DNA of 64,000 nt from an uncultured bacterium (GTDB lineage Bacteria > Planctomycetota > UBA1135 > GCA-002686595), in assembly GCA_943787795.1 (NCBI GenBank), contig CALSNU010000005.1, forward strand, positions 32,001-96,000, in the 5' to 3' direction. Positions 1-64,000 of this stretch are shown here, in pieces; the stretch's first letter is position 1, and every line of letters starts with the position of its first letter. A model generated the notes under the pieces. That model was not told where the DNA came from. It searched no databases and saw nothing but the letters and a program-made list of their open reading frames with translations. The translations under genes were made by a program, and so were the position numbers.

Positions 1-1
1 T

Positions 2-142
2 CCCAGGGTCGAGCTGCGGGTGAACGGTGTGCTGCAGAACACGGCGGACTGGTGCGAGGAGGTCTCCGGCCCCATCTGCCTCCAGTCCGAGGGGGCGGTG
101 ATCGAGTTTCGAGACATCCAGCTGCGCCGGATCGAGAGGTGA
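2..142 (+). CDS. 3' end of a DUF1080 (3-keto-disaccharide hydrolase) family protein, partial
   Basis: Manual translation PRVELRVNGVLQNTADWCEEVSGPICLQSEGAVIEFRDIQLRRIER*. The VNG...G-I-LQSEG-I-FR-I pattern is typical of the DUF1080 C-terminus. Confidence 0.75.
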   Translation, partial: PRVELRVNGVLQNTADWCEEVSGPICLQSEGAVIEFRDIQLRRIER

Positions 143-206
143 TGCGGGGCTAGAGGGCTCTTCCAGATGTCTGTTCTAGAGGTCCGAGGTGCGGCTTTTT
201 GGCTCT

Positions 207-227
207 ATTTGCGAATGAGTCTCAAAT
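207..227. promoter_or_regulatory. Fur-box-like imperfect palindrome
   Basis: ATTTGCGAAT-G-AGTCTCAAAT, a 10-1-10 inverted repeat with 2 mismatches. AT-rich in a GC-rich genome and about 100 nt upstream of the porin gene. Confidence 0.55.
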
Positions 228-236
228 GCGCTTGCT

Positions 237-253
237 CTGAGAACGGATCTCAG
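237..253. promoter_or_regulatory. second Fur-box-like palindrome
   Basis: CTGAGAAC-G-GATCTCAG, 8-1-8 with one mismatch. Same spacing and a similar TG(A/C)GA...TCTCA core to the first box. Confidence 0.5.
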
Positions 254-326
254 TTGTGGTCTCTCGCATCGCCAAGCGTCACTCCCCGACGCGCGCCTGC
301 CGGCCTCCTTCACAGGACCGTTGACC

Positions 327-1610
327 ATGTTCTCGCTCGCTCTCCTGACCGCCCTCGCCCCCGCCCCTCAGGCGGGTCAACAGCCTGCCGCTGACGACAT
401 CGAGGCCCGCCTCCGCGCCCTGGAAGCGGACCGTGACCGGATCTCCGCCGAGCTCGAGGCGGCCATGGACGCTCTCGCGGACGCTGAGGTCGACGTGGCT
501 CCCGCCTCCGAGGTGGACGAGCAGAAGAAGGCCGCCTGGGAGGCGTTGGCCAGCCGTAACCTCGCGCCGCGGGCCTCGGCGGTCTACTCCGCCGACGGCC
601 TCTCCTTCGGCGGCTACGGCGAGTTCCTCGGCGAGGCGACCCGGAATCAGAGCGGGGACGACTTCGACGCCCTGCGCTGGGTCATGTACTTCGGCAGCCG
701 CTTCTCGGACGACTGGATCTTCAACTCGGAGATCGAGATCGAGCACGGCACCACCGGCGCCACCTCGGCGACCACGGACTCCGCGGGCAGCGTGTCCGTG
801 GAGTTTGCCTACCTGGACCACCTGCTGACGGACACCACCGCGCTCCGCGGCGGCGTCGTCCTCGTGCCGCTTGGCTTCATCAACGAGCGCCACGAGCCGA
901 CCACCTTCCTGGCCTCCGCCCGGCCCGAGACCGAGAAGCGCATCATCCCCTCGACGTGGCGCTCGACCGGGATCGGCGGCTACGGCCAGCTCGGCGACTT
1001 CGCGTGGACCGGCTACGCCATCAACGGCCTGAACGGTGAGGAGTTCAACGCCGACGGCGTCCGCGGCGGCCGCCAGAAGGCGAACCGCGCCTCCATCGAC
1101 ACGGTCGCGCTCACGGGCCGCCTCGACTACATCGCGATCCCCGGCGTCACCCTCGGCGCGTCGATCTTCCACGGCAACTCGGGGGTCAACACACCCGAGG
1201 ATCTGGGGACGACGATCTGGGATCTCCACGGCGAGTGGAACGAGGGGCCGTGGACGGTCCGCGGGCTCTACGCGTCCTCGGACATCGACGACACCGCCGC
1301 GTTCAACGCCCGGACCGGGGAGAACCTCGCGGAGCAGATGCGGGGCTGGTACCTCGAGGCGGGCTATGACCTGTTCTCGTTCATCGACTCGCCCGCGGGG
1401 CAGAGCCTCGATGCGTTCGTGCGCTACGAGGACCTCGACACCCAGGCCAAGATGGCCACCGGCTTCTCACCCTCCGGCGGGAAGGTCGACACCTACACGA
1501 CCATGGGTCTCAACTACCGCCCCCTCGACCAGGTGGTCCTCAAGACGGACTACACGGTGCTCGACGAGGGCGATGACGTGTACCGCTTCCTGATTGGCTA
1601 CGCCTTCTGA
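327..1610 (+). CDS. outer-membrane porin / beta-barrel protein with N-terminal coiled coil
   Basis: Signal peptide, coiled-coil segment, FGGYGE start of the barrel, alternating aromatic strands and C-terminal IGYAF. ATG at 327 follows AGGA. Confidence 0.8.
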   Translation: MFSLALLTALAPAPQAGQQPAADDIEARLRALEADRDRISAELEAAMDALADAEVDVAPASEVDEQKKAAWEALASRNLAPRASAVYSADGLSFGGYGEFLGEATRNQSGDDFDALRWVMYFGSRFSDDWIFNSEIEIEHGTTGATSATTDSAGSVSVEFAYLDHLLTDTTALRGGVVLVPLGFINERHEPTTFLASARPETEKRIIPSTWRSTGIGGYGQLGDFAWTGYAINGLNGEEFNADGVRGGRQKANRASIDTVALTGRLDYIAIPGVTLGASIFHGNSGVNTPEDLGTTIWDLHGEWNEGPWTVRGLYASSDIDDTAAFNARTGENLAEQMRGWYLEAGYDLFSFIDSPAGQSLDAFVRYEDLDTQAKMATGFSPSGGKVDTYTTMGLNYRPLDQVVLKTDYTVLDEGDDVYRFLIGYAF

Positions 1611-1617
1611 TCCCGCC

Positions 1618-2217
1618 ATGCTGCGCCTCCGAACCCTGCTGCCCCTCGCCCTCACGGCCATCGTCCTCTCCTTCGACTCCGCCTGGAGCCGGGGGGGGAG
1701 CGAGGTCATAGACCAGGCCCTCGAGCGGGCGTTCCCGGGCTGCACCATCGAGCGCGTGGTCTGCCGCCTCGGGGACCCCGAGCGGGCGAAGGTCAACAAG
1801 CTCGCCGACCAGAAGAAGTTCCGCAAGAAGACCACCTTCGCGTACGTCGCGCGCCGCAAGGGCGAGGTCGTTGGCACCGCCTTCTTCGACTCCCACGTCG
1901 TGCGTTCGAAGCGCGAGACGCTGATGGTGGCGGTGAACCCGGACGGCGACCTGCGCTGTGTGGACACCGTGGCCTTCGCCGAGCCTCCGGAGTACCTGGC
2001 CCAGGACGCCTTCTACGACTCGCTCAAGGGGCGCGAGCAGGGCCGGCCTCTGACGCTCGGCCGCGGCCTGGACGGCACGACCGGAGCGACCCTGACCTGC
2101 CGCGCGGTGGCCAATGCGTCCCGGCGGGCGCTCGCCCTGCACGAGGTGCTCGGGGCGAAGGTCGGCCGTGTGAAGAAGGTCCAGCGGGGAAGCGCCGCGA
2201 CGCTCGCGGTCCCTTGA
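1618..2217 (+). CDS. exported FMN-binding domain protein (flavinylation substrate)
   Basis: Signal peptide. The C-terminal DGTTGATLT contains the [S/T]GA[S/T] ApbE flavinylation motif. Also has an F-EPPEY motif. Confidence 0.8.
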   Translation: MLRLRTLLPLALTAIVLSFDSAWSRGGSEVIDQALERAFPGCTIERVVCRLGDPERAKVNKLADQKKFRKKTTFAYVARRKGEVVGTAFFDSHVVRSKRETLMVAVNPDGDLRCVDTVAFAEPPEYLAQDAFYDSLKGREQGRPLTLGRGLDGTTGATLTCRAVANASRRALALHEVLGAKVGRVKKVQRGSAATLAVP

Positions 2218-2247
2218 CTCCCTGAGCCTGGCGAATACGGTGCTCAC

Positions 2248-2757
2248 GTGAGCCGCCTCTCCGCACGCCTCCTCCACATCGCGTCGTTCCTTGTCATCGG
2301 GAGCGGCGCGATCTGGGCGTACCTGCGCTACGTACACGACCTCGGCCCCGAACCCGAGGATCCGGTGCTGGCGATGGAGTGGAGCGGGATCCACCCGTGG
2401 GAGCCGGCGCTTCGCAACTTGCACCTCGTCGCCGCGCCGCTCCTCGTCTTCGCCGTCGGACTCATCTGGAGCGGTCACGTCGCGCCGAGGCTCCTCCGGC
2501 CCTGGGCCCGCCGGGCGACGGGGCTCGGGCTGGCGCTCCTCTTCGGGCCGATGGTGCTCACCGGGGTCCTGCTGCAGGTCGCCGAATCCGAGGCGAGCCG
2601 CACGCTCTGGGCGTGGGCCCACGGGCTCTCCTCGCTGGTCTGGGCAGGGGCCTACCTGGCCCACCAGCTGCGTCCCAAGGGGCGCCGGGTCGCGGTGGAA
2701 CAAGATCCGGCTTCCCGTGAATCGTCCGCGGCCTCGGGCGTATCGTCGTCCAAATGA
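2248..2757 (+). CDS. 4-TM membrane protein with membrane-associated histidines (possible cytochrome b-like)
   Basis: Four hydrophobic helices with His in LHLV, GHV, AHG and AHQ. Directly follows the FMN-binding gene. Confidence 0.65.
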   Translation: MSRLSARLLHIASFLVIGSGAIWAYLRYVHDLGPEPEDPVLAMEWSGIHPWEPALRNLHLVAAPLLVFAVGLIWSGHVAPRLLRPWARRATGLGLALLFGPMVLTGVLLQVAESEASRTLWAWAHGLSSLVWAGAYLAHQLRPKGRRVAVEQDPASRESSAASGVSSSK

Positions 2758-3371
2758 CGTCCACGAAGTGCAGCGAGTGCGGCGCCGCGGCGCGGACCGA
2801 GGAGGATCGGTTCTGCGCCTACTGCGGGGCGCGCTTCCCCGAGCCAGCGGCCCCTCCGGTGGTGAGCGCGGCGGACGAGCGCCAGGCGCGCCTGGAGGTC
2901 CTCCTCGGGCGGCGGGAGGTTCAGGCGGAGCTTGGGCGGCAGGTCTCCACCGCGCCGCTCGCCACCCGGCAAGGCCTCGGGCTGATCCCGATCGGCTTCG
3001 CGGTGGTCGTGGCAGGGTTCATCGCGTCGACCGCGTCCGGGATCGGCGCCCCGGGGCTCTTCTCCCTCGTGCCCGCCGTGATGGTCATCGTGCTCGTGGT
3101 GAAGGCCCTCGGGAGAGGGGCGAAGACGGTCGAGCTCGCGTCGTCGCCCTCGAAGGCGCAGGTCGCGGAGATTCGTGACGTCCAGACCGAGACCACGGGG
3201 CACGGGGAGCACCTGAGCTCGGTCCGCCGGGTCATCATCGAACACGAGGGCGGCTCCCGGACCAACCTCGAGGTCCCGGACGCGCTCGCGCGCCGCCTCG
3301 CGCCGGGCGACACCGGGGTCGCGCACCATGCTGGCGGGCACCTCCTCGCCTTCAAGCGCTTCGAGGTCTGA
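2754..3371 (+). CDS. zinc-ribbon membrane protein
   Basis: N-terminal CSECG...FCAYCG, two TM helices and a small C-terminal beta domain. ATGA overlap with the upstream gene. Confidence 0.75.
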   Translation: MTSTKCSECGAAARTEEDRFCAYCGARFPEPAAPPVVSAADERQARLEVLLGRREVQAELGRQVSTAPLATRQGLGLIPIGFAVVVAGFIASTASGIGAPGLFSLVPAVMVIVLVVKALGRGAKTVELASSPSKAQVAEIRDVQTETTGHGEHLSSVRRVIIEHEGGSRTNLEVPDALARRLAPGDTGVAHHAGGHLLAFKRFEV

Positions 3372-3403
3372 GCGCGGCGAGGTGGGTGTCGCGAGGGCGA
3401 GGC

Positions 3404-5119
3404 TCAGCGCCGGACCAAGAACTGGACCTGCAGCCCCTCGGGCCCGTCCACCACGGTGATGAGGTCAAGGCGACCGTCGCCATCAAGGTCGCGGGCGCGC
3501 ACGCCCCGGTCGTCCTTGCCGGGCCAGGTGGGGAACGTGGCGACCGGCGTCTTCCCTGCGGTCGCGTCGCGCAGCCCCTTTCCAGGTGCGACCGCAAATC
3601 GATCGAGCTCCCCGAGGTCGATGACGCTCTCCTCGCCGTCGCCGAGGCGATCGAGGTCGTTGAGCACGACCTTCTCGATGATGCCGTCCACGCCGTCCTC
3701 CACGGAGAGGTCCTCGAAGCGCTGCTGGGCGGGGGCGCAGTTGGCGAAGATCATCAGCTGATCGTCCACCACGTCGACGATGTCGTTCGCCTCGCCGTCG
3801 CCGTCCCAGTCGAGCCTGCGGGCGGGGATGTCCCACTGGGCCTCGAGCTGCTCGGAGACCTCCTCGAACTCGTTCATGAGCTTGAAGATGCGCGGGATCC
3901 GCAGGGCCAGGGTCGTCCGGCGGGTGGGGCGTCGGTCGAAGGTGCCCCCCTTGTTCTCGTAGGTGAAGACGTCGAAGTCCAGCTTGCCGGGCACCACGAG
4001 GAACTTCACCAGCTGCGCCAGTGAGATGCGCTCGCCGCGCACGATCTGGAGGTCGGGCGCGTCGTCCCCGAGCACGTCGCGCACGAAGAAGTAGAGCACG
4101 TTCCCCGAGGCCTTGAGGACCTGGTCCGGGGCGCCGGAGGGGCCCGCGAGGGTCGCGCCGCGGTAGACCTTGAAGGTGCCCTCGGAGCTCACGATGAGGT
4201 CCCTGGGCCCCTCGCCGTCGAGGTCGACCGCGCGCCACTGGGCGAGCCCGCTGACCGCGCCCAGGAGGTTGTCGAGGTCGAGGTCGCTGGCTGACGGCGC
4301 GCTCCGCAGCTCGGAGAGGTCCAGGCTCCAGGTCGGCCGCGCGTCGATCTCGGGCTTCGCGAGGTGGAAGGCCACCCGCTCCGAGGTCTCGGACACCAGG
4401 TCGAGCTGCCCGTCCCCGTCGATGTCGTCCATGCTGAACCAGGGGACGCGCACCCGCTGGGAGAACGTGGACGAGAGGCGGTCGGGGTCGCCCGTCCGGT
4501 AGTCGATCTCGGGCTCGTACTCGACCTCGATCGGGTCGGACCAGACGAGCCTCCCGGCGTCATCCAGGCCCCGGTTGAGGCGCATGTGAAAGCGGCCGGG
4601 ACCGGGGAGGACGAGGTCGAGCCGGCCGTCCTCGTCCAGGTCGCGGGTGAACGGGACGCGCACGGTGGCCGCGGGCAGGTACATGCCCGTCTCGAGCACG
4701 GCCTCGGGCTCGGACCACGCGCCTGCGGGAGTGAACGAGCGGCGGACCAGGGTCTTCCCGTCCGAGACCATCAGGACCTCGACACGTCCGTCGCCGTCCA
4801 GGTCGGCGAGGTCCCAGCCCGTGCTGCCGGCGGGCCACTCCAGGAGCGCCCCGGCGGCGGCGTACTTGCCCTCGGCGTCCAGGACCTGGGCGAGGATGCC
4901 GGCCGAGGTCAGGGAGAGCAGCTCGATCCGGCCGTCGCCCGTCAGGTCGCGGAGGGCGAGGAGCCCTCCCTTCTTCGCCACGGCGAGTCGGGTCTCCACG
5001 AAGTCCCTGTCCTGCCGGGGGGAGAGGGACGCGGGCCGGATGGGTGAGGCCGCGTGGGCGGCGCTGCCGGTCGCTGCGAGGAGCGCAGCGAGTCCGTGGG
5101 TGAGGCTCTTGAGCGTCAT
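3404..5119 (-). CDS. secreted FG-GAP/VCBS repeat protein
   Basis: Signal peptide ending AHA. Many D-L-D-G-D-G-R-x-D-L repeats. Confidence 0.85.
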   Translation of the reverse strand: MTLKSLTHGLAALLAATGSAAHAASPIRPASLSPRQDRDFVETRLAVAKKGGLLALRDLTGDGRIELLSLTSAGILAQVLDAEGKYAAAGALLEWPAGSTGWDLADLDGDGRVEVLMVSDGKTLVRRSFTPAGAWSEPEAVLETGMYLPAATVRVPFTRDLDEDGRLDLVLPGPGRFHMRLNRGLDDAGRLVWSDPIEVEYEPEIDYRTGDPDRLSSTFSQRVRVPWFSMDDIDGDGQLDLVSETSERVAFHLAKPEIDARPTWSLDLSELRSAPSASDLDLDNLLGAVSGLAQWRAVDLDGEGPRDLIVSSEGTFKVYRGATLAGPSGAPDQVLKASGNVLYFFVRDVLGDDAPDLQIVRGERISLAQLVKFLVVPGKLDFDVFTYENKGGTFDRRPTRRTTLALRIPRIFKLMNEFEEVSEQLEAQWDIPARRLDWDGDGEANDIVDVVDDQLMIFANCAPAQQRFEDLSVEDGVDGIIEKVVLNDLDRLGDGEESVIDLGELDRFAVAPGKGLRDATAGKTPVATFPTWPGKDDRGVRARDLDGDGRLDLITVVDGPEGLQVQFLVRR

Positions 5120-6690
5120 CGTTGCTGGGAGAGGTAGACGGTGAGGACGGAGTCCGCGGCGCTCACGATGTCACCGATGCCGTCGCCGTTCAGGTCCATC
5201 ACGGTGAGCGACTGGACGGACCCCCGCGCGGAGTACTGCTTCCAGTAGCCCTCGTCGATCTGCCAGCTGTCTCCGCCGAACAGCGACGAGGTCTTCCGCA
5301 GCCGTCGGACCCCAAGGCGGCCCTTGAGGTCGACCTCCACGAGGTCGGCGACCCCGTCCCCGCTGCAGTCCATGGAGAGGTCGCGGTTCGCGATGATCTC
5401 GCGGATCGAGTTCTCGTCGAACGTGCGCTCGCTCTTGAGGGCGGGGCGGCGGTCGAAGAGCCCCTTCTTGGTCCCCAGGTAGAGCAGGTACGAGTAGCGG
5501 AACTCGAGGCCGGTGACCGTCTCGATCATGCTCGGCATCTCGAAGCGCCGCAGGGCGAGGTCGGGGCGTCCGTCGCCGTCCACGTCCGCGACGGTCGCCC
5601 GCAGCTCCGCGCCCTCGAACCGCAGCACCTGGGAGGGCTTCGCCGGGATCAACGCTTCGGGGGTCGAGCGCATCACGTAGATGCGCCACTGGCCGTTCTC
5701 GAGCTCACCGCTCTCTGCCTGCCAGAGCCCGACCAGGTCGAGGCGTCCATCCCCGTCCACGTCGACGAGGCGGAGGGCTGCGTCCTGGTCTCCCGACCGC
5801 AGGTAGTCCGGGATGGGCTCCACCCGCGTGGGGCGGGCAGGGATGCCGGTGGGGCCGCTCAGGTGGACCCGGAGCTCGTCGTCCCCGACGAGCAGGAGGT
5901 CGTCGCGCCCGTCCCCGTTCAGGTCCACGATCGCGGGGGCCTGGAGGCTGGTGGTGTCGTTCACCAGGGCGTCCCCGAGGCCTTCGCCCAGGAACGGCTG
6001 GAAGCGATCGCCCACGGTCACCTCGAAGCGCGTCTCACGCTCCCTGTTCCGCGCGCGAGCCTCGTCGGCGCGCTGGTTGTTGTCCTCGGGGTCGGTGGCG
6101 GCCGTGATCCGCTGAGCGGTGAAGTCCGCGGCGGAGGCGTAGGGGAGGTCCCCCTCCGATGACCTCGTCGCCGCAGGGGCGATGACCTCGAAGCCGTCCC
6201 GGCGCGGGAGCAACAGGTGGTCGAGCTGCCCCTCGCCGCTCTGGATCACGTAGTCCCAGTAGGGCAGCTGCCGCGTGGTCGGGAAGTCGAACATGAGCTG
6301 GACCCTGGCGAGGCGCTCGATGTTGCCCTTGTAGCTGGTCCGCCGCGGGTCAAACGACCAGGCGCCCTGGCGGGTCAGGAGCACGAGCTCGCGGCCGTCG
6401 AGGTCCGCCCGGACGTCAGCGAAGGTCCAGGCGACGATGTCCTTGAGGACGGGGATCTTGCGGAACGGCTCCGGCTCGATTGCCCGCGCGCTGCAGCGGA
6501 AGAGCTGCAGCTCCCTGGATCCCGAGGGCGTCCGCAGGGACAGGACGAGCTCCGTCTGGCCGTCCTGTTCGAGGTCGACGAAGCGCCAGTCGAGGATCGA
6601 GCCCTCCACACGGACGGAGGCGTCGATGAACGACGCATCTCCGCCGCCGGCGAGCGCGGCGACCCCGAGGAGCGTGGGGAGGAGGCTCAT
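5116..6690 (-). CDS. secreted FG-GAP/VCBS repeat protein
   Basis: Start MSLLPTLLG at 6690 overlaps the upstream stop (ATGA). Repeats DLNGDGRDDL, DVDGDGRLDL, DVDGDGRPDL and DLNGDGIGDI. Confidence 0.85.
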   Translation of the reverse strand: MSLLPTLLGVAALAGGGDASFIDASVRVEGSILDWRFVDLEQDGQTELVLSLRTPSGSRELQLFRCSARAIEPEPFRKIPVLKDIVAWTFADVRADLDGRELVLLTRQGAWSFDPRRTSYKGNIERLARVQLMFDFPTTRQLPYWDYVIQSGEGQLDHLLLPRRDGFEVIAPAATRSSEGDLPYASAADFTAQRITAATDPEDNNQRADEARARNRERETRFEVTVGDRFQPFLGEGLGDALVNDTTSLQAPAIVDLNGDGRDDLLLVGDDELRVHLSGPTGIPARPTRVEPIPDYLRSGDQDAALRLVDVDGDGRLDLVGLWQAESGELENGQWRIYVMRSTPEALIPAKPSQVLRFEGAELRATVADVDGDGRPDLALRRFEMPSMIETVTGLEFRYSYLLYLGTKKGLFDRRPALKSERTFDENSIREIIANRDLSMDCSGDGVADLVEVDLKGRLGVRRLRKTSSLFGGDSWQIDEGYWKQYSARGSVQSLTVMDLNGDGIGDIVSAADSVLTVYLSQQR

Positions 6691-7601
6691 CCGTCCAGCT
6701 CCCCGACGCCGGTGTTCCACTGGAAGAAGCGCAGCACGCTGGTCCGCTTCTCGCCGCCGTCTCGCGAGTAGCGCAGCAGGGAGATGAAGTAGAGGTCCAG
6801 GAGGACGAAGGACGTGCGCGACCGATCGGCCGTCGAGGTGTAGGTCGTGAGGATGGGCACGGAGGCGCGCGTGACCCGGCGACCCTCCCCGAGCAGGGAC
6901 ACCGAACGGGACCCGTTCGTGCCGTCATCTCCCTCGGTGGTGAAGGTCACCTTGGTCCCGGGCTCCGTGGCGACCAGCCGACGAACCAGGCCGCGCCCGG
7001 AGACGATGGGCTCTCCGTCGAGGGCCACGACCCTCGTTCCGACCGGCAGCCCACGCAGCGGACCTTTGGGGTTGCTGGCGACGAGGACGGCCCCCTTCGA
7101 GGTGCCCCAGGCCCCGAGGGTGCGCGCGGTATCCATGACGAAGAGGGCCTCGGCAGGAGCCGCGGCGCTGGCGCCGGCCTCCACGGCGGCCTCGACCTTG
7201 AAGACGGTGTCGCCGCGCTGGACCCGCAGGGTCGCCGGCACCCCGGCCTCGAAGCCCTCGAGGAGAGCCGTGAGGTCCTCGGGGACCGCCAGCTCGGTAC
7301 CGTTGAAGTCCAGCAAGATGTCGTCGGTCTGAATCCCGGCGGCAGCTGCGGGGGAGCGCTCGGTGACGGTGTGCACTCGAACACCGGGGTCAAAGGACAG
7401 GCTCTCGAGGGAGCCGCTGTCATTCTCGCGCACCTCGACTCCCAGGAAGGCGGACGAGCCGGCCTCAGGGATCGCCCACTCGAGGGTCTCGGGGAGCGGG
7501 TCCGGAATGGTCCGCTCCGGCGCGTACTGACACGATGCAGCGGCGGCGAGGAGACAGAGAGCGAGTGCGGGGCGCAGGCGCGCAGGGGAGGGGAGAGCCA
7601 T
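6687..7601 (-). CDS. PDZ-domain lipoprotein (two PDZ-like domains)
   Basis: Lipobox AAASC. FLGV...GVRV..V...SPAAAAGIQTDDILL.FNG is a PDZ signature, followed by a second degenerate PDZ. Confidence 0.8.
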   Translation of the reverse strand: MALPSPARLRPALALCLLAAAASCQYAPERTIPDPLPETLEWAIPEAGSSAFLGVEVRENDSGSLESLSFDPGVRVHTVTERSPAAAAGIQTDDILLDFNGTELAVPEDLTALLEGFEAGVPATLRVQRGDTVFKVEAAVEAGASAAAPAEALFVMDTARTLGAWGTSKGAVLVASNPKGPLRGLPVGTRVVALDGEPIVSGRGLVRRLVATEPGTKVTFTTEGDDGTNGSRSVSLLGEGRRVTRASVPILTTYTSTADRSRTSFVLLDLYFISLLRYSRDGGEKRTSVLRFFQWNTGVGELDG

Positions 7602-7780
7602 CAGCGACGATGGTGAAGATTGAAAGGTCGTGGTTCCAGCGCTGTGCCGCTTCTACCTCGTAGCTCCTCCGTTATCCGTGCCGCCTGGACGGCTGCGCGC
7701 TTCGCCAGCGGATCCCCGTGGGGCCTGGCCGCGTCGGGCTGGGCGTGGCCGAAGGCTCCGTCTTCAGGGTCGCGCCTTGA

Positions 7781-7864
7781 GAGTGCGGCCAGAGGGGGGC
7801 GCCCAGAGAGGGCGGCCCGGGGAGGGCGGCCCGGGGAGGGCGGCCCGGGGAGAGCGGCCCAGAA
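7781..7864. repeat. 14-bp intergenic tandem repeat (AGGGCGGCCCGGGG)
   Basis: Three perfect copies at 7809-7850 plus degenerate flanking copies. Confidence 0.9.
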
Positions 7865-7888
7865 CGAAGACGGTCCAGCAAGGACGGT

Positions 7889-8746
7889 TCAGAGAGGACG
7901 GCGCCGCACGGCCAGCGCCGCAAGCAGGACGAAGGCGAGCCCCTCGAGGGGGGCGAGGACCAGCCCCATGTTGTGGATCGCGGGCGGCAGCCCCGCGTCG
8001 GAGTACCCGCCGGCGAACTTCACCATCTCGAACATGGCGGAGGCGTCGGCAAAGGTCGGCGCGTGGGAGGCGAAGACCCACCAGCTGGCCGCGCCGAAGT
8101 CGTCCTTGAACACGTCCCACACCAGGAGGGTCGCGAGCGATCCCGCGAGGGCCAGGACGGGACCCCTCGCAAGGCTCGAGATGAGGAGCCCGAAGGCGTG
8201 AATGGCCATCAGCCCGAGGCAGCACACGAGCAGCGCGCGCCGGAGCTCGGTCATGACCTCATCGGCGGTGAAGATCGGGTAGTCGTCCTGCACCAGGTCG
8301 CCGAAGTCCCCGCCCGCGGCGGATGTGGCGAGGAGCGCGGTCAGGCCCGCGAGCGTCACCATCCCAAGGACCAGGATGGGCCCGAGGAGGGCCCGGCCGA
8401 CCACCGCTCCAGACCTGGAGGCGGAGCGGGTCACGGCCAGCCGGAGGACGCCGGTCTCCCGGTCTCCTGCGATGGAGCGGGCTCCCTGCACGAGGAGCAG
8501 CGCGGTGGCGAGCATCATCCCGGCCCGCCAACCACTCACGAGCATGGCCCAGCCCGTGCCTTCGCTGAGGCCGCTCGACGTCGCGCCGGAGCCCATGGCC
8601 TGGATGGCCTTCGCCCGCTCGGCGAAGGACGCCGCCCAGATCCGGAGCGCGGGGACCGCGATGATCATGAGCGCGCCGACCCACGCCGCCCGGGAGGCGA
8701 GCATGCGCATGAACTCGGCGCGCAGGACGCGGAGGGCGCCGTTCAT
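7889..8746 (-). CDS. ABC-2 type exporter permease
   Basis: About six TM helices. LRAEF N-terminus and GDRETGVLRL motif. Coupled to the ATPase gene. Confidence 0.85.
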   Translation of the reverse strand: MNGALRVLRAEFMRMLASRAAWVGALMIIAVPALRIWAASFAERAKAIQAMGSGATSSGLSEGTGWAMLVSGWRAGMMLATALLLVQGARSIAGDRETGVLRLAVTRSASRSGAVVGRALLGPILVLGMVTLAGLTALLATSAAGGDFGDLVQDDYPIFTADEVMTELRRALLVCCLGLMAIHAFGLLISSLARGPVLALAGSLATLLVWDVFKDDFGAASWWVFASHAPTFADASAMFEMVKFAGGYSDAGLPPAIHNMGLVLAPLEGLAFVLLAALAVRRRPL

Positions 8747-9777
8747 CGGGACCCTCCTGCCGCGGCGCGGCGCTCCTCGACCAGCGCCTCGAAGGAGGCC
8801 TGCAGGCCCATCCGGGCCGCGGTGAAGTGGTGGAGTCCTGCGCCCGTGTCGGCGAGCCGTGATAGCAGCTCCTCGCCGCCGACCCCGGGGGCTTCGAGGA
8901 GCAGGGTCCCCTCACCGACGGGGCCGGGCTTGAGGGACCAGCCCTCATCGAGGCTCGCCCGGAGGGCGTCCTCGTCTCGCACGGCGATGGTCCAGGTGTC
9001 GTCCTGACCGAGGTAGGCGTCGAGCGGGGCCTCGCGGACCAGCTCGCCGTCGAGGATGACCGCCGCGTGGGTGAGGATCTCCTGCATCTCGTGCAGGCGG
9101 TGGCTGGAGAGCACGAGGGTCTGCCCGCCCGCCACGAGCTCCTCGAGGAGCTCGAGCATCCCGCGCACGCCCATGGGGTCGAGGCCGGAGAGGGGCTCGT
9201 CGAGCACGACGAGCTCCGGCTCGCCCATGATCGCGCCGGCGATGGCGAGCCGCTTCTCCTGGCCGAGGGAGAGGCCGCCGGCGCTGCGCCGCTCGAACCC
9301 CTCGAGGCCCACGCGCCGCAGGGCGTCCTTCATGTCCCGGCCGCCCGCGTGTCCGCGGAGCCTGGACTGGTAGGCGAGGTTCTGTGCGATGGTGTGCCCC
9401 TTGAGGAGCGCGGGCACGTCGAAGACGCAGCCGACCCGGCCCCGGGTTCGGTGGAGCGCGCTCGACGGAACGCCGAGGACCTCGCAGGTGCCCGAGGTGG
9501 GGGAGAGGAGGCCCAGGGCGCAGGACAGGGTGGTCGTCTTGCCGGAGCCGTTGGGACCCAGGAGGCCGTAGACCTGGCCAGGCTGGACGGTCAGGTCCAC
9601 GCCCTTGACGGCCTCGGTCGCGCCGTACCGCTTGCGCAGGCCGCGGACTCGCAGCGCGGCGCCAGCTTCTGCGCCCCGCGCTGCGTCGGTGTCCCGTGCT
9701 GCGTCGGTTTCCCGTGCCGCGTAGGTCTCCTGTGCCGCACCAGTGTCCCCGGCCTTTGTGTCTGATTCCCTCCCCAT
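8743..9777 (-). CDS. ABC exporter ATP-binding protein
   Basis: Walker A GPNGSGKTT, signature LSLGQ, Walker B VVLDEP and SSH switch. Start chosen at ATG 9777 after GAGGGG. Confidence 0.9.
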   Translation of the reverse strand: MGRESDTKAGDTGAAQETYAARETDAARDTDAARGAEAGAALRVRGLRKRYGATEAVKGVDLTVQPGQVYGLLGPNGSGKTTTLSCALGLLSPTSGTCEVLGVPSSALHRTRGRVGCVFDVPALLKGHTIAQNLAYQSRLRGHAGGRDMKDALRRVGLEGFERRSAGGLSLGQEKRLAIAGAIMGEPELVVLDEPLSGLDPMGVRGMLELLEELVAGGQTLVLSSHRLHEMQEILTHAAVILDGELVREAPLDAYLGQDDTWTIAVRDEDALRASLDEGWSLKPGPVGEGTLLLEAPGVGGEELLSRLADTGAGLHHFTAARMGLQASFEALVEERRAAAGGSR

Positions 9778-9895
9778 GGGTGCCCCCTCGGTCAGCGGGC
9801 CGGGCCACCCTACTCTTCGCTGGAGGGCGGATTCCACGCTGAAAGCGAGGAGCCGATTTTGCAGAGGCGCGGTGCAACCCTGCGGGGCGGCGGAG

Positions 9896-11368
9896 CTAGC
9901 GGGGGGCCGGCGCGGTTTCGCGTCGGCTGGACGCTTCGCCGTGGGAGGACGGCGGGGCGTCTGTCTTGATCGCCTCGGGGCGGCGGTAGCGCTTGGCGGC
10001 CTCACTCTCCCACCAGGAGCGCCACGTCTTGTTGGACGAGCCGGGCCTGCGGCTGGTGATCTGTCCGAGCGCTCCGCGGATCGAGCGGAGCTCTGTCCGG
10101 ACCTCGACCTCCTGGACGCCGATGACGCTGACGTCGAGCACGACACCCTCCACGAGGGTATTCACCACGGGGTCGGCGACCGAAGCTCCCTGGGCGACCT
10201 CGACGTCGAAGTCCTGGACGTAGGCCCGCTGGGTCCCGACGAACAGGTGGGAGCGCGGGGGGCGGTATCCCGACCCTGAGCCAGCCCGGGCCGACAGCGT
10301 GTAGAGACGGCCCATGAGGGGCTCGACAAAGGCCCCGTCGCGGCTGGCGCCGAGGGCCTCCACCGCACGAAGCCGCAGGGCGCCGTTGGTCGAGTCCAGC
10401 GCCCGGATGAGGGGACCGGCCACCTCGTAGGCGCCAACATCGGAGATCGCCCGCGCCGCGGACTCCCTCGCCTGCGGCGAGGGGTCGTAGACCGCGTGGA
10501 TCAGGAGCAGGCGGGGGTCCTCGCGGGGGAACAGCCTCCCCGTGGCGAAGGCCGCGAAGGCTCGCCGGGAGGGCCGCCGGTCGCGCAGCTCGGCGCGCAG
10601 GGTCTGCGCGAGGCGCTCGCGGTCTGCGGCGGTCACGAGCCGCTCGACCACGGCCTCTCGCATGAGCCGTGAGGGACTCGCCCCGAGGTCCAGCAGCCTG
10701 GGGAGCTCGTCCTCGACGCCCCTGGCGGGGAGCCCCCCGAGGTACCGGCCTGCCCGGGCGGCGGCGGCCCGCAGCTCGAGGTCGATGGGGTGGCGGTCGA
10801 GGAGCTCGTCACAGAGCTCGCAGGCCTCCGGCAGGAGCCCCAACTCCAGAGCGCCGTCCACCTGCTCGGCGGGCGTGCGAGCCTCCTCTTCGCAGAGCGC
10901 CTCCAGGCGAGCGAGGGCGACGCGCTCCTCGACCGCCTCGAGCACCGCGTTGGCGGGCACCGTGCGCCAGCCGCCCGCCACCTTGACGCTCCAGTCCCCG
11001 GTGGAGCTCCTGCGGCTGGGGCCGCGAAGGAAGCTCCCTCCGCGCAGCTTGAGCACGCGCTTCACCGCGCGTTCCGTCCGGTCGTCCTGAGTCTTGCCGT
11101 CCTGAGTCCCGTCATCCGGTGTCTCGTCGTCCGGCGTCCGGGCCAGGGGGAGGCCCTCGATGGGTGACTCTGCCGGTGTCTCCAGGGGCGCTGCAGTGGA
11201 GAACGCTGCGGCGGATGTCACTGCGGCGGATGCCACGGCGGCGGATGCCACAGCGGCCGAGGTCGCGGCGAGGGCCAGGCTGATGGCCGGACGGAGAGCC
11301 GGACGGAGAGTCGGACGGAGAGCCGGTCGGAGAGCCCGGCAGAGTGGCAGAGCGAGGGACTTGATCAT
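9896..11368 (-). CDS. exported HEAT-repeat protein with a secretin-like C-terminal hairpin motif
   Basis: Own SD (GGAGGA) 9 nt before ATG 11368. Signal-peptide-like N-terminus. HEAT repeats (L-D....R..AA.A[LI]G). Confidence 0.75.
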   Translation of the reverse strand: MIKSLALPLCRALRPALRPTLRPALRPAISLALAATSAAVASAAVASAAVTSAAAFSTAAPLETPAESPIEGLPLARTPDDETPDDGTQDGKTQDDRTERAVKRVLKLRGGSFLRGPSRRSSTGDWSVKVAGGWRTVPANAVLEAVEERVALARLEALCEEEARTPAEQVDGALELGLLPEACELCDELLDRHPIDLELRAAAARAGRYLGGLPARGVEDELPRLLDLGASPSRLMREAVVERLVTAADRERLAQTLRAELRDRRPSRRAFAAFATGRLFPREDPRLLLIHAVYDPSPQARESAARAISDVGAYEVAGPLIRALDSTNGALRLRAVEALGASRDGAFVEPLMGRLYTLSARAGSGSGYRPPRSHLFVGTQRAYVQDFDVEVAQGASVADPVVNTLVEGVVLDVSVIGVQEVEVRTELRSIRGALGQITSRRPGSSNKTWRSWWESEAAKRYRRPEAIKTDAPPSSHGEASSRRETAPAPR

Positions 11369-11459
11369 GGGCAGGGCTCCTCCATGGGAGTCGCGGACCG
11401 CGTGGATGGGTGCGGCTGCTGCTCCGGTATACGCCCTTGGATGGGTTCGGTGACGCTCG

Positions 11460-14086
11460 CTAGCGGAGTTCCCGGGGAAGGGGGGGGAGCCGGCTCGCGC
11501 AGGGGGTGGCGGCCGCCACAGGAGAGGGCCGTCACGGCCCGTGACGTGGAGCCTGATCCCACGGCGCTGCAGCTCGTCGGCGTAGGCTGGGACATCCCCG
11601 CTGACGACCGCGAGCGTGGGCTGGGTTCGTTCGAGGAGGCGTGAGAGGTGTCGGGTCCGGGAACCATGGTGGGGCATGAGGAGGACGTCGACGGGGCCCG
11701 GTTCGAGCCACGGGTCCTCTCCGCCGCCGTCCAGGACCGCTCTCAGTCCGGGCCCCTCGGCGTCTCCACACAGCACCACCCGGACCGGGCGCTCGCCCCG
11801 GGGACTCCAGCGCAGGTCGAAGATGGCCGAGCCCTCGTTGGGGTCGGGCATTCCCGATGAGATCGCCGCCACCCGCAGGGGTGGGTCGGGGTCTCCGGCG
11901 AGGGCGCTGTCGAGCCAGATGACCCCGCGGGGATGGACCGGGTCGAGTGCTCCGCTCCCCGCGCCCAAGGCGCCGCCTTCATCCGGAGCCACGGGCGCGT
12001 GGAGCTCAGCGGCGTCCCATCGGCCCACGATCCAGGGGATCGCTCCGGCGTGGTCCTCGTGGTCGTGGGAGACGCCGACCCGAATGGCCCCCGTGTCCAG
12101 CGCCCGGAGCAGCGCGCCGACGCCCTCCTCAGCGACCGCCAGTCGATCTCGCGACCCAGCGTCCAGGACCCATGTGGGAGCGCCGGGCGCCCGCGCGACC
12201 ACCGCGGTGCCGTTGCCCACGTCGAGGACGTGGAGCTCGAGGGTCTTCGGGATCGGGCCGGGCGCGCCCGGGCCGAGGGCCGGACCCGGCCAGGGGAGCA
12301 GGAGCACGCCGAAGGCTGCCGCCCCCAGCCGCGCGATCCGTCCGCTCAGGTGATGACGGGGTCGGTACGTGGCGAGTCCCACCGAGAGGCTCGCCAGGAG
12401 GATGAGCCACAGGGGGCGCTCGGGGAGTGGGAGTGGTGTCCCGGGCAGGCGGTCCATCCACTGGAGCCAGGTGATCAACCCGTCCGCGGACCAGCTGGCC
12501 ACGCGGTCAAGGGCCTCGAGGGGCAGGAGGAGTCGGAGCCACCCGGCCGTGACGAGGAGGGCGAGCGGTGGGGTGGCGACGGGGGTGGCCAGGAGGCTCA
12601 CGGGGCTCCACTCCCCGAAGACGCTCCAGACCACGGGGAGGGTTGCGAGGGAGGCGACCGTGCCCGCGGCGAGGGCGCCGAAGCAGAGCCCGCGCACGCG
12701 CCCCACGAGGGCGACGAGGATCGGCGGCCGGGGCCAGCCGGTGGGGCCGACGGGGTCCATCCATCGCGGCGTGCTGCCGCCATCTTGTGGGTCTCCGGCG
12801 AGGGCTCGGGCCAGGGGGCCTGCCGCCAGCACCAGGGCGGCCGTCGCGAGGTAGGAGAGCTGCGTCCCGGGACGGGTCGGGGCGAGGGGGTCCATGGCCA
12901 CCTCGGCGAGGGCCGCGACGCCGATGAGGTTGAGGGCGGAGGGGCGGCGCCCAAGGCGCTGCGAGAGCAGCGCGAGCCCCAGCCCGATGGCGGCCCGGGT
13001 CGCCGGCGCGCCCCCGCCTGAGAGCGGGATGAAGGCGACGATCATGGCGGCCGAGAGGAGCGCGGGCCCCGGCCGGAGTGTGCTGCCCCTGAGCGCGGCT
13101 CCGTGGCGCGAGGCGCCGGCGAGGAGGCGCGCGAGCGGGATCACGAGGAGGACCGCGAGCAGCCCGACGTGGAAGCCCGAGAGCGCCAGCAGGTGCCGGG
13201 TGCCGGTGCGGGTGAACAGATCGGTGAGCTCTGGCGAGAGCCCGCGGCGCTCGCCAAAGACCAGGGCCGCGAGCAGGGCCCCGCAGGTCTCGTCAGGGTG
13301 CGCCAGGCAGGCGCGGATCCCCCGGCCGCGCAGCACCGCGAGCCGGGCTCGGCTGCTCGTCGCGGTTGGGGCGCCGTCGGTCTCCGGTCGAGCGGCGCTC
13401 GCTCGGGGGCTTGGGATACGGACGATCTCGTCGGCGCGCGGGCGTAGGCTGCTCGTGCGAGGGGACAGGGGGCGGTGGGTGCTCCTGGCCCGGCCCGCTC
13501 GCCGGGCCCCGGGGTCCACGGCGACGAGATCCCCGGGGGCCACGGCGCCCCGGGGGAGGATCATCAGCCCCGGCTGCCCGCCGACGGTCCACGCCTCGGA
13601 GGCCCCGCGCCCGCTCCCGCTCCCACGGAGCTCGTGCACGTGCCCGACGGCGGGCTGTCCTGGAGGAGCCACGGGCTCCCGCTGGGCGATGGCGGCACGG
13701 CCCGCGCAGAGCAGCGCGAGGGCGCCGAGCAGCAGGGGCGCTCGCTGGCGGATCGCCGGAGGTCGCGCCGCCAGCGCGGCGAGGGCCATGGCCGCTGCAG
13801 CGCAAGCGCTCCCTGGCCCGAGAAGCCCGAGAAGCCCGAGAAGCCCGAGGAGCCCGAGGTCGACCTGCGCGGAGCCTGCGAAGAGGGAGCCCACCCCTGC
13901 CCCGAGGCAAGCGACCCCCGCCGCCAGCAGCGCGGGCGCCGGTCCCCCGGAGGAGCCCGGAGAAGGCGCAGCGGCCGTGTCCCCGCCCGAGCTCTCGGAT
14001 GGGCTCTCGAGTGCGCCGTTCGGCGGACCCGGCGGGTCTAGCGATTGGGCGCCACCCTCATCCCGCAGTGCCTTGTCTCGTTTCAC
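11460..14086 (-). CDS. comEC: ComEC/Rec2 DNA-uptake channel with metallo-beta-lactamase domain (start uncertain; stop absent as sequenced)
   Basis: FTRTGTRHLLALSGFHVG competence motif, multi-TM core, LDVGNG, SHDHEDHAG, NEGS, LCGDAE and PHHGS. Confidence 0.85.
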
Positions 14087-14270
14087 CCTCCCCAAGGGTC
14101 GTGCGGGCACGCGGCAGGTTTCGGGTCCGCGTGAGCCAAGGCGCAGCGGAGCCCTCCGAGGGGTGGGCCGTCCCCCCGGAAGGGCTCGGCCGAGTCGAGG
14201 AGAGCCCCGCTGGACCCAGCGAGCCCCTGCAGCGGCAGCAGCGCCTGGCGAAGGGGCGCGAGGGCCGCCA

Positions 14271-14358
14271 GGGGGAGCTCGCGAGGGCCGGGGGGAGCTC
14301 GCGAGGGCCGGGGGGAGCTCGCGAGGGCCGGGGGGAGCTCGCGAGGGCCGGGGGGAGC
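14271..14358. repeat. 20-bp perfect tandem repeat (GGGGGAGCTCGCGAGGGCCG) x4.4
   Basis: Directly visible between the divergent comEC and coaD genes. Confidence 0.95.
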
Positions 14359-14381
14359 ACTGTCGGCTACCATGTCGGTCC

Positions 14382-14870
14382 ATGTCGAATCCCAAGGACC
14401 ACCGGGCCATCTTTCCGGGCACCTTCGATCCTGTGACCCTCGGTCATATCGATCTGATCGAGCGCGCGTCGGTGCTCTTCGATCACCTCTTCGTCGCGGT
14501 CGCCGCGCACCATGACAAGCGCCATGTGCTGGGCGTGGCCGAGCGCGTCGCCCTGCTCGAGGAGGCGACCTCGGACCTCGGGAACGTCGAAGTGACCGCC
14601 CTCGACGGGCTGCTCGTGGACGGCGCGAGGCGCATGGGGGCCACGGCCGTCGTGCGCGGGATCCGCAGCTCGGCGGACCTCGAGTACGAGCGCCAGCTGG
14701 CCCTCTCCAATCGGGCCATGGCCCCCGAGCTGGACACGGTCATGCTGCTCTCCTCGCCAGAGCACGCCCACGTCTCCAGCACCCTGGTCCGTCAAATCGC
14801 GCGACTCGGCGGGGACCTCGCGCCCTTTGTTCCACCCTCGGTCGTCCTCGCGCTGGCCGGACGCTTCTGA
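14382..14870 (+). CDS. coaD: pantetheine-phosphate adenylyltransferase
   Basis: AIFPGTFDPVTLGHIDLIERA, VRGIRSSADLEYE and VSSTLVRQIA. Confidence 0.97.
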   Translation: MSNPKDHRAIFPGTFDPVTLGHIDLIERASVLFDHLFVAVAAHHDKRHVLGVAERVALLEEATSDLGNVEVTALDGLLVDGARRMGATAVVRGIRSSADLEYERQLALSNRAMAPELDTVMLLSSPEHAHVSSTLVRQIARLGGDLAPFVPPSVVLALAGRF

Positions 14871-14926
14871 TCCCATCGGCCAGGCGCGCGTCCGCCGCTC
14901 CGCAATCCCACCACCCAGAACCCTCC

Positions 14927-15325
14927 ATGTCCGAGCGCACCGCCATCAAGACCGACAAGGCCCCCGGGGCCATCGGGCCCTACAACCAGGCCATCGTGGC
15001 CGGAGGCTTCGTGCACTGCTCCGGGCAGGTGGCCTTCATCCCCGAGACCATGGAGATCGTCGAGGGCGGCGTCGCCGAGCAGACCGAGCAGGTCATGGCC
15101 AACCTGGGCGCCGTCCTGGAGGCCGCCGGCTCCAGCTTCGCCCAGGCGGTCAAGTGCACCATCTACCTCAAGGACATGGGCGACTTCGCCACGGTCAATG
15201 AGATCTACGGGCGGGCCTTCGACTGCGCCGAGCCGCCCGCGCGGGTCACCATCGAGGCGGCGCGCCTCCCCAAGGACGTCCTGGTGGAGATCGACTGCCT
15301 CGCCCTCGCCGGGCCGGGCAGTTGA
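14927..15325 (+). CDS. ridA: RidA/YjgF family enamine/imine deaminase
   Basis: APGAIGPYNQA, SGQV, PPAR and LPKDVLVEID. Confidence 0.95.
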   Translation: MSERTAIKTDKAPGAIGPYNQAIVAGGFVHCSGQVAFIPETMEIVEGGVAEQTEQVMANLGAVLEAAGSSFAQAVKCTIYLKDMGDFATVNEIYGRAFDCAEPPARVTIEAARLPKDVLVEIDCLALAGPGS

Positions 15326-15367
15326 GCTGACCCCGGAGGGCGCCGGGACGCTATTCTCTCCGCCCTC

Positions 15368-16459
15368 ATGAGCGTCTCCTGTGGAATCGTAGGCTTGCCC
15401 AATGTCGGCAAGAGCACCCTGTTCAATGCCCTGACGGCGGCCGGCGCGCAGGAGGGGAACTTCCCCTTCTGCACCATCGACCCCAACGTCGCGGTGGCGG
15501 CCGTCCCCGACGCGAGCCTGGAGACCATCCATCGGTTCATCCAGACCGACAAGGTCATCCCCGCGTCGGTGAAGATCGTCGACATCGCGGGCCTGATCGC
15601 CGGCGCGTCGAAGGGGGAGGGGCTCGGGAACAAGTTCCTTTCGAACATCCGCGAGACCGACGCGATCATGCACGTGGTGCGCTGCTTCGGCGGCTCGAAG
15701 GTCGTGCGCGAGGAGCCGGTCGACCCCCTCAAGGACATCGAGGTGATCGAGCTCGAGCTGGCGCTCGCCGACCTCGACACCGTGGACCGCGCCATCGAGC
15801 GCGTCTCCAAGAAGGCGCGCTCGGGGGACAAGGACTCGCTGGAGCAGAAGGAGCTCTTCGAGCGGGCCAAGGCCATGCTCGAGAACGGCGACCTGCTGCG
15901 CGCCCACGACTGGACCGACCGCGAGCGCCTGCTGCTCAAGCCCATGTGCCTCATGTCCACCAAGCGCATGCTCTACGTGGCGAACGTGACCGACGAGGAC
16001 CTGGACGGCTCGTCGGAGTACGCGCAGGCGGTGGCGGCCCGCGCGGCGGCCACCGGCTCCGAGTGGATCCCCATCTGCGGCGACATCGAGTCGGAGCTGC
16101 GGAACATGGAGGACGAGGAGCGGGACCTGTTCATGGCCGACCTTGGCATCGAGGCCCTCGGCCTCGATCGGCTGATCCAGGCGACCTACAAGCTGCTCGG
16201 CCTGCAGACCTACTACACCGCCGGCGAGAAGGAGATCCGCGCCTGGACCACCGCCACCGGCTCGAAGGCGCCCCAGGCCGCCGGGGTCATCCACACGGAC
16301 TTCGAGAAGGCCTTCATCCGGGCCGAGGTCTACGCGGTGGAGGACCTCGTCGAGCACGAATCAGAGACGGCCATCCGCGCCGCGGGCAAGCTCCGCACGG
16401 AAGGCCGCGACTACGTCATGCGGGAAGGGGACGTGTGCCACTTCCTGATCGGGAAGTGA
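15368..16459 (+). CDS. ychF: redox-regulated ATPase YchF
   Basis: GIVGLPNVGKSTLFNALT, NFPFCTIDPN, DIAGL..GASKGEGLGNKFL and APQAAGVIHTDFEKAFIRAEV. Confidence 0.97.
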   Translation: MSVSCGIVGLPNVGKSTLFNALTAAGAQEGNFPFCTIDPNVAVAAVPDASLETIHRFIQTDKVIPASVKIVDIAGLIAGASKGEGLGNKFLSNIRETDAIMHVVRCFGGSKVVREEPVDPLKDIEVIELELALADLDTVDRAIERVSKKARSGDKDSLEQKELFERAKAMLENGDLLRAHDWTDRERLLLKPMCLMSTKRMLYVANVTDEDLDGSSEYAQAVAARAAATGSEWIPICGDIESELRNMEDEERDLFMADLGIEALGLDRLIQATYKLLGLQTYYTAGEKEIRAWTTATGSKAPQAAGVIHTDFEKAFIRAEVYAVEDLVEHESETAIRAAGKLRTEGRDYVMREGDVCHFLIGK

Positions 16460-16665
16460 ACCAAGGCGGGGGGCCGTGGCAGGAAACCCGCGCCGGGACC
16501 GTTCGAGGGCCTAGTGAGCGAGGGCCTAGCGGGCCTTCGGCCCGGGCGATCGACCTCGATCGCCGTCACCGAGCGCCGCTCGCGGGCAGGTGACCTTCGC
16601 TGGGCGGAAGCTCCTCCTTGGGACCCCAAGGGCCCGGTCAGCGATCCTGTGGCCCGGTCAGGGAA

Positions 16666-17538
16666 TCAACGGCGGACCACCTCGAACGGGGGCTTGGGGT
16701 AGACGGGTTCGAGCGTGCTGTTCTTCGTGGGGGACTCCAACGGAGTCGAGGCGCCGCCGCCTCAGCCGTACTCCATGGAGCCCGTCTCAAGGACGGTCTT
16801 GTCCCCACCGAGGAGCCGGTACTCCATGGGAATACGAGCGCCGGAGCGATAGATCGTCAGGCCCGCGCCGCTCGCGCCGCCGGCGCCCGTGATCTTGATC
16901 GCACCTCGCTTCCCCGTGACCTGCGAGGCGAGGTGGATGCGCGGATCGACGTCGAGCCGCGTGACCTTTCCCTCCACGATCTCGATCTTCTGGAGGGTCG
17001 CAGCCGTCGCCGAGATGTGCCAGTGGACACGCTTCTCGACCCGTTCGATCCGGTACGTCCGCAGCCGATAGGTGCCGGCGGGGAGGACACGGGGGTCCCT
17101 CCTCGCGCGGCCCTTGCCGCTCCAGGAGAGACGGTAGCTCTTGCCCTCCGCGTCGGTGAGGAAGAGGTCGCCGATGGGGATGTTGGCGGTCAGCGTGCCC
17201 TCACCCTTCCGCCGGCGCCTCTTGCTCGACAGCACCTCTGGCAGCTCAAGCGGGCGCGCGCTCAGGAACTCGATCAGGGCCGCACGGACCCGTTCGGGGG
17301 CGCCGCTTCAGGCGGTGTCCTTGACCTGATTCAGCCACGCGCGATCCCGCGGAAGCTCCGGGTCCGGCGGCAGGTGGCAGGCCATGCAGGAGCGCTGGAA
17401 GAGCTCCCCTGCCTGGGCGATCTCGGCGGCCTTGGGGCCGTCATCCTGCCTGACCGGCGAAGGCGCGAGTCGGGCGGCGGTGAGCGGGGCCGTCAGGGCC
17501 ATCAGGGCCGTCAAGGCGAGGAGGTTGAGGTGTTGCAT
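16666..17538 (-). CDS. candidate selenoprotein: secreted monoheme cytochrome c with two in-frame UGA (U77, U259), 290 aa
   Basis: ORFs 17308-17538 and 16762-17235 share a frame and are separated only by TGA. Signal peptide and CMACH. Coding-like codon bias continues past both TGAs, and a SECIS-like hairpin follows each. Confidence 0.75.
16733..16747 (-). promoter_or_regulatory. candidate SECIS for UGA at 16762-16764
   Basis: GACUCC-GUU-GGAGUC, a perfect 6-bp stem. The loop begins with GU, 20 nt after the UGA. Confidence 0.6.
17280..17297 (-). promoter_or_regulatory. candidate SECIS for UGA at 17308-17310
   Basis: CCG-A-ACG-[GGUC]-CGU-G-CGG hairpin. The GGUC loop starts 17 nt after the UGA. 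Confidence 0.6.
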
Positions 17539-18413
17539 GGCAGCATGATTGGGCCTTTGGAGGCAGCGGGGTCCTTGGCCTGTCGCGCACGGGGGCCTCT
17601 GCCCGGCGCAGCGAGGCCTTGCCCCAGGATTTTGCCTGCGGGCGGCTCGCCGCGGTTCTCAGCCCTGCGAATGGCGTCAATCATCGTCGCTTACCGATGG
17701 TCTTGAAGTGACTTTGGGGCCGCGCTGGTCATCGCTCGTGCGCCTCCTCAGCGCCGCGCTTGAGCCTCTTCACCAAGGATGGAGCGGAGGAGCACTCGAT
17801 CCATGGGGTCGCGGTGGGGCGAAGGGCTGCGAGAGTCGAGCATGAGGCACCTATCGAGCGCGAGGCGCTGCCTTGGGCAATCGCGCAAACCCCGACCTCG
17901 TCATGATAAGCCCCAAACATACCTCTTGGAGAGCGACGGCGAGCCGGCATCTGTTCATGGACGCCGGGAGCCAGAGCGAGGAGAGTCGTTGGGGCTGGTG
18001 CGGGGCAATCCCGGCGGACGGTGAGCTCATGGCCTTGGCGGAGCTAGTTGCAGAGACGCGGCCAAGTGGGTGACGATCCTGGGCGCACGTCGTGACGGTC
18101 ACCTCCCGCCGCAGCGGGGCCAGGGACGGCCCCTGGAGCTCTTCACCGTCACGTCTACTGTCCCTAGTACCTCACATGACGGTCCCGCCATCGGTCCGGA
18201 CTCGCCCCAACACGAGCAGGGCTCTGCTCGGTCAGGCGAGCGTTGCGCTGCTCCGGCAAGACCTCCGGCAACTCCAACCGCAGGTGTGGCGCGGGGCCAT
18301 AGAGGGGGTATCCTCTCCCCCGGGAGCTGAATCATTGGACGGGATGTCCCCTCTCGGCCCTTCTCCCCGCCGCGATGAAACAGCCTCGTTCGGTCCACCG
18401 CGAGGATAGGTCG

Positions 18414-19283
18414 ATGCCCGGAGCCTTCGATATGCAAGATGATCCGAACACCACCGTGGACTGGGATGCATGGTCGGAGAGACGGGGCTTGACGCTCGAC
18501 GGCGGAATCTGGCACTCGGGTACGCAGCGGGAGGTTTCCTACAGCGCCGATGGGCACTCCGAGTGCTTCGGGGTCGAGGAGGGGTCATTCTGGTTCAAGC
18601 ACCGGAACAAGTGCATCGGCGCGGTCGCCCAGAGGTTCCTCACAGAGCCGTCGTCGGGACTGGTCGAGGTGGGGGGCGGAAACGGGTACGTCGCCCAGTA
18701 CCTGACGCAGAGCGGCGTCCCGACTCTGGTGGTCGAACCGGGAGCCGTGGGCGCGATGAACGCCGCAGGGCGGGGCCTGACGGTGATCCGTGGACTCCTC
18801 GGTGATCTGCCCGTGCCGGAGTCATCGATTCCCGCTTGGGGGCTCTTTGACGTCCTTGAACATGTCGAGGGCGAGCTTGAACTCCTGGAGACCATGCGGC
18901 GGTGCTCCACAGGCGATGCGAAGCTGCTGATCACCGTGCCCGCCTTCGGGTGGCTCTGGTCGGATGAGGATCGGGATGCTGGGCACTACCGTAGGTACTC
19001 CCGTCCCGGCCTGGCACGGGTCATGAGGGAGGCCGGATGGGAGGCGACCTGGAGCAGCTACTTCTTCTCCTGGCTCCCTGCGGTGCAAGTACCACTGCGC
19101 GTTATCCCAAGTCGCCTTGGCTTCTACAGGGGCAGCAGCGCCAGAGCTCAGCAGGCGCAGCACTCCCCGGGGATTCTCGCGCCGGTCGTTGCTGGGTCGC
19201 TTTCCTGGGAGTCGAGCCTCTTTCGGAGGGGAGCGAGGATTCCCTTTGGCGGTTCGATTATCGGCGTCTTCACACCTCGCTGA
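18414..19283 (+). CDS. class I SAM-dependent methyltransferase
   Basis: VEVGGGNG SAM motif, FDVLEHV and TVPAFGWLWSDED..AGHYRRY. This subfamily is often seen near surface-glycan genes. Confidence 0.85.
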   Translation: MPGAFDMQDDPNTTVDWDAWSERRGLTLDGGIWHSGTQREVSYSADGHSECFGVEEGSFWFKHRNKCIGAVAQRFLTEPSSGLVEVGGGNGYVAQYLTQSGVPTLVVEPGAVGAMNAAGRGLTVIRGLLGDLPVPESSIPAWGLFDVLEHVEGELELLETMRRCSTGDAKLLITVPAFGWLWSDEDRDAGHYRRYSRPGLARVMREAGWEATWSSYFFSWLPAVQVPLRVIPSRLGFYRGSSARAQQAQHSPGILAPVVAGSLSWESSLFRRGARIPFGGSIIGVFTPR

Positions 19284-19486
19284 GAGAGAGCAGGACGTGC
19301 CTGGGCGCGTTTGTCGCTGAGCGTGAGACAGCGAACGAGGGGGGGCGCGGCTCCCTGACCGAACGGTGGGGTGGCGGCTTGGCAGACCTGGACCCAAGCG
19401 GCCCCGCGGGGGACCTGCGCTCCGTCTCGGCCGCGAACGGTTCCCCGCTGGGTGGGCCGTTCGTGGGACCAGCCCCCGAGGGAGAC

Positions 19487-21208
19487 TCACTCGAAGGTGA
19501 TCCGGACGCCGTCGGTGAAGTTGGAGGTGGCGAAGAAGATGGCGGTGTCGCGGTGCCAGGCCTGGAAGGACCAGCTCTCGCCCGCGACGGCGGCGACCGC
19601 TCCGGTGGGCTGGGGGATGGCCCCGAGGTCGAGGGTCAGGGAGAACGAGCCGGCGGTGCCGGTGTTCAAAATCTGCCCCGCGCCCACGTAGCGACCGATG
19701 GAGCCGGAGAGGCACAGGTTGCCGGCGCTGCCGCCGGGGTTCAGGGCGAAGCCGCGGGTGCGGCTGGCGATGAAGAAACCGAAGGCGTTCAGCGGCAGGC
19801 GCGAGGCCGTGAGGGTCACGTTGTTCTGGCTGACGTCCAGGGAGCCGCTGGCGTCGGTGCGCCCGGTGAGCCCCGTGGAGTTGGGGTTGGCGAAGCAGAA
19901 GACCGCGCCGATGTTGCTGCTGGCCTCGTACGCACCCATGTCGACGATGGGCGCGGTGCCCGCGCCGGTGTCGGCGACGGAGGGCTCGTCGAAGCGGCGG
20001 CGGGCGCCGTCGGCGTCGGTCTCGGTGCCGGGGAGCAGGCTGGCGTTGTCGCCGGCGTCGATGCCGGGAGAGGGGACCTGCAGCCGGAAGTTCCCGGCGG
20101 CCTGGTCCACGAAGAGCGGCGCCGCGCTGATGTTGCCGGTGCCGGTGAAGCCGCCCTCGACCAGGCAGTGGCGGACGTTGGCGCCGTTGGACACCTGGTT
20201 GAACGGACCCTGCGCGCCGCCGGGGCCGGTATTGGCCCAGACGATCGAGTTGCGGATCGTCGGGGTGGCGCCCTGGACGCGGATGCCGCCAGCGGCCTGG
20301 GAGGTGGCGCTGTTGCCGACGATGGTGCAGTTGCGTACGCGGGTCGAACCGCCGGAGCCAATCCAGAGGGCCCCGCCGCCCGACGAGCCGGTGGCGACGT
20401 TGCCCGTGAAGACCGAGTTGAGCACCGAGACGCTGCCCGTGGAGAAGATCTCCAGGGCGCCCGCGCGGGACGCGCGGTTGTTCTCGAACCAGCAGCCGTC
20501 GAAGACCACCGCGCCGCCCGTGGCAATGTCAAAGGCGCCGCCGAAGGCGCCGCCGACGTTCTCGCGGAACGAGCAGTTGATGAAGTCCGGACCAGAGCTG
20601 TTGATGTACCCCGCGCCGCCGCCGAAGGTGCAGCGGTTCGCGACGAAGTCGCAGTTCCGGATGGTCGGATTGACGCCGCCCACGCACAGGATCCCGCCGC
20701 CGCGGTCGGCGCTGCCGCCGGAGCTCCCGTTGGAGTTGCCCCCGGTGATGGTGAAGCCGTCGAGGACCGCCGAGGCGTTGGTCGTCTGGGTGCGGACCAC
20801 GTGGTACGAGTTCTCGGCGTTGCCGCTGAAGTTCGGGCCGTCGTTACCGTTCAGGTCCGCCGTCAGGATCGAGGGGGCGAAGCCGAAGGCGGGGCGCTCG
20901 TCAGGGGAGGACTCGCCGCCGGCGAAGCCGCCGTAGATCTCCACGTCGTTCTGCAGGCGGAAGGAGAGCGCCCGGCTCCCCGTGCTGTTCGTGCGGTAGA
21001 GCCCCTCGGCCACGAAGACCTCGTCTCCGGGGGTGGTCACGGCCAGGGCGGCCTGGAGGCCGTCGGTGCCCTGGAAGGCGTCGGCCCACGAGGACCCGTC
21101 GTTGGCGCCGGTGGTCAGGTTGGCGTCCACGTGCACGGTCTGAGCGGCGGCGGCGCCCATGAGGGCGAGGGCGGGGACGAGGTGGGCAGCGAGCTGGTTC
21201 AGGCGCAT
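19487..21208 (-). CDS. secreted right-handed beta-helix (pectin-lyase-like) protein with conserved C-terminal domain
   Basis: Signal peptide, VHVDA...ANDGSSWADAF, F..N.A..GGA repeats, SPGIDAG...VDMGAYE, then NPNSTG...GNLCLSG...FQAWHRD...SNFTDG tail. Confidence 0.85.
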   Translation of the reverse strand: MRLNQLAAHLVPALALMGAAAAQTVHVDANLTTGANDGSSWADAFQGTDGLQAALAVTTPGDEVFVAEGLYRTNSTGSRALSFRLQNDVEIYGGFAGGESSPDERPAFGFAPSILTADLNGNDGPNFSGNAENSYHVVRTQTTNASAVLDGFTITGGNSNGSSGGSADRGGGILCVGGVNPTIRNCDFVANRCTFGGGAGYINSSGPDFINCSFRENVGGAFGGAFDIATGGAVVFDGCWFENNRASRAGALEIFSTGSVSVLNSVFTGNVATGSSGGGALWIGSGGSTRVRNCTIVGNSATSQAAGGIRVQGATPTIRNSIVWANTGPGGAQGPFNQVSNGANVRHCLVEGGFTGTGNISAAPLFVDQAAGNFRLQVPSPGIDAGDNASLLPGTETDADGARRRFDEPSVADTGAGTAPIVDMGAYEASSNIGAVFCFANPNSTGLTGRTDASGSLDVSQNNVTLTASRLPLNAFGFFIASRTRGFALNPGGSAGNLCLSGSIGRYVGAGQILNTGTAGSFSLTLDLGAIPQPTGAVAAVAGESWSFQAWHRDTAIFFATSNFTDGVRITFE

Positions 21209-21401
21209 GGTCGGGGGCCTCAGGTAGGTGGGACCTTCGGTCGAGAGGAGATGCCGTCCAGGGAGCGGAGGCTACCCCATTCCAACCGCCCAGGGGCGGC
21301 GAGGGGGCACTCCAGGGCAGATTGCGTGCCCCCGTGTCTCGATCACGGTCCATCCCGGGACGCCGGCCCCGCGGACCGGTCAGACGCTATCCTCGCGCCC
21401 G

Positions 21402-22235
21402 ATGCCCCGCTCGTCTCTCCGCTCTGCGCTGACGCCCCGGCGCGCCCTCATGGCGCTGGGGCTGCTGCTCGTGGTGCCGGGGTGCGGTCGCGACCTCGAA
21501 CAGGCGTCGAACGGCGGCGAGGCCGAGTTGACCGTCGCCGCGGCCTCGAGCCTCGCGGTGGTGGTCCAGGGGCTCCTGGATGGCTGGGCCGAAGCGGGAG
21601 GATCGCCCGCGCGTCTGACCCTCGGGCCGAGCTCGACCCTCGCGCGGCAGCTCGAGGAGGGGGCGCCCTATGAGGTGTTCCTCTCCGCGGACGAGCGGTG
21701 GATCGATGAGCTCATCGGGAGCGGGCGGCTCGACGGAGCGTCGCGGGTGGAGCTGGCCCAGGGCCGGCTCGTGGTGGCCGTGCAGGCGGGGCTGGCCGCT
21801 GGCTCGGCCAGGACGACCGCGGCGTCGGCCACCGATGGGGTGTTCCCCGACGGGCGCTGGGCCACAGGGGACCCCGCCTTCGTTCCCCTGGGTCAGTACG
21901 CCAGGGAGGCGCTGGTAGCGCGCGCCGAGTGGTCGACCTTGTCCACCCGGATGATCCCGGCCGGCAGCGCGCGGGCGGCTCTGCGGCTGGTGGAGCGGGG
22001 CGAGGTGGACTGGGGGGTCTTGTACCGCTCGGACGCGGCCGGCTCGGCCAAGGTCCGGGTTCTCTTCGAGGTCGGCGAGGAGCTCCACCGGCCGATCCGT
22101 TACTGCGCTGCTGCGACGCCCCGCGCCGGCGCCAGCGCCAGGCGGTTCCTCGACGAGCTCGCCGGGCGCGAGGCGACCGAGAGGTTCGCGGCCCACGGTT
22201 TCGCGCCCCGCGCCGGGGGGGGCCGCCAGCGATGA
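21402..22235 (+). CDS. modA: molybdate ABC transporter substrate-binding lipoprotein
   Basis: VAAASSL, GPSSTLARQL..GAP.EVFLSAD, DPAFVPLGQYA and lipobox VPGC. Confidence 0.92.
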   Translation: MPRSSLRSALTPRRALMALGLLLVVPGCGRDLEQASNGGEAELTVAAASSLAVVVQGLLDGWAEAGGSPARLTLGPSSTLARQLEEGAPYEVFLSADERWIDELIGSGRLDGASRVELAQGRLVVAVQAGLAAGSARTTAASATDGVFPDGRWATGDPAFVPLGQYAREALVARAEWSTLSTRMIPAGSARAALRLVERGEVDWGVLYRSDAAGSAKVRVLFEVGEELHRPIRYCAAATPRAGASARRFLDELAGREATERFAAHGFAPRAGGGRQR

Positions 22236-22939
22236 GCGCGGTTGCCGTCCTCTCGCCAGCCGAGTGGGAGACCCTGTGGCTCTCCCTCCAGGTCAGCCTC
22301 GCGGCCACGGCAGCGGTGGCGGGACCCGGCGTGGCCCTGGGATGGCTGCTCGCCCGCAGGGAGTTCCCCGGCAAGCTGCTCCTGGACACCCTCGTACACC
22401 TGCCGCTGGTGCTGACCCCGGTGGTGGTGGGGTATCTCTTGCTCCTGACCTTCGGGCGCTCCGGCCCCCTGGGACCGCTGCTCGAGGCCCTCGGGATCGA
22501 GGTGGCCTTCACCACCCTCGGGGCGGTGCTGGCGGCGGCGGTCGTGGCGCTCCCGCTGGTGGTGCGCTCGGTGCGGACGGCGGTGGAGCTGGTGGACCCT
22601 GGCCTGGAGGACGCCGCCGCGGTGCTGGGCGCCGGGCCGCTGCGGCGCTTCCGGACGGTGACCCTGCCGCTGGCCGCGCCCGGGGTGGTCGCGGGCCTCA
22701 CGCTCGGCTTCGCCCGCAGCCTCGGGGAGTTCGGGGCCACCATCACCCTCGCGGGCAGCATCGCGGGGGAGACGCGCACGCTGCCCCTGGCGATCTTCCA
22801 GGGCACCCAGGTCCCGGGAGGCGACGGCGCGGCCCTGCGGCTGACCGTGGTGTCGGTGCTCCTCTCGGCGGCGGCGCTCCTCGCCAGCGAGCTGGTGGTA
22901 CGTCGCCTCCGGCGCGGCGCGGGCGGAGGCCAGACATGA
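22232..22939 (+). CDS. modB: molybdate ABC transporter permease
   Basis: LPLVLTPVVVGYLLL and FARSLGEFGATI..AG.I.GETRTLPLAI. Confidence 0.95.
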   Translation: MSAVAVLSPAEWETLWLSLQVSLAATAAVAGPGVALGWLLARREFPGKLLLDTLVHLPLVLTPVVVGYLLLLTFGRSGPLGPLLEALGIEVAFTTLGAVLAAAVVALPLVVRSVRTAVELVDPGLEDAAAVLGAGPLRRFRTVTLPLAAPGVVAGLTLGFARSLGEFGATITLAGSIAGETRTLPLAIFQGTQVPGGDGAALRLTVVSVLLSAAALLASELVVRRLRRGAGGGQT

Positions 22940-24069
22940 GCGGGCTCGAGATCCGCGCGCTCGTCCAGCGAGGCGGCTTCGACCTCGACCTCGACCTCCG
23001 CCTCGGGCGAGGGGCCACCGGGGTGTTCGGCCCCTCGGGCGCGGGCAAGTCCACGCTGCTCCACGCTATCGCGGGTCTGCTCCCCGCCGAGCAGCTGCGC
23101 GTCGCGGTGGACGGAGAGGTCCTGGTCGACGCGGCCGCCGGCGTCTCCCCGCCGCCTCACCAGCGCCGGGTCGGGCTGGTCTTCCAGGATCACCGCCTGT
23201 TCCCTCACCTCTCCATCGCGCGCAACCTCCGCTACGGCGAGTCCGCGGGCGGCGGCGTCGACCTCGACGAGGTGGTGGACCTGCTTGACCTCGGGGAGCT
23301 CCTCGAGCGCCTCCCGCGGGACTGTTCGGGCGGACAGCGGCAGCGCGTGGCCATCGGGCGGGCGCTGCTGGCGGCGCCGCGGCTGCTCTTGCTCGACGAG
23401 CCGCTCTCCAGCCTCGACCGCGGCCTCAAGCTCCAGGTGCTGCCGTTCTTGCGGCGGGTGCAGGAGCGGTTCGGGCTGCCGACGCTGATGGTCAGCCACG
23501 ACCTCTCGGACCTCCTGGCGCTCACCGACGAGCTGCTCCTGGTCAACGGTGGGCGGGCGGCAGGCCAGGGCGACCTCCCGTCCATCGCCGCCGACCAGGG
23601 CGCGGTGGAGCTGCTCGCGGGCAGCGGGCTGTCGTTCTCGCTCCCGGGCCGGATGGCCCGGCGGGACGGGACGGGGCTGGGATGGGTCGAGCTTGCGAGC
23701 CGCGCAGGTGAAGGGCTTGGCGACCCGGGGTGCTGTGAGGTGGCGTGCGGGGAGGTGACCGCAGAGATCGGGGATGAGGTGGAGGTCATCCTCGGTCCCG
23801 CCGACATCGTCCTCGCGGTGCCGCCCATGGACGCGCGGCTGTCCCTCACGAACCACCTCCTTGGCACCGTGGAGAGGATCACGCGGACGGCGGCGCGGTG
23901 CCTCGTTCAGGTGGACTGCGGCCTCGAGGCGCCCGTGCTGGCCGAGGTCACCGAGCGCGCGGTGGAGCGACTCGAGCTGGCCCCCGGGGTGCCGGTGGTC
24001 GCGCTCTTCAAGGCCCAGGCCGCCAGAGCGCGGGGGCTCGGCGCCCAGCGCCCCGGGCCCGCTCGCTGA
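22936..24069 (+). CDS. modC: molybdate ABC transporter ATP-binding protein
   Basis: GPSGAGKST, PPHQRRVGLVFQDHRLFPHL, SGGQRQR and a C-terminal TOBE/Mop domain. Confidence 0.95.
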   Translation: MSGLEIRALVQRGGFDLDLDLRLGRGATGVFGPSGAGKSTLLHAIAGLLPAEQLRVAVDGEVLVDAAAGVSPPPHQRRVGLVFQDHRLFPHLSIARNLRYGESAGGGVDLDEVVDLLDLGELLERLPRDCSGGQRQRVAIGRALLAAPRLLLLDEPLSSLDRGLKLQVLPFLRRVQERFGLPTLMVSHDLSDLLALTDELLLVNGGRAAGQGDLPSIAADQGAVELLAGSGLSFSLPGRMARRDGTGLGWVELASRAGEGLGDPGCCEVACGEVTAEIGDEVEVILGPADIVLAVPPMDARLSLTNHLLGTVERITRTAARCLVQVDCGLEAPVLAEVTERAVERLELAPGVPVVALFKAQAARARGLGAQRPGPAR

Positions 24070-24219
24070 GCGATCCTTCCGGGGCGGACGAGGCTGGCTG
24101 GGGTGCGGTGCCGGTGCGGCTGAGGCGCGGATGAAGCGCGAGTGAGGCGCGGCCGGGGTGGGGCCAGGATGCGGCGGGGGCAACACGGAGTCTCGACTGT
24201 GCTTTGACGGAGCCCCGAG

Positions 24220-24284
24220 GGAACTCTCGGCTGGAGCTCTCGGCTGGGGTTCTCGGCTGGGACTCTCGACTGGAGCCCTCGATT
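24220..24284. repeat. 13-bp degenerate tandem repeat x5 (GGRRCTCTCGRCT-like)
   Basis: ggaactctcggct/ggagctctcggct/ggggttctcggct/gggactctcgact/ggagccctcgatt. Confidence 0.85.
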
Positions 24285-24352
24285 GGGGCCGTGCCGGCGC
24301 TCGGCCTTGGCGCGAGCACGGCGGGGCCCGCGTTCCCGTATGCTCGCCAGCC

Positions 24353-24709
24353 ATGCGGGACCTCCTCTTCGTGGGCTGCGGTGGATTCATCGGCGCCGTG
24401 GCGCGCTACGGCGTGTCACGGGCGCTGGCCGGCGCCGCGCTGCCGTTCGGGACGCTGCTCGTGAACGTGGTGGGGAGCTTCGCCATCGGGGCCCTGTGGG
24501 CCTGGATCGAGGCGGGGAACGGACACGAGAGCCACCGCCAGTTCGTCGCGGTCGGCCTGCTCGGCGCGCTCACGACGTTCAGCACCTTCAGCCTCGAGGT
24601 GGTCCTGCTGATGCGGGACGGCTCCTTGGGGACCGCGGCGCTCGTGGTGGCGCTGAACGTCGTGCTCGCGGTGGGCGCGGCGCGATTGGGGATGGCGCTC
24701 GTCGGTTGA
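24353..24709 (+). CDS. crcB: fluoride efflux channel FluC/CrcB
   Basis: GGFIGAVARY, PFGTLLVNVVGSF and GLLGALTTFSTF. Confidence 0.95.
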   Translation: MRDLLFVGCGGFIGAVARYGVSRALAGAALPFGTLLVNVVGSFAIGALWAWIEAGNGHESHRQFVAVGLLGALTTFSTFSLEVVLLMRDGSLGTAALVVALNVVLAVGAARLGMALVG

Positions 24710-24713
24710 TCTG

Positions 24714-25655
24714 GTGAGGTACGCCGTGCTCTTCAACCCGATCGCCGGCCGAGGCCGCGCGGTACAGGTCGCGGGATCGGTCGGCGCGCGGCTTCAGGTG
24801 CTCGGCCACGAGTCGTTCGAGCGGCGTTCGGAGCACGCCGGCCACATTCGCGAGCTGGCGGCGCAGGTCGCAGGGGAGGTGGATCGGGTCCTGGTCCTCG
24901 GTGGGGACGGGTCGCTCCGCGAGGCGGCCGCGGGCCTGCTGGAGCTGGACGCTTCGGCTCGCCCGGCGCTCGGCGTGCTGCCCTTTGGCACCGGGAACGT
25001 GGTGGCCCGGGAGCTCGGGCTCCCCCTGGACCCGGTCGCGGCCATCGACGTGATCGCCGCGGCGGGAGCCGTCGACTGGGACGTCGGGCTCGCGCGAGCG
25101 GATGGGGGCGCCGAGGAGGTCTTCCTCGCGATGGCGGGCTTTGGCTTCGACGCCGGGATCTCTGCCAGGATCGACGCGGCGCGTGGATCGCGCCTCGGGG
25201 CTCGCTGGTACCGGTGGTCCGCCAGCTCCCTCTACGGGTGGTGCGGCGTGCGTGAGCTGCTGCGCCTCGCGCCGCCGCGGTTCGAGGTCTCGGTGGAGGG
25301 CGACCTCGTGGCGAGCCGGGCGGTCTCCGCCGTGGTCTCGAACACCCGCACCTATGGCAAGTCCATGTGGCTCTCACCGGGCGCGCGCCCGGACGACGGT
25401 CGGCTCGACGTCCACGTGCGCGAGCGCGCGAACCCGCTGGTTGGCGCGGCCGTGCTGGCCCTCGCGCAGCTGCAGCGTCCCATATCGAGGAGCCTCGCGG
25501 TCGACGCCCCCGGGGGCCGTGCCCGCGTCGGTTCGCTCACCGGCGGACCTCCCGTCGCGTGGCAGCTCGACGGGGACCGGATGGATGCGGCGCGAGAGAT
25601 CGAGCTAGAGCTCGCGGCGGGAGCCCTCCGGGTCATCGGCAACGTCGAGGCCTGA
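24714..25655 (+). CDS. diacylglycerol/lipid kinase family protein (YegS/BmrU-like)
   Basis: NPIAGRG, GGDGS, LPFGTGNVVAR, AGFGFDA, DDGRLDV and QLDGD. Confidence 0.92.
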   Translation: MRYAVLFNPIAGRGRAVQVAGSVGARLQVLGHESFERRSEHAGHIRELAAQVAGEVDRVLVLGGDGSLREAAAGLLELDASARPALGVLPFGTGNVVARELGLPLDPVAAIDVIAAAGAVDWDVGLARADGGAEEVFLAMAGFGFDAGISARIDAARGSRLGARWYRWSASSLYGWCGVRELLRLAPPRFEVSVEGDLVASRAVSAVVSNTRTYGKSMWLSPGARPDDGRLDVHVRERANPLVGAAVLALAQLQRPISRSLAVDAPGGRARVGSLTGGPPVAWQLDGDRMDAAREIELELAAGALRVIGNVEA

Positions 25656-25751
25656 TGCGGTCGAGGCCCGACGCGATCGAGGCCTGAAACGGTCGGCGCC
25701 GAGAAGGTGCGGGGAGCTCCGGTGCGCCCGATCCTCGTGGGGTGCCCGTGT

Positions 25752-25895
25752 CAGGTGGAGGACACGGTCACGGTGGAGGGCCCAGTGCAGGTGGGGGGCC
25801 CAGTGTAGGTGGAGGGCACAGTGCAGGTGGAGGGCCCAGTGCAGGTAGACGGCACAGCGCTGGTCGAGCACACCGCGCTGGTCGAGGGCCCGGCG
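25752..25895. repeat. 18-bp degenerate tandem repeat x8 (CAGGTGGAGGGCCCAGTG)
   Basis: Eight contiguous units that diverge toward the ends. Confidence 0.85.
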
Positions 25896-25931
25896 CCGCG
25901 CAGGCGGGGCCACCCGCGAAGGGGCGGGCCC

Positions 25932-25973
25932 AAAAAAAGCGCGGGACCAACAGTCGACAGACTGCGGTCCCGC
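25932..25973 (-). terminator. Rho-independent terminator
   Basis: Minus strand GCGGGACC..CAGTC-tgtc-GACTG..GGTCCCGC followed by GC and T7. Confidence 0.85.
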
Positions 25974-26135
25974 AACAGAGCTCCTTACTGCTCCTTCGGC
26001 GAGCCTTCCCAGACTCACCTGCCTTTCCAAGAACAAGTACGCACGGCGGTCCCGGGGGTTACCGCTCCTCTTCGAATTCCCTCGTGGCCGATGATTCGCT
26101 GCGACAATGCGCTACGCCCTCTCCCGTCCTCAGGT
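25932..26135 (-). ncRNA. candidate GGA-rich small RNA (or long structured 3' UTR of the opp operon)
   Basis: About 200 nt with no convincing ORF, repeated GGA motifs and small hairpins, ending in a strong terminator. Confidence 0.35.
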
Positions 26136-26184
26136 GGCCTGGGGCGCGACGCTGGGGGCTTCGGTTACAGAAGCGACACCCGCT

Positions 26185-27161
26185 TCATACGTCGGGTTCG
26201 AGGTGGCAGGCGCTCCTTGAGCCAAGCGCCGGCTCCGTGGTCTCGCAGCGGTCCCCCGCGACGTTGCCGCGCTCGACGCAGCGCGGGTGGAAGCGGCAGC
26301 CGGTCGGCGGGTCCAGCGGTGAGGGCACGTCGCCCTCGAGCACGATCCGCTCGCGCCCGCGCTCGATGCGCGGGTCGGGGTGCGGCACCGCGGAGAGCAG
26401 CGCGCGGGTGTAGGGGTGGCGCGGGTCGTCGAAGAGGGCGTCGCGCTCGGCGATCTCGACCACCTTGCCCAGGTACATCACCGCGACCCGATCGCAGATG
26501 TGCCGGACCACGGCGAGGTCGTGGGCGATGAAGAGGTAGGCGAGGTCGAAGCGCTCCTGCAGCTCCCCGAGGAGGTTCACCACCTGGGCCTGGATGGAGA
26601 CGTCCAGAGCGCTCACCGGCTCGTCGCAGATGATCAGGTCCGGCTCCAGGGCGAGGGCCCGGGCGATCCCGATGCGCTGCCGCTGGCCCCCGGAGAACTC
26701 GTGGGGGAAGCGGTGGATGTGCCTCGGGTTGAGGCCGACGGCGTCCAGCAGCTGCATGGCCCGCAGCCGCCGCTGGCGGGGGCGGGCGAGGCGGTGGATG
26801 CGGAGGGGCTCGGTGAGGATGGACGACACGGTCTGCCGCGGATCCAGGGACGCGTAGGGGTCCTGGAAGATCATCTGGATCTTGCGGCGGAAGGGCGCGC
26901 GATCCCGGTGCGACAGCGCGCTGATCTCCTCTCCCTCGTACATCACCTGGCCCGAGGTCGGCGGGTAGAGGCCCACGAGCGTCCGCGCGCAGGTGCTCTT
27001 GCCGCAGCCGGACTCGCCGACGAGCCCGAGGGTCTCGCCGCGGCCGAGCTCGAAGGAGACGCCGTCCACCGCGCGCAGGGTCTCTTGCTGGCCGCCGAAG
27101 AGGCCGGGGGAGCCGACCTCGAAGTGCTTGTGGAGGTCGCGGACCTCGAGCAGGGGAGCGC

Positions 27162-27165
<4 letters not shown>
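26185..27165 (-). CDS. oppF: oligopeptide ABC transporter ATP-binding protein
   Basis: [28 protein letters not shown] and C-terminal GCRFHPRC. Confidence 0.93.
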
Positions 27166-28156
<991 letters not shown>

Positions 28157-28157
<1 letters not shown>

Positions 28158-29953
28158 CAGTTCTTCCCCCGCAGCTTGGGGTCGAGGGCGTCCCGGAGCC
28201 CGTCCCCGAGGATGTTGAGGGCGAGCAGGGTGGAGCCCATGGCACCTGCGGGGAAGACGACGAGCCACCAGTAGATCTTGATGGGGTTGATGGCCTGGGT
28301 GCCGTCCACGGCGAGCAGGCCCCAGCTGACCTTGGGCGGCTCGATGCCGAGACCCAGGAACGACAGGAAGGCCTCAAAGAGCATCACCGCGGGGATCGTG
28401 AGGGTCAGGTAGACGATCACGATGGAGAGGACGTTGGGGACCACGTGGGAGAGCAGGATGCGCGTGGTCGAGGCGCCGATGACCCGCGCCGCCTCGATGA
28501 ACTCGGTGTTCTTCAGGCTCAGCACCTGGCCGCGCACCACGCGCGCCATGGTCAGCCAGTAGATGGCGCCGATGACCAGGAAGAAGATCTTCTCCCGGTC
28601 GATGCCGAACTGATCCTCGAGCTCGGTGCGGTACTCGTTGACCACCGTGATCAGGAAGATGACCACGAAGATGAAGGGGATCGAATACAGTACGTCGACG
28701 ATGCGCATCATCAGGTTGTCGATGCGCCCGCCCATGTAGCCAGAGAACGCGCCGTACAGCACGCCGATGAGCAGCGAGCACAGGGACGCGATGATGCCGA
28801 CGATGATCGACGTGCGGCTGCCCCAGACGATGCGGGCGAGCAGGTCGCGGCCCTGCCCATCGGTGCCCATCCAGTTGCCGGTCTGCCACAGGCCGAAGGT
28901 CGCGATGCGCGCCCGGCGCAGGGCGCGGTCCATGGCGCCGACCAGTCCCTTGAACTCCCAGTACCCGTCCTCGTGGCGGGTCTCCATGTAGGTGACGCCG
29001 TCGATGGGGGAGGCCGCGAGGGAGGCGGCCACCCGGCGTCCGAGGTCCATGGCCTCGACGCCCTCGAGGAGCTCGGCGTCGACGGTCTGGGCGCCGCTGG
29101 GCTCGCCGCCCCAGGACACCGCGGCGGAGCCGGGCAGCAGCGAGCCGTTGAGGAGCACCGCGGTGGGGAGCGCGTCGAGCTCGGTGGAGAGGCGGTAGGC
29201 GACGATCCAGTCGCCCAGGCCGGGGAGCGGCTCGGCGCGACCGAGGAAGAGCCTGATCGAGGCGCCCCGCGCCTCGACGGTCCAGCCCGCGACCTGGCCC
29301 ACGTCGAAGGCGGCCCCGTCCGCCCCGGTCAGGCGCAGGGAGTGGACGGCGCCGGTGGGCTCGGGATCCCCAGGTGTGAGCACCTCCCAGCAGGAGGCGG
29401 TCCCGGCGATCCCGGTGGGGCCGTAGTCCACCTGCGGCGCGTCGCCCTCCGTCATGGGGACCGAGGCGTAGGCCTGGAGCCCGTCCCCCTCGTCGGCGGG
29501 ATAGACCTCGACCACGGCGCCCCGGCTGCTGACCTCCTGGACGCGGGCGCGGGCGGCCTCCGCGGCCGCCTCGTCCTGCGCGCCGAGGATGATGGTGGAG
29601 CGGTGGCGCCACCCGTCGTTCCACAGGTTGCGCGTGGCGCGGGTGGTGGCCGCCCCGCGGTCGGGGGCCTTGGTCGGCGCTGCCGGGACGCTCCAGACCC
29701 ACTCCGGAGTCCCGGGCTCGTCCCGCAGGGAGATGGCCTTGGGCGAGGGGAGCGGCAGGAACGGCGCGAGGAGCGAGATCCCCGCGAAGGCTGCGAGGAA
29801 CAGGAGCGCGAGGAACGCGGCGCGGTTACGCCGGAGCCGACGCCAGGCGTCGGACCACAGGCTCTCGCCCTTGAACTGGCGCGCCTCCTTCGTGAGCCGC
29901 GCGAGCTCGGCCTCGTCGATGGACCAGCGGGAGTCTTGAGGAGCGTCGCTCAT
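28157..29953 (-). CDS. oppC: oligopeptide ABC permease with large extracytoplasmic insertion
   Basis: SLWSDAWRRLRRNRAA, GTDGQGRDLLAR, EFIEAA..IGA and LGDGLRDALDPK. Confidence 0.9.
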
Positions 29954-29954
29954 C

Positions 29955-30986
29955 TCACTCGTCCTCCAGCGTGATGCGCGGGTCGAGCAGCGTGTACGCC
30001 ATGTCGACCACCGTGTTGAGGGTGTAGACGAGCACCGTGAAGAGGATCGTCACGCCCATGGCGAGGGTGTAGTCGCGGTTCGTCGCGGCGTTGATGAAGT
30101 GCGAGCCGGTGCCGGGGATGAAGAAGATCTTCTCGATCACGAGGCTGCCCGTGAGGATGCCGGCGGTGGCCGGTCCGAGGTAGGACACCACGGGGAGCAG
30201 CCCGCCCTTGAGGGCGTGGCGCATGACCACCGTGCGCGGCGCGAGCCCCTTGGCGTGGGCCGTCCGGATGTAGTCCGCGCTCAGGGTCTCCAGCATGCCC
30301 GTCCGAGTGAGACGGGCGATGTAGGCGGCGAACACGAGGCCCAGGCAGAAGCCGGGCAGGAGCATGTGCTGGATCGTGCCCCAGCCGGCCACCGGCAGGA
30401 GCGGGATCAGGAACACGAACAGGATCACCAGGAAGCTCGCGATGACGAAGTTCGGCAGGGCGATGCCGCCGGTGGCTGCGATGCGCAGCGTGAGGTCGAG
30501 CCCCGAACCTGGCCTCAGGGCCGAGGCGATGCCCGCAGACACGCCCAGGGCGATGGCGAACATCATGGACAGCACGCCGAGCAGCGCGGAGATCGGGAGG
30601 CTCTCCTCGAGGATGTCGTTGACCGTGAAGTCCTTGTAGCGGAACGACGGGCCGAAGTCCCCGGTCAGCACGCCGCCGAAGGCGCGGGTCGGCTCCCCGG
30701 CCGCGTCCTCAGACCTCCACAGCGAGAACCCGCCCTCCTCGTCGAAGGCGGCGAGGGCGCGCTGGTCATCCAGGTTGAAGGGCCCGACGTACTGCAGGTA
30801 CTGGCGCCACAACGGCCAGTCCAGGTGGTAGCGGGCCTTGATGTTGGCCTCGATGACCGGGTCGAGCTTGCGCTCCCCGTCGAAGGGCCCGCCCTTCACC
30901 GAGTGCATCAGGAAGAAGGACACGGTCATCACCGTGGAGATGGTGATGACGAACCAGAGGAAGCGTCGGGCGAGGAAGCGCAGCAC
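29955..30986 (-). CDS. oppB: oligopeptide ABC permease
   Basis: GGPFD.E, GDFGPSF, DYIRTAHAKGL and LLDPRI. Confidence 0.93.
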   Translation of the reverse strand: MLRFLARRFLWFVITISTVMTVSFFLMHSVKGGPFDGERKLDPVIEANIKARYHLDWPLWRQYLQYVGPFNLDDQRALAAFDEEGGFSLWRSEDAAGEPTRAFGGVLTGDFGPSFRYKDFTVNDILEESLPISALLGVLSMMFAIALGVSAGIASALRPGSGLDLTLRIAATGGIALPNFVIASFLVILFVFLIPLLPVAGWGTIQHMLLPGFCLGLVFAAYIARLTRTGMLETLSADYIRTAHAKGLAPRTVVMRHALKGGLLPVVSYLGPATAGILTGSLVIEKIFFIPGTGSHFINAATNRDYTLAMGVTILFTVLVYTLNTVVDMAYTLLDPRITLEDE

Positions 30987-30989
30987 GGC

Positions 30990-32780
30990 TCAGTCGCCTC
31001 CCTCGCCGACGGCCGGGGCGGTGCCCTTGGGGTGAGCGGGGGGGTAGAGACCGTCGCGCGGCCCCCAGGCCTCCACGGGCTGCATGTCGTCACGGCCCTC
31101 CAGGCGCGCGCGCTTCGCCGCCAGCTCCTCCTCGTCCATCCAGTACCAGAACTTCGGGAAGTGCTCGTCCTTGACGTTGGGGAAGTAGCCGCCGAGGCGC
31201 GGGCTGAAGGTGGTCTGGGTGACGTAGTTGTAGATCGGCAGCACGGGCAGCTCCTCCACCAGGATGGCCTCTGCCTGCTGGAGCATGGCCATGCGCTTCG
31301 CGGGGTCGAGCTCCGCTGCGGCGTCGCGCACCAGGGCGTCGTAGGCCGCGTTGCCCCACCCGGTCTTGTTGTTCTCGCCGCCGGTCACGAACAGGTCCAC
31401 GAAGTTGTTGGGGTCCGCGTAGTCGCCGATCCAGGCGGAGCGCGAGACGTCGTAGCCGACGTTGGACTGGGTGTCGAGGTACACCTTCCACTCCTGGTTC
31501 AGGAGCTTGGCGTTGATGCCGAGGTACTTGGACCAGGCGTCCGCGATGACCAGCGCGATCTGCATGTGCGCGTCCGCGGTGTTGTAGTGGATCTCGATGG
31601 TGGGGAAGGTCTTGCCGCCGGCGCCGTAGCCGGCCTCCGCGATCAGCCGCTTGGCCTCGGCCACGTCCGCCTCATAGGTCGCGCCGTGGGGCATGTTCGC
31701 GTTCGTGTACCCGGCGAGGCCGGGGGGCACGAGGGCGTAGGCGGGGACCTGGCCGGCCTTGGTCACCTTCTCGCAGATGTCCTGCCGGGGGATCGTCAGC
31801 GACAGCGCGCGACGGACGCGCGCGTCATCCAGGGGCGGCTTGGTGACGTTGACCCGGTAGAAGTAGGTGCCCAGGTAGGGGATGGGGTTGAAGTCCTCCC
31901 GGGGCATCAGCTCCTGGATGACGTTGGCCGGGGGCACGTCGATCCAGTGGCACTCGCCCGTGAGGTAGAGGTTGAGCGCCGTCGTGTACGACTCCACGGC
32001 CAGGGCGTCGACGGTCTCGAAGGCGACGTTGTCCGCGTCCCAGTAGCTGGGGTTCTTGACGAAGCGGATGCGGTCGTTCACGCGGCGGAACTCCACCACG
32101 TAAGGCCCGTTGCAGACGATGTTCTCGGGGCGCAGCCACTGCTGCTGCCAGCGGTCCGGGAAGCGCTCCTTCGCCTCCTCGATGTTGCGCCGGTTCACCG
32201 GGAACATCGGGTAGAACGCCATGAGCTCCAGGAAGAAGGGCGTCGGCGCCTTGAGCCGGAAGCGGATCGTGTACTCGTCGGGCGCGGTGATCCCGACCGT
32301 GTCGAACCCGTGCATCGCCTTGCCGTCCTCGACCTCCGTGGTGAACGCCTCGGCGCCATCCACGTACCAGAGCATGTAGGCGTACTCGGCCGCGGTCTGG
32401 GGGTCGAGGAAGCGCTCGAAGGACCACATGAAGTCCTCGGCGGTGACCGGGTCGCCGTTGGACCAGAGGGCGTCTCGGCGCAGGTGGAACGTGTACTCGA
32501 GGCCGTCCTCGGACACCTCCCATCGCTCTGCGACCCCCGGGAGGGGTTCAAGTGTCTCGGGGTGAGACACGAGCAGGCCCTCGAAGAGCATCCGGATGGC
32601 CCGTCCCTCGGGCACCCCGGTCACGGTCGCGGGGTCCAGGGTCTGGACCTCGGTGCCGTTGTTGAAGACGAAGTCGGCGGGCTCGAGGCGGGCCCCACGG
32701 GTGGCGTAGATCGCCCCCCCGAGGAGGCTCGCCAGGAGGGCGACGGGGATGACCTGGCGGGCGATGCGTTGGAGGGCCAT
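30990..32780 (-). CDS. oppA: oligopeptide ABC substrate-binding protein
   Basis: EVQTLDP, PGVAERWEVSEDGLEYTFHLR..A.WSNGDPVTAEDF, NGPY and WIGDYADP. Confidence 0.93.
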   Translation of the reverse strand: MALQRIARQVIPVALLASLLGGAIYATRGARLEPADFVFNNGTEVQTLDPATVTGVPEGRAIRMLFEGLLVSHPETLEPLPGVAERWEVSEDGLEYTFHLRRDALWSNGDPVTAEDFMWSFERFLDPQTAAEYAYMLWYVDGAEAFTTEVEDGKAMHGFDTVGITAPDEYTIRFRLKAPTPFFLELMAFYPMFPVNRRNIEEAKERFPDRWQQQWLRPENIVCNGPYVVEFRRVNDRIRFVKNPSYWDADNVAFETVDALAVESYTTALNLYLTGECHWIDVPPANVIQELMPREDFNPIPYLGTYFYRVNVTKPPLDDARVRRALSLTIPRQDICEKVTKAGQVPAYALVPPGLAGYTNANMPHGATYEADVAEAKRLIAEAGYGAGGKTFPTIEIHYNTADAHMQIALVIADAWSKYLGINAKLLNQEWKVYLDTQSNVGYDVSRSAWIGDYADPNNFVDLFVTGGENNKTGWGNAAYDALVRDAAAELDPAKRMAMLQQAEAILVEELPVLPIYNYVTQTTFSPRLGGYFPNVKDEHFPKFWYWMDEEELAAKRARLEGRDDMQPVEAWGPRDGLYPPAHPKGTAPAVGEGGD

Positions 32781-33075
32781 GGGAGCGCTGAAGCGGCGGG
32801 ATGGGGGCCGGGCCGGCCGAGTCTAGGGCATCGGGCCCGCGGCCGGGCCCGATGCCTCCAGCTCCGGCTCAGGTTGGGCGCTGGCGCCCCGGGGTAAACA
32901 GGCACGGGCGGAGGCATGTGCGCCTCGGAGGCTGAGCGCGTGGGAGGCTGGCCGGCTGGGCGCCTGCCCGTGGAGGGTCAAGGGAGCCTGCTGAGGCGCC
33001 GACCCCCTGGGCAACGGATCTGTTGCGTTCAAGAACACCATTGCGATCACCGCCTTGATGCTCGACGCTGGGCAC

Positions 33076-33720
33076 ATGGAACGACGTGACTTCATGAAGG
33101 CGACGTCGCTCGCCGCGGCGGCGGGAGCGGTGAGTATGTCGAGCGGTTGCCAGGCCCCTGGGGCCAATGAGGGACCGCCTGGAGACGGCGCGCAGGAGCA
33201 GCCCGCGCCCGGTTCGCTGGACGCGATCTTTGCCGAGCACATGGAGGCCGAGCTGGCGGGGGACCTGGACAAGACCATGGCGACCATGACGCCGAACCCG
33301 CACATCGTGAACATCCCCACGATGATCGGCGGCCAGGGACCGGCCGGCGTGCGGCAGTTCTACGCCAACCGCCTGATCGGACAGTTCTTCCCGGAGGACG
33401 TGCAGTTCGAGACCATCTCGGAGACCGCCTCAGACAAGCACCTCGTCACCGAGATGGTCATCTCCTTCACGCACACGATCGAGATGGACCACATCCTCCC
33501 GGGCGTCGAGCCCACGGGGAAGTTCGCCGAGGTGGTGTTTGTGGTCATCGTTGGCTTCAAGGACGGGAAGGTCGAGTTCGAGCACATCCACTGGGATCAG
33601 GCGAACCTCCTGGTCCAGCTGGGGCTGATCGACCCCGCCGGGCTGCCGCTCACAGGGGCTGGGGCCGCGGCGAAGCTCCGTGATCCCTCGACTCCGGACC
33701 CGTTCTACAGCGAGTCCTAG
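33076..33720 (+). CDS. Tat-exported SnoaL/NTF2-like (ester cyclase family) lipoprotein
   Basis: MERRDFMK twin-arginine signal and a lipobox-like SSGC. TMATM...P....PT..GG.G, LPGVEPTGK and EHIHWDQA. Confidence 0.8.
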   Translation: MERRDFMKATSLAAAAGAVSMSSGCQAPGANEGPPGDGAQEQPAPGSLDAIFAEHMEAELAGDLDKTMATMTPNPHIVNIPTMIGGQGPAGVRQFYANRLIGQFFPEDVQFETISETASDKHLVTEMVISFTHTIEMDHILPGVEPTGKFAEVVFVVIVGFKDGKVEFEHIHWDQANLLVQLGLIDPAGLPLTGAGAAAKLRDPSTPDPFYSES

Positions 33721-33728
33721 CTGGCGAC

Positions 33729-33803
33729 GGTGAGCCCCTGCTGGCCCGGTGAGTCTCTGCTGGCCCGGTGAGTTTCTGCTGGCGCGGTGAGTCCCTGCTG
33801 GCG
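33729..33803. repeat. 19-bp tandem repeat x4 (GGTGAGYYYCTGCTGGCSC)
   Basis: Visible directly after the stop at 33720, between convergent genes. Confidence 0.9.
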
Positions 33804-33884
33804 GGGGGGGATGCCGCTAGGCCGGTTGAATGCTCGTGGCCCGGATGGATGCTGGCCAGCGGCGTCGAGCCCGGCCCTGGAGCC

Positions 33885-35051
33885 CTACTTGTCGAGCGCA
33901 ATCAGAGCCCCGATAGCGCCGTCCACGAGGCCCGGGACCCCGGGACCGGCGGCGTTGGCCGCCACGAGGTAGGCCCTGTTGGTTCCGGGCGCGACCCAGA
34001 CCGTGGCGAACCAGGTGGTGTTCGAGCCGCTGTGGGTCAGGGCCGTGCCCGCGGCCCACCCACGCTCCGTGACCATCCAGCCGCAGGCGTAGTCGTCCCG
34101 GCCGACCTCGACGAGCTTGGCCCGCGAGGCGGGGGTGAGGAACGGGGCGTCGGGATCCTCGGCCTCGGCGGCGGCGTCGGTGAACTGGAGCACGAAGCGC
34201 GCCCAGTCTGCGACGGGGAGGTGCACCGTCCCCGCCGGTCCGAGGGCGGCGTCGTTGTCGACCTGGATCGGGCGCGCGTTCCCCCGCTGGACCGTGTGGC
34301 CCCAGGGGGCGTCCTCCTTCCCGAGGGTCCCGGGGACCCCGAAGCCCGCCCCCTCGATGCCCAGGGGCTGAAAGACGTCGGTCACGATCAGCTCCTCCCA
34401 GGGGGCGTCGCGAGCGGCCTCGACCATGGCACCGGCGACCATATAGCCGAGGTTGGAGTAGAGGAAGCCGGTGCCTGGCGTGGCGGCCGGGGCCTCCTTC
34501 AGGGACGCGGCGGCGATCTCGAGGCGGCGTTCGCGCAGCGGCAGACCCTGGAAGGCCCTCCAGTTGGGCGCGTTCGCCGGCGCGCCGCTCGTGTGGCGGA
34601 GGAACTCGGTGAGGGTGGCCCCGCGGTAGCCCTCGTAAACCTTGGCCGCGAGGGCGGGCAGGACCTCCTCGAGGGTCGAGTCCCAGCGGAGGTGACCGGC
34701 GTCCACCTGTCGCGCCGCAAGCACGGCCGTCATGGCCTTCGTGTCAGAGCCCACGTGGACCGGATCGCCGGGCTGCATGGGGGCGTCGCTGCCGGCCTTG
34801 CGAAGGCCCCAGGCGGCGACCTGCGTTTCACCATCGGCCCGGGCGATGGCTGCCACGGCGCCCGGGACAAGGGCGCCTTCGAAGGCCCCAGCGAGGGCGT
34901 CCGTGATCGCCGGGGCCACCTGGGCGCGGCCGGCCGCCAGCGCAGGCGGCGCGGTCGTTTGTTTCTGGTCCAGGACGGCCTGGTGGGGTGAGCAACTGGA
35001 TGCGGCGAGGGTCGCTGCCAAGAGCACGCTCAACAGTCGAGTCGAAGTCAT
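33885..35051 (-). CDS. serine hydrolase, beta-lactamase class C-like lipoprotein
   Basis: Lipobox ASSC, SxxK (GSDTK), YSN and HSGS. Confidence 0.9.
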   Translation of the reverse strand: MTSTRLLSVLLAATLAASSCSPHQAVLDQKQTTAPPALAAGRAQVAPAITDALAGAFEGALVPGAVAAIARADGETQVAAWGLRKAGSDAPMQPGDPVHVGSDTKAMTAVLAARQVDAGHLRWDSTLEEVLPALAAKVYEGYRGATLTEFLRHTSGAPANAPNWRAFQGLPLRERRLEIAAASLKEAPAATPGTGFLYSNLGYMVAGAMVEAARDAPWEELIVTDVFQPLGIEGAGFGVPGTLGKEDAPWGHTVQRGNARPIQVDNDAALGPAGTVHLPVADWARFVLQFTDAAAEAEDPDAPFLTPASRAKLVEVGRDDYACGWMVTERGWAAGTALTHSGSNTTWFATVWVAPGTNRAYLVAANAAGPGVPGLVDGAIGALIALDK

Positions 35052-35219
35052 CGTGCAGGAGCGCCCGTGGGAGCGTGCTGGGCGCGGAGGGCGGAGAAGG
35101 GGTCCCTGGGCTGGATCGGGGAGGTCAACTGTCGCCACCCGCCGTCTGGCCACTAAGGTAGGGGTCCGCCTTCGCCCCGGCAAGGTCGGCGATCCATCCG
35201 CAGAGTTCCCGAACGCCCC

Positions 35220-37427
35220 ATGTCTGAACAGATGCACGAGTCAAAGCCCTCTCCCGCCCGCCCCTCGCGCTTGATCCTGGCCGTGGGACTCCTGCTCGTC
35301 ATCGGCGTTGGAGCCTTCATGGTCCTGGGCGGCGGTGACGAGGCGCCGAAAGAAACGGACGCCCCCGCGGAGACCACGCCCACGACCACGCCTACGACCA
35401 CGACCACGCCTACGACCACGACCACGACCACGCCTACGCCGGCTGCCGACTCACGAGCCGACGAGCCGAGCGAGGCTTCGTCCGACGCCGCGGTGGTGGA
35501 CCAGTTCCACCCCGCGATCGGGGACGGCAAGGCGCCGCTGTATGGGGGGCGAGCCATCGTTCACGTCCCGTCGCTGCCAGAGAACATGTGCTATCCGATC
35601 GAGAACTCGGCAGTGACCCGCCGCTTCCTCTACGAGACGCACGAGACCCTCTTGCTCCAGGACTGGTGGTCCCACGACTACGTACCCGACGCCGCCGCGT
35701 CGTGGGTCGAGGAGGACCTGGTGATCCTGAACGCGGACGCCCCGGTCGTCACAGGGGAAATCAAGGCCCAGGTCGTTCGCCGGGGCGAAGGAGAGACTGG
35801 CTTGCGAGAGGTGCGTGCCGTCTACGGCTCGATCACAGATGCGGGCGCCAACTGGACGATCTCGCCGATCTCGAAGGGGTCTTCAATCTCCGAGCCCGTC
35901 CAGGTTCCCAAGGGCGCCGTCGAGCGGGTCGAGCGCGGCACCGTGTTCACGGTCTCTCTGCGCGAGGGGATTCGTTGGCAGCCCTCGTTGCTCTACTCGG
36001 CCGAGCAGTCGGCCCAGTTCGGGGAGCAATTCCTCGACGCCGATGACGTCTATTACTCCTGGTCCGTGTATCGCAACCCGGAGGTGAACTGCGACGAGAA
36101 GCGCTTCCAGTTCGAGAAGATCTCAGACTGCGAGGTTGTGGATGATCTGACCGTGCGCTTCTTCTACGAGAAGCAATACGCCTACGCGCTGGAGTCGATC
36201 GGCACGTCGTTGACCCTCCTCCCGTCGCACATCTACAACCTGCTGGATGAGCAGTGCCCTGAGCACGACGAGGGGGCCTCGCTGAGCAAGCAGGCCGAGC
36301 ACCTGAACAAGAACCCCCACAACAAGATGTGGGTCGGCCTCGGGCCGTATCAGGTGACCGAGTGGACCCAGCAGTATGTGGAGGTCAATCGCTTCGTGGA
36401 CGCCGACGGTAATCCGGCCTACTTCGATGCTGCCGTTCGCCCCGGTTACTTCGACACGATTCGCTGGCGCTACATCGACAACGACGAGGCCGCCATGAAC
36501 GCGCTGCTCAACGGAGAGGTCGACTTCTTCGAGCGTGTGAAGTCAGAGGATTACTTCGGCGGTCGGGCCACGAGCGAGTCGTTCCAGGAGGAGTTCTACA
36601 AGGGCTTCTATTACATGGGTGCGTACGGTTACACCGGCTGGAACCTCTATCGACCCCAGGTCAAGGATATCGCCGTCCGTAAGGCCATCGCGATGGCCTT
36701 CGATTTTCAGACCTACCGGAAGACCCAGTACAACGGCCTTGCGCGCCAGATCACGGGGCCGGTGCCTTACCAGAGCGAGGGGTATCCCCGGGACATGGCC
36801 GCGCTGCCCTACGACCCCGACGGGGCGCTCGACATGCTCGAGGGTGCCGGTTGGTACGATCGAAATGGAGACGGGATCGCCGACAAGGACGGGGTCGAGC
36901 TCGTGATCGAGTTCCTCTATCCCAGCGGCAACGATGCCTCAAAGCTCTTCGGCATCGCGCTGCAGTCGGCGGTGGAGGACCTTGGGATCAAGATCAACCT
37001 CGCCTCCTTGGAGTGGGCGACCTTCCTGGAGCGGATCAAGTCTCGGGAGTTCGACGCATGCAACCTGGCCTGGGTGCCGCCCCTCGAGTCGGACCCGGAG
37101 CAGCTGTGGCACTCCAAGTGGGGCGCGCGGGACAAGAAGTCCTCCAACAACTCCGGCGTGATGGATCCCAAGATTGACGCGATGATCGAGGGGATCCAGG
37201 CGGAGATTGACCGTGAGGCCCGCATGGCGCTCTGGCGCGAATTCCACCGCTACATTTACGAGGAAGTTCAGCCCTACCTGTTCATGTACAACGTCCCGAA
37301 GAAGTTCGGCGCCTCCCTCAAGGTGCGCGGGATTCGCAACTCGGCGATCGACCCCGGCTACGTGATCCGCGACTGGTACTTTGTGGATCCGTCGGTCAAG
37401 GGGACGCGCGAGAGCCTCGAGAAGTGA
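35220..37427 (+). CDS. peptide/nickel family-5 ABC substrate-binding protein, membrane-anchored, Thr-rich linker
   Basis: N-terminal TM helix, (T/P)n linker, VGLGPY, VRKAIAMAFD, GWYDRNGDGI and DPEQLWHS. Confidence 0.9.
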   Translation: MSEQMHESKPSPARPSRLILAVGLLLVIGVGAFMVLGGGDEAPKETDAPAETTPTTTPTTTTTPTTTTTTTPTPAADSRADEPSEASSDAAVVDQFHPAIGDGKAPLYGGRAIVHVPSLPENMCYPIENSAVTRRFLYETHETLLLQDWWSHDYVPDAAASWVEEDLVILNADAPVVTGEIKAQVVRRGEGETGLREVRAVYGSITDAGANWTISPISKGSSISEPVQVPKGAVERVERGTVFTVSLREGIRWQPSLLYSAEQSAQFGEQFLDADDVYYSWSVYRNPEVNCDEKRFQFEKISDCEVVDDLTVRFFYEKQYAYALESIGTSLTLLPSHIYNLLDEQCPEHDEGASLSKQAEHLNKNPHNKMWVGLGPYQVTEWTQQYVEVNRFVDADGNPAYFDAAVRPGYFDTIRWRYIDNDEAAMNALLNGEVDFFERVKSEDYFGGRATSESFQEEFYKGFYYMGAYGYTGWNLYRPQVKDIAVRKAIAMAFDFQTYRKTQYNGLARQITGPVPYQSEGYPRDMAALPYDPDGALDMLEGAGWYDRNGDGIADKDGVELVIEFLYPSGNDASKLFGIALQSAVEDLGIKINLASLEWATFLERIKSREFDACNLAWVPPLESDPEQLWHSKWGARDKKSSNNSGVMDPKIDAMIEGIQAEIDREARMALWREFHRYIYEEVQPYLFMYNVPKKFGASLKVRGIRNSAIDPGYVIRDWYFVDPSVKGTRESLEK
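35374..35440 (+). repeat. ACCACG-type coding microsatellite (Thr/Pro linker)
   Basis: Encodes TTPTTTPTTTTTPTTTTTTTPTP. Confidence 0.85.
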
Positions 37428-37476
37428 GGGGCGGGTCCGGCACCGGGTATCCCCGGCCGGACGGAGCCAAAAAGCA

Positions 37477-37513
37477 GCGGCCCGCTGTCGAGTCGGACTC
37501 GACAGCGGGCCGC
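37477..37513. terminator. perfect 18-bp inverted repeat between SBP and permease genes
   Basis: GCGGCCCGCTGTCGAGTC-G-GACTCGACAGCGGGCCGC, preceded by an A5 tract. Confidence 0.7.
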
Positions 37514-37574
37514 CCCTGTTGTCTGATGGGCCGCCTACAAGGCGCCCCGACCCTCACCGAGTCCCTTCCCCAAC

Positions 37575-39095
37575 GTGCTCGCCTATATTCTGCGCAGACT
37601 CCTGCTGATGATCCCGACAACGATCGGGGTCACGCTGGTGATCTTCTCGCTCTACCACATTGCCCCCGGCGACCCCGCGCTCATCGCGGTGGGCAGCCAG
37701 AGCGATGCGGACCTGGGCGCCGCGAGCGACAACGAGTCGCAGATCGACAAGTTCCGGCGCGAGCACGGCCTCGATCGGAACATCGCGATCCAGTTCCTCG
37801 ACTATGTCGGGCCCTTCAACCTCAGCGCTGACGGGCACGCCTGGTTCAGCTCACCGCGCTCGGAGCGGGTGGTGGATGAGCGCGACGTACCGGGTGATGG
37901 GGGAGAGACCATCGCGGAGGGCCGCCCCGCGCCCATCGAGCACCTCTACGAGACGTCGGTTGAGGAGCGTGCCACCCTGGACGAGCTCGTGACCGCCCTC
38001 GTCGAGTCGCCCTCCACCGATGGAGGCGGCGAGGCGAGCGCCGCAGCTCAGGCCGCCCTGGTGGACTTCGCCGCCGAATCTCCGGGGCAGCGGGACAAGG
38101 CGCTCGCTCGCGTCTTCCAAGGGCTCTTCGATCAGCGCCTCGGCGGCCCGACCCAGGAGCCCGTGATCCAGCGGGTCTCTGGCTGCCTCGCGGCGATCAC
38201 CGGCGCGGCTCCTGAGCTCTCCGAGGGGCTCACCGAGCTGGACGGCCCCCGGCACGAGGTGCGGCGCTGGTTCGCTTGGTACTACACCGAGGGCGGCGGA
38301 GATCGGACGACCAACTCCGGTGAGAAGCCTTACGGCGGTCTGCTCGCGTTCGACCTCGGCGAGGAGATGCAGTCGGGCCAGTCGGTGCGCGAGGAGATCC
38401 TCAAGCGGCTGAAGGTGACCGTGCCCCTGAGCCTCGTCGCGGTCATCCTCTCCTATATCATCGCGCTGCCGCTCGGCATCGCGAGCGTACGGCGGCAGGG
38501 CACGGCGCTCGATGGCGGGTTGACCATCGTCCTGTTCGTCCTCTACTCCATCCCGACCTTTTGGGCGGGGCTGATGCTGGTGCTGATCTTCGGCAAGACC
38601 GGCACCGACCTGCTCCCGATCCTCGGTCTGCACGACAAGGACGCGGACCCCTCGAACACTCTCGCCTACGCTTGGGACACGGTGCTGCACTGCATCCTCC
38701 CGGTGCTGACCCTGACGTATGGCAGCCTCGCCTATCTCTCGCGTCAGATGCGGGCCGGGATGCTCGACGTGATCCGGCAGGACTACATCCGCACGGCCAA
38801 GGCCAAGGGCCTCAGCGATGACCGCGTCGTGTATCGCCACGCGCTTCGTAACTCGATGATCCCGGTGCTGACCCTCCTGGCGTCGATCCTGCCGATCCTG
38901 ATCGGCGGCTCGGTCATCGTGGAGTTCATCTTCGATATCCCGGGCATGGGCAAGTACGCGTACGAGGGCCTCTTGCGGCGCGACTTCTCGATCGTGATGG
39001 CAACCACCATCTTCGTCGGGGTCATGACCCAGTTCGGCATCCTGCTGTCCGACATCGCCTACTCCCTCGTGGATCCTCGGATCCGCCTCCACTGA
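37575..39095 (+). CDS. peptide ABC permease (OppB/DppB family) with insertion
   Basis: MLAYILRRLLLMIPT, APGDP, QDYIRTAKAKGL and LVDPRI. Confidence 0.92.
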   Translation: MLAYILRRLLLMIPTTIGVTLVIFSLYHIAPGDPALIAVGSQSDADLGAASDNESQIDKFRREHGLDRNIAIQFLDYVGPFNLSADGHAWFSSPRSERVVDERDVPGDGGETIAEGRPAPIEHLYETSVEERATLDELVTALVESPSTDGGGEASAAAQAALVDFAAESPGQRDKALARVFQGLFDQRLGGPTQEPVIQRVSGCLAAITGAAPELSEGLTELDGPRHEVRRWFAWYYTEGGGDRTTNSGEKPYGGLLAFDLGEEMQSGQSVREEILKRLKVTVPLSLVAVILSYIIALPLGIASVRRQGTALDGGLTIVLFVLYSIPTFWAGLMLVLIFGKTGTDLLPILGLHDKDADPSNTLAYAWDTVLHCILPVLTLTYGSLAYLSRQMRAGMLDVIRQDYIRTAKAKGLSDDRVVYRHALRNSMIPVLTLLASILPILIGGSVIVEFIFDIPGMGKYAYEGLLRRDFSIVMATTIFVGVMTQFGILLSDIAYSLVDPRIRLH

Positions 39096-40966
39096 TGGTC
39101 GAAGAAGTCAGCAGCGATGGCGCGCCGAAGCGCAAGCCTAGCTTCAACGACATGAAGCTGGATGAGTCCGGCTTCGCGTCGGAGTACTCCAAGGACTACT
39201 CGGACCTGGTGTTCGAGCAGCTGGCCAAGCGCACGCTCTTCAAGGTCGGCGTGGCGGTCCTGACTCTGCTCTACGGGGTCGCCATCTTCGCGCCGATGAT
39301 CGCGAACGATCGGCCCTTCAAGGTCGAGTCTGTAGATCTCAATAGCTACAGCAGCGCCCTTCGCATCCTGCGCCCCATGGCCAGCACCGCGAGTCGTCTG
39401 GCCGAGCAGACCGACGAGGAGTTCAAGGCGTCCCTTCGGGAGGTCGCGGATGGCGCCCCGAGGACTCGTGCTGCGGCAGCGCGGGTTGAGCTCGAGGCCG
39501 CTCAACTGCGGCTCGCCACCTTGCGCTCCATGATCCCCGCGGCTGCTGAGGCGGCAGCGGAGCCGCTGACGGAGTACGAGGAGCACTTCACCAAGGGGGC
39601 AGACCTGCTCGAGAGCGGTGACAGCGTGGCTGCTGCTGGGGAGTTCGGCGAGGCCAAGACCCTCGCGCGCTCACTCCGCAGGGATCTCAAGGCTCTTGAC
39701 CCGGCCAACCCCGACGCCGGCGGCGTGCCGCTGACGAGCCGCACCGAGCGCCCACTCCTGGAGTCCGTCGCGGCCTGGGAGGTCGTCTTGATGGTGCTCT
39801 GGCTGCTGTGGGCCAGCTGGCCCCTTTGGAATCGCGTGTGGAACGGCGTCCTCCTCGGTGGCGACCGTGAGCGCATTCGGAACGCCCGGCGCCTGAAGCT
39901 GCTCGCCTGCTTCGGGCTGGCCATCCTCGCGAGCGTGACCTGGCGTGCGAGCTTCGGTCCGCCGGCTGAGTTCGACTTCGCCACCCACAAGCAGGGCATC
40001 ACGGACGGGAGCGTGCTGCTGCTGGCGAGCGGCAAGACGACGGCGGATCTCGCAGCGGATCCCAGCGCCGCGATCGGCGCGCTGGTGTGGCCGATGGTGC
40101 CCTTCGGCTACGACGAATTGCACGCTGACGAGAAGTTCCGCCCGCCCACCTGGACGGGTAAGAGCGCGCGTGACCCGGAGACCGGGCTGCCGTTGGACCT
40201 CGTCGGTGATGACTCGATCGGCGGCCTCGCGCCGGTGGAGGTGCCTGTCGAGGTGCGTGCCGGCGAGCCCGCGCTGAATGCGGTGCGGCGTCACCCGTTG
40301 GGCACCGACGAGAGCGGTAGAGACGTGCTCAGCCGGATGGTCTGGGGGGGGCGAGTGAGCCTCTCGGTCGGCATTCTGTCGGCCGCGTTGCTCACGATCA
40401 TCGGCGTGATCATCGGCTCCCTGGCCGGGTACTTCGGCGGATGGGTCGACATCGGAATCATGCGGGGGATCGAGATCCTCCAGTCGATCCCGGCGTTCTT
40501 CCTCATCCTGCTGGCGCTGGCCTTCACCGACCCCGAAACGGTGCCGCCCATGTTCGCCATCGTGCTGGTCATCGCCATCGTCCGCTGGACGGGAGTGGCG
40601 CGGCTCGTGCGCGGTGAGTTCCTGCGCCTCCGGGAGCAGGAGTTCGTGGTGGCGTCCCAGGCGCTGGGCTTCAGCTCGCGCCGGACGATCTTCAAGCACG
40701 TGCTGCCGAACGCCATGTCGCCGGTCCTGGTGGCCGCCGCCTTCTCGGTGGCGGCGGGGATCCTGACGGAGTCGGCGGTGTCGTTCCTCGGGTTCGGCAT
40801 CCGCGAGCCCGACGCCTCCTGGGGCGCGATCGTGAACGAGTCGCGCAACCCGGAGAACTGGTGGATCCAGATGTTCCCGGGCGTGGCGATCTTTGTCACG
40901 GTCACCTGCTACAACCTCGTCGGCGACGCGATCCGCGACGCCATGGACCCCAAGATGAAGGTCTGA
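39095..40966 (+). CDS. peptide ABC permease (OppC/DppC family) with large insertion
   Basis: HPLGTDESGRDVLSR, EFVVASQALG and VGDAIRDAMDPK. Confidence 0.92.
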   Translation: MVEEVSSDGAPKRKPSFNDMKLDESGFASEYSKDYSDLVFEQLAKRTLFKVGVAVLTLLYGVAIFAPMIANDRPFKVESVDLNSYSSALRILRPMASTASRLAEQTDEEFKASLREVADGAPRTRAAAARVELEAAQLRLATLRSMIPAAAEAAAEPLTEYEEHFTKGADLLESGDSVAAAGEFGEAKTLARSLRRDLKALDPANPDAGGVPLTSRTERPLLESVAAWEVVLMVLWLLWASWPLWNRVWNGVLLGGDRERIRNARRLKLLACFGLAILASVTWRASFGPPAEFDFATHKQGITDGSVLLLASGKTTADLAADPSAAIGALVWPMVPFGYDELHADEKFRPPTWTGKSARDPETGLPLDLVGDDSIGGLAPVEVPVEVRAGEPALNAVRRHPLGTDESGRDVLSRMVWGGRVSLSVGILSAALLTIIGVIIGSLAGYFGGWVDIGIMRGIEILQSIPAFFLILLALAFTDPETVPPMFAIVLVIAIVRWTGVARLVRGEFLRLREQEFVVASQALGFSSRRTIFKHVLPNAMSPVLVAAAFSVAAGILTESAVSFLGFGIREPDASWGAIVNESRNPENWWIQMFPGVAIFVTVTCYNLVGDAIRDAMDPKMKV

Positions 40967-41973
40967 TGGCGGACGCGAACGAAGACCAGAAGGACCTCCT
41001 CCGTATCGAGGGGCTCAAGACCTACTTCCACACGGACGACGGGACCGCCAAGGCGGTGGACGGCGTGAACTACGCCATCAAGCCCGGCGAGACCCTCGGG
41101 GTCGTGGGGGAGTCCGGCTCGGGCAAGAGCGTCACCGCGCTCTCCATCCTGCAGCTCCTGCCCATGCCCCCGGGCAAGTTCGAGGGCGGCCGGATCCTGT
41201 TCCGCGGCGAGGACCTGCTCGCCGCGGGCGAGGAGCGGCTACGCGAGATCCGCGGCAACGAGATCGCGATGATCTTCCAGGAGCCGATGACGGCGCTGAA
41301 CCCGGTCTTCACCGTGGGCAACCAGATCGGTGAGACGGTGCGGCTGCACCAGGGGCTCGACGCCGACGCGGCGCGGGAGCGCTCGATCGAGATGTTGCGG
41401 CGCGTGGGGATCCCCGCGCCGGAGCAGCGCGTGGACGAGTATCCGCACCAGCTCTCGGGCGGCATGCGCCAGCGGGTGATGATCGCCATGGCCATGGCCT
41501 GCGACCCCTCGCTGCTCATCGCGGACGAGCCGACCACGGCGCTCGACGTGACCATCCAGGCCCAGATCCTGGACCTGATCAAGGAGCTCCAGGAGGAGGC
41601 GGGGATGAGCGTGCTGCTCATCACCCACGACCTCGGCGTCGTCGCCGAGACGGCTCACCACGTGGCGGTCATGTACGCCGGTCGCGTGGTGGAGTACGCC
41701 TCTGCGGACGAGATCTTCGGTCGCCCTCGGCACCCCTACACCATCGGCCTCATGCGCTCGCTGCCCGACCTCGCGGTGGCCGGCGAGCGGCTGACCACGA
41801 TCCCTGGGATCGTGCCGAGCGCCACCCACTTCCCGAGCGGCTGCCGCTTCCGGACCCGCTGCCCGCTCGCGACGGACCTCTGCACCAGCGACGTCCCCCC
41901 GCTCGCGCCGGTGGACGCCGGGTCGTCTCACACCGCGGCGTGCCACCACCTCGAGCAAGCGCAGGAGCTCTGA
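40966..41973 (+). CDS. peptide ABC ATP-binding protein (OppD/DppD family)
   Basis: [20 protein letters not shown] and [12 protein letters not shown]. Confidence 0.93.
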
Positions 41974-43016
41974 TGACCATGACCAGCGCCATGACCGAAT
42001 CGGGAGCCGGCGACGCCGGGGCCGCGCCACTGCTCGAAGTCCGGGGCCTCAAGAAGCACTTCCCCATCCGCAGCGGGGTGCTCCAGCGGCACACCGGCGA
42101 CGTCAAGGCCGTGGACGGGCTCGACTTCTCGCTGGGGCGTGGAGAGACGCTCTCCCTGGTGGGGGAGTCGGGCTGCGGCAAGACCACCGCGGGCCGCTCG
42201 ACGCTGAGGCTCATCGAGCCCACCGCAGGCGAGGCGATCTACCGGCCTGAGGCGGGGACGGAGGTCGACCTCTTCAAGCTCGGGAAGGGGGAGATGCGCT
42301 CGTTCCGGCGTGATCTGCAGATCATCTTCCAGGACCCCTACGCCTCGCTCAACCCGCGGATCACCGTCGGCAACGCCGTCGGCGAGGCCCTCGAGGTGCA
42401 CGGGCTCGCGCAGGGCTCGGCGCTCCAGGACCAGGTGGCCGAGCTGCTCAAGAAGGTCGGCCTGCGTCCGGACGTGGCCAACCGCTTCCCGCACGAGTTC
42501 TCCGGCGGCCAGCGGCAGCGCGTCGGCATCGCGCGCGCCCTCGCCTTGCAGCCCAAGCTCATCGTCTGCGACGAGGCGGTCAGCGCCCTCGACGTCTCCA
42601 TCCAGGCGCAGGTGATCAACCTGCTCAAGGACCTGCAGGGCGAGTTCGACCTCTCCTACATCTTCATCGCGCACGACCTCTCGGTCGTCCGCTACATCTC
42701 CGACCGGGTGGCCGTGATGTACCTCGGTCGTATCGTGGAGATGGGGACCGTGGACGAGGTCTTCGAGAACCCCCAGCATCCCTACACCAAGGCGCTGCTG
42801 TCTGCGATTCCGCGGGCGGACCGATCGGAGCGCCGCGAGCGTATCCCCCTCACGGGCGATGTCCCCTCGCCGATCAATCCGCCGTCCGGGTGCTTCTTCC
42901 ACACTCGTTGCCCGGTGGCCGAGGCGGGCCGTTGCGACAGCGCCTACCCCGAGACCAAGGCGGTGGGACCCGACGGCCACGTGGCCGCTTGCCACCTGAT
43001 CGAGTCCCCGGCTTGA
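41973..43016 (+). CDS. peptide ABC ATP-binding protein (OppF/DppF family)
   Basis: [21 protein letters not shown] and GCFFHTRC. Confidence 0.93.
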
Positions 43017-43098
43017 TCGAGTCCCCGGCTGGACCGAGCTGCTGGCTTGACCGAACCGCTTGCCTGACCGAGCCGCTGGCCCGATCGGGCGCCGGCGC
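42997..43098. repeat. 17-bp tandem array x6 seeded from the gene 3' end
   Basis: TGATCGAGTCCCCGGCT twice exactly (the first copy lies inside the CDS), then progressively degenerate copies. Confidence 0.8.
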
Positions 43099-43418
43099 TC
43101 GCGCTGTCCATCAGGTGTAGGCCCTCCGGGGTGACGGGCCGCCGCGAGGGGCGGTCCGCGCGGTGGGCGGGCCCATGCCGCGGCTTCTTCCGAGTGGGCC
43201 CTGCCGGACGGATCCTGCTGGGTGGGGGGCGAGGTGCTGGCGGGATCCCTGTCGTGCAGCCCCCGGGGGCCCAGGGCTCCGAGCCTCCTCCCTGGCGGTT
43301 CCAGGGGGGGCTCTCGGGCGGGCTCTCGGGCGGGTTCGGCCCCGTGTCGGGACGGGGGCGGGACGAGAATTCCGAGGCAGGCTCGCTCTTACGACGCGGA
43401 CGGGCGAAGGTTCATCTG

Positions 43419-44945
43419 ATGGCCACGCCGACGTTCCCCGATCCCCCCGCGGAAGGCCCCGCGGAAGACCCTGCGGGAGGCCCCGCGGACCCTGGTGCCA
43501 GGCCCTCGTCCCCGTCGGCCGGGGTGTACCCCCTGCACGGCGACCGGACCTGGCTCGGCGGGCTCGTCCGCATGGTCCGCTGGTCGGTCTTCAAGGGGCC
43601 CTCGACCGTGGCCGATCGGCGGCTCAGCGAGGTGAACCTGCACTGGCTGATCCACCTGCGGTGGACGGCGATCGCGGGGCAGCTGATCACGATCCTCGTG
43701 GTTCGCTACGGACTCGACGTGGAGATCCCGCTGCCGGCGCTCTTCGCGATCCTCCTCGTGGAGTTCGGGACGAACGCGGGCCTGCTCCTCTTCCAGCGCA
43801 AGGAGCTCCTGCTACGGGAGTCGGATGCGGACGAGGGGCCGAACGAGTTCACGGACCGCCGGCTGCAGCTGGCCAAGCTCGGCGTGACGCTGCTGGATAT
43901 CGGGCTGCTCTCGACCCTGCTCGGTCTGACGGGGGGCGCCACCAACCCGTTTTGCGGGTTCCTGCTCGTCTACGTCGCGCTGGGCTCGGTGCTGCTGCCC
44001 CTGCGCCACTCCCTGGTCGCGGTCGGCGCTCTCGGCGCCGCCATGATGCTGATCATGGAGTACGCGATCCCGGTGCCGGCGCTGGACGCGAGCCCGACGT
44101 TGCGCGGGTGGGGCACGGTGGTCGCCCTCTCGCTCACCTCGCTCCTCACGGTCCTCTTCGTCAACCGCGTGGTCTCGACGCTCGCGACGCGCGCGCAGGA
44201 GCTCCAGTCCGAGCGAGGTCGAAGGGAGCGGCAGCGGCACCTCGAGGCGCTGGGCACGCTGGCAGCGGGAGCGGCGCACGAGCTCGGGACGCCGCTGTCC
44301 ACGATCGCGCTGGTCGCGAAGGAGCTCGAGCTTGCGCTCGAGCAGGAGGCCGCCGTCGGGGACGAGGTCACCGCGGACGCTCGGCTCATCCGCGATGAGG
44401 TCGCGCGCTGCCGGAGGATCCTGAACCGGATGTCAGCGACGGCTGGCGATCGTGTGGGCGAGTCGATGACCAACATGAGCGCGCGCGAGCTCGCGGACAC
44501 CATCGTCGGGGAGATGGCCGCGTCGGACCGCGTCGAGGTCGACGTCATGGAGGTCGCGGACGGTGCGGCGCTCGAGCTCCCGAGGGACGGGCTGGCCACG
44601 GCCATCAGAGCCATCGTGCAGAACGGTCTCGACGCCTCCCCGCCGGAGGCGACCGTCCGCCTGAGGGTGGTGCGTGAGGACTCGGCGCTGATCGTCACGG
44701 TGGGGGACCGTGGCTCGGGAATGACCGCCGAGGAGGCAGAGCGTGCCCTGGAACCGTTCTTCACCACCAAGGACGTGGGGCGTGGCATGGGGCTCGGGCT
44801 CTACCTCGCCAGCTCCTTCGTCGAGGATCTGGGCGGCAACATCGAGATTCACTCCGCGCCGGGCCTCGGTACCGTTGTGGGCCTCGTCCTCCCGCTGGCG
44901 AAGTCCGGTGAGCTCACCGTGACGACGCACAGCGGCATGCGCTGA
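43419..44945 (+). CDS. regB: redox sensor histidine kinase RegB/PrrB family
   Basis: LRWTAIAGQ, quinone-site TGGATNPF, H-box AAGAAHELGTPL, redox Cys in RCRRIL and PFFTTK..GMGLGL. Confidence 0.92.
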   Translation: MATPTFPDPPAEGPAEDPAGGPADPGARPSSPSAGVYPLHGDRTWLGGLVRMVRWSVFKGPSTVADRRLSEVNLHWLIHLRWTAIAGQLITILVVRYGLDVEIPLPALFAILLVEFGTNAGLLLFQRKELLLRESDADEGPNEFTDRRLQLAKLGVTLLDIGLLSTLLGLTGGATNPFCGFLLVYVALGSVLLPLRHSLVAVGALGAAMMLIMEYAIPVPALDASPTLRGWGTVVALSLTSLLTVLFVNRVVSTLATRAQELQSERGRRERQRHLEALGTLAAGAAHELGTPLSTIALVAKELELALEQEAAVGDEVTADARLIRDEVARCRRILNRMSATAGDRVGESMTNMSARELADTIVGEMAASDRVEVDVMEVADGAALELPRDGLATAIRAIVQNGLDASPPEATVRLRVVREDSALIVTVGDRGSGMTAEEAERALEPFFTTKDVGRGMGLGLYLASSFVEDLGGNIEIHSAPGLGTVVGLVLPLAKSGELTVTTHSGMR

Positions 44946-44965
44946 GGCACGTGACGGCCTCGAGT

Positions 44966-44980
44966 GCGGCGCCATGTCGC
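44966..44980. promoter_or_regulatory. RegA/RegR binding box
   Basis: GCGGC-GCCAT-GTCGC is an exact match to GCGGC-N5-GTCGC. It lies in the regB-regA gap, with similar weaker sites just downstream. Confidence 0.6.
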
Positions 44981-45100
44981 GGTGCGGCGTATCGTCCGGC
45001 GCGAATTGCCGCGGGCTCCTATCCTGGAACTTGTGAATCCGTTGATCCTCCTGGGCGCGGCCGGCGAACGATCGTGAGGCTAGGAGGCCTTACCGTGAAC

Positions 45101-45700
45101 ATGACTGAACTCTCTATGGACCCTGCATCGGCTCTCAACGTGGACGCGAGGTCCATGCTCATCGTGGATGACGATGAGATCTTCCGCGAGCGTCTCGCTC
45201 GGGCGCTCCGTGAGCGCGGCTTCGAGGTGCGCACGGCCGAGGGCTTCGACCAGGCCGTGGCGCTCGCTCAGGCCGACTCCCCGGAGTACGCGGTCCTTGA
45301 CCTCCGGATGCCCGGCAAGGGCGGTCTCGAGGTGCTCAAGGCTCTGAACGGCATCGATGGCGGTACGCGCGCCATCATCCTGACGGGCTACGGTGCGATC
45401 GCGACCGCCGTCGAGGCGGTCCGCCTCGGAGCCGTCAACTTCATCCCCAAGCCGGCGGACGCGGACGACGTGGTCGCAGCGTTCGAGAAGTACGAGCGGG
45501 GAGACACCGCCGACGGCCCGGCCGTGACCTCGTCCTACCGGGCGCCTTCCCTGGCCCGAATGGAGTGGGAGCACATCCAACGCGTCCTCTCGGACTGCGG
45601 CGGGAACATCTCCGAGTCCGCACGGCGCCTCGGCATCCACCGCCGCTCCCTGCAGCGCAAGCTCCAGCGGAACGCGCCGCGGGAGCAGGGCAAGACCTGA
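45101..45700 (+). CDS. regA: response regulator RegA/PrrA family
   Basis: LIVDDD, DLRMP, LTGYGAIATAVEAVRLGA and EWEHIQRVL...GGNISESARRLGIHRRSLQRKL. Confidence 0.95.
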   Translation: MTELSMDPASALNVDARSMLIVDDDEIFRERLARALRERGFEVRTAEGFDQAVALAQADSPEYAVLDLRMPGKGGLEVLKALNGIDGGTRAIILTGYGAIATAVEAVRLGAVNFIPKPADADDVVAAFEKYERGDTADGPAVTSSYRAPSLARMEWEHIQRVLSDCGGNISESARRLGIHRRSLQRKLQRNAPREQGKT

Positions 45701-45763
45701 GCCCACCTCGGGCGTCCCGGCCATGGCCTTGAGCCGAGCCGCGATGGCCCCTGATCCACCAGC

Positions 45764-45797
45764 ACGGGGCGTGGCGTCTTCTGACGCCACGCCCCGT
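45764..45797 (+). terminator. probable terminator hairpin after regA
   Basis: ACGGGGCGTGGCGTC-TTCT-GACGCCACGCCCCGT, a perfect 15-bp stem with a weak U tail. Confidence 0.7.
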
Positions 45798-46457
45798 CTC
45801 TGTTGGCGCCTCCTTGGCCTCGTTATGGCCTCTGCATGGCCGGCGCCCCGGGGGCGGTGATCGCCGGGGCTGAGCGACGCCTGGTGGAGGCCGGCCTGGA
45901 ACGGGACCTGCGCTCGACCCGGAGGCGCCCAACCTCCGGTCGTCGACGGCTTCGAGGCGGGCACCGCACCGGAGGTGCACCGAAACCGGACATGCACGGG
46001 CGCTGGGCCGCTCCTGCCCCCGATCGGCGCCCGCCATCCAGCGACGGCCGGCCCCGAGCCCCGCTCTCCCCGTCGACCCCTGCCCAGGTGCCTCTCTGGG
46101 CCGCCGCAGGTGGCCCTCGGGGGGTCAGTCCGCGGCGTGCTGGCACAGCCGTCTTGCGACCGGTTCTCAACTGCGGGGGCCGATGAGGGGAGCGGGTGCG
46201 ATCGGGCGCCGCGCGACCGTCATTCCCACTCGTAGTTTCCTTCGATTGCGGGGCGTTCGGAGATTCCAGACGGGGTGACAGATCACTATTCTGTCCGCGA
46301 CTGAACAGCGTTCTCCTCCCGCGGTTGCGCGGAGGCGAGCCTCGCTTGGTCGAGCGTGGGGGCCAATCCTCCACGCACAACCGCCACTCCTCAACCTGCC
46401 GCGACCGCCCCACGGATCCTCACCGTGGGCAGCCCCGGCGGACCGCGCTTGCGCACC

Positions 46458-47108
46458 ATGACGACCTTTCACTTCCCGCGCTGGACCAACCACTTCAAGC
46501 TCCTGATCCCGGCGGGGGCCCTTGGCGGGGCTCTCTACGCGATCGTGTTTGTGTGGATCGGCTTCTCTCCCAAGACCCTCGCGGTCGGGTACGCCCCGGA
46601 GCAACCGATTCCTTACAGCCACGCCCTGCACGCAGGGGAGCTCGGCATCGACTGCCGGTATTGCCACAACACGGTGGAGGACGCGGCCCACGCTGCGATC
46701 CCGCCCACGGCGACCTGCATGAACTGCCACACGAACATCCGCCCCGATAGCCCGAAGCTCGCTGCGCTCCGGGAATCGTGGAAGTCGGGTGATCCGGTGG
46801 AGTGGGTGCGAGTGCACGACATCGCGGACTACGCCTACTTCAACCACTCGGCTCACGTGCGCCGTGGCGTGTCCTGCGTCTCGTGCCACGGTCGCGTGGA
46901 TCAGATGGAGGTGGTGAGCCAGCAGGAGCCCCTGTCCATGGGGTGGTGCCTCGAGTGCCACCGCAACCCGGAGCCGCACCTGCGGCCCCTCGATCAGATC
47001 ACCAACCTCGGCTGGGAGCCCCCGGCCGAAGGCGTTGACCCCGCGACCCTCTTCTACACACCAGAAGAGATTCATCCGCGCGAGACCTGCAGCACCTGTC
47101 ACCGCTGA
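46458..47108 (+). CDS. actA: alternative complex III pentaheme cytochrome c
   Basis: TM anchor, [17 protein letters not shown] and five CxxCH motifs (CRYCH, CMNCH, CVSCH, CLECH, CSTCH). Confidence 0.95.
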
Positions 47109-47247
47109 GTTTCGTTCCTGGCTCCGCGGCGGCTCCTGCCCCCGAGCTCGCCTCTTCCCGTCCCACACCGCCATTTCCGGCACTCGCCCCGTACGGGGCG
47201 CCAACCCCAACATCCTCGCGCGAGGCACATCAGCTGAGCGCGCCAAG

Positions 47248-50200
47248 ATGAGCGACATCCTCGACGATCCGAACGCCGAGTCGAAGCCTGCAATCTGGCA
47301 GTCTCTTCGAGAGTTCGATGGGTCCCTCGACCGTGCCGCAGCCGATTCCGACTCCGATAAGGACGTCGCGAACTTCGTCGGCCGTGAGTTCCCGACCGAT
47401 GACTTCGATCAGCTGAACGAAGTTGACCGGCGCCGCTTCTTCCAGATCCTCGGTGCCTCGGCCGCCCTCGCCGGCGCCTCGAGCTGCCGCTGGGAGAAGG
47501 AGGAGATCCTTCCGTACGCGGTGCGCCCCGAGGAGACGATCCCCGGCAAGCCCAAGTACTACGCCTCGACCCTCGACCTCGCCGGCGCCGCGCGCCCGGT
47601 GACGGTCACCAGCTACGACGGTCGACCTGTGAAGGTCGAGCCGAACACGCTGCTGGGCCAGGGCACCGACGTGTACAGCCAGGCGGAGGTCCTCGGGTTC
47701 TACGATCCGGACCGCAGCCAGGGAGTGCTCAAGCGCGACGAGGGGGGGCTGTTCAACGGCGCCTCCTACGGCGACGCGCTGAAGGCCATGAAGGAGGCCG
47801 CGGCCGCCGGTGGCATGGCCGTGCTCGCCTCGACCCACAGCTCGCCGACCCTGGCGCGGCTCGGGGCCGACCTCGCCGCGAGCGGCGCCGACTGGGTCTG
47901 GTGGTCGCCCGTGGGGCGAGACACCGAGCGCTCAGGGGCCGAGATGGCCTTCGGGAAGCCGGTCAGGACCCACTACGACCTCTCCAAGGCCAACGTCGTG
48001 GTCAGCCTCGACGGGGACTTCCTAAACGGCCACCCCGACTCCGTCCGGATGTCCGCCGACTTCGCGACCCGCCGTGAGCCCGAGCTTGGCGACATGTCAC
48101 GGCTCTACGCCATCGAGAGTCGCTTCTCCACGACCGGCGTGGTCTCGGACCACCGCCTCCCCGTGAGGAGCTCGGACGCTGGCGCGATCCTCCAGTTGAT
48201 CGAGGCCGGTCTCGGCATGGGGACCCCCGGGGCCCGCGCTGCGGAGCTCGGTAAGAACGACAAGGTCGCCGCCTTCGTCAAGGCGGTCGCTGACGACATG
48301 AAGGCCTCCGGCGGGAACTGCGTGATCATCCCCGGGGTGAACCAGCCGGCCGAGGTCCACGCCCATGCCCACGCGGTCAACGCCGCCCTCGGCGCGGTCG
48401 GAACCACGGTGACCTACACCGACGACCCCGCCGCTGGCGCCACGGACGCAGGTCTCGCCTCGCTCGTGGCCGGAATGCGGTCTCGAGAGGTGAAGTCGCT
48501 GCTCGTCCTTGGCGGCAACCCTGCCTACGACGCGCCCGCTGACCTGGACTTCTCGGGCGCAGCGGAGAACGTGATGGTCTTTCATCACGGCCTCTACCGC
48601 GACGAGACGGCCGCCATCTCGGACTGGCACATGCCCGCCGCGCACTGGCTCGAGGCCTGGGGCGACACGCGCTCCTGGGACGGGTCGGTCCACATCGCGC
48701 AGCCGCTGATCAAGCCCATCGCGGGTGGCATGAGCGCCTCCGAGGTGTGCGCCGCGATCCTCGGGCGGACCCAGGATGCTCGCGCCGAGGTGCGCGCGAC
48801 GTTCGACGCCATGGAGCTCGCAGGCAACGGCGAGGCGCGCTTCCGCCAGGCGATCCACGACGGCGTCGTGGACGGCACGCGGATGGCGGCGCTCGACCTG
48901 ACGGTGGGGAGCCTGCCGGCGATCGCGGAGCCCAGCGCCGGGATGGAAATCACCTACTTCCCCTGCCCGAAGGTCTTCGACGGTCGCTTCTCCAACAACG
49001 GCTGGCTGCAGGAGCTCCCGGACTTCACCACGAAGATGACCTGGGACAACGCGGTCATGATCGGGAAGAAGACCGCGGACGGCATGGGGGTCACGACCGG
49101 CGACAAGGTCGAGGTCACCCTGGACGGGCGGACCCTCGAGGCCGCCGCCTTCGTGGCCGTCGGGCAGGCCGAGGAGAGCCTCGCCATCTCGATGGGCTAC
49201 GGCCGCCGCGCGGCCGGGCTGGTCGCCGGCTCGGACAAGGCCAAGGTCAGCTCCGCTGGCTTCGACGCCTTCGCCCTCCGGGGCACCGGCGGCATGGGCA
49301 TCGCCACGGGCGCGTCCATCGCCAAGACCTCCGGCGAGTACACCTTTGCCACGACCCAGGAGCACCACCTGATCGACGCGATCGGCATGCAGGGGCGCCG
49401 CGAGCGCCTCTACAAGCTGGCCATGGAGGGCACCGAGGAGCAGTGGAAGGAGGACCCGAACTTCACCGAGCACGTCTATCACGTGCCGAAGCTCACCTCG
49501 CTCTTCGACCAGAAGGTCTACGACGGTACCCACCAGTGGGGGATGACGATCGACCTCTCGACGTGCAACGGCTGCAACGCCTGCGTCGTCGCCTGCCAGT
49601 CGGAGAACAACATCCCGATCGTCGGCAAGGAGCAGGTCAAGCGCGGCCGGGAGATGCACTGGATGCGCATCGACCTCTACTTCCAGGGCGACGCCGACGA
49701 GGCCTCGACCGTGGACGCGGTCACCCAGCCGATCAACTGCCTGCAGTGCGAGAACGCGCCCTGCGAGCAGGTCTGCCCGGTGGCGGCCACCGTGCACGGC
49801 GAGGAGGGGACCAACGACATGGTCTACAACCGCTGCATCGGCACGCGCTACTGCGGTAACAACTGCCCGGTGAAGGTGCGGCGCTTCAACTACTTCCACT
49901 ACACGAAGTACATGGACAAGCCGGAGCACAAGCGGCTCCAGTTGGCCCAGAACCCCAACGTCACGGTCCGCAGCCGCGGCGTGATGGAGAAGTGCACGTA
50001 CTGCATGCAGCGGATCTCCGAGGCGCGCATCACCGCACGCAACGAGGACCGCAAGATCCGCGACGGCGAGGTCATCACGGCCTGCCAGGCGGCGTGCGCC
50101 TCCGGCGCCATCAACTTCGGCGACCTGACCGACCCCGAGTCGCGGGTCTCGAAGAAGCAGGCCCTGGGCCGGGACTACTCGATGCTGGCGGAGCTCAACA

Positions 50201-50404
50201 TCCGCCCGCGGACCCAGTACCTGGCGCGCATCGAGAACCCGAACGCGGTCCTCGCCGAGGCCATGCCCCAGGGCGTGAAGGGACGCGAGGACTACGACCC
50301 CGCGACCTACGGCGAGGGTGGCCACGGCGGCCACGGTCATGGCCACGGCCATGACGACCACGGCGACCACGGCGACAGCCACAACGGTGAGGAGGCAACC
50401 AGCC

Positions 50405-50418
<14 letters not shown>
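47248..50418 (+). CDS. actB: alternative complex III subunit B (molybdopterin-oxidoreductase-like plus Fe-S domain)
   Basis: W.SL.E leader, Tat motif DRRRFF with lipobox Cys, [36 protein letters not shown] and [10 protein letters not shown]. Confidence 0.95.
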
Positions 50419-51880
<1,462 letters not shown>

Positions 51881-51910
51881 GCCGTCAACGACTCAACGGA
51901 GCTGAAACAG

Positions 51911-53269
51911 ATGTCAGATCAGAAGAAGCACGACGAGATCCACGGGGTCGTCGCCTACTTCGACGATGTCGATAGCGTGATGTCCGCGGCCCGCAAGGTC
52001 CGTGACGCTGGGTACAAGAAGTGGGACACCTACACGCCTTTCCCGGTCCACGGGATCGACGAGGCGATGGGCACCAAGCCGACGATCCTGCCCTGGATCG
52101 TGCTCGGCATGGGCCTGACGGGGATGGCCTGCGGCTTGCTGCTCCAGTGGTACACCAACGCGTACGACTACGTCTTCCTCATCAGCGGCAAGCCCAACTG
52201 GAGCCTGCCCGCCAACATCCCGGTCACCTTCGAGGTGGTCATCCTCTTCTCGGCGTACACGGCGTTCTTCGCGATGCTGGGGCTCAACAAGCTCCCGCAC
52301 CTGTCGAACCCGCTCCACAAGCTGCCGAAGTTCCGCCGGGTGACCGCGGACCGCTTCGCCATCTGCGTGGAAGCCAAGGACCCGAACTTCGACGCTGATC
52401 GCGTGCGCGCGATCCTCGGCGCCGAGACCTCGGAGCTGGAAGATTGCCCCGTCGACACCTCCAGGGCCGCCCTGCCGCTGTGGTTCCACGCGGTCATGGC
52501 CCTGGTGACCTGCGCGACCTTCATCCCGCTCTCCCTGGCCGTCAAGGGGCGCTTCGCGACGTCGGACAAGCCGCGCTACCACGTGTGGCCGGACATGGAC
52601 TTCCAGCGCAAGCGCAAGACCCAGACCGGCTGGGAAGGCTTCGAGGACGGTCGCTCCATGCGCCTCCCCGTCGAGGGGACGATCCCGCGCGGCGAGCTGC
52701 GCGACGACTTCGAGCTCTACTTCGGCGTTGCGCAGGGGGCCGCGGTTCCGCCGCGCGCCACCTACGAGGCCGGCGTCATGGGCGGCGATAAGTTCGAGTG
52801 GCTGTCCTCCTTCCCGACCGCCGTGGTCGTGGACGATGCCCTGCTTGAGCGTGGCCGTGAGCGTTACGGCATCTACTGCGGTGTCTGTCACGGTGCCCAG
52901 GGCAACGGTCTGGGTGCGGTCGCGCTGCGCGCGGCGGCCATCGACGCCGAGCAGTGGGGGTGGGTGTCGCCGAAGGCGCTCCAGTCCGACAGCGCCAAGG
53001 CGTACACCAACGGCGAGCTGTTCCACATCGCCAGCAACGGCATCAGCTCCATGAAGGGGTACGGATCTCAGATCACCCCCAAGGATCGCTGGGCCATCGT
53101 CGCCTTCGTCCGCGCCATCCAGGCGTCCCAGGCTCTTCCGAAGGCTCCCGCGGATCTCCCCGCTGGTGTCGACTTCGAGCCGGTCCCGACCATCAAAGAC
53201 GTGCGGCTCTCGGAGGCCAGCGTCGACGCCCCTGCCAGCGGCACCGAGCCCGCTGGCGAGGCTCGCTGA
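51911..53269 (+). CDS. actDE: fused alternative complex III subunits D and E (DUF3341 plus monoheme cytochrome c)
   Basis: YTPFPVHG and SGKP.WSLPANIPVTFE (ActD). DMDFQ, PVEGTIPRG, CGVCH, MKGYGSQI and DRWAIVAFVRA (ActE). Confidence 0.92.
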   Translation: MSDQKKHDEIHGVVAYFDDVDSVMSAARKVRDAGYKKWDTYTPFPVHGIDEAMGTKPTILPWIVLGMGLTGMACGLLLQWYTNAYDYVFLISGKPNWSLPANIPVTFEVVILFSAYTAFFAMLGLNKLPHLSNPLHKLPKFRRVTADRFAICVEAKDPNFDADRVRAILGAETSELEDCPVDTSRAALPLWFHAVMALVTCATFIPLSLAVKGRFATSDKPRYHVWPDMDFQRKRKTQTGWEGFEDGRSMRLPVEGTIPRGELRDDFELYFGVAQGAAVPPRATYEAGVMGGDKFEWLSSFPTAVVVDDALLERGRERYGIYCGVCHGAQGNGLGAVALRAAAIDAEQWGWVSPKALQSDSAKAYTNGELFHIASNGISSMKGYGSQITPKDRWAIVAFVRAIQASQALPKAPADLPAGVDFEPVPTIKDVRLSEASVDAPASGTEPAGEAR

Positions 53270-53346
53270 GCCCTCCCTTTCCCGCCCCTTTTCAGATCCT
53301 CTAACGGCCCTCCCGCGCCCTCGAGACAGCGAAACCTCGCAGCTCC

Positions 53347-54597
53347 ATGCACGGACCCATCGAAATTCCCACCACCGACCAAGTGACGGTGACCGGCCTG
53401 TCGAAGCCCGCCATGATTGGCCTGGGCGTCGGCGTCGCCGGACTCGCCGTGACCGCAGCCCTCGGATCGTCGGCGGGTGACGAGATGCGCCACTTCGGGC
53501 ACTCCATGCTCGTGGCCATCGTCTTCTTCCTGTCGATCAGCCTCGGCGCCCTGTTCTTCACGCTGCTCCAGCACGTGACGAGCGCGGGGTGGTCCGTGGT
53601 GGTGCGCCGGGTGGCGGAGGCCATGACGGCCGCGTTCCCGATCCTCGGGCTGCTGGTCCTCGGCGTCCTGGTGGCCCCCGTCCTGATGGACAAGGCCTGG
53701 ATCTACGACTGGGCCGACCTGGCCTTCGTCGACGCCCATGAGCTTGTCCAGCACAAGGCCGGCTACCTGAACGGGAAGTTCTTCCTCGTCCGCGTCCTCG
53801 CGTACTTCGCGGTGTGGATCGGCGTCTCACGCTTCTTCAGCGGCCAGTCCCTGGCCCAGGACGTGGACCAGGACAAGTCGCGCACCCTGAAGATGCAGGG
53901 CCGCAGCGGCATCTGCATGATCGCCTTCGGCCTGACCCTGACCTTCGCGATGTTCGACTTCATGATGTCGCTCAACGCGGAGTGGTTCAGCACGATGTAC
54001 GGCGTCTACATGTTCGCCGGCGCGTTCTGGTCGTCCCTGGCGACGCTCGCGCTGCTGACCATGTGGCTCGAGAAGCGCGGCCAGCTCAAGGGTGTCGTGA
54101 CCTCCGAGCACTACCACGACATCGGCAAGCTCATGTTCGCCTTCACGGTGTTCTGGAGCTACGTCGCGTTCAGTCAGTTCATGCTGTACTGGTACGCCGA
54201 CATCCCCGAAGAGACCCACTGGTTCAACTACCGGATCTGGGGCGACTGGAACGGCTTTGCGACCCTGCTCCTCATCGGGCACTTCGCCATCCCGCTCCTG
54301 GGGCTCATGTCCCGCCACGTGAAGCGCAACCGCTCGGTGCTCGCCGCGTGGGCCGTGTACTGCCTCGTGTTCCACTTCGTGGACCTCTACTGGAACGTGA
54401 TGCCTGAGATGGTCAACGGCGTTCCTGGCGGAGACCCGGCCACCACCGGGCCCCAGTTCGACCTGATGGACCTCACCGCCATGATCGGCGTCGGCGGCCT
54501 GTTCGCCTTCGCCGTCCTCAAGCGCATCGACGGGAAGCCCGCGCTCGCCATCGGCGACCCGCGGCTGCCCGAGTCCATGGCCTTCCAGAACATCTGA
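53347..54597 (+). CDS. actF: alternative complex III subunit F
   Basis: AGWSVVVRRVAE, MSLNAEWFSTMYG, HYHDIGKLMFAF and WYADIPEET. Confidence 0.93.
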   Translation: MHGPIEIPTTDQVTVTGLSKPAMIGLGVGVAGLAVTAALGSSAGDEMRHFGHSMLVAIVFFLSISLGALFFTLLQHVTSAGWSVVVRRVAEAMTAAFPILGLLVLGVLVAPVLMDKAWIYDWADLAFVDAHELVQHKAGYLNGKFFLVRVLAYFAVWIGVSRFFSGQSLAQDVDQDKSRTLKMQGRSGICMIAFGLTLTFAMFDFMMSLNAEWFSTMYGVYMFAGAFWSSLATLALLTMWLEKRGQLKGVVTSEHYHDIGKLMFAFTVFWSYVAFSQFMLYWYADIPEETHWFNYRIWGDWNGFATLLLIGHFAIPLLGLMSRHVKRNRSVLAAWAVYCLVFHFVDLYWNVMPEMVNGVPGGDPATTGPQFDLMDLTAMIGVGGLFAFAVLKRIDGKPALAIGDPRLPESMAFQNI

Positions 54598-54629
54598 GCC
54601 CCCGTCTTTCCCAGGACACATCCAGTTCC

Positions 54630-54980
54630 ATGGCCAACGAGCAAGCACAGACCAGTGAGCGCGAGATCGAAGAGGACGTCGTCAACGTCGGCTTCATCGC
54701 GTGGCTCGGCGGGGTCGCCACGATCCTCATCGCCGTCTCGGTGATCCTCCTCACCGCCGTCTATTACGTCACCCTCGACCAGCGCGAAGCCCGACTCCAG
54801 GAGGAGGCGGACGCCCGCGTCACGGACCTCGAGGCCCAGCAGACCATCGACGCCATGGTCGTCGACGGCTTCTTCAAGCACCCCGACATCGATGATGGCC
54901 AGGGCAATGTGACGCGCGGCACTGTGAGCATCCCTGTCTCGGAGGGGATGAAAAAAGTCATCGAGGACGCGAATCGCTGA
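54630..54980 (+). CDS. small single-TM protein, probable ActG-like subunit
   Basis: One TM helix. Sits between actF and sco, with a C-terminal IPV.E.M pattern. Confidence 0.6.
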   Translation: MANEQAQTSEREIEEDVVNVGFIAWLGGVATILIAVSVILLTAVYYVTLDQREARLQEEADARVTDLEAQQTIDAMVVDGFFKHPDIDDGQGNVTRGTVSIPVSEGMKKVIEDANR

Positions 54981-55033
54981 AGTCCTCGGTGCTCCGGCAT
55001 CGAAGCCTGACGGGTACCAACTACATGTTCCCC

Positions 55034-55963
55034 ATGAACCTCCAACAGATGGGCGCGCTGCGCCCCCTGACGCTGCTCGCCGCCACCGCGGCGCTCGGCG
55101 TGGTGGCCATGGGGCAGGATGTCTCAGGCGAGGGGCTTGCCAAGCCCCTTGGCGCGGTGACCGCCGATGACCTCCTGGACGGCGTCGGGATCGAGCAGCA
55201 CCTCGAGGCGATGCTCCCTCTGGACACGTCCTTCCTGGGCGCGGGCGGCGACGAGGTCGCCCTCGGCGACTACTTCGACGGCGAGCGGCCCACGATCCTG
55301 ACCCTCAACTACGTCGACTGCCCGCAGCTCTGCAGCATGCAGCTGTCGAAGTTGACGGAGGCGATGGCGGCCATCGATCTGAATCTGGGCGAGGACTACC
55401 GAGTCCTCACCGTGAGCATCGATCCCCGCGACACGCCCGAGAAGGCGGCGGGGTCGGAGGAGCGGTACCTCAGCGACTACGTCTTCGTCTCCGACAAGCT
55501 GGACATCACGCGCCCCGACCCGGCCGGCGGGTGGTCCTACCTGGTGGGGGACAAGCTCGAGATCGACCGGGTCGCCACGGCGGCGGGCTTCAGCTATCGC
55601 TGGGTCGAGTCCCAGGGCGAGTACGCCCACCAGGCCGCGACGATCCTCTGCTCGCCGAGCGGACAGATCACGCGCTACCTCGACGGCACGTTCGTGCCGC
55701 CCGAGACCCTCCGCACGGCGCTCCTCGAGGCCGGCGAAGGGAAGATCGGAACGCTGTTCGAGAACGCGTTCCTCAACTGTCTCATCTTTGATTCGACCAC
55801 GGGTCAATACACGACCGACGCGATCATGCTTCTCAAGATCGCGGCTGCACTGACGGCAATGTCCGTCGCGGGCGGTGTCTTCTTCCTTCGGCGCGGCGAA
55901 GCGCAGCAGGGGCCTCAAGAGGCCCCCGCGGCCGGCGCGTTGGGCGGAGACCCGAGCAACTGA
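55034..55963 (+). CDS. sco: SCO1/SenC copper chaperone
   Basis: CPQLC (CxxxC), TVSIDPRDTP, EYAH and a C-terminal TM helix. Confidence 0.92.
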   Translation: MNLQQMGALRPLTLLAATAALGVVAMGQDVSGEGLAKPLGAVTADDLLDGVGIEQHLEAMLPLDTSFLGAGGDEVALGDYFDGERPTILTLNYVDCPQLCSMQLSKLTEAMAAIDLNLGEDYRVLTVSIDPRDTPEKAAGSEERYLSDYVFVSDKLDITRPDPAGGWSYLVGDKLEIDRVATAAGFSYRWVESQGEYAHQAATILCSPSGQITRYLDGTFVPPETLRTALLEAGEGKIGTLFENAFLNCLIFDSTTGQYTTDAIMLLKIAAALTAMSVAGGVFFLRRGEAQQGPQEAPAAGALGGDPSN

Positions 55964-55973
55964 AACCAGGACC

Positions 55974-57416
55974 ATGAAGCTTCAAGCCTTCCTACTCACC
56001 ACCCTCCTCGGACTCGCGGGCGCCAGCGCTGGCCTCGCCCAGGACGACGCGGCTCCGGCGGCACCCACGGCGGAGGAATCCGCCGCTGCAGATTCTGCCG
56101 CCGCGGCCGAGGACGCCGCGCCCGCCGCTTCGGCGACGATTCGCGTGGTCGCTGACCTCGACGTGGACGCCGTGATCGCGGCCTTCAACGAGGGGAGCGA
56201 CGCGCCGCGAACGTTCACCGACGAGGAGCGCTCCTGGATCGCCGCCGGTGTGGCCCCGGGGGACATCGACAAGGCCCACAAGGGCTACGTCGCCATCCCG
56301 TCCACCGACCCGAACGTGGTGATCATCAATCGGAACGGCAAGGAGCTCCGGGTGACCTCGAACGCCAAGCCCAATCGGCCCCCGGTGATCACCCCCGACA
56401 GCGTCCACATGATGCCGTTCGCGCCCGAGGTGGATAACGGCACCTTCTGGATGGCGGAGGCCGCGTCCGAGACCGCGAAGGACGTGGACCGGATGTTCAA
56501 CTTCATCATGTGGATCAACTACATCTTCGCCGCGATCATCGGCGGGCTGATGGTGGTCTTCTGCGTCAAGTATCGGCGTCGCCCGGGCGTGCGAGCGGAC
56601 CAGTCGATCACCCACCACACACCCCTCGAGATCACCTGGAGCATCATCCCCACGATCCTGTGTGCGGTCATGTTCTGGGGCGGCTACGTGACCTTCCTCG
56701 ACCTCCGTACGCCGCCGCCCGACAGCATGAAGGTGAACGTGACGGCGTACCGGTGGGGCTGGAACTTCCAGTATCCCAGCGGCGTGGAGAGCCCCCAGGA
56801 GTTCCACGTGCCGGCCAACACGCCGATCGAGCTGGTGATGACCTCCACGGATACGCTCCACTCGTTCCACCTGCCGGCCTACCGGTCCAAGTCTGACGTG
56901 CTGCCGAACCGGTACACGAAGATCTGGTTCAACTCCGGTGAGCCGGGCACCTACCGCGTGTACTGCACCGAGTACTGCGGCAAGGATCACAGCAACATGT
57001 ACGCCAAGCTCGTCGTCGAGCCACGCGAGGACTACGAGGCCTGGCTGACCAAGGCGGGCAACTGGATGGTCGACGAGAACGGGGAGATGAAGCCGCTCCT
57101 CGAGATCGGCGAGCTGACCTACAACCGGCGGGGCTGCAAGTCCTGTCACTCCATCGACGGCACCAAGGGCACCGGCCCGACCTTCGCGGGTCTCTGGGGG
57201 CTAGAGCGCCAATTCGATGATGGCACGTCCGCGGTGGCGGACGAGCAGTACATCAATCAGTCGATCCGTGACCCCTACAGCCAGGTGGTCGTGGACGCGA
57301 ACGGAGTCAGCTACGGCAAGCAGATGACCATCTACAGCCCGATGCTCCCGGTGGAGCAGATCAACGGGATGATCGAGTTCATCAAGTCCCTTGAAGGGGT
57401 GGCCCGCAAGGACTGA
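55974..57416 (+). CDS. coxB: caa3 cytochrome c oxidase subunit II with fused cytochrome c
   Basis: LEITWSIIP, RWGWNFQY, CuA ligands HSF...CTEYCGKDHSNM and C-terminal CKSCH. Confidence 0.95.
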   Translation: MKLQAFLLTTLLGLAGASAGLAQDDAAPAAPTAEESAAADSAAAAEDAAPAASATIRVVADLDVDAVIAAFNEGSDAPRTFTDEERSWIAAGVAPGDIDKAHKGYVAIPSTDPNVVIINRNGKELRVTSNAKPNRPPVITPDSVHMMPFAPEVDNGTFWMAEAASETAKDVDRMFNFIMWINYIFAAIIGGLMVVFCVKYRRRPGVRADQSITHHTPLEITWSIIPTILCAVMFWGGYVTFLDLRTPPPDSMKVNVTAYRWGWNFQYPSGVESPQEFHVPANTPIELVMTSTDTLHSFHLPAYRSKSDVLPNRYTKIWFNSGEPGTYRVYCTEYCGKDHSNMYAKLVVEPREDYEAWLTKAGNWMVDENGEMKPLLEIGELTYNRRGCKSCHSIDGTKGTGPTFAGLWGLERQFDDGTSAVADEQYINQSIRDPYSQVVVDANGVSYGKQMTIYSPMLPVEQINGMIEFIKSLEGVARKD

Positions 57417-57600
57417 CCCCAGAGACCGAGACAGCGCCGCGGGGCGGGGGGCTCAACCCTCTTTCCCGCGGGACAGCGCGGACGCCAGGCGCGCGGGACC
57501 TGCCCGGCAAGACTCCCCGATCGGGGAAGACCACGCGACGAACCAACCAAGAACCACCCAGCTCACTGGCATCCTCCGGTGACTGGAGCAAGACACTCCG

Positions 57601-59292
<1,692 letters not shown>

Positions 59293-59430
59293 TCCTTTCA
59301 CAGCCCGAGGGCCGGCAGCTCGCCGGCTCTCGGACTCCTTCCAACCCTTCCCCGCCCCGGTCCCCGGGGCTCCCCCTCGAACCGCGGTCCCGCTGATCCC
59401 CTTCAGCAACCGCTGGAACGACGCTCACCA

Positions 59431-60342
59431 ATGTCTGACGCTCACGGACACGGCGACAAGCCCTTCCTCGCCCACCACTTCGAGGACGAAGACCACCAGT
59501 TCGACTCCGGCAAGCTGGGGATCTGGGCCTTCCTGGTGACCGAGATCCTGTTCTTCAGCGGTCTCTTCTGCGCCTACGTCATCTATCGCGCGATGCACCC
59601 GGAGGTCTTCACCTTCGCGTCCAACGCGCTGGATACGCAGATGGGCGCCATCAACACCGGGGTGCTCATCTTCTCCAGCCTCACGGCCGCCTGGGCCGTG
59701 CGGAACGCCCAGCTCGGTCAGAAGACCGGGCTGATCGTGAACCTCTCGATCACGATCCTGTGCGCGTTCGGGTTCATGGGGATCAAGTACCTCGAGTACT
59801 CCCACAAGTTCCACCTGGGCCTGTTCCCCGGGGACAAGTACGAGGCCAAGGAGGGCGCCTACGGCGACGAGAGCAAGGGCAACGCGAACACCGTGGCCTT
59901 CACCTCCCCTGACCAGGAGGAGAGCTCCGAGGAGTCCCTGCCCGGCGTGGCCTACTCGCTGGGTGACACCCAGGAGGCCGAACTCGCCGAGGCGGCGGAG
60001 GCCCTGGAGGACCACTCCGGCGAGGCGCACGCGGACGGAGACCACGCAGATGGGGACCACGCCGATGGGCACGCGCCCCTCGCGCCGTGGAATGACCCCA
60101 ACGTGCCCGAGAGCACCAAGCGGAAGCTGAAGATCTTCTTCGGCATCTACTTCTGCATGACGGGCCTGCACGGCATCCACGTGCTCATCGGGATCCTCGT
60201 CCTGGGCTGGCTCCTGACCCGCGCGATCCGCGGGCACTTCACGCCGACCTACTACGGGCCGATCGACTTCGCGGCCCTGTACTGGCACCTGGTCGACCTG
60301 ATCTGGATCTACCTGTTCCCGCTGCTCTACCTGATCAACTGA
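59431..60342 (+). CDS. coxC: cytochrome c oxidase subunit III with acidic/His-rich insertion
   Basis: GIWAFLVTEILFFSGLF, NTGVLIFSS, TGLHGIHV and LYWHLVDLIW. Confidence 0.93.
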   Translation: MSDAHGHGDKPFLAHHFEDEDHQFDSGKLGIWAFLVTEILFFSGLFCAYVIYRAMHPEVFTFASNALDTQMGAINTGVLIFSSLTAAWAVRNAQLGQKTGLIVNLSITILCAFGFMGIKYLEYSHKFHLGLFPGDKYEAKEGAYGDESKGNANTVAFTSPDQEESSEESLPGVAYSLGDTQEAELAEAAEALEDHSGEAHADGDHADGDHADGHAPLAPWNDPNVPESTKRKLKIFFGIYFCMTGLHGIHVLIGILVLGWLLTRAIRGHFTPTYYGPIDFAALYWHLVDLIWIYLFPLLYLIN

Positions 60343-60398
60343 GCCCGCGCGGCTGACCTCCTCTTCACCAGCGACGCCCCGCAAGCCACAAGACTCCC

Positions 60399-60779
60399 AT
60401 GACTGCTGCAGCCTCCACGGAACACGACCACGCCGAGGGTCATGATCACGGCGACCACCACGTCCTCCCGCTCTGGCTCCTGATCGGGACCTGGTTGGCC
60501 CTGATGGGCCTGACCGTCTTCACCGTCACGGCCTCAACCTTCCCGCTCGGTGCCTTCGACCTCCCGGTCGCCATGGCCATCGCGACGGTCAAGGCGACCC
60601 TGGTGATGCTGATCTTCATGCACCTGGGGTTCGACAAGGGCTTCCACTCGCTCCTGATCTACGGGTCGTTCCTGTTCGTCTTCCTGTTCATCAGCTTCGT
60701 CTGGATCGACCGCGGTCAGTACCAGGTCGACATCAACGAGAAGGAGCAGCAGGAGATCGCCATCGACCTGGGGCAGTGA
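60399..60779 (+). CDS. coxD: cytochrome c oxidase subunit IV
   Basis: Three TM helices and IATVKATLVMLIFMHL. Confidence 0.9.
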   Translation: MTAAASTEHDHAEGHDHGDHHVLPLWLLIGTWLALMGLTVFTVTASTFPLGAFDLPVAMAIATVKATLVMLIFMHLGFDKGFHSLLIYGSFLFVFLFISFVWIDRGQYQVDINEKEQQEIAIDLGQ

Positions 60780-60829
60780 CCTCGGTCAGGCGGGCTCCGT
60801 CCCGTGACGGTCCGCCACGGGACTCCGAC

Positions 60830-60870
60830 GCGGCCCCGCTGCCTTCCCCCGGGGGAGGGGGCGGGGCCGC
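60830..60870 (+). terminator. GC-rich hairpin after the act-cox operon
   Basis: GCGGCCCCGC...GCGGGGCCGC outer stem with inner CCTTCCC/GGGAGG-type pairing. No clear U tract. Confidence 0.55.
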
Positions 60871-61025
60871 CTCCATTGACCTTCGTCCGCGGCTGGCCCA
60901 GCGTCCTGGCGCCGGTCGGTATCCGCCTGGGACGGCCCCGCAGCCGCGCCGTGCGGTAATCGGCCTCAGGGCGGCATCAGGGGTCTATCCGCGCGCGAAG
61001 ATGGTCTAGATTCCTCCCACGACCC

Positions 61026-61706
61026 ATGAGCTATTCCACCCCAGGCCCCTTACGTCAAATCGATCGCTTTGCCCGCCTTGAGGTGTCCGGCGACCTGCCC
61101 GAGGGTGGATACGCCGGCGCCGGAGCGCGCGGCGTGGCGCCCGCCGAGGTGCCTGCGTCCGAGTCCGAGGTGCTGGGCTTCGGGATGAAGCTGTTCCTGG
61201 CCTCCCTGACCATGATCTTTGGCGCGACCTTCGCTGCCTACGGGATCATCTGGTGGCGATCCCGGGACGAGTGGCAGGGCGCAGTCGACAGCGGCGAGGT
61301 GATGCGGCTCGCTGCCGCCACGGTGCTGCTCGTCGTCGCTGACATCGCGGCGGCGCGCGCCTACCGCAAGGAGGACGACCGGACAGCCGCGTTCAAGCTC
61401 ACCCGGCTGACGCTCATCACGGCCTCGATCTACCTCGTCGTCCAGAGCTTCAGCTGGATCCCCCTGATCGCCCAGGGGGACCCCGACGGGGACGGGACGC
61501 TGCGCATGGAGGGGTTCCTCTTTCTCATGCTCACGATCGCTCACGCCGCTCACGTGCTCGGAGGCGTGGTGGCGAACGGGATCGTGCTCTCACGCTCCAC
61601 GGGAGGGCGCGGCCCCCTCGCCGGCTCGCTCCAGATGCTCTACCAGTACTGGCGCTTCCTCACGGTCATGTGGGTCGCCGTCCTCGCGCTCCTCTTCGGT
61701 ATGTAG
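61026..61706 (+). CDS. divergent heme-copper oxidase subunit III paralog
   Basis: GMKLFLASLTMIFG, LTIAHAAHVLGG and YWRFLTVMW align with subunit III motifs. Confidence 0.8.
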   Translation: MSYSTPGPLRQIDRFARLEVSGDLPEGGYAGAGARGVAPAEVPASESEVLGFGMKLFLASLTMIFGATFAAYGIIWWRSRDEWQGAVDSGEVMRLAAATVLLVVADIAAARAYRKEDDRTAAFKLTRLTLITASIYLVVQSFSWIPLIAQGDPDGDGTLRMEGFLFLMLTIAHAAHVLGGVVANGIVLSRSTGGRGPLAGSLQMLYQYWRFLTVMWVAVLALLFGM

Positions 61707-61995
61707 CGAGCCGGCGAGGGGGCCCCTCGGGCCGCCCGGCTGACTCTCGGACCTGGCCCTGCTCGCGGGGGACTCTCCCGCCGGCCCACGCGAGGCTCGC
61801 CCGCCGGCTTGGGGCCGTCCTCCGGGCGCCCGGCGAGAGTCCTCCCCGGCCCGTCCCACCGTTGAGCCCCGCGGTCCCCGGAGGCGCGCCGTGGTTCGCC
61901 ATCCAGGGGCCCGCCCTGGTCGGTGGCGTCCACCGCTGCCCTGTCCCGGCCTTCGGGCTTCCCAGGTCTTAGGCCCCAACTCTCGGCCCAAGGTC

Positions 61996-62176
61996 GCGGC
62001 AGTGGCCCGGCGGCAGTGGCCCGGCGGCAGTGACCCGGCGGCAGCGACCCGGCGGCTGTGGCCCAGCGGCAGTGGCCCAGAGGTGGGAGCCCAGAGGTGG
62101 GGCTTAGGGGTCGGGACTCAGAGGTTGGGACTCAGAGGTGGGGACTCAGAGGTGGGGACTCAGAGGTCGGGGCCCG
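61996..62176. repeat. 14-bp tandem array (~13 units) grading from GCGGCAGTGGCCCG to GAGGTGGGGACTCA
   Basis: Contiguous units directly visible. Confidence 0.9.
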
Positions 62177-62322
62177 TGAGGGGGCGGCCTCTTGGGGGCT
62201 GCCGCGGCTCGCGATCCGTCCCGTCTTGGCGGTCCGAGCGGCGCCTTGCGGGTCTCCCCGCCGTGGGTCCTCGGCGCCGGCAAGGGCCAATACCGCGCCT
62301 GAGGGGCGGATATGCTGCGGCC

Positions 62323-62529
62323 ATGGAGATGGTCGCCTTTCTCGCCGGGCTGTTGGTGTTCGGCCTGGTCAAGCTCGTCCTCATCGCGACGGTGACCCGC
62401 AACGACGGCGCTGAGGGCATGCGGCGGACCTGGCGTGGCAGCGAGCTGCGAGTGCAGGGGCTGGAGACCAAGGTCGAGCGCCCTGAGGCACAGCTCCAGG
62501 CCTCGGAGAGAGATCGAAGCGCCCCCTGA
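62323..62529 (+). CDS. small single-TM / coiled-coil hypothetical protein
   Basis: MEMVAFLAGLLVFGLVKLVLIATV...LETKVERPEAQL, with TATGCT 6 nt upstream. Confidence 0.5.
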   Translation: MEMVAFLAGLLVFGLVKLVLIATVTRNDGAEGMRRTWRGSELRVQGLETKVERPEAQLQASERDRSAP

Positions 62530-62553
62530 GCTGCCGTTGCAGTGCCCGGGGCC

Positions 62554-62811
62554 ATGACGCTGCTCCCGCTCTCCATCGCAGCCGGCCCCTCCGAGGTGTG
62601 GTTCCTGCTTCCCGGCAGGGCTCTCGGTCTTCGGCGCGGCCGTGCTCGTCCTCGCCGTGTTCAGGAGGGCTCCAGGCGGTGGCGATGGAAGGCGCGTGAC
62701 CCCGCCAGGCGGCGCCCTGCGGATGTGGGAGCCGGGACCAGGGCCCCGGAGCAGGGCCCGGGAGCCTGGACCCGTCCTGAGGCTTCGGAGGACGGCCAGG
62801 GCGGCGCCTGA
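62554..62811 (+). pseudogene. possible frameshifted paralog of the preceding small membrane protein
   Basis: MTLLPLSIAAGPSEVWFLL continues in the +1 frame as AGLSVFGAAVLVLAVFRR, resembling AGLLVFGLVKLVL. Confidence 0.3.
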
Positions 62812-63480
62812 GGGTGTGGCAGCCGGACCGCGACGAGGCCGAAGAGTGGTGCCGGCGACAGAGCGATGCGCCGGCCTCCAGGGACGCCCCGCTCCATGTG
62901 GGCCCGGTCCCCCGGTCCCTGCCCCGCTGCTCAGGTGGTCGCGGCGACCCGAGTTGGACCGACCTGCGCTCTGGACCACCCTGCTCCGCGGACACCACCG
63001 CCGCAGTGGGGGCAGAGGAGCCGCCCTTAGAGTGCCGGCGTCCGACCGGGGAGGGGGTCCGCGGCTCCTCTCCAATAGGCGCCCTTGATCTGCTCGAGGC
63101 GACTTCAGTCCCAGAGGGCGCCCACTGGGCCTTCCGCGAAGACCCGCCGGACCAGAGGGGCGGTGCGTTGACTCCGCCGCGCCGGGAGGTGCCCCGGTAC
63201 GAGAGGCTCGACCGCAGCCCCTTCGTCGAAGTGGCTAGCGGGGGGCTCTGGCCTCTCGGTGCGGTCGCGCTCCTCCTCGGGGAGGGCTGCCGCGTCATCG
63301 CCAATACGTCCCGGTCTCGACCCCGCCGATCGCGTCTCGGAGCCTGAATGGCTGCAGTGGCCCGTGGACGTCCGCTCGCATGTCGCCCTGCCCCCTGTAG
63401 TCCCGCTGCTGGAAGAGACTCCCGATGCGATCTCTGCGGCAGCGGCGCAGGTGGAGCCGCGTGATCTGTGGCCGGACGGT

Positions 63481-64000
63481 CTAGAACTCCTCGAGGGGGA
63501 CCTGGAAGCGCTCCCGGAGGATCGTCGCGAGCTCGCGGAAGTCGTTCACGATGAACTCCGGGTTCGCGGCCTCGACGTCCTGCCCCTCGCGTGCGGCGCG
63601 GCGGATCCAGGCCGTGTGCATGCCGATGCTCACCGGCGGGACGATGTCATGGGCGAGGTTGTCCCCGACGTAGAGGACCTCGCCGGGGAGGAGGCCCATC
63701 TCACGCAGGGCGTGCTGATACAGCTTCACGTTCGGCTTGCTGATGCCGACCTGGTCCGAGATGAAGATGTTTCGCGGGCCGAGCAGCGGAACGAGCCCGA
63801 GGCGAATGAGCTTCTCCGACTGCTTGGTCGTCCACCCGTGGGTGATGATGCCCGTGCGGATCTTCGCCCTCGAGAGCGCCTTGAGGAAGGGCTCGACGTC
63901 GTCGAACGCACAGAGGCCTTTGAACTTGGTGTCGTGGTAGGCCGCCATCCCGGCCGCCACGATCAGCGCCGGGTTCACGTCGCGCTTCTGGTGGGGGGGG
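63481..64000 (-). CDS. HAD-superfamily IA hydrolase, 5' truncated
   Basis: GIITHG...Q.EKLIRLGL, ISDQVGISKP, YVGDNLAHDI and GMHTAWI. The frame is open to the window edge. Confidence 0.88.
   Translation of the reverse strand, partial: PPHQKRDVNPALIVAAGMAAYHDTKFKGLCAFDDVEPFLKALSRAKIRTGIITHGWTTKQSEKLIRLGLVPLLGPRNIFISDQVGISKPNVKLYQHALREMGLLPGEVLYVGDNLAHDIVPPVSIGMHTAWIRRAAREGQDVEAANPEFIVNDFRELATILRERFQVPLEEF

Follow-up and report, generated by a model that had tools for sequence, protein, structure and literature searches.

A candidate two-selenocysteine c-type cytochrome family in marine Planctomycetota

A single frame through two internal UGA codons

The window, that is the whole 64,000-nucleotide stretch of planctomycete DNA that was analysed, carries on its minus strand a set of small open reading frames, and the question raised by this locus is whether these are separate hypothetical genes or the parts of one gene whose internal UGA codons are translated. 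The ORF list gives a 76-amino-acid frame (17308..17538) and a 157-amino-acid frame with a GTG start (16762..17235). A first-pass annotation had proposed that the two share one frame, and this was confirmed, with the frame reading on through both TGA codons to position 16666; the first TGA follows ...NQVKDTA, the second ...GSMEYG and the terminal one ...EVVRR. The whole gene (16666..17538, minus strand) would comprise 290 codons, two of them UGA read as selenocysteine (Sec), and a TGA stop, and homologues align with it from end to end. UGA codon 77 (17308..17310, minus strand) lies in the motif D-T-A-U-S (context ...VKDTA-U-SGAPER) and UGA codon 259 (16762..16764, minus strand) in the motif Y-G-U-G-G (context ...GSMEYG-U-GGGASTPLESPTK). 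Homologues terminate within a few residues of the column of the true stop (TGA, 16666..16668, minus strand), with TAA or TAG in 7/15 and TGA in 8/15, and their comparison showed no conserved hairpin 3' of this terminal codon.

The third-position G/C content in the frame of the gene is 0.89, 0.88 and 0.90 across the three segments, and the earlier count of 28/31 gene-like codons past the second TGA was reproduced. The start ATG (17538-17536) opens a signal-peptide-like N-terminus, as read from the sequence (amino acids 1–22, MQHLNLLALTALMALTAPLTAA; 17473..17538, minus strand), and this and the CMACH motif at 17388-17374 are both present as first annotated. Amino acids 1–30 have low pLDDT in the AF2 model, and at the position matching this N-terminus a lipobox-like LTAC is present in one homologue (L025). 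All four neighbouring genes examined (RidA, YchF, a methyltransferase and a 573-amino-acid secreted protein) end in TGA, in line with the annotation's view of TGA as an ordinary stop here; as TGA is the usual stop of both the gene and its checked neighbours, readthrough would necessarily be site-specific. No recurring partner gene was found among 60 ORFs surrounding nine loci and the window.

It is the comparative data, and not the window sequence by itself, that place the gene above chance. Sixteen distinct homologues with 33–68% identity to the window protein have TGA at exactly both columns (16/16); these sequences pool places in related genomes with loci from Planctomycetota metagenome-assembled genome (MAG) records. 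Matches were found in 12 of 61 related genomes, with two internal TGAs at seven places (the window's own included; 37–68% identity), and both are carried by every one of the 13 loci taken from named Planctomycetota MAG records. In a sample of the phylum, 42/301 genomes matched at 47 places, of which 24 had two TGAs, 22 had one and one had none; an in-frame TGA was therefore present at 46/47. Homology extends across both codons, as segment identities are alike before, between and after the TGAs (23–65% to the window for the tail, amino acids 260–290), and the stretch between the first TGA and the GTG of the 157-amino-acid ORF is conserved, with R85 and P100 invariant.

Sequencing support for the codons came from DNA contigs of two other studies, in which both TGAs are unchanged. 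Two contigs from an RNA library (X17 and X18) cover 16600-16760 and 16805-17210 and leave the 5' third of the gene uncovered; as they bridge neither TGA they give no support for transcription or readthrough, and they may represent DNA carry-over.

The annotation had looked to TGA or Cys codons at the homologous columns. This held for column 77, which is Cys in 27/27 other sequences covering it, encoded by TGC in distant homologues; all three of the distant Cys77 forms keep the second TGA. For column 259 it held in part: TGA is kept in 16/16, but Cys was never found there among the aligned homologues, including eight full-length relatives that run past the column without the second Sec and have R, G, S, T, E, N or P instead, an uncommon pattern for a Sec site.

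In public databases, and in the output of gene callers, the gene appears only as fragments. At E<=1e-3, 378 clusters (50% identity) in public protein databases match, and 106 of 120 aligned database relatives end exactly at residue 258, one before the second TGA. This fragmentation, together with the use of TGA as a normal stop in the genome and the presence of truncated, degraded-looking copies in two genomes of the same genus (L028 and L031), is what might be expected of a decaying pseudogene, or of three unrelated small ORFs for which the TGAs are real stops. Such a history does not explain why 16 distinct sequences, the most distant at 33% identity, retain both TGA columns and why in-frame TGA occurs at 46/47 places of the phylum sample, nor the conservation of the stretch between the first TGA and the GTG. 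The tail is conserved like the rest and is required for a confidently modelled domain, and recurrence at identical columns accompanied by covarying hairpins is not expected of nonsense mutations. We regard decay or unrelated ORFs as exceedingly improbable. This comparative evidence shows that the two internal UGAs are conserved and coding.

Stem-loops and selenocysteine machinery

The first-pass annotation had named an adjacent 3' hairpin as part of the bacterial Sec code, and conserved, covarying hairpins were found at both sites. Hairpin 1 (GGGUC-CGUGC-GGCCC; 17277..17291, minus strand) has a 5-bp stem and the loop CGUGC, which starts 21 nt past the UGA; hairpin 2 (GACUCC-GUU-GGAGUC; 16733..16747, minus strand) has a 6-bp stem and the loop GUU, which starts 20 nt past the UGA. 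In the alignment of hairpin 2 (A3), 94.8% of cells are paired, with compensatory changes in four of the six pairs, and 0/500 shuffles attained its score; controls slid along the alignment were 27–55% paired. The corresponding alignment of hairpin 1 (A4) has 93.8% of cells paired, two pairs changed on both sides and 3–4 of 500 shuffles matching the score. Hairpin 1 is missing in all three of the forms with TGC at column 77.

Across the homologues both sites have stems of 5–6 bp and loops of 3–5 nt in which G is followed by U/G; the loop begins 20–21 nt downstream of the UGA. The criteria of the bacterial SECIS model, including an energy mark of -7.5 kcal/mol, are set out in section 5 of PMC13188914. 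By that mark hairpin 1 of the window is marginal (MFE -7.4 versus -7.5 kcal/mol; homologues range from -6.4 to -14.3) and hairpin 2 has an MFE of -8.1 kcal/mol; 3/16 copies of hairpin 1 and 4/16 of hairpin 2 are weaker than -7.5 kcal/mol. Single-sequence folds of the 65–67 nt past each TGA were not above shuffles in this G+C-rich DNA (z +0.51 and -0.25), and an Rfam search of 16500-17700 at E<=10 returned four chance-level matches and no SECIS family. Comparison of the aligned sequences shows that each internal UGA precedes a small conserved stem-loop matching the published bacterial SECIS model.

The genome of the window also encodes the apparatus required. The annotation had named selA, selB, selC and selD as genes to look for, and all four were found above their cut-offs: selA with 456.6 bits, selB with 327.9 bits, selD with 327.2 bits and tRNA-Sec (selC) with 69 bits, the last being the single tRNA above cut-off in the tRNA-Sec search. 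The selD gene is itself of Sec type, with one in-frame TGA at its AGUAAK site. Among the 61 related genomes, selA is present in 59.

These findings bear on whether the UGAs could be read through without Sec, by near-cognate insertion of Trp, Cys or Arg, by a suppressor tRNA or under a reassigned code. The missing Cys counterpart at column 259 would suit such readthrough, as would the R, G and S residues found there, each reachable from UGA by a single base change; this does not hold for T, E, N and P. A reassigned code is not compatible with TGA terminating both this gene and its neighbours. Against the remaining forms of this explanation are the complete Sec apparatus with its Sec-type selD, the Sec/Cys pairing at column 77, the one tRNA above cut-off in the tRNA-Sec search and the hairpins of bacterial SECIS geometry at both sites, the first of which disappears in just those forms that have a TGC codon. 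Readthrough without Sec is accordingly given a very low probability.

The annotation's reading of one selenoprotein with U77 and U259 is thus supported by the Sec machinery, the conserved TGA columns and the covarying hairpins. With high confidence, window positions 16666-17538 (minus strand) form one gene for an exported c-type cytochrome selenoprotein of about 290 residues with Sec at positions 77 and 259, and the three small "hypothetical" pieces are almost certainly one exported heme protein in which both internal stops are read as Sec. In the proposed course of expression, each hairpin would recruit SelB-GTP-Sec-tRNA(Sec) for Sec to be put in at codons 77 and 259, and translation would terminate at the third TGA.

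A predicted minimal cytochrome domain and two beta-sandwiches

The AF2 model (pLDDT 90.0, pTM 0.84) places a minimal class-I-like cytochrome c domain at amino acids 34–99 (17242..17439, minus strand), with helices at 37–51, 63–72 and 82–93. Of its heme c motif, C51-M-A-C54-H55 (17374..17388, minus strand), residues C51, C54 and H55 are unchanged throughout alignment A5 (45/45 sequences covering them). VIA-align matched the domain to cytochrome c domains (1aof, Z 5.0; 1w2l, Z 4.7; 6h5l_B, Z 4.7), and like the class I monoheme cytochromes (PF13442; cd1 nitrite reductase 1aof, caa3 oxidase 1w2l) it has an N-terminal helix, a CXXCH and a C-terminal helix. It differs from them in being unusually short (about 60 residues), in having no Met ligand and in its fusion to two beta-sandwiches. 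The best cytochrome family model, PF13442, gave 14 bits against a cut-off of 27, for the 76-amino-acid piece only; none of 15 homologues scanned matched a cytochrome family, and a sequence profile search of the PDB gave weak matches around the CXXCH alone (best E 0.012) with no clue to a distal ligand. The one CXXCH, the signal-peptide-like N-terminus and a heme maturation gene in the genome (cytochrome c assembly, PF01578, 85.3 bits) suggest an exported c-type cytochrome; after export, heme would be attached to C51 and C54 with H55 as the proximal ligand.

No conserved Met or His that could serve as distal ligand was found in the heme domain among the aligned homologues. In the model, residue 77 probably sits in the loop that leads into the last heme-domain helix, at the position of the class I distal ligand, and it is this topology, given that neither Met nor His is conserved, that makes residue 77 a putative heme ligand. 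The eight relatives which keep Cys77 despite having lost Sec259 indicate that residue 77 has a role of its own.

The remainder of the protein is modelled as two Ig-like domains: a first Ig-like/transthyretin-like beta-sandwich at about amino acids 107–198 (16945..17220, minus strand; VIA-align Z 5–7.4 against many beta-sandwich domains) and a second Ig-like beta-sandwich, from AF2 and VIA-align, at about 198–290 (16669..16944, minus strand), which spans the second UGA. The mature protein would consist of the minimal cytochrome c domain packed on these two beta-sandwiches. The wide VIA-align search gave generic beta-sandwiches (best Z 7.4), and the PDB hits from Foldseek were limited to weak ones to tandem Ig-like or DUF3823 structures (TM <= 0.25).

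The tail (amino acids 260–290) is modelled with pLDDT of 95–97 and docked on amino acids 164–258 in a complex prediction with a score of 0.86, against 0.00 for the best control; this mark was reached by 116/157 solved complexes and 2/215 mismatched pairs, and is a rough guide as used here with own alignments and a riding heme. The runs had at least 95% contact agreement and a partner pLDDT of at least 89. In the predicted interface the first residues of the tail contact the beta part alone, and residues not named there are merely uncertain. The models suggest that the 31 residues past the second TGA are needed to close the last beta-sandwich, with Sec259 probably on a Gly-rich loop (YGUGG) of this last Ig-like domain.

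Tandem beta-sandwiches bearing Sec were also found without the cytochrome domain, in five proteins from three genomes. Four of the five have a Cys four residues past the Sec and one has it six residues past; by contrast, the 19 read-through cytochrome forms never have Cys at +4 and always have Cys or Sec at position 77.

Candidate chemistry and relation to known systems

The closest parallel in the literature is MccSep/ExtKL of Geobacter sulfurreducens (GSU2937-2936; NCBIfam NF040886; PDB 9WT8-9WTC), which, according to PMC13510729, is a polysulfide reductase with a His/Cys-ligated active-site heme and a Sec on a Gly-containing D-G-U-P loop from a C-terminal Ig-like beta-sandwich; its U325C variant is nearly inactive. 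Both that protein and the window protein are exported c-type cytochrome selenoproteins that gene callers split at UGA and that have a stem-loop downstream, and the modelled domain order and motifs are compatible with an Ig-like-borne Sec near heme. The near-inactivity of U325C parallels the lack of any natural Cys at column 259. MccSep, however, has five hemes and one Sec, whereas the window protein has one CXXCH and two Sec, the heme-side Cys being Sec in the latter. Homology at the sequence level was not detected: at E<=1 the NF040886 model had no match in the window protein, and a profile comparison (hhalign) with a MccSep homologue from a planctomycete aligned just 20 columns around the CXXCH (probability 16%). 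There was also no MccSep match in the window's genome, which is 84.9% complete. Distal Cys ligands on c-type hemes are also catalytic in the sulfur-sulfur bond chemistry of TsdA and SoxAX (as cited in PMC13510729), and the invariant Cys/Sec77 of the window family is modelled in the corresponding class-I-like loop, where it may likewise be a ligand. The octaheme tetrathionate reductase family (TIGR04315) and the GSU2204 CXXCH family (NF041027), which combine Sec with CXXCH in Table 1 of PMC13188914, are multiheme or outer-membrane proteins with one Sec, unlike the window protein, and neither matched it at E<=1.

By analogy with these systems, the likeliest mechanism would be that of a redox enzyme or redox carrier in the periplasm. 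Sec259, as nucleophile, could attack a chalcogen substrate (polysulfide, disulfide, or oxidised selenium or sulfur species), Cys/Sec77 could resolve the Sec259 adduct, and the single heme could pass electrons one by one, as in the His/Cys heme and Sec centre of MccSep. In its most specific form, which we put forward tentatively and hold as doubtful, Sec77 would be the distal axial ligand, giving a natural His/selenolate heme where relatives would have His/Cys ligation, and Sec259 on its YGUGG loop would swing onto Sec77. One heme and two selenium atoms would then make up a catalytic centre that mirrors the MccSep site convergently and in minimal form, and bonds between chalcogen atoms would be broken or made there, in the periplasm of marine Planctomycetota, by Se-Se chemistry on the heme (S-Se for the relatives).

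A double selenoprotein in which Sec77 does not ligate the heme has a somewhat better, though still less than even, chance of being correct. The heme would then be an electron-transfer module, and the two Sec would either pair as a diselenide (a selenylsulfide where residue 77 is Cys) or act singly, for example in soft-metal binding or selenium handling. The exchange of Cys at +4/+6 in cytochrome-less forms for Cys/Sec77 in cytochrome forms is what one would predict were residue 77 to act as resolving partner to Sec259, and Sec77 was seen solely together with Sec259 (16/16). This arrangement is harder to reconcile with the eight relatives that retain Cys77 after loss of Sec259, and with the finding that no further Met or His is conserved that could take the distal position on the heme. 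The ligand and resolving roles of residue 77 need not exclude each other, given that in MccSep the heme-ligating Cys adjoins the Sec (PMC13510729, section 9).

Whichever role residue 77 has in the double selenoprotein, the family appears to be new. The annotation knew of no described family with this layout; the family and its two-Sec, single-heme layout do appear new, but Sec-containing c-type cytochromes were already known (MccSep/ExtKL and the octaheme tetrathionate reductases, OTR). Pfam and NCBIfam had no family for the read-through protein, its pieces, 15 homologues or the five cytochrome-less relatives. A database homologue search gave four fragments without names, and the names of cluster members were no more informative. 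An ESM Atlas search with a natural Sec-less homologue (P0005) had a top score of 0.75 to an unnamed cluster, and is a lead only. The literature searched does not describe the family, and Table 1 of PMC13188914 (119 selenoprotein families, 2026) lists no counterpart.

The selenoproteome would gain a widespread and so far uncatalogued family of marine Planctomycetota, with 378 clusters and matches in 42/301 sampled genomes of the phylum, which gene callers had cut into nameless fragments. Its members would be among the few proteins with two distant Sec residues, each with its own SECIS, and offer a natural system in which to study double recoding of a single mRNA. That the second Sec has no natural Cys counterpart points to chemistry beyond the reach of sulfur. 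Selenolate ligation of heme has been made in engineered proteins (P450 variants) and is not known to occur naturally. Should Sec77 prove to be a heme ligand, the protein would be the first such case in nature. It would then also be a second, independent example, here in oxic-to-suboxic marine bacteria with a poorly known redox biology of sulfur and selenium, of the catalytic pairing of heme with Sec recently described for elemental-sulfur respiration.

The two in-frame UGA codons and their conservation

The gene (window 16666-17538, minus strand; 290 codons) reads from an ATG at 17538, followed by an N-terminus resembling a signal peptide and by the heme motif CMACH, through in-frame TGA codons at 17310-17308 (TGA1, codon 77) and 16764-16762 (TGA2, codon 259), to a terminal TGA at 16668-16666. 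This is the single frame proposed by the first-pass annotation, whose 76- and 157-amino-acid ORFs are both present in the window ORF list. Third positions stay gene-like after each TGA as it had claimed, with GC3 of 0.89, 0.88 and 0.90 across the three segments; the 157-amino-acid ORF likewise lacks a start of its own, because residues R85 and P100, invariant in the homologue alignment, lie between TGA1 and its GTG. The annotation was also right that TGA is an ordinary stop codon here: it ends RidA, YchF, a methyltransferase, a 573-amino-acid secreted protein and the cytochrome gene itself, and terminates 37 of the 40 long ATG-ORFs of the window. The secreted protein (window 19487-21208, minus strand) has Gly/Asn/Ser repeats and a right-handed beta-helix appearance, with no Pfam family at E<=1e-5. 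The cytochrome gene stands alone, convergent with ychF and apart from a divergent methyltransferase gene, and no neighbour common to nine homologous loci was found. In a Fimbriimonadia-titled record (L045:4749-5840, minus strand) the convergent gene next to the homologue encodes a Planctomycete cytochrome C (PSCyt1) domain, a neighbour not seen at the other loci.

A six-frame search of 60 relatives and the window's own genome gave matches in 12 of the 61 genomes. Seven places (own included; 37-68% identity) contain two TGAs; the remainder comprise two partial matches with one TGA and three distant ones with none inside the matched part. On read-through, TGA1 always lies in the motif (V/L)x(D/S/R/E)T(A/S)-U-(S/T) and TGA2 in (Y)G-U-GG. 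In the three distant forms column 77 is instead occupied by TGC (Cys), with a TGA further on, at the column-259 equivalent (PT-U-GVY). Scanning GTDB species genomes with the pattern DRAWLxQV, the TGA itself not being used for finding, returned 13 loci, all 13 with both TGAs; 12 are titled Planctomycetota/Planctomycetaceae MAGs or 'uncultured bacterium', and one Fimbriimonadia. Once four duplicates of earlier loci were taken out, the distinct two-Sec set numbered 16 sequences. Among 301 genomes drawn evenly from the phylum, 42 matched, at 47 places in all (two TGAs in 24, one in 22, none in one). Homology spans both TGAs, a point that the first-pass annotation had wanted checked, as identity to the window is similar across the three segments (53%, 45% and 48% for homologue L023). 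Two loci from the same genus, L028:1504-1962 (genome G017) and L031:1510-1650 (G006), retain only the C-terminal part with its TGA at the Sec259 column, preceded by proline/serine-rich sequence where the heme domain would be; decay or rearrangement may account for them.

With a cut-off of E<=1e-3, a HMMER search against 1.84 billion representatives matched 378 clusters, of which 147 also pass E<=1e-10; 120 of the 150 matches listed, out of the 378 clusters, form the alignment of relatives. Among these listed matches, 106 of 120 end exactly at residue 258 (91 beginning after column 77, 15 with Cys77), eight others with Cys77 continue beyond column 259, where their residue is R, G, S, E, N or P, and one N-terminus-less piece has T. 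The annotation had proposed checking both columns for TGA or Cys: TGA occurs at both and Cys at column 77, while column 259 holds either TGA or one of these seven residues. Homologous-protein and cluster-member look-ups found no names for these relatives. One of them, P0013 (642 amino acids), has about 400 additional N-terminal residues before the cytochrome domain, with no Pfam family match to this extension, and ends at ...YG just ahead of the Sec259 column. In two other studies, DNA contigs include both TGAs, and these codons are identical there. The sequence occurs in marine, seawater and plankton metagenome runs from nine studies; two metatranscriptome libraries yield contigs over parts of the gene, with neither TGA bridged.

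Stem-loops and selenocysteine machinery

Folds of the 65-67 nt downstream of each TGA were not better than shuffles in this single G+C-rich sequence, and single-sequence evidence by itself, in such DNA, would not convince. Across the 16 sequences, TGA2 is followed by a 14-nt spacer and G(A/G)CU(C/U)C-G(U/G)U-G(G/A)AG(U/C)C, in which 94.8% of cells pair (slid controls only 27-55%) and four of six pairs change on both sides, for example C-G in eight sequences versus U-A in eight. This covariation, reached by 0 of 500 shuffles, is visible in the protein as Pro..Glu versus Ser..Lys. After TGA1 come a 16-nt spacer and (A/G)(G/A)G(C/U)C-CGUGN-GGC(C/U)(U/C), with 93.8% of cells pairing, both-side changes at two pairs and a score reached by 3-4 of 500 shuffles. 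All but one of the 16 sequences use CGU for the Arg in its loop; in the three Cys77 forms that Arg remains but the hairpin is absent. Against the SECIS model's limit of -7.5 kcal/mol, energies in the window are -8.1 kcal/mol at site 2 and a marginal -7.4 kcal/mol at site 1. The suggested hairpin 3' of each UGA is accordingly found at both sites as a conserved, covarying stem-loop.

The genome (8 contigs, 84.9% complete) contains the full selA/selB/selC/selD set for which the first-pass annotation had called, each above cut-off: selA (456.6 bits), selB (327.9 bits), selD (327.2 bits) and one tRNA-Sec (69 bits); selA is present in 59 of 61 related genomes. selD itself has one in-frame TGA (...CAG-U-AAK...), with a hairpin of 7-bp stem and loop GUG 33 nt downstream. 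selA and this Sec-type selD adjoin at G000:C5:184589-187201 on the window's contig, about 88 kb past the window end. Judged from these sequences, the recoding is demonstrably site-specific, with all the marks of SelB/SECIS. Given conserved TGA columns, covarying hairpins and a complete Sec apparatus, we have high confidence that the gene encodes one selenoprotein (U77, U259), as originally read, and the two-Sec cytochrome is a real finding.

Predicted structure, residue 77 and the heme

AlphaFold2 (139-row alignment) gave a model with pLDDT 90.0 and pTM 0.84, having three helices (37-51, 63-72, 82-93) and strands thereafter to residue 289; the 31 residues past TGA2 reach pLDDT 95-97. VIA-align divides it into three parts, its Z values naming common folds only: a cytochrome c-like domain (amino acids 34-99; 1aof Z 5.0, rmsd 3.6, 66 aligned; 1w2l Z 4.7), an Ig-like or transthyretin-like sandwich (about 107-198; best Z 7.4) and a second sandwich (about 198-290; Z 5-5.7). 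In complex prediction the tail (260-290), as a separate chain, docks onto amino acids 164-258 with a score of 0.86 versus 0.00 for the best control (runs agreeing in at least 95% of contacts, partner pLDDT at least 89), and the second sandwich would therefore be impossible without TGA2 read-through. Of 157 solved complexes 116 attain this mark, as do 2 of 215 mismatched pairs; both counts apply only roughly here, because the run used custom alignments and carried a riding heme. In L025:1489-2337 (minus) and L038:4001-4825 (plus) a lipobox-like N-terminus (LTAC, FVAC) replaces the plain signal peptide, and some members of the family may be lipid-anchored.

Residue 77 is Cys or Sec in 43 of 43 sequences covering the column. 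In class I cytochromes the distal heme ligand lies in the loop before the last helix; residue 77 is modelled four residues ahead of this helix in a cytochrome c domain of very small size, and the homologue alignments contain no conserved Met or second His there. In the model a Gly-rich loop of the final Ig-like domain carries Sec259. In PMC13510729, MccSep, the pentaheme selenoprotein cytochrome of Geobacter sulfurreducens, has a heme with His122 and Cys239 as ligands, and its C239H, U325A and U325C variants are severely reduced in activity. The two proteins are alike in outline of layout but not homologous: NF040886 (MccSep/ExtKL) does not match the window protein, and an hhalign comparison with a Planctomycete MccSep homologue gave 16% probability. 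A heme-selenium mechanism would be an attractive analogy. MccSep/ExtKL-type pentaheme genes, each with one in-frame TGA, occur in two of 301 sampled Planctomycetota genomes: L046:1391-2569 (plus; ...HRIPDG-U-PSK) and L047 (G334:C4:10346-11410).

A family new to the catalogues

Neither Pfam nor NCBIfam has a model that matches the protein, any of 15 homologues or any of five cytochrome-less relatives. The 2026 review PMC13188914 counts 119 selenoprotein families or subfamilies in its Table 1; in section 7, parts 1 and 2, the heme-related ones are only ExtKL, the GSU2204 family and the octaheme tetrathionate reductase family. Literature searches of main texts found no description of this two-Sec cytochrome family. 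Within these sources, the first-pass statement that no family of this architecture had been described stands, and the catalogues do not yet include this one.

The cytochrome-less relatives are five exported proteins of 364-468 amino acids from three genomes, encoded at L048:808-2106 and L049:29-1432, 1439-2818 and 3676-4767 (plus) and L050:1651-2982 (minus), with two of the L049 genes in tandem. Each has the Sec-bearing tandem sandwich at its C-terminus, with the motif YG-U-G(G/F)(S/T)C, and an N-terminal region rich in DxDxDG-like motifs. A Cys follows Sec at +4 in four and at +6 in one, whereas none of 19 read-through cytochrome forms has Cys at +4 and all have Cys or Sec at residue 77. Such a distribution would be expected were residue 77 to serve as resolving partner instead, a hint from sequence patterns that it may have this role. 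Because the Sec module also occurs without the cytochrome domain, it forms the core of a broader family that has no name.
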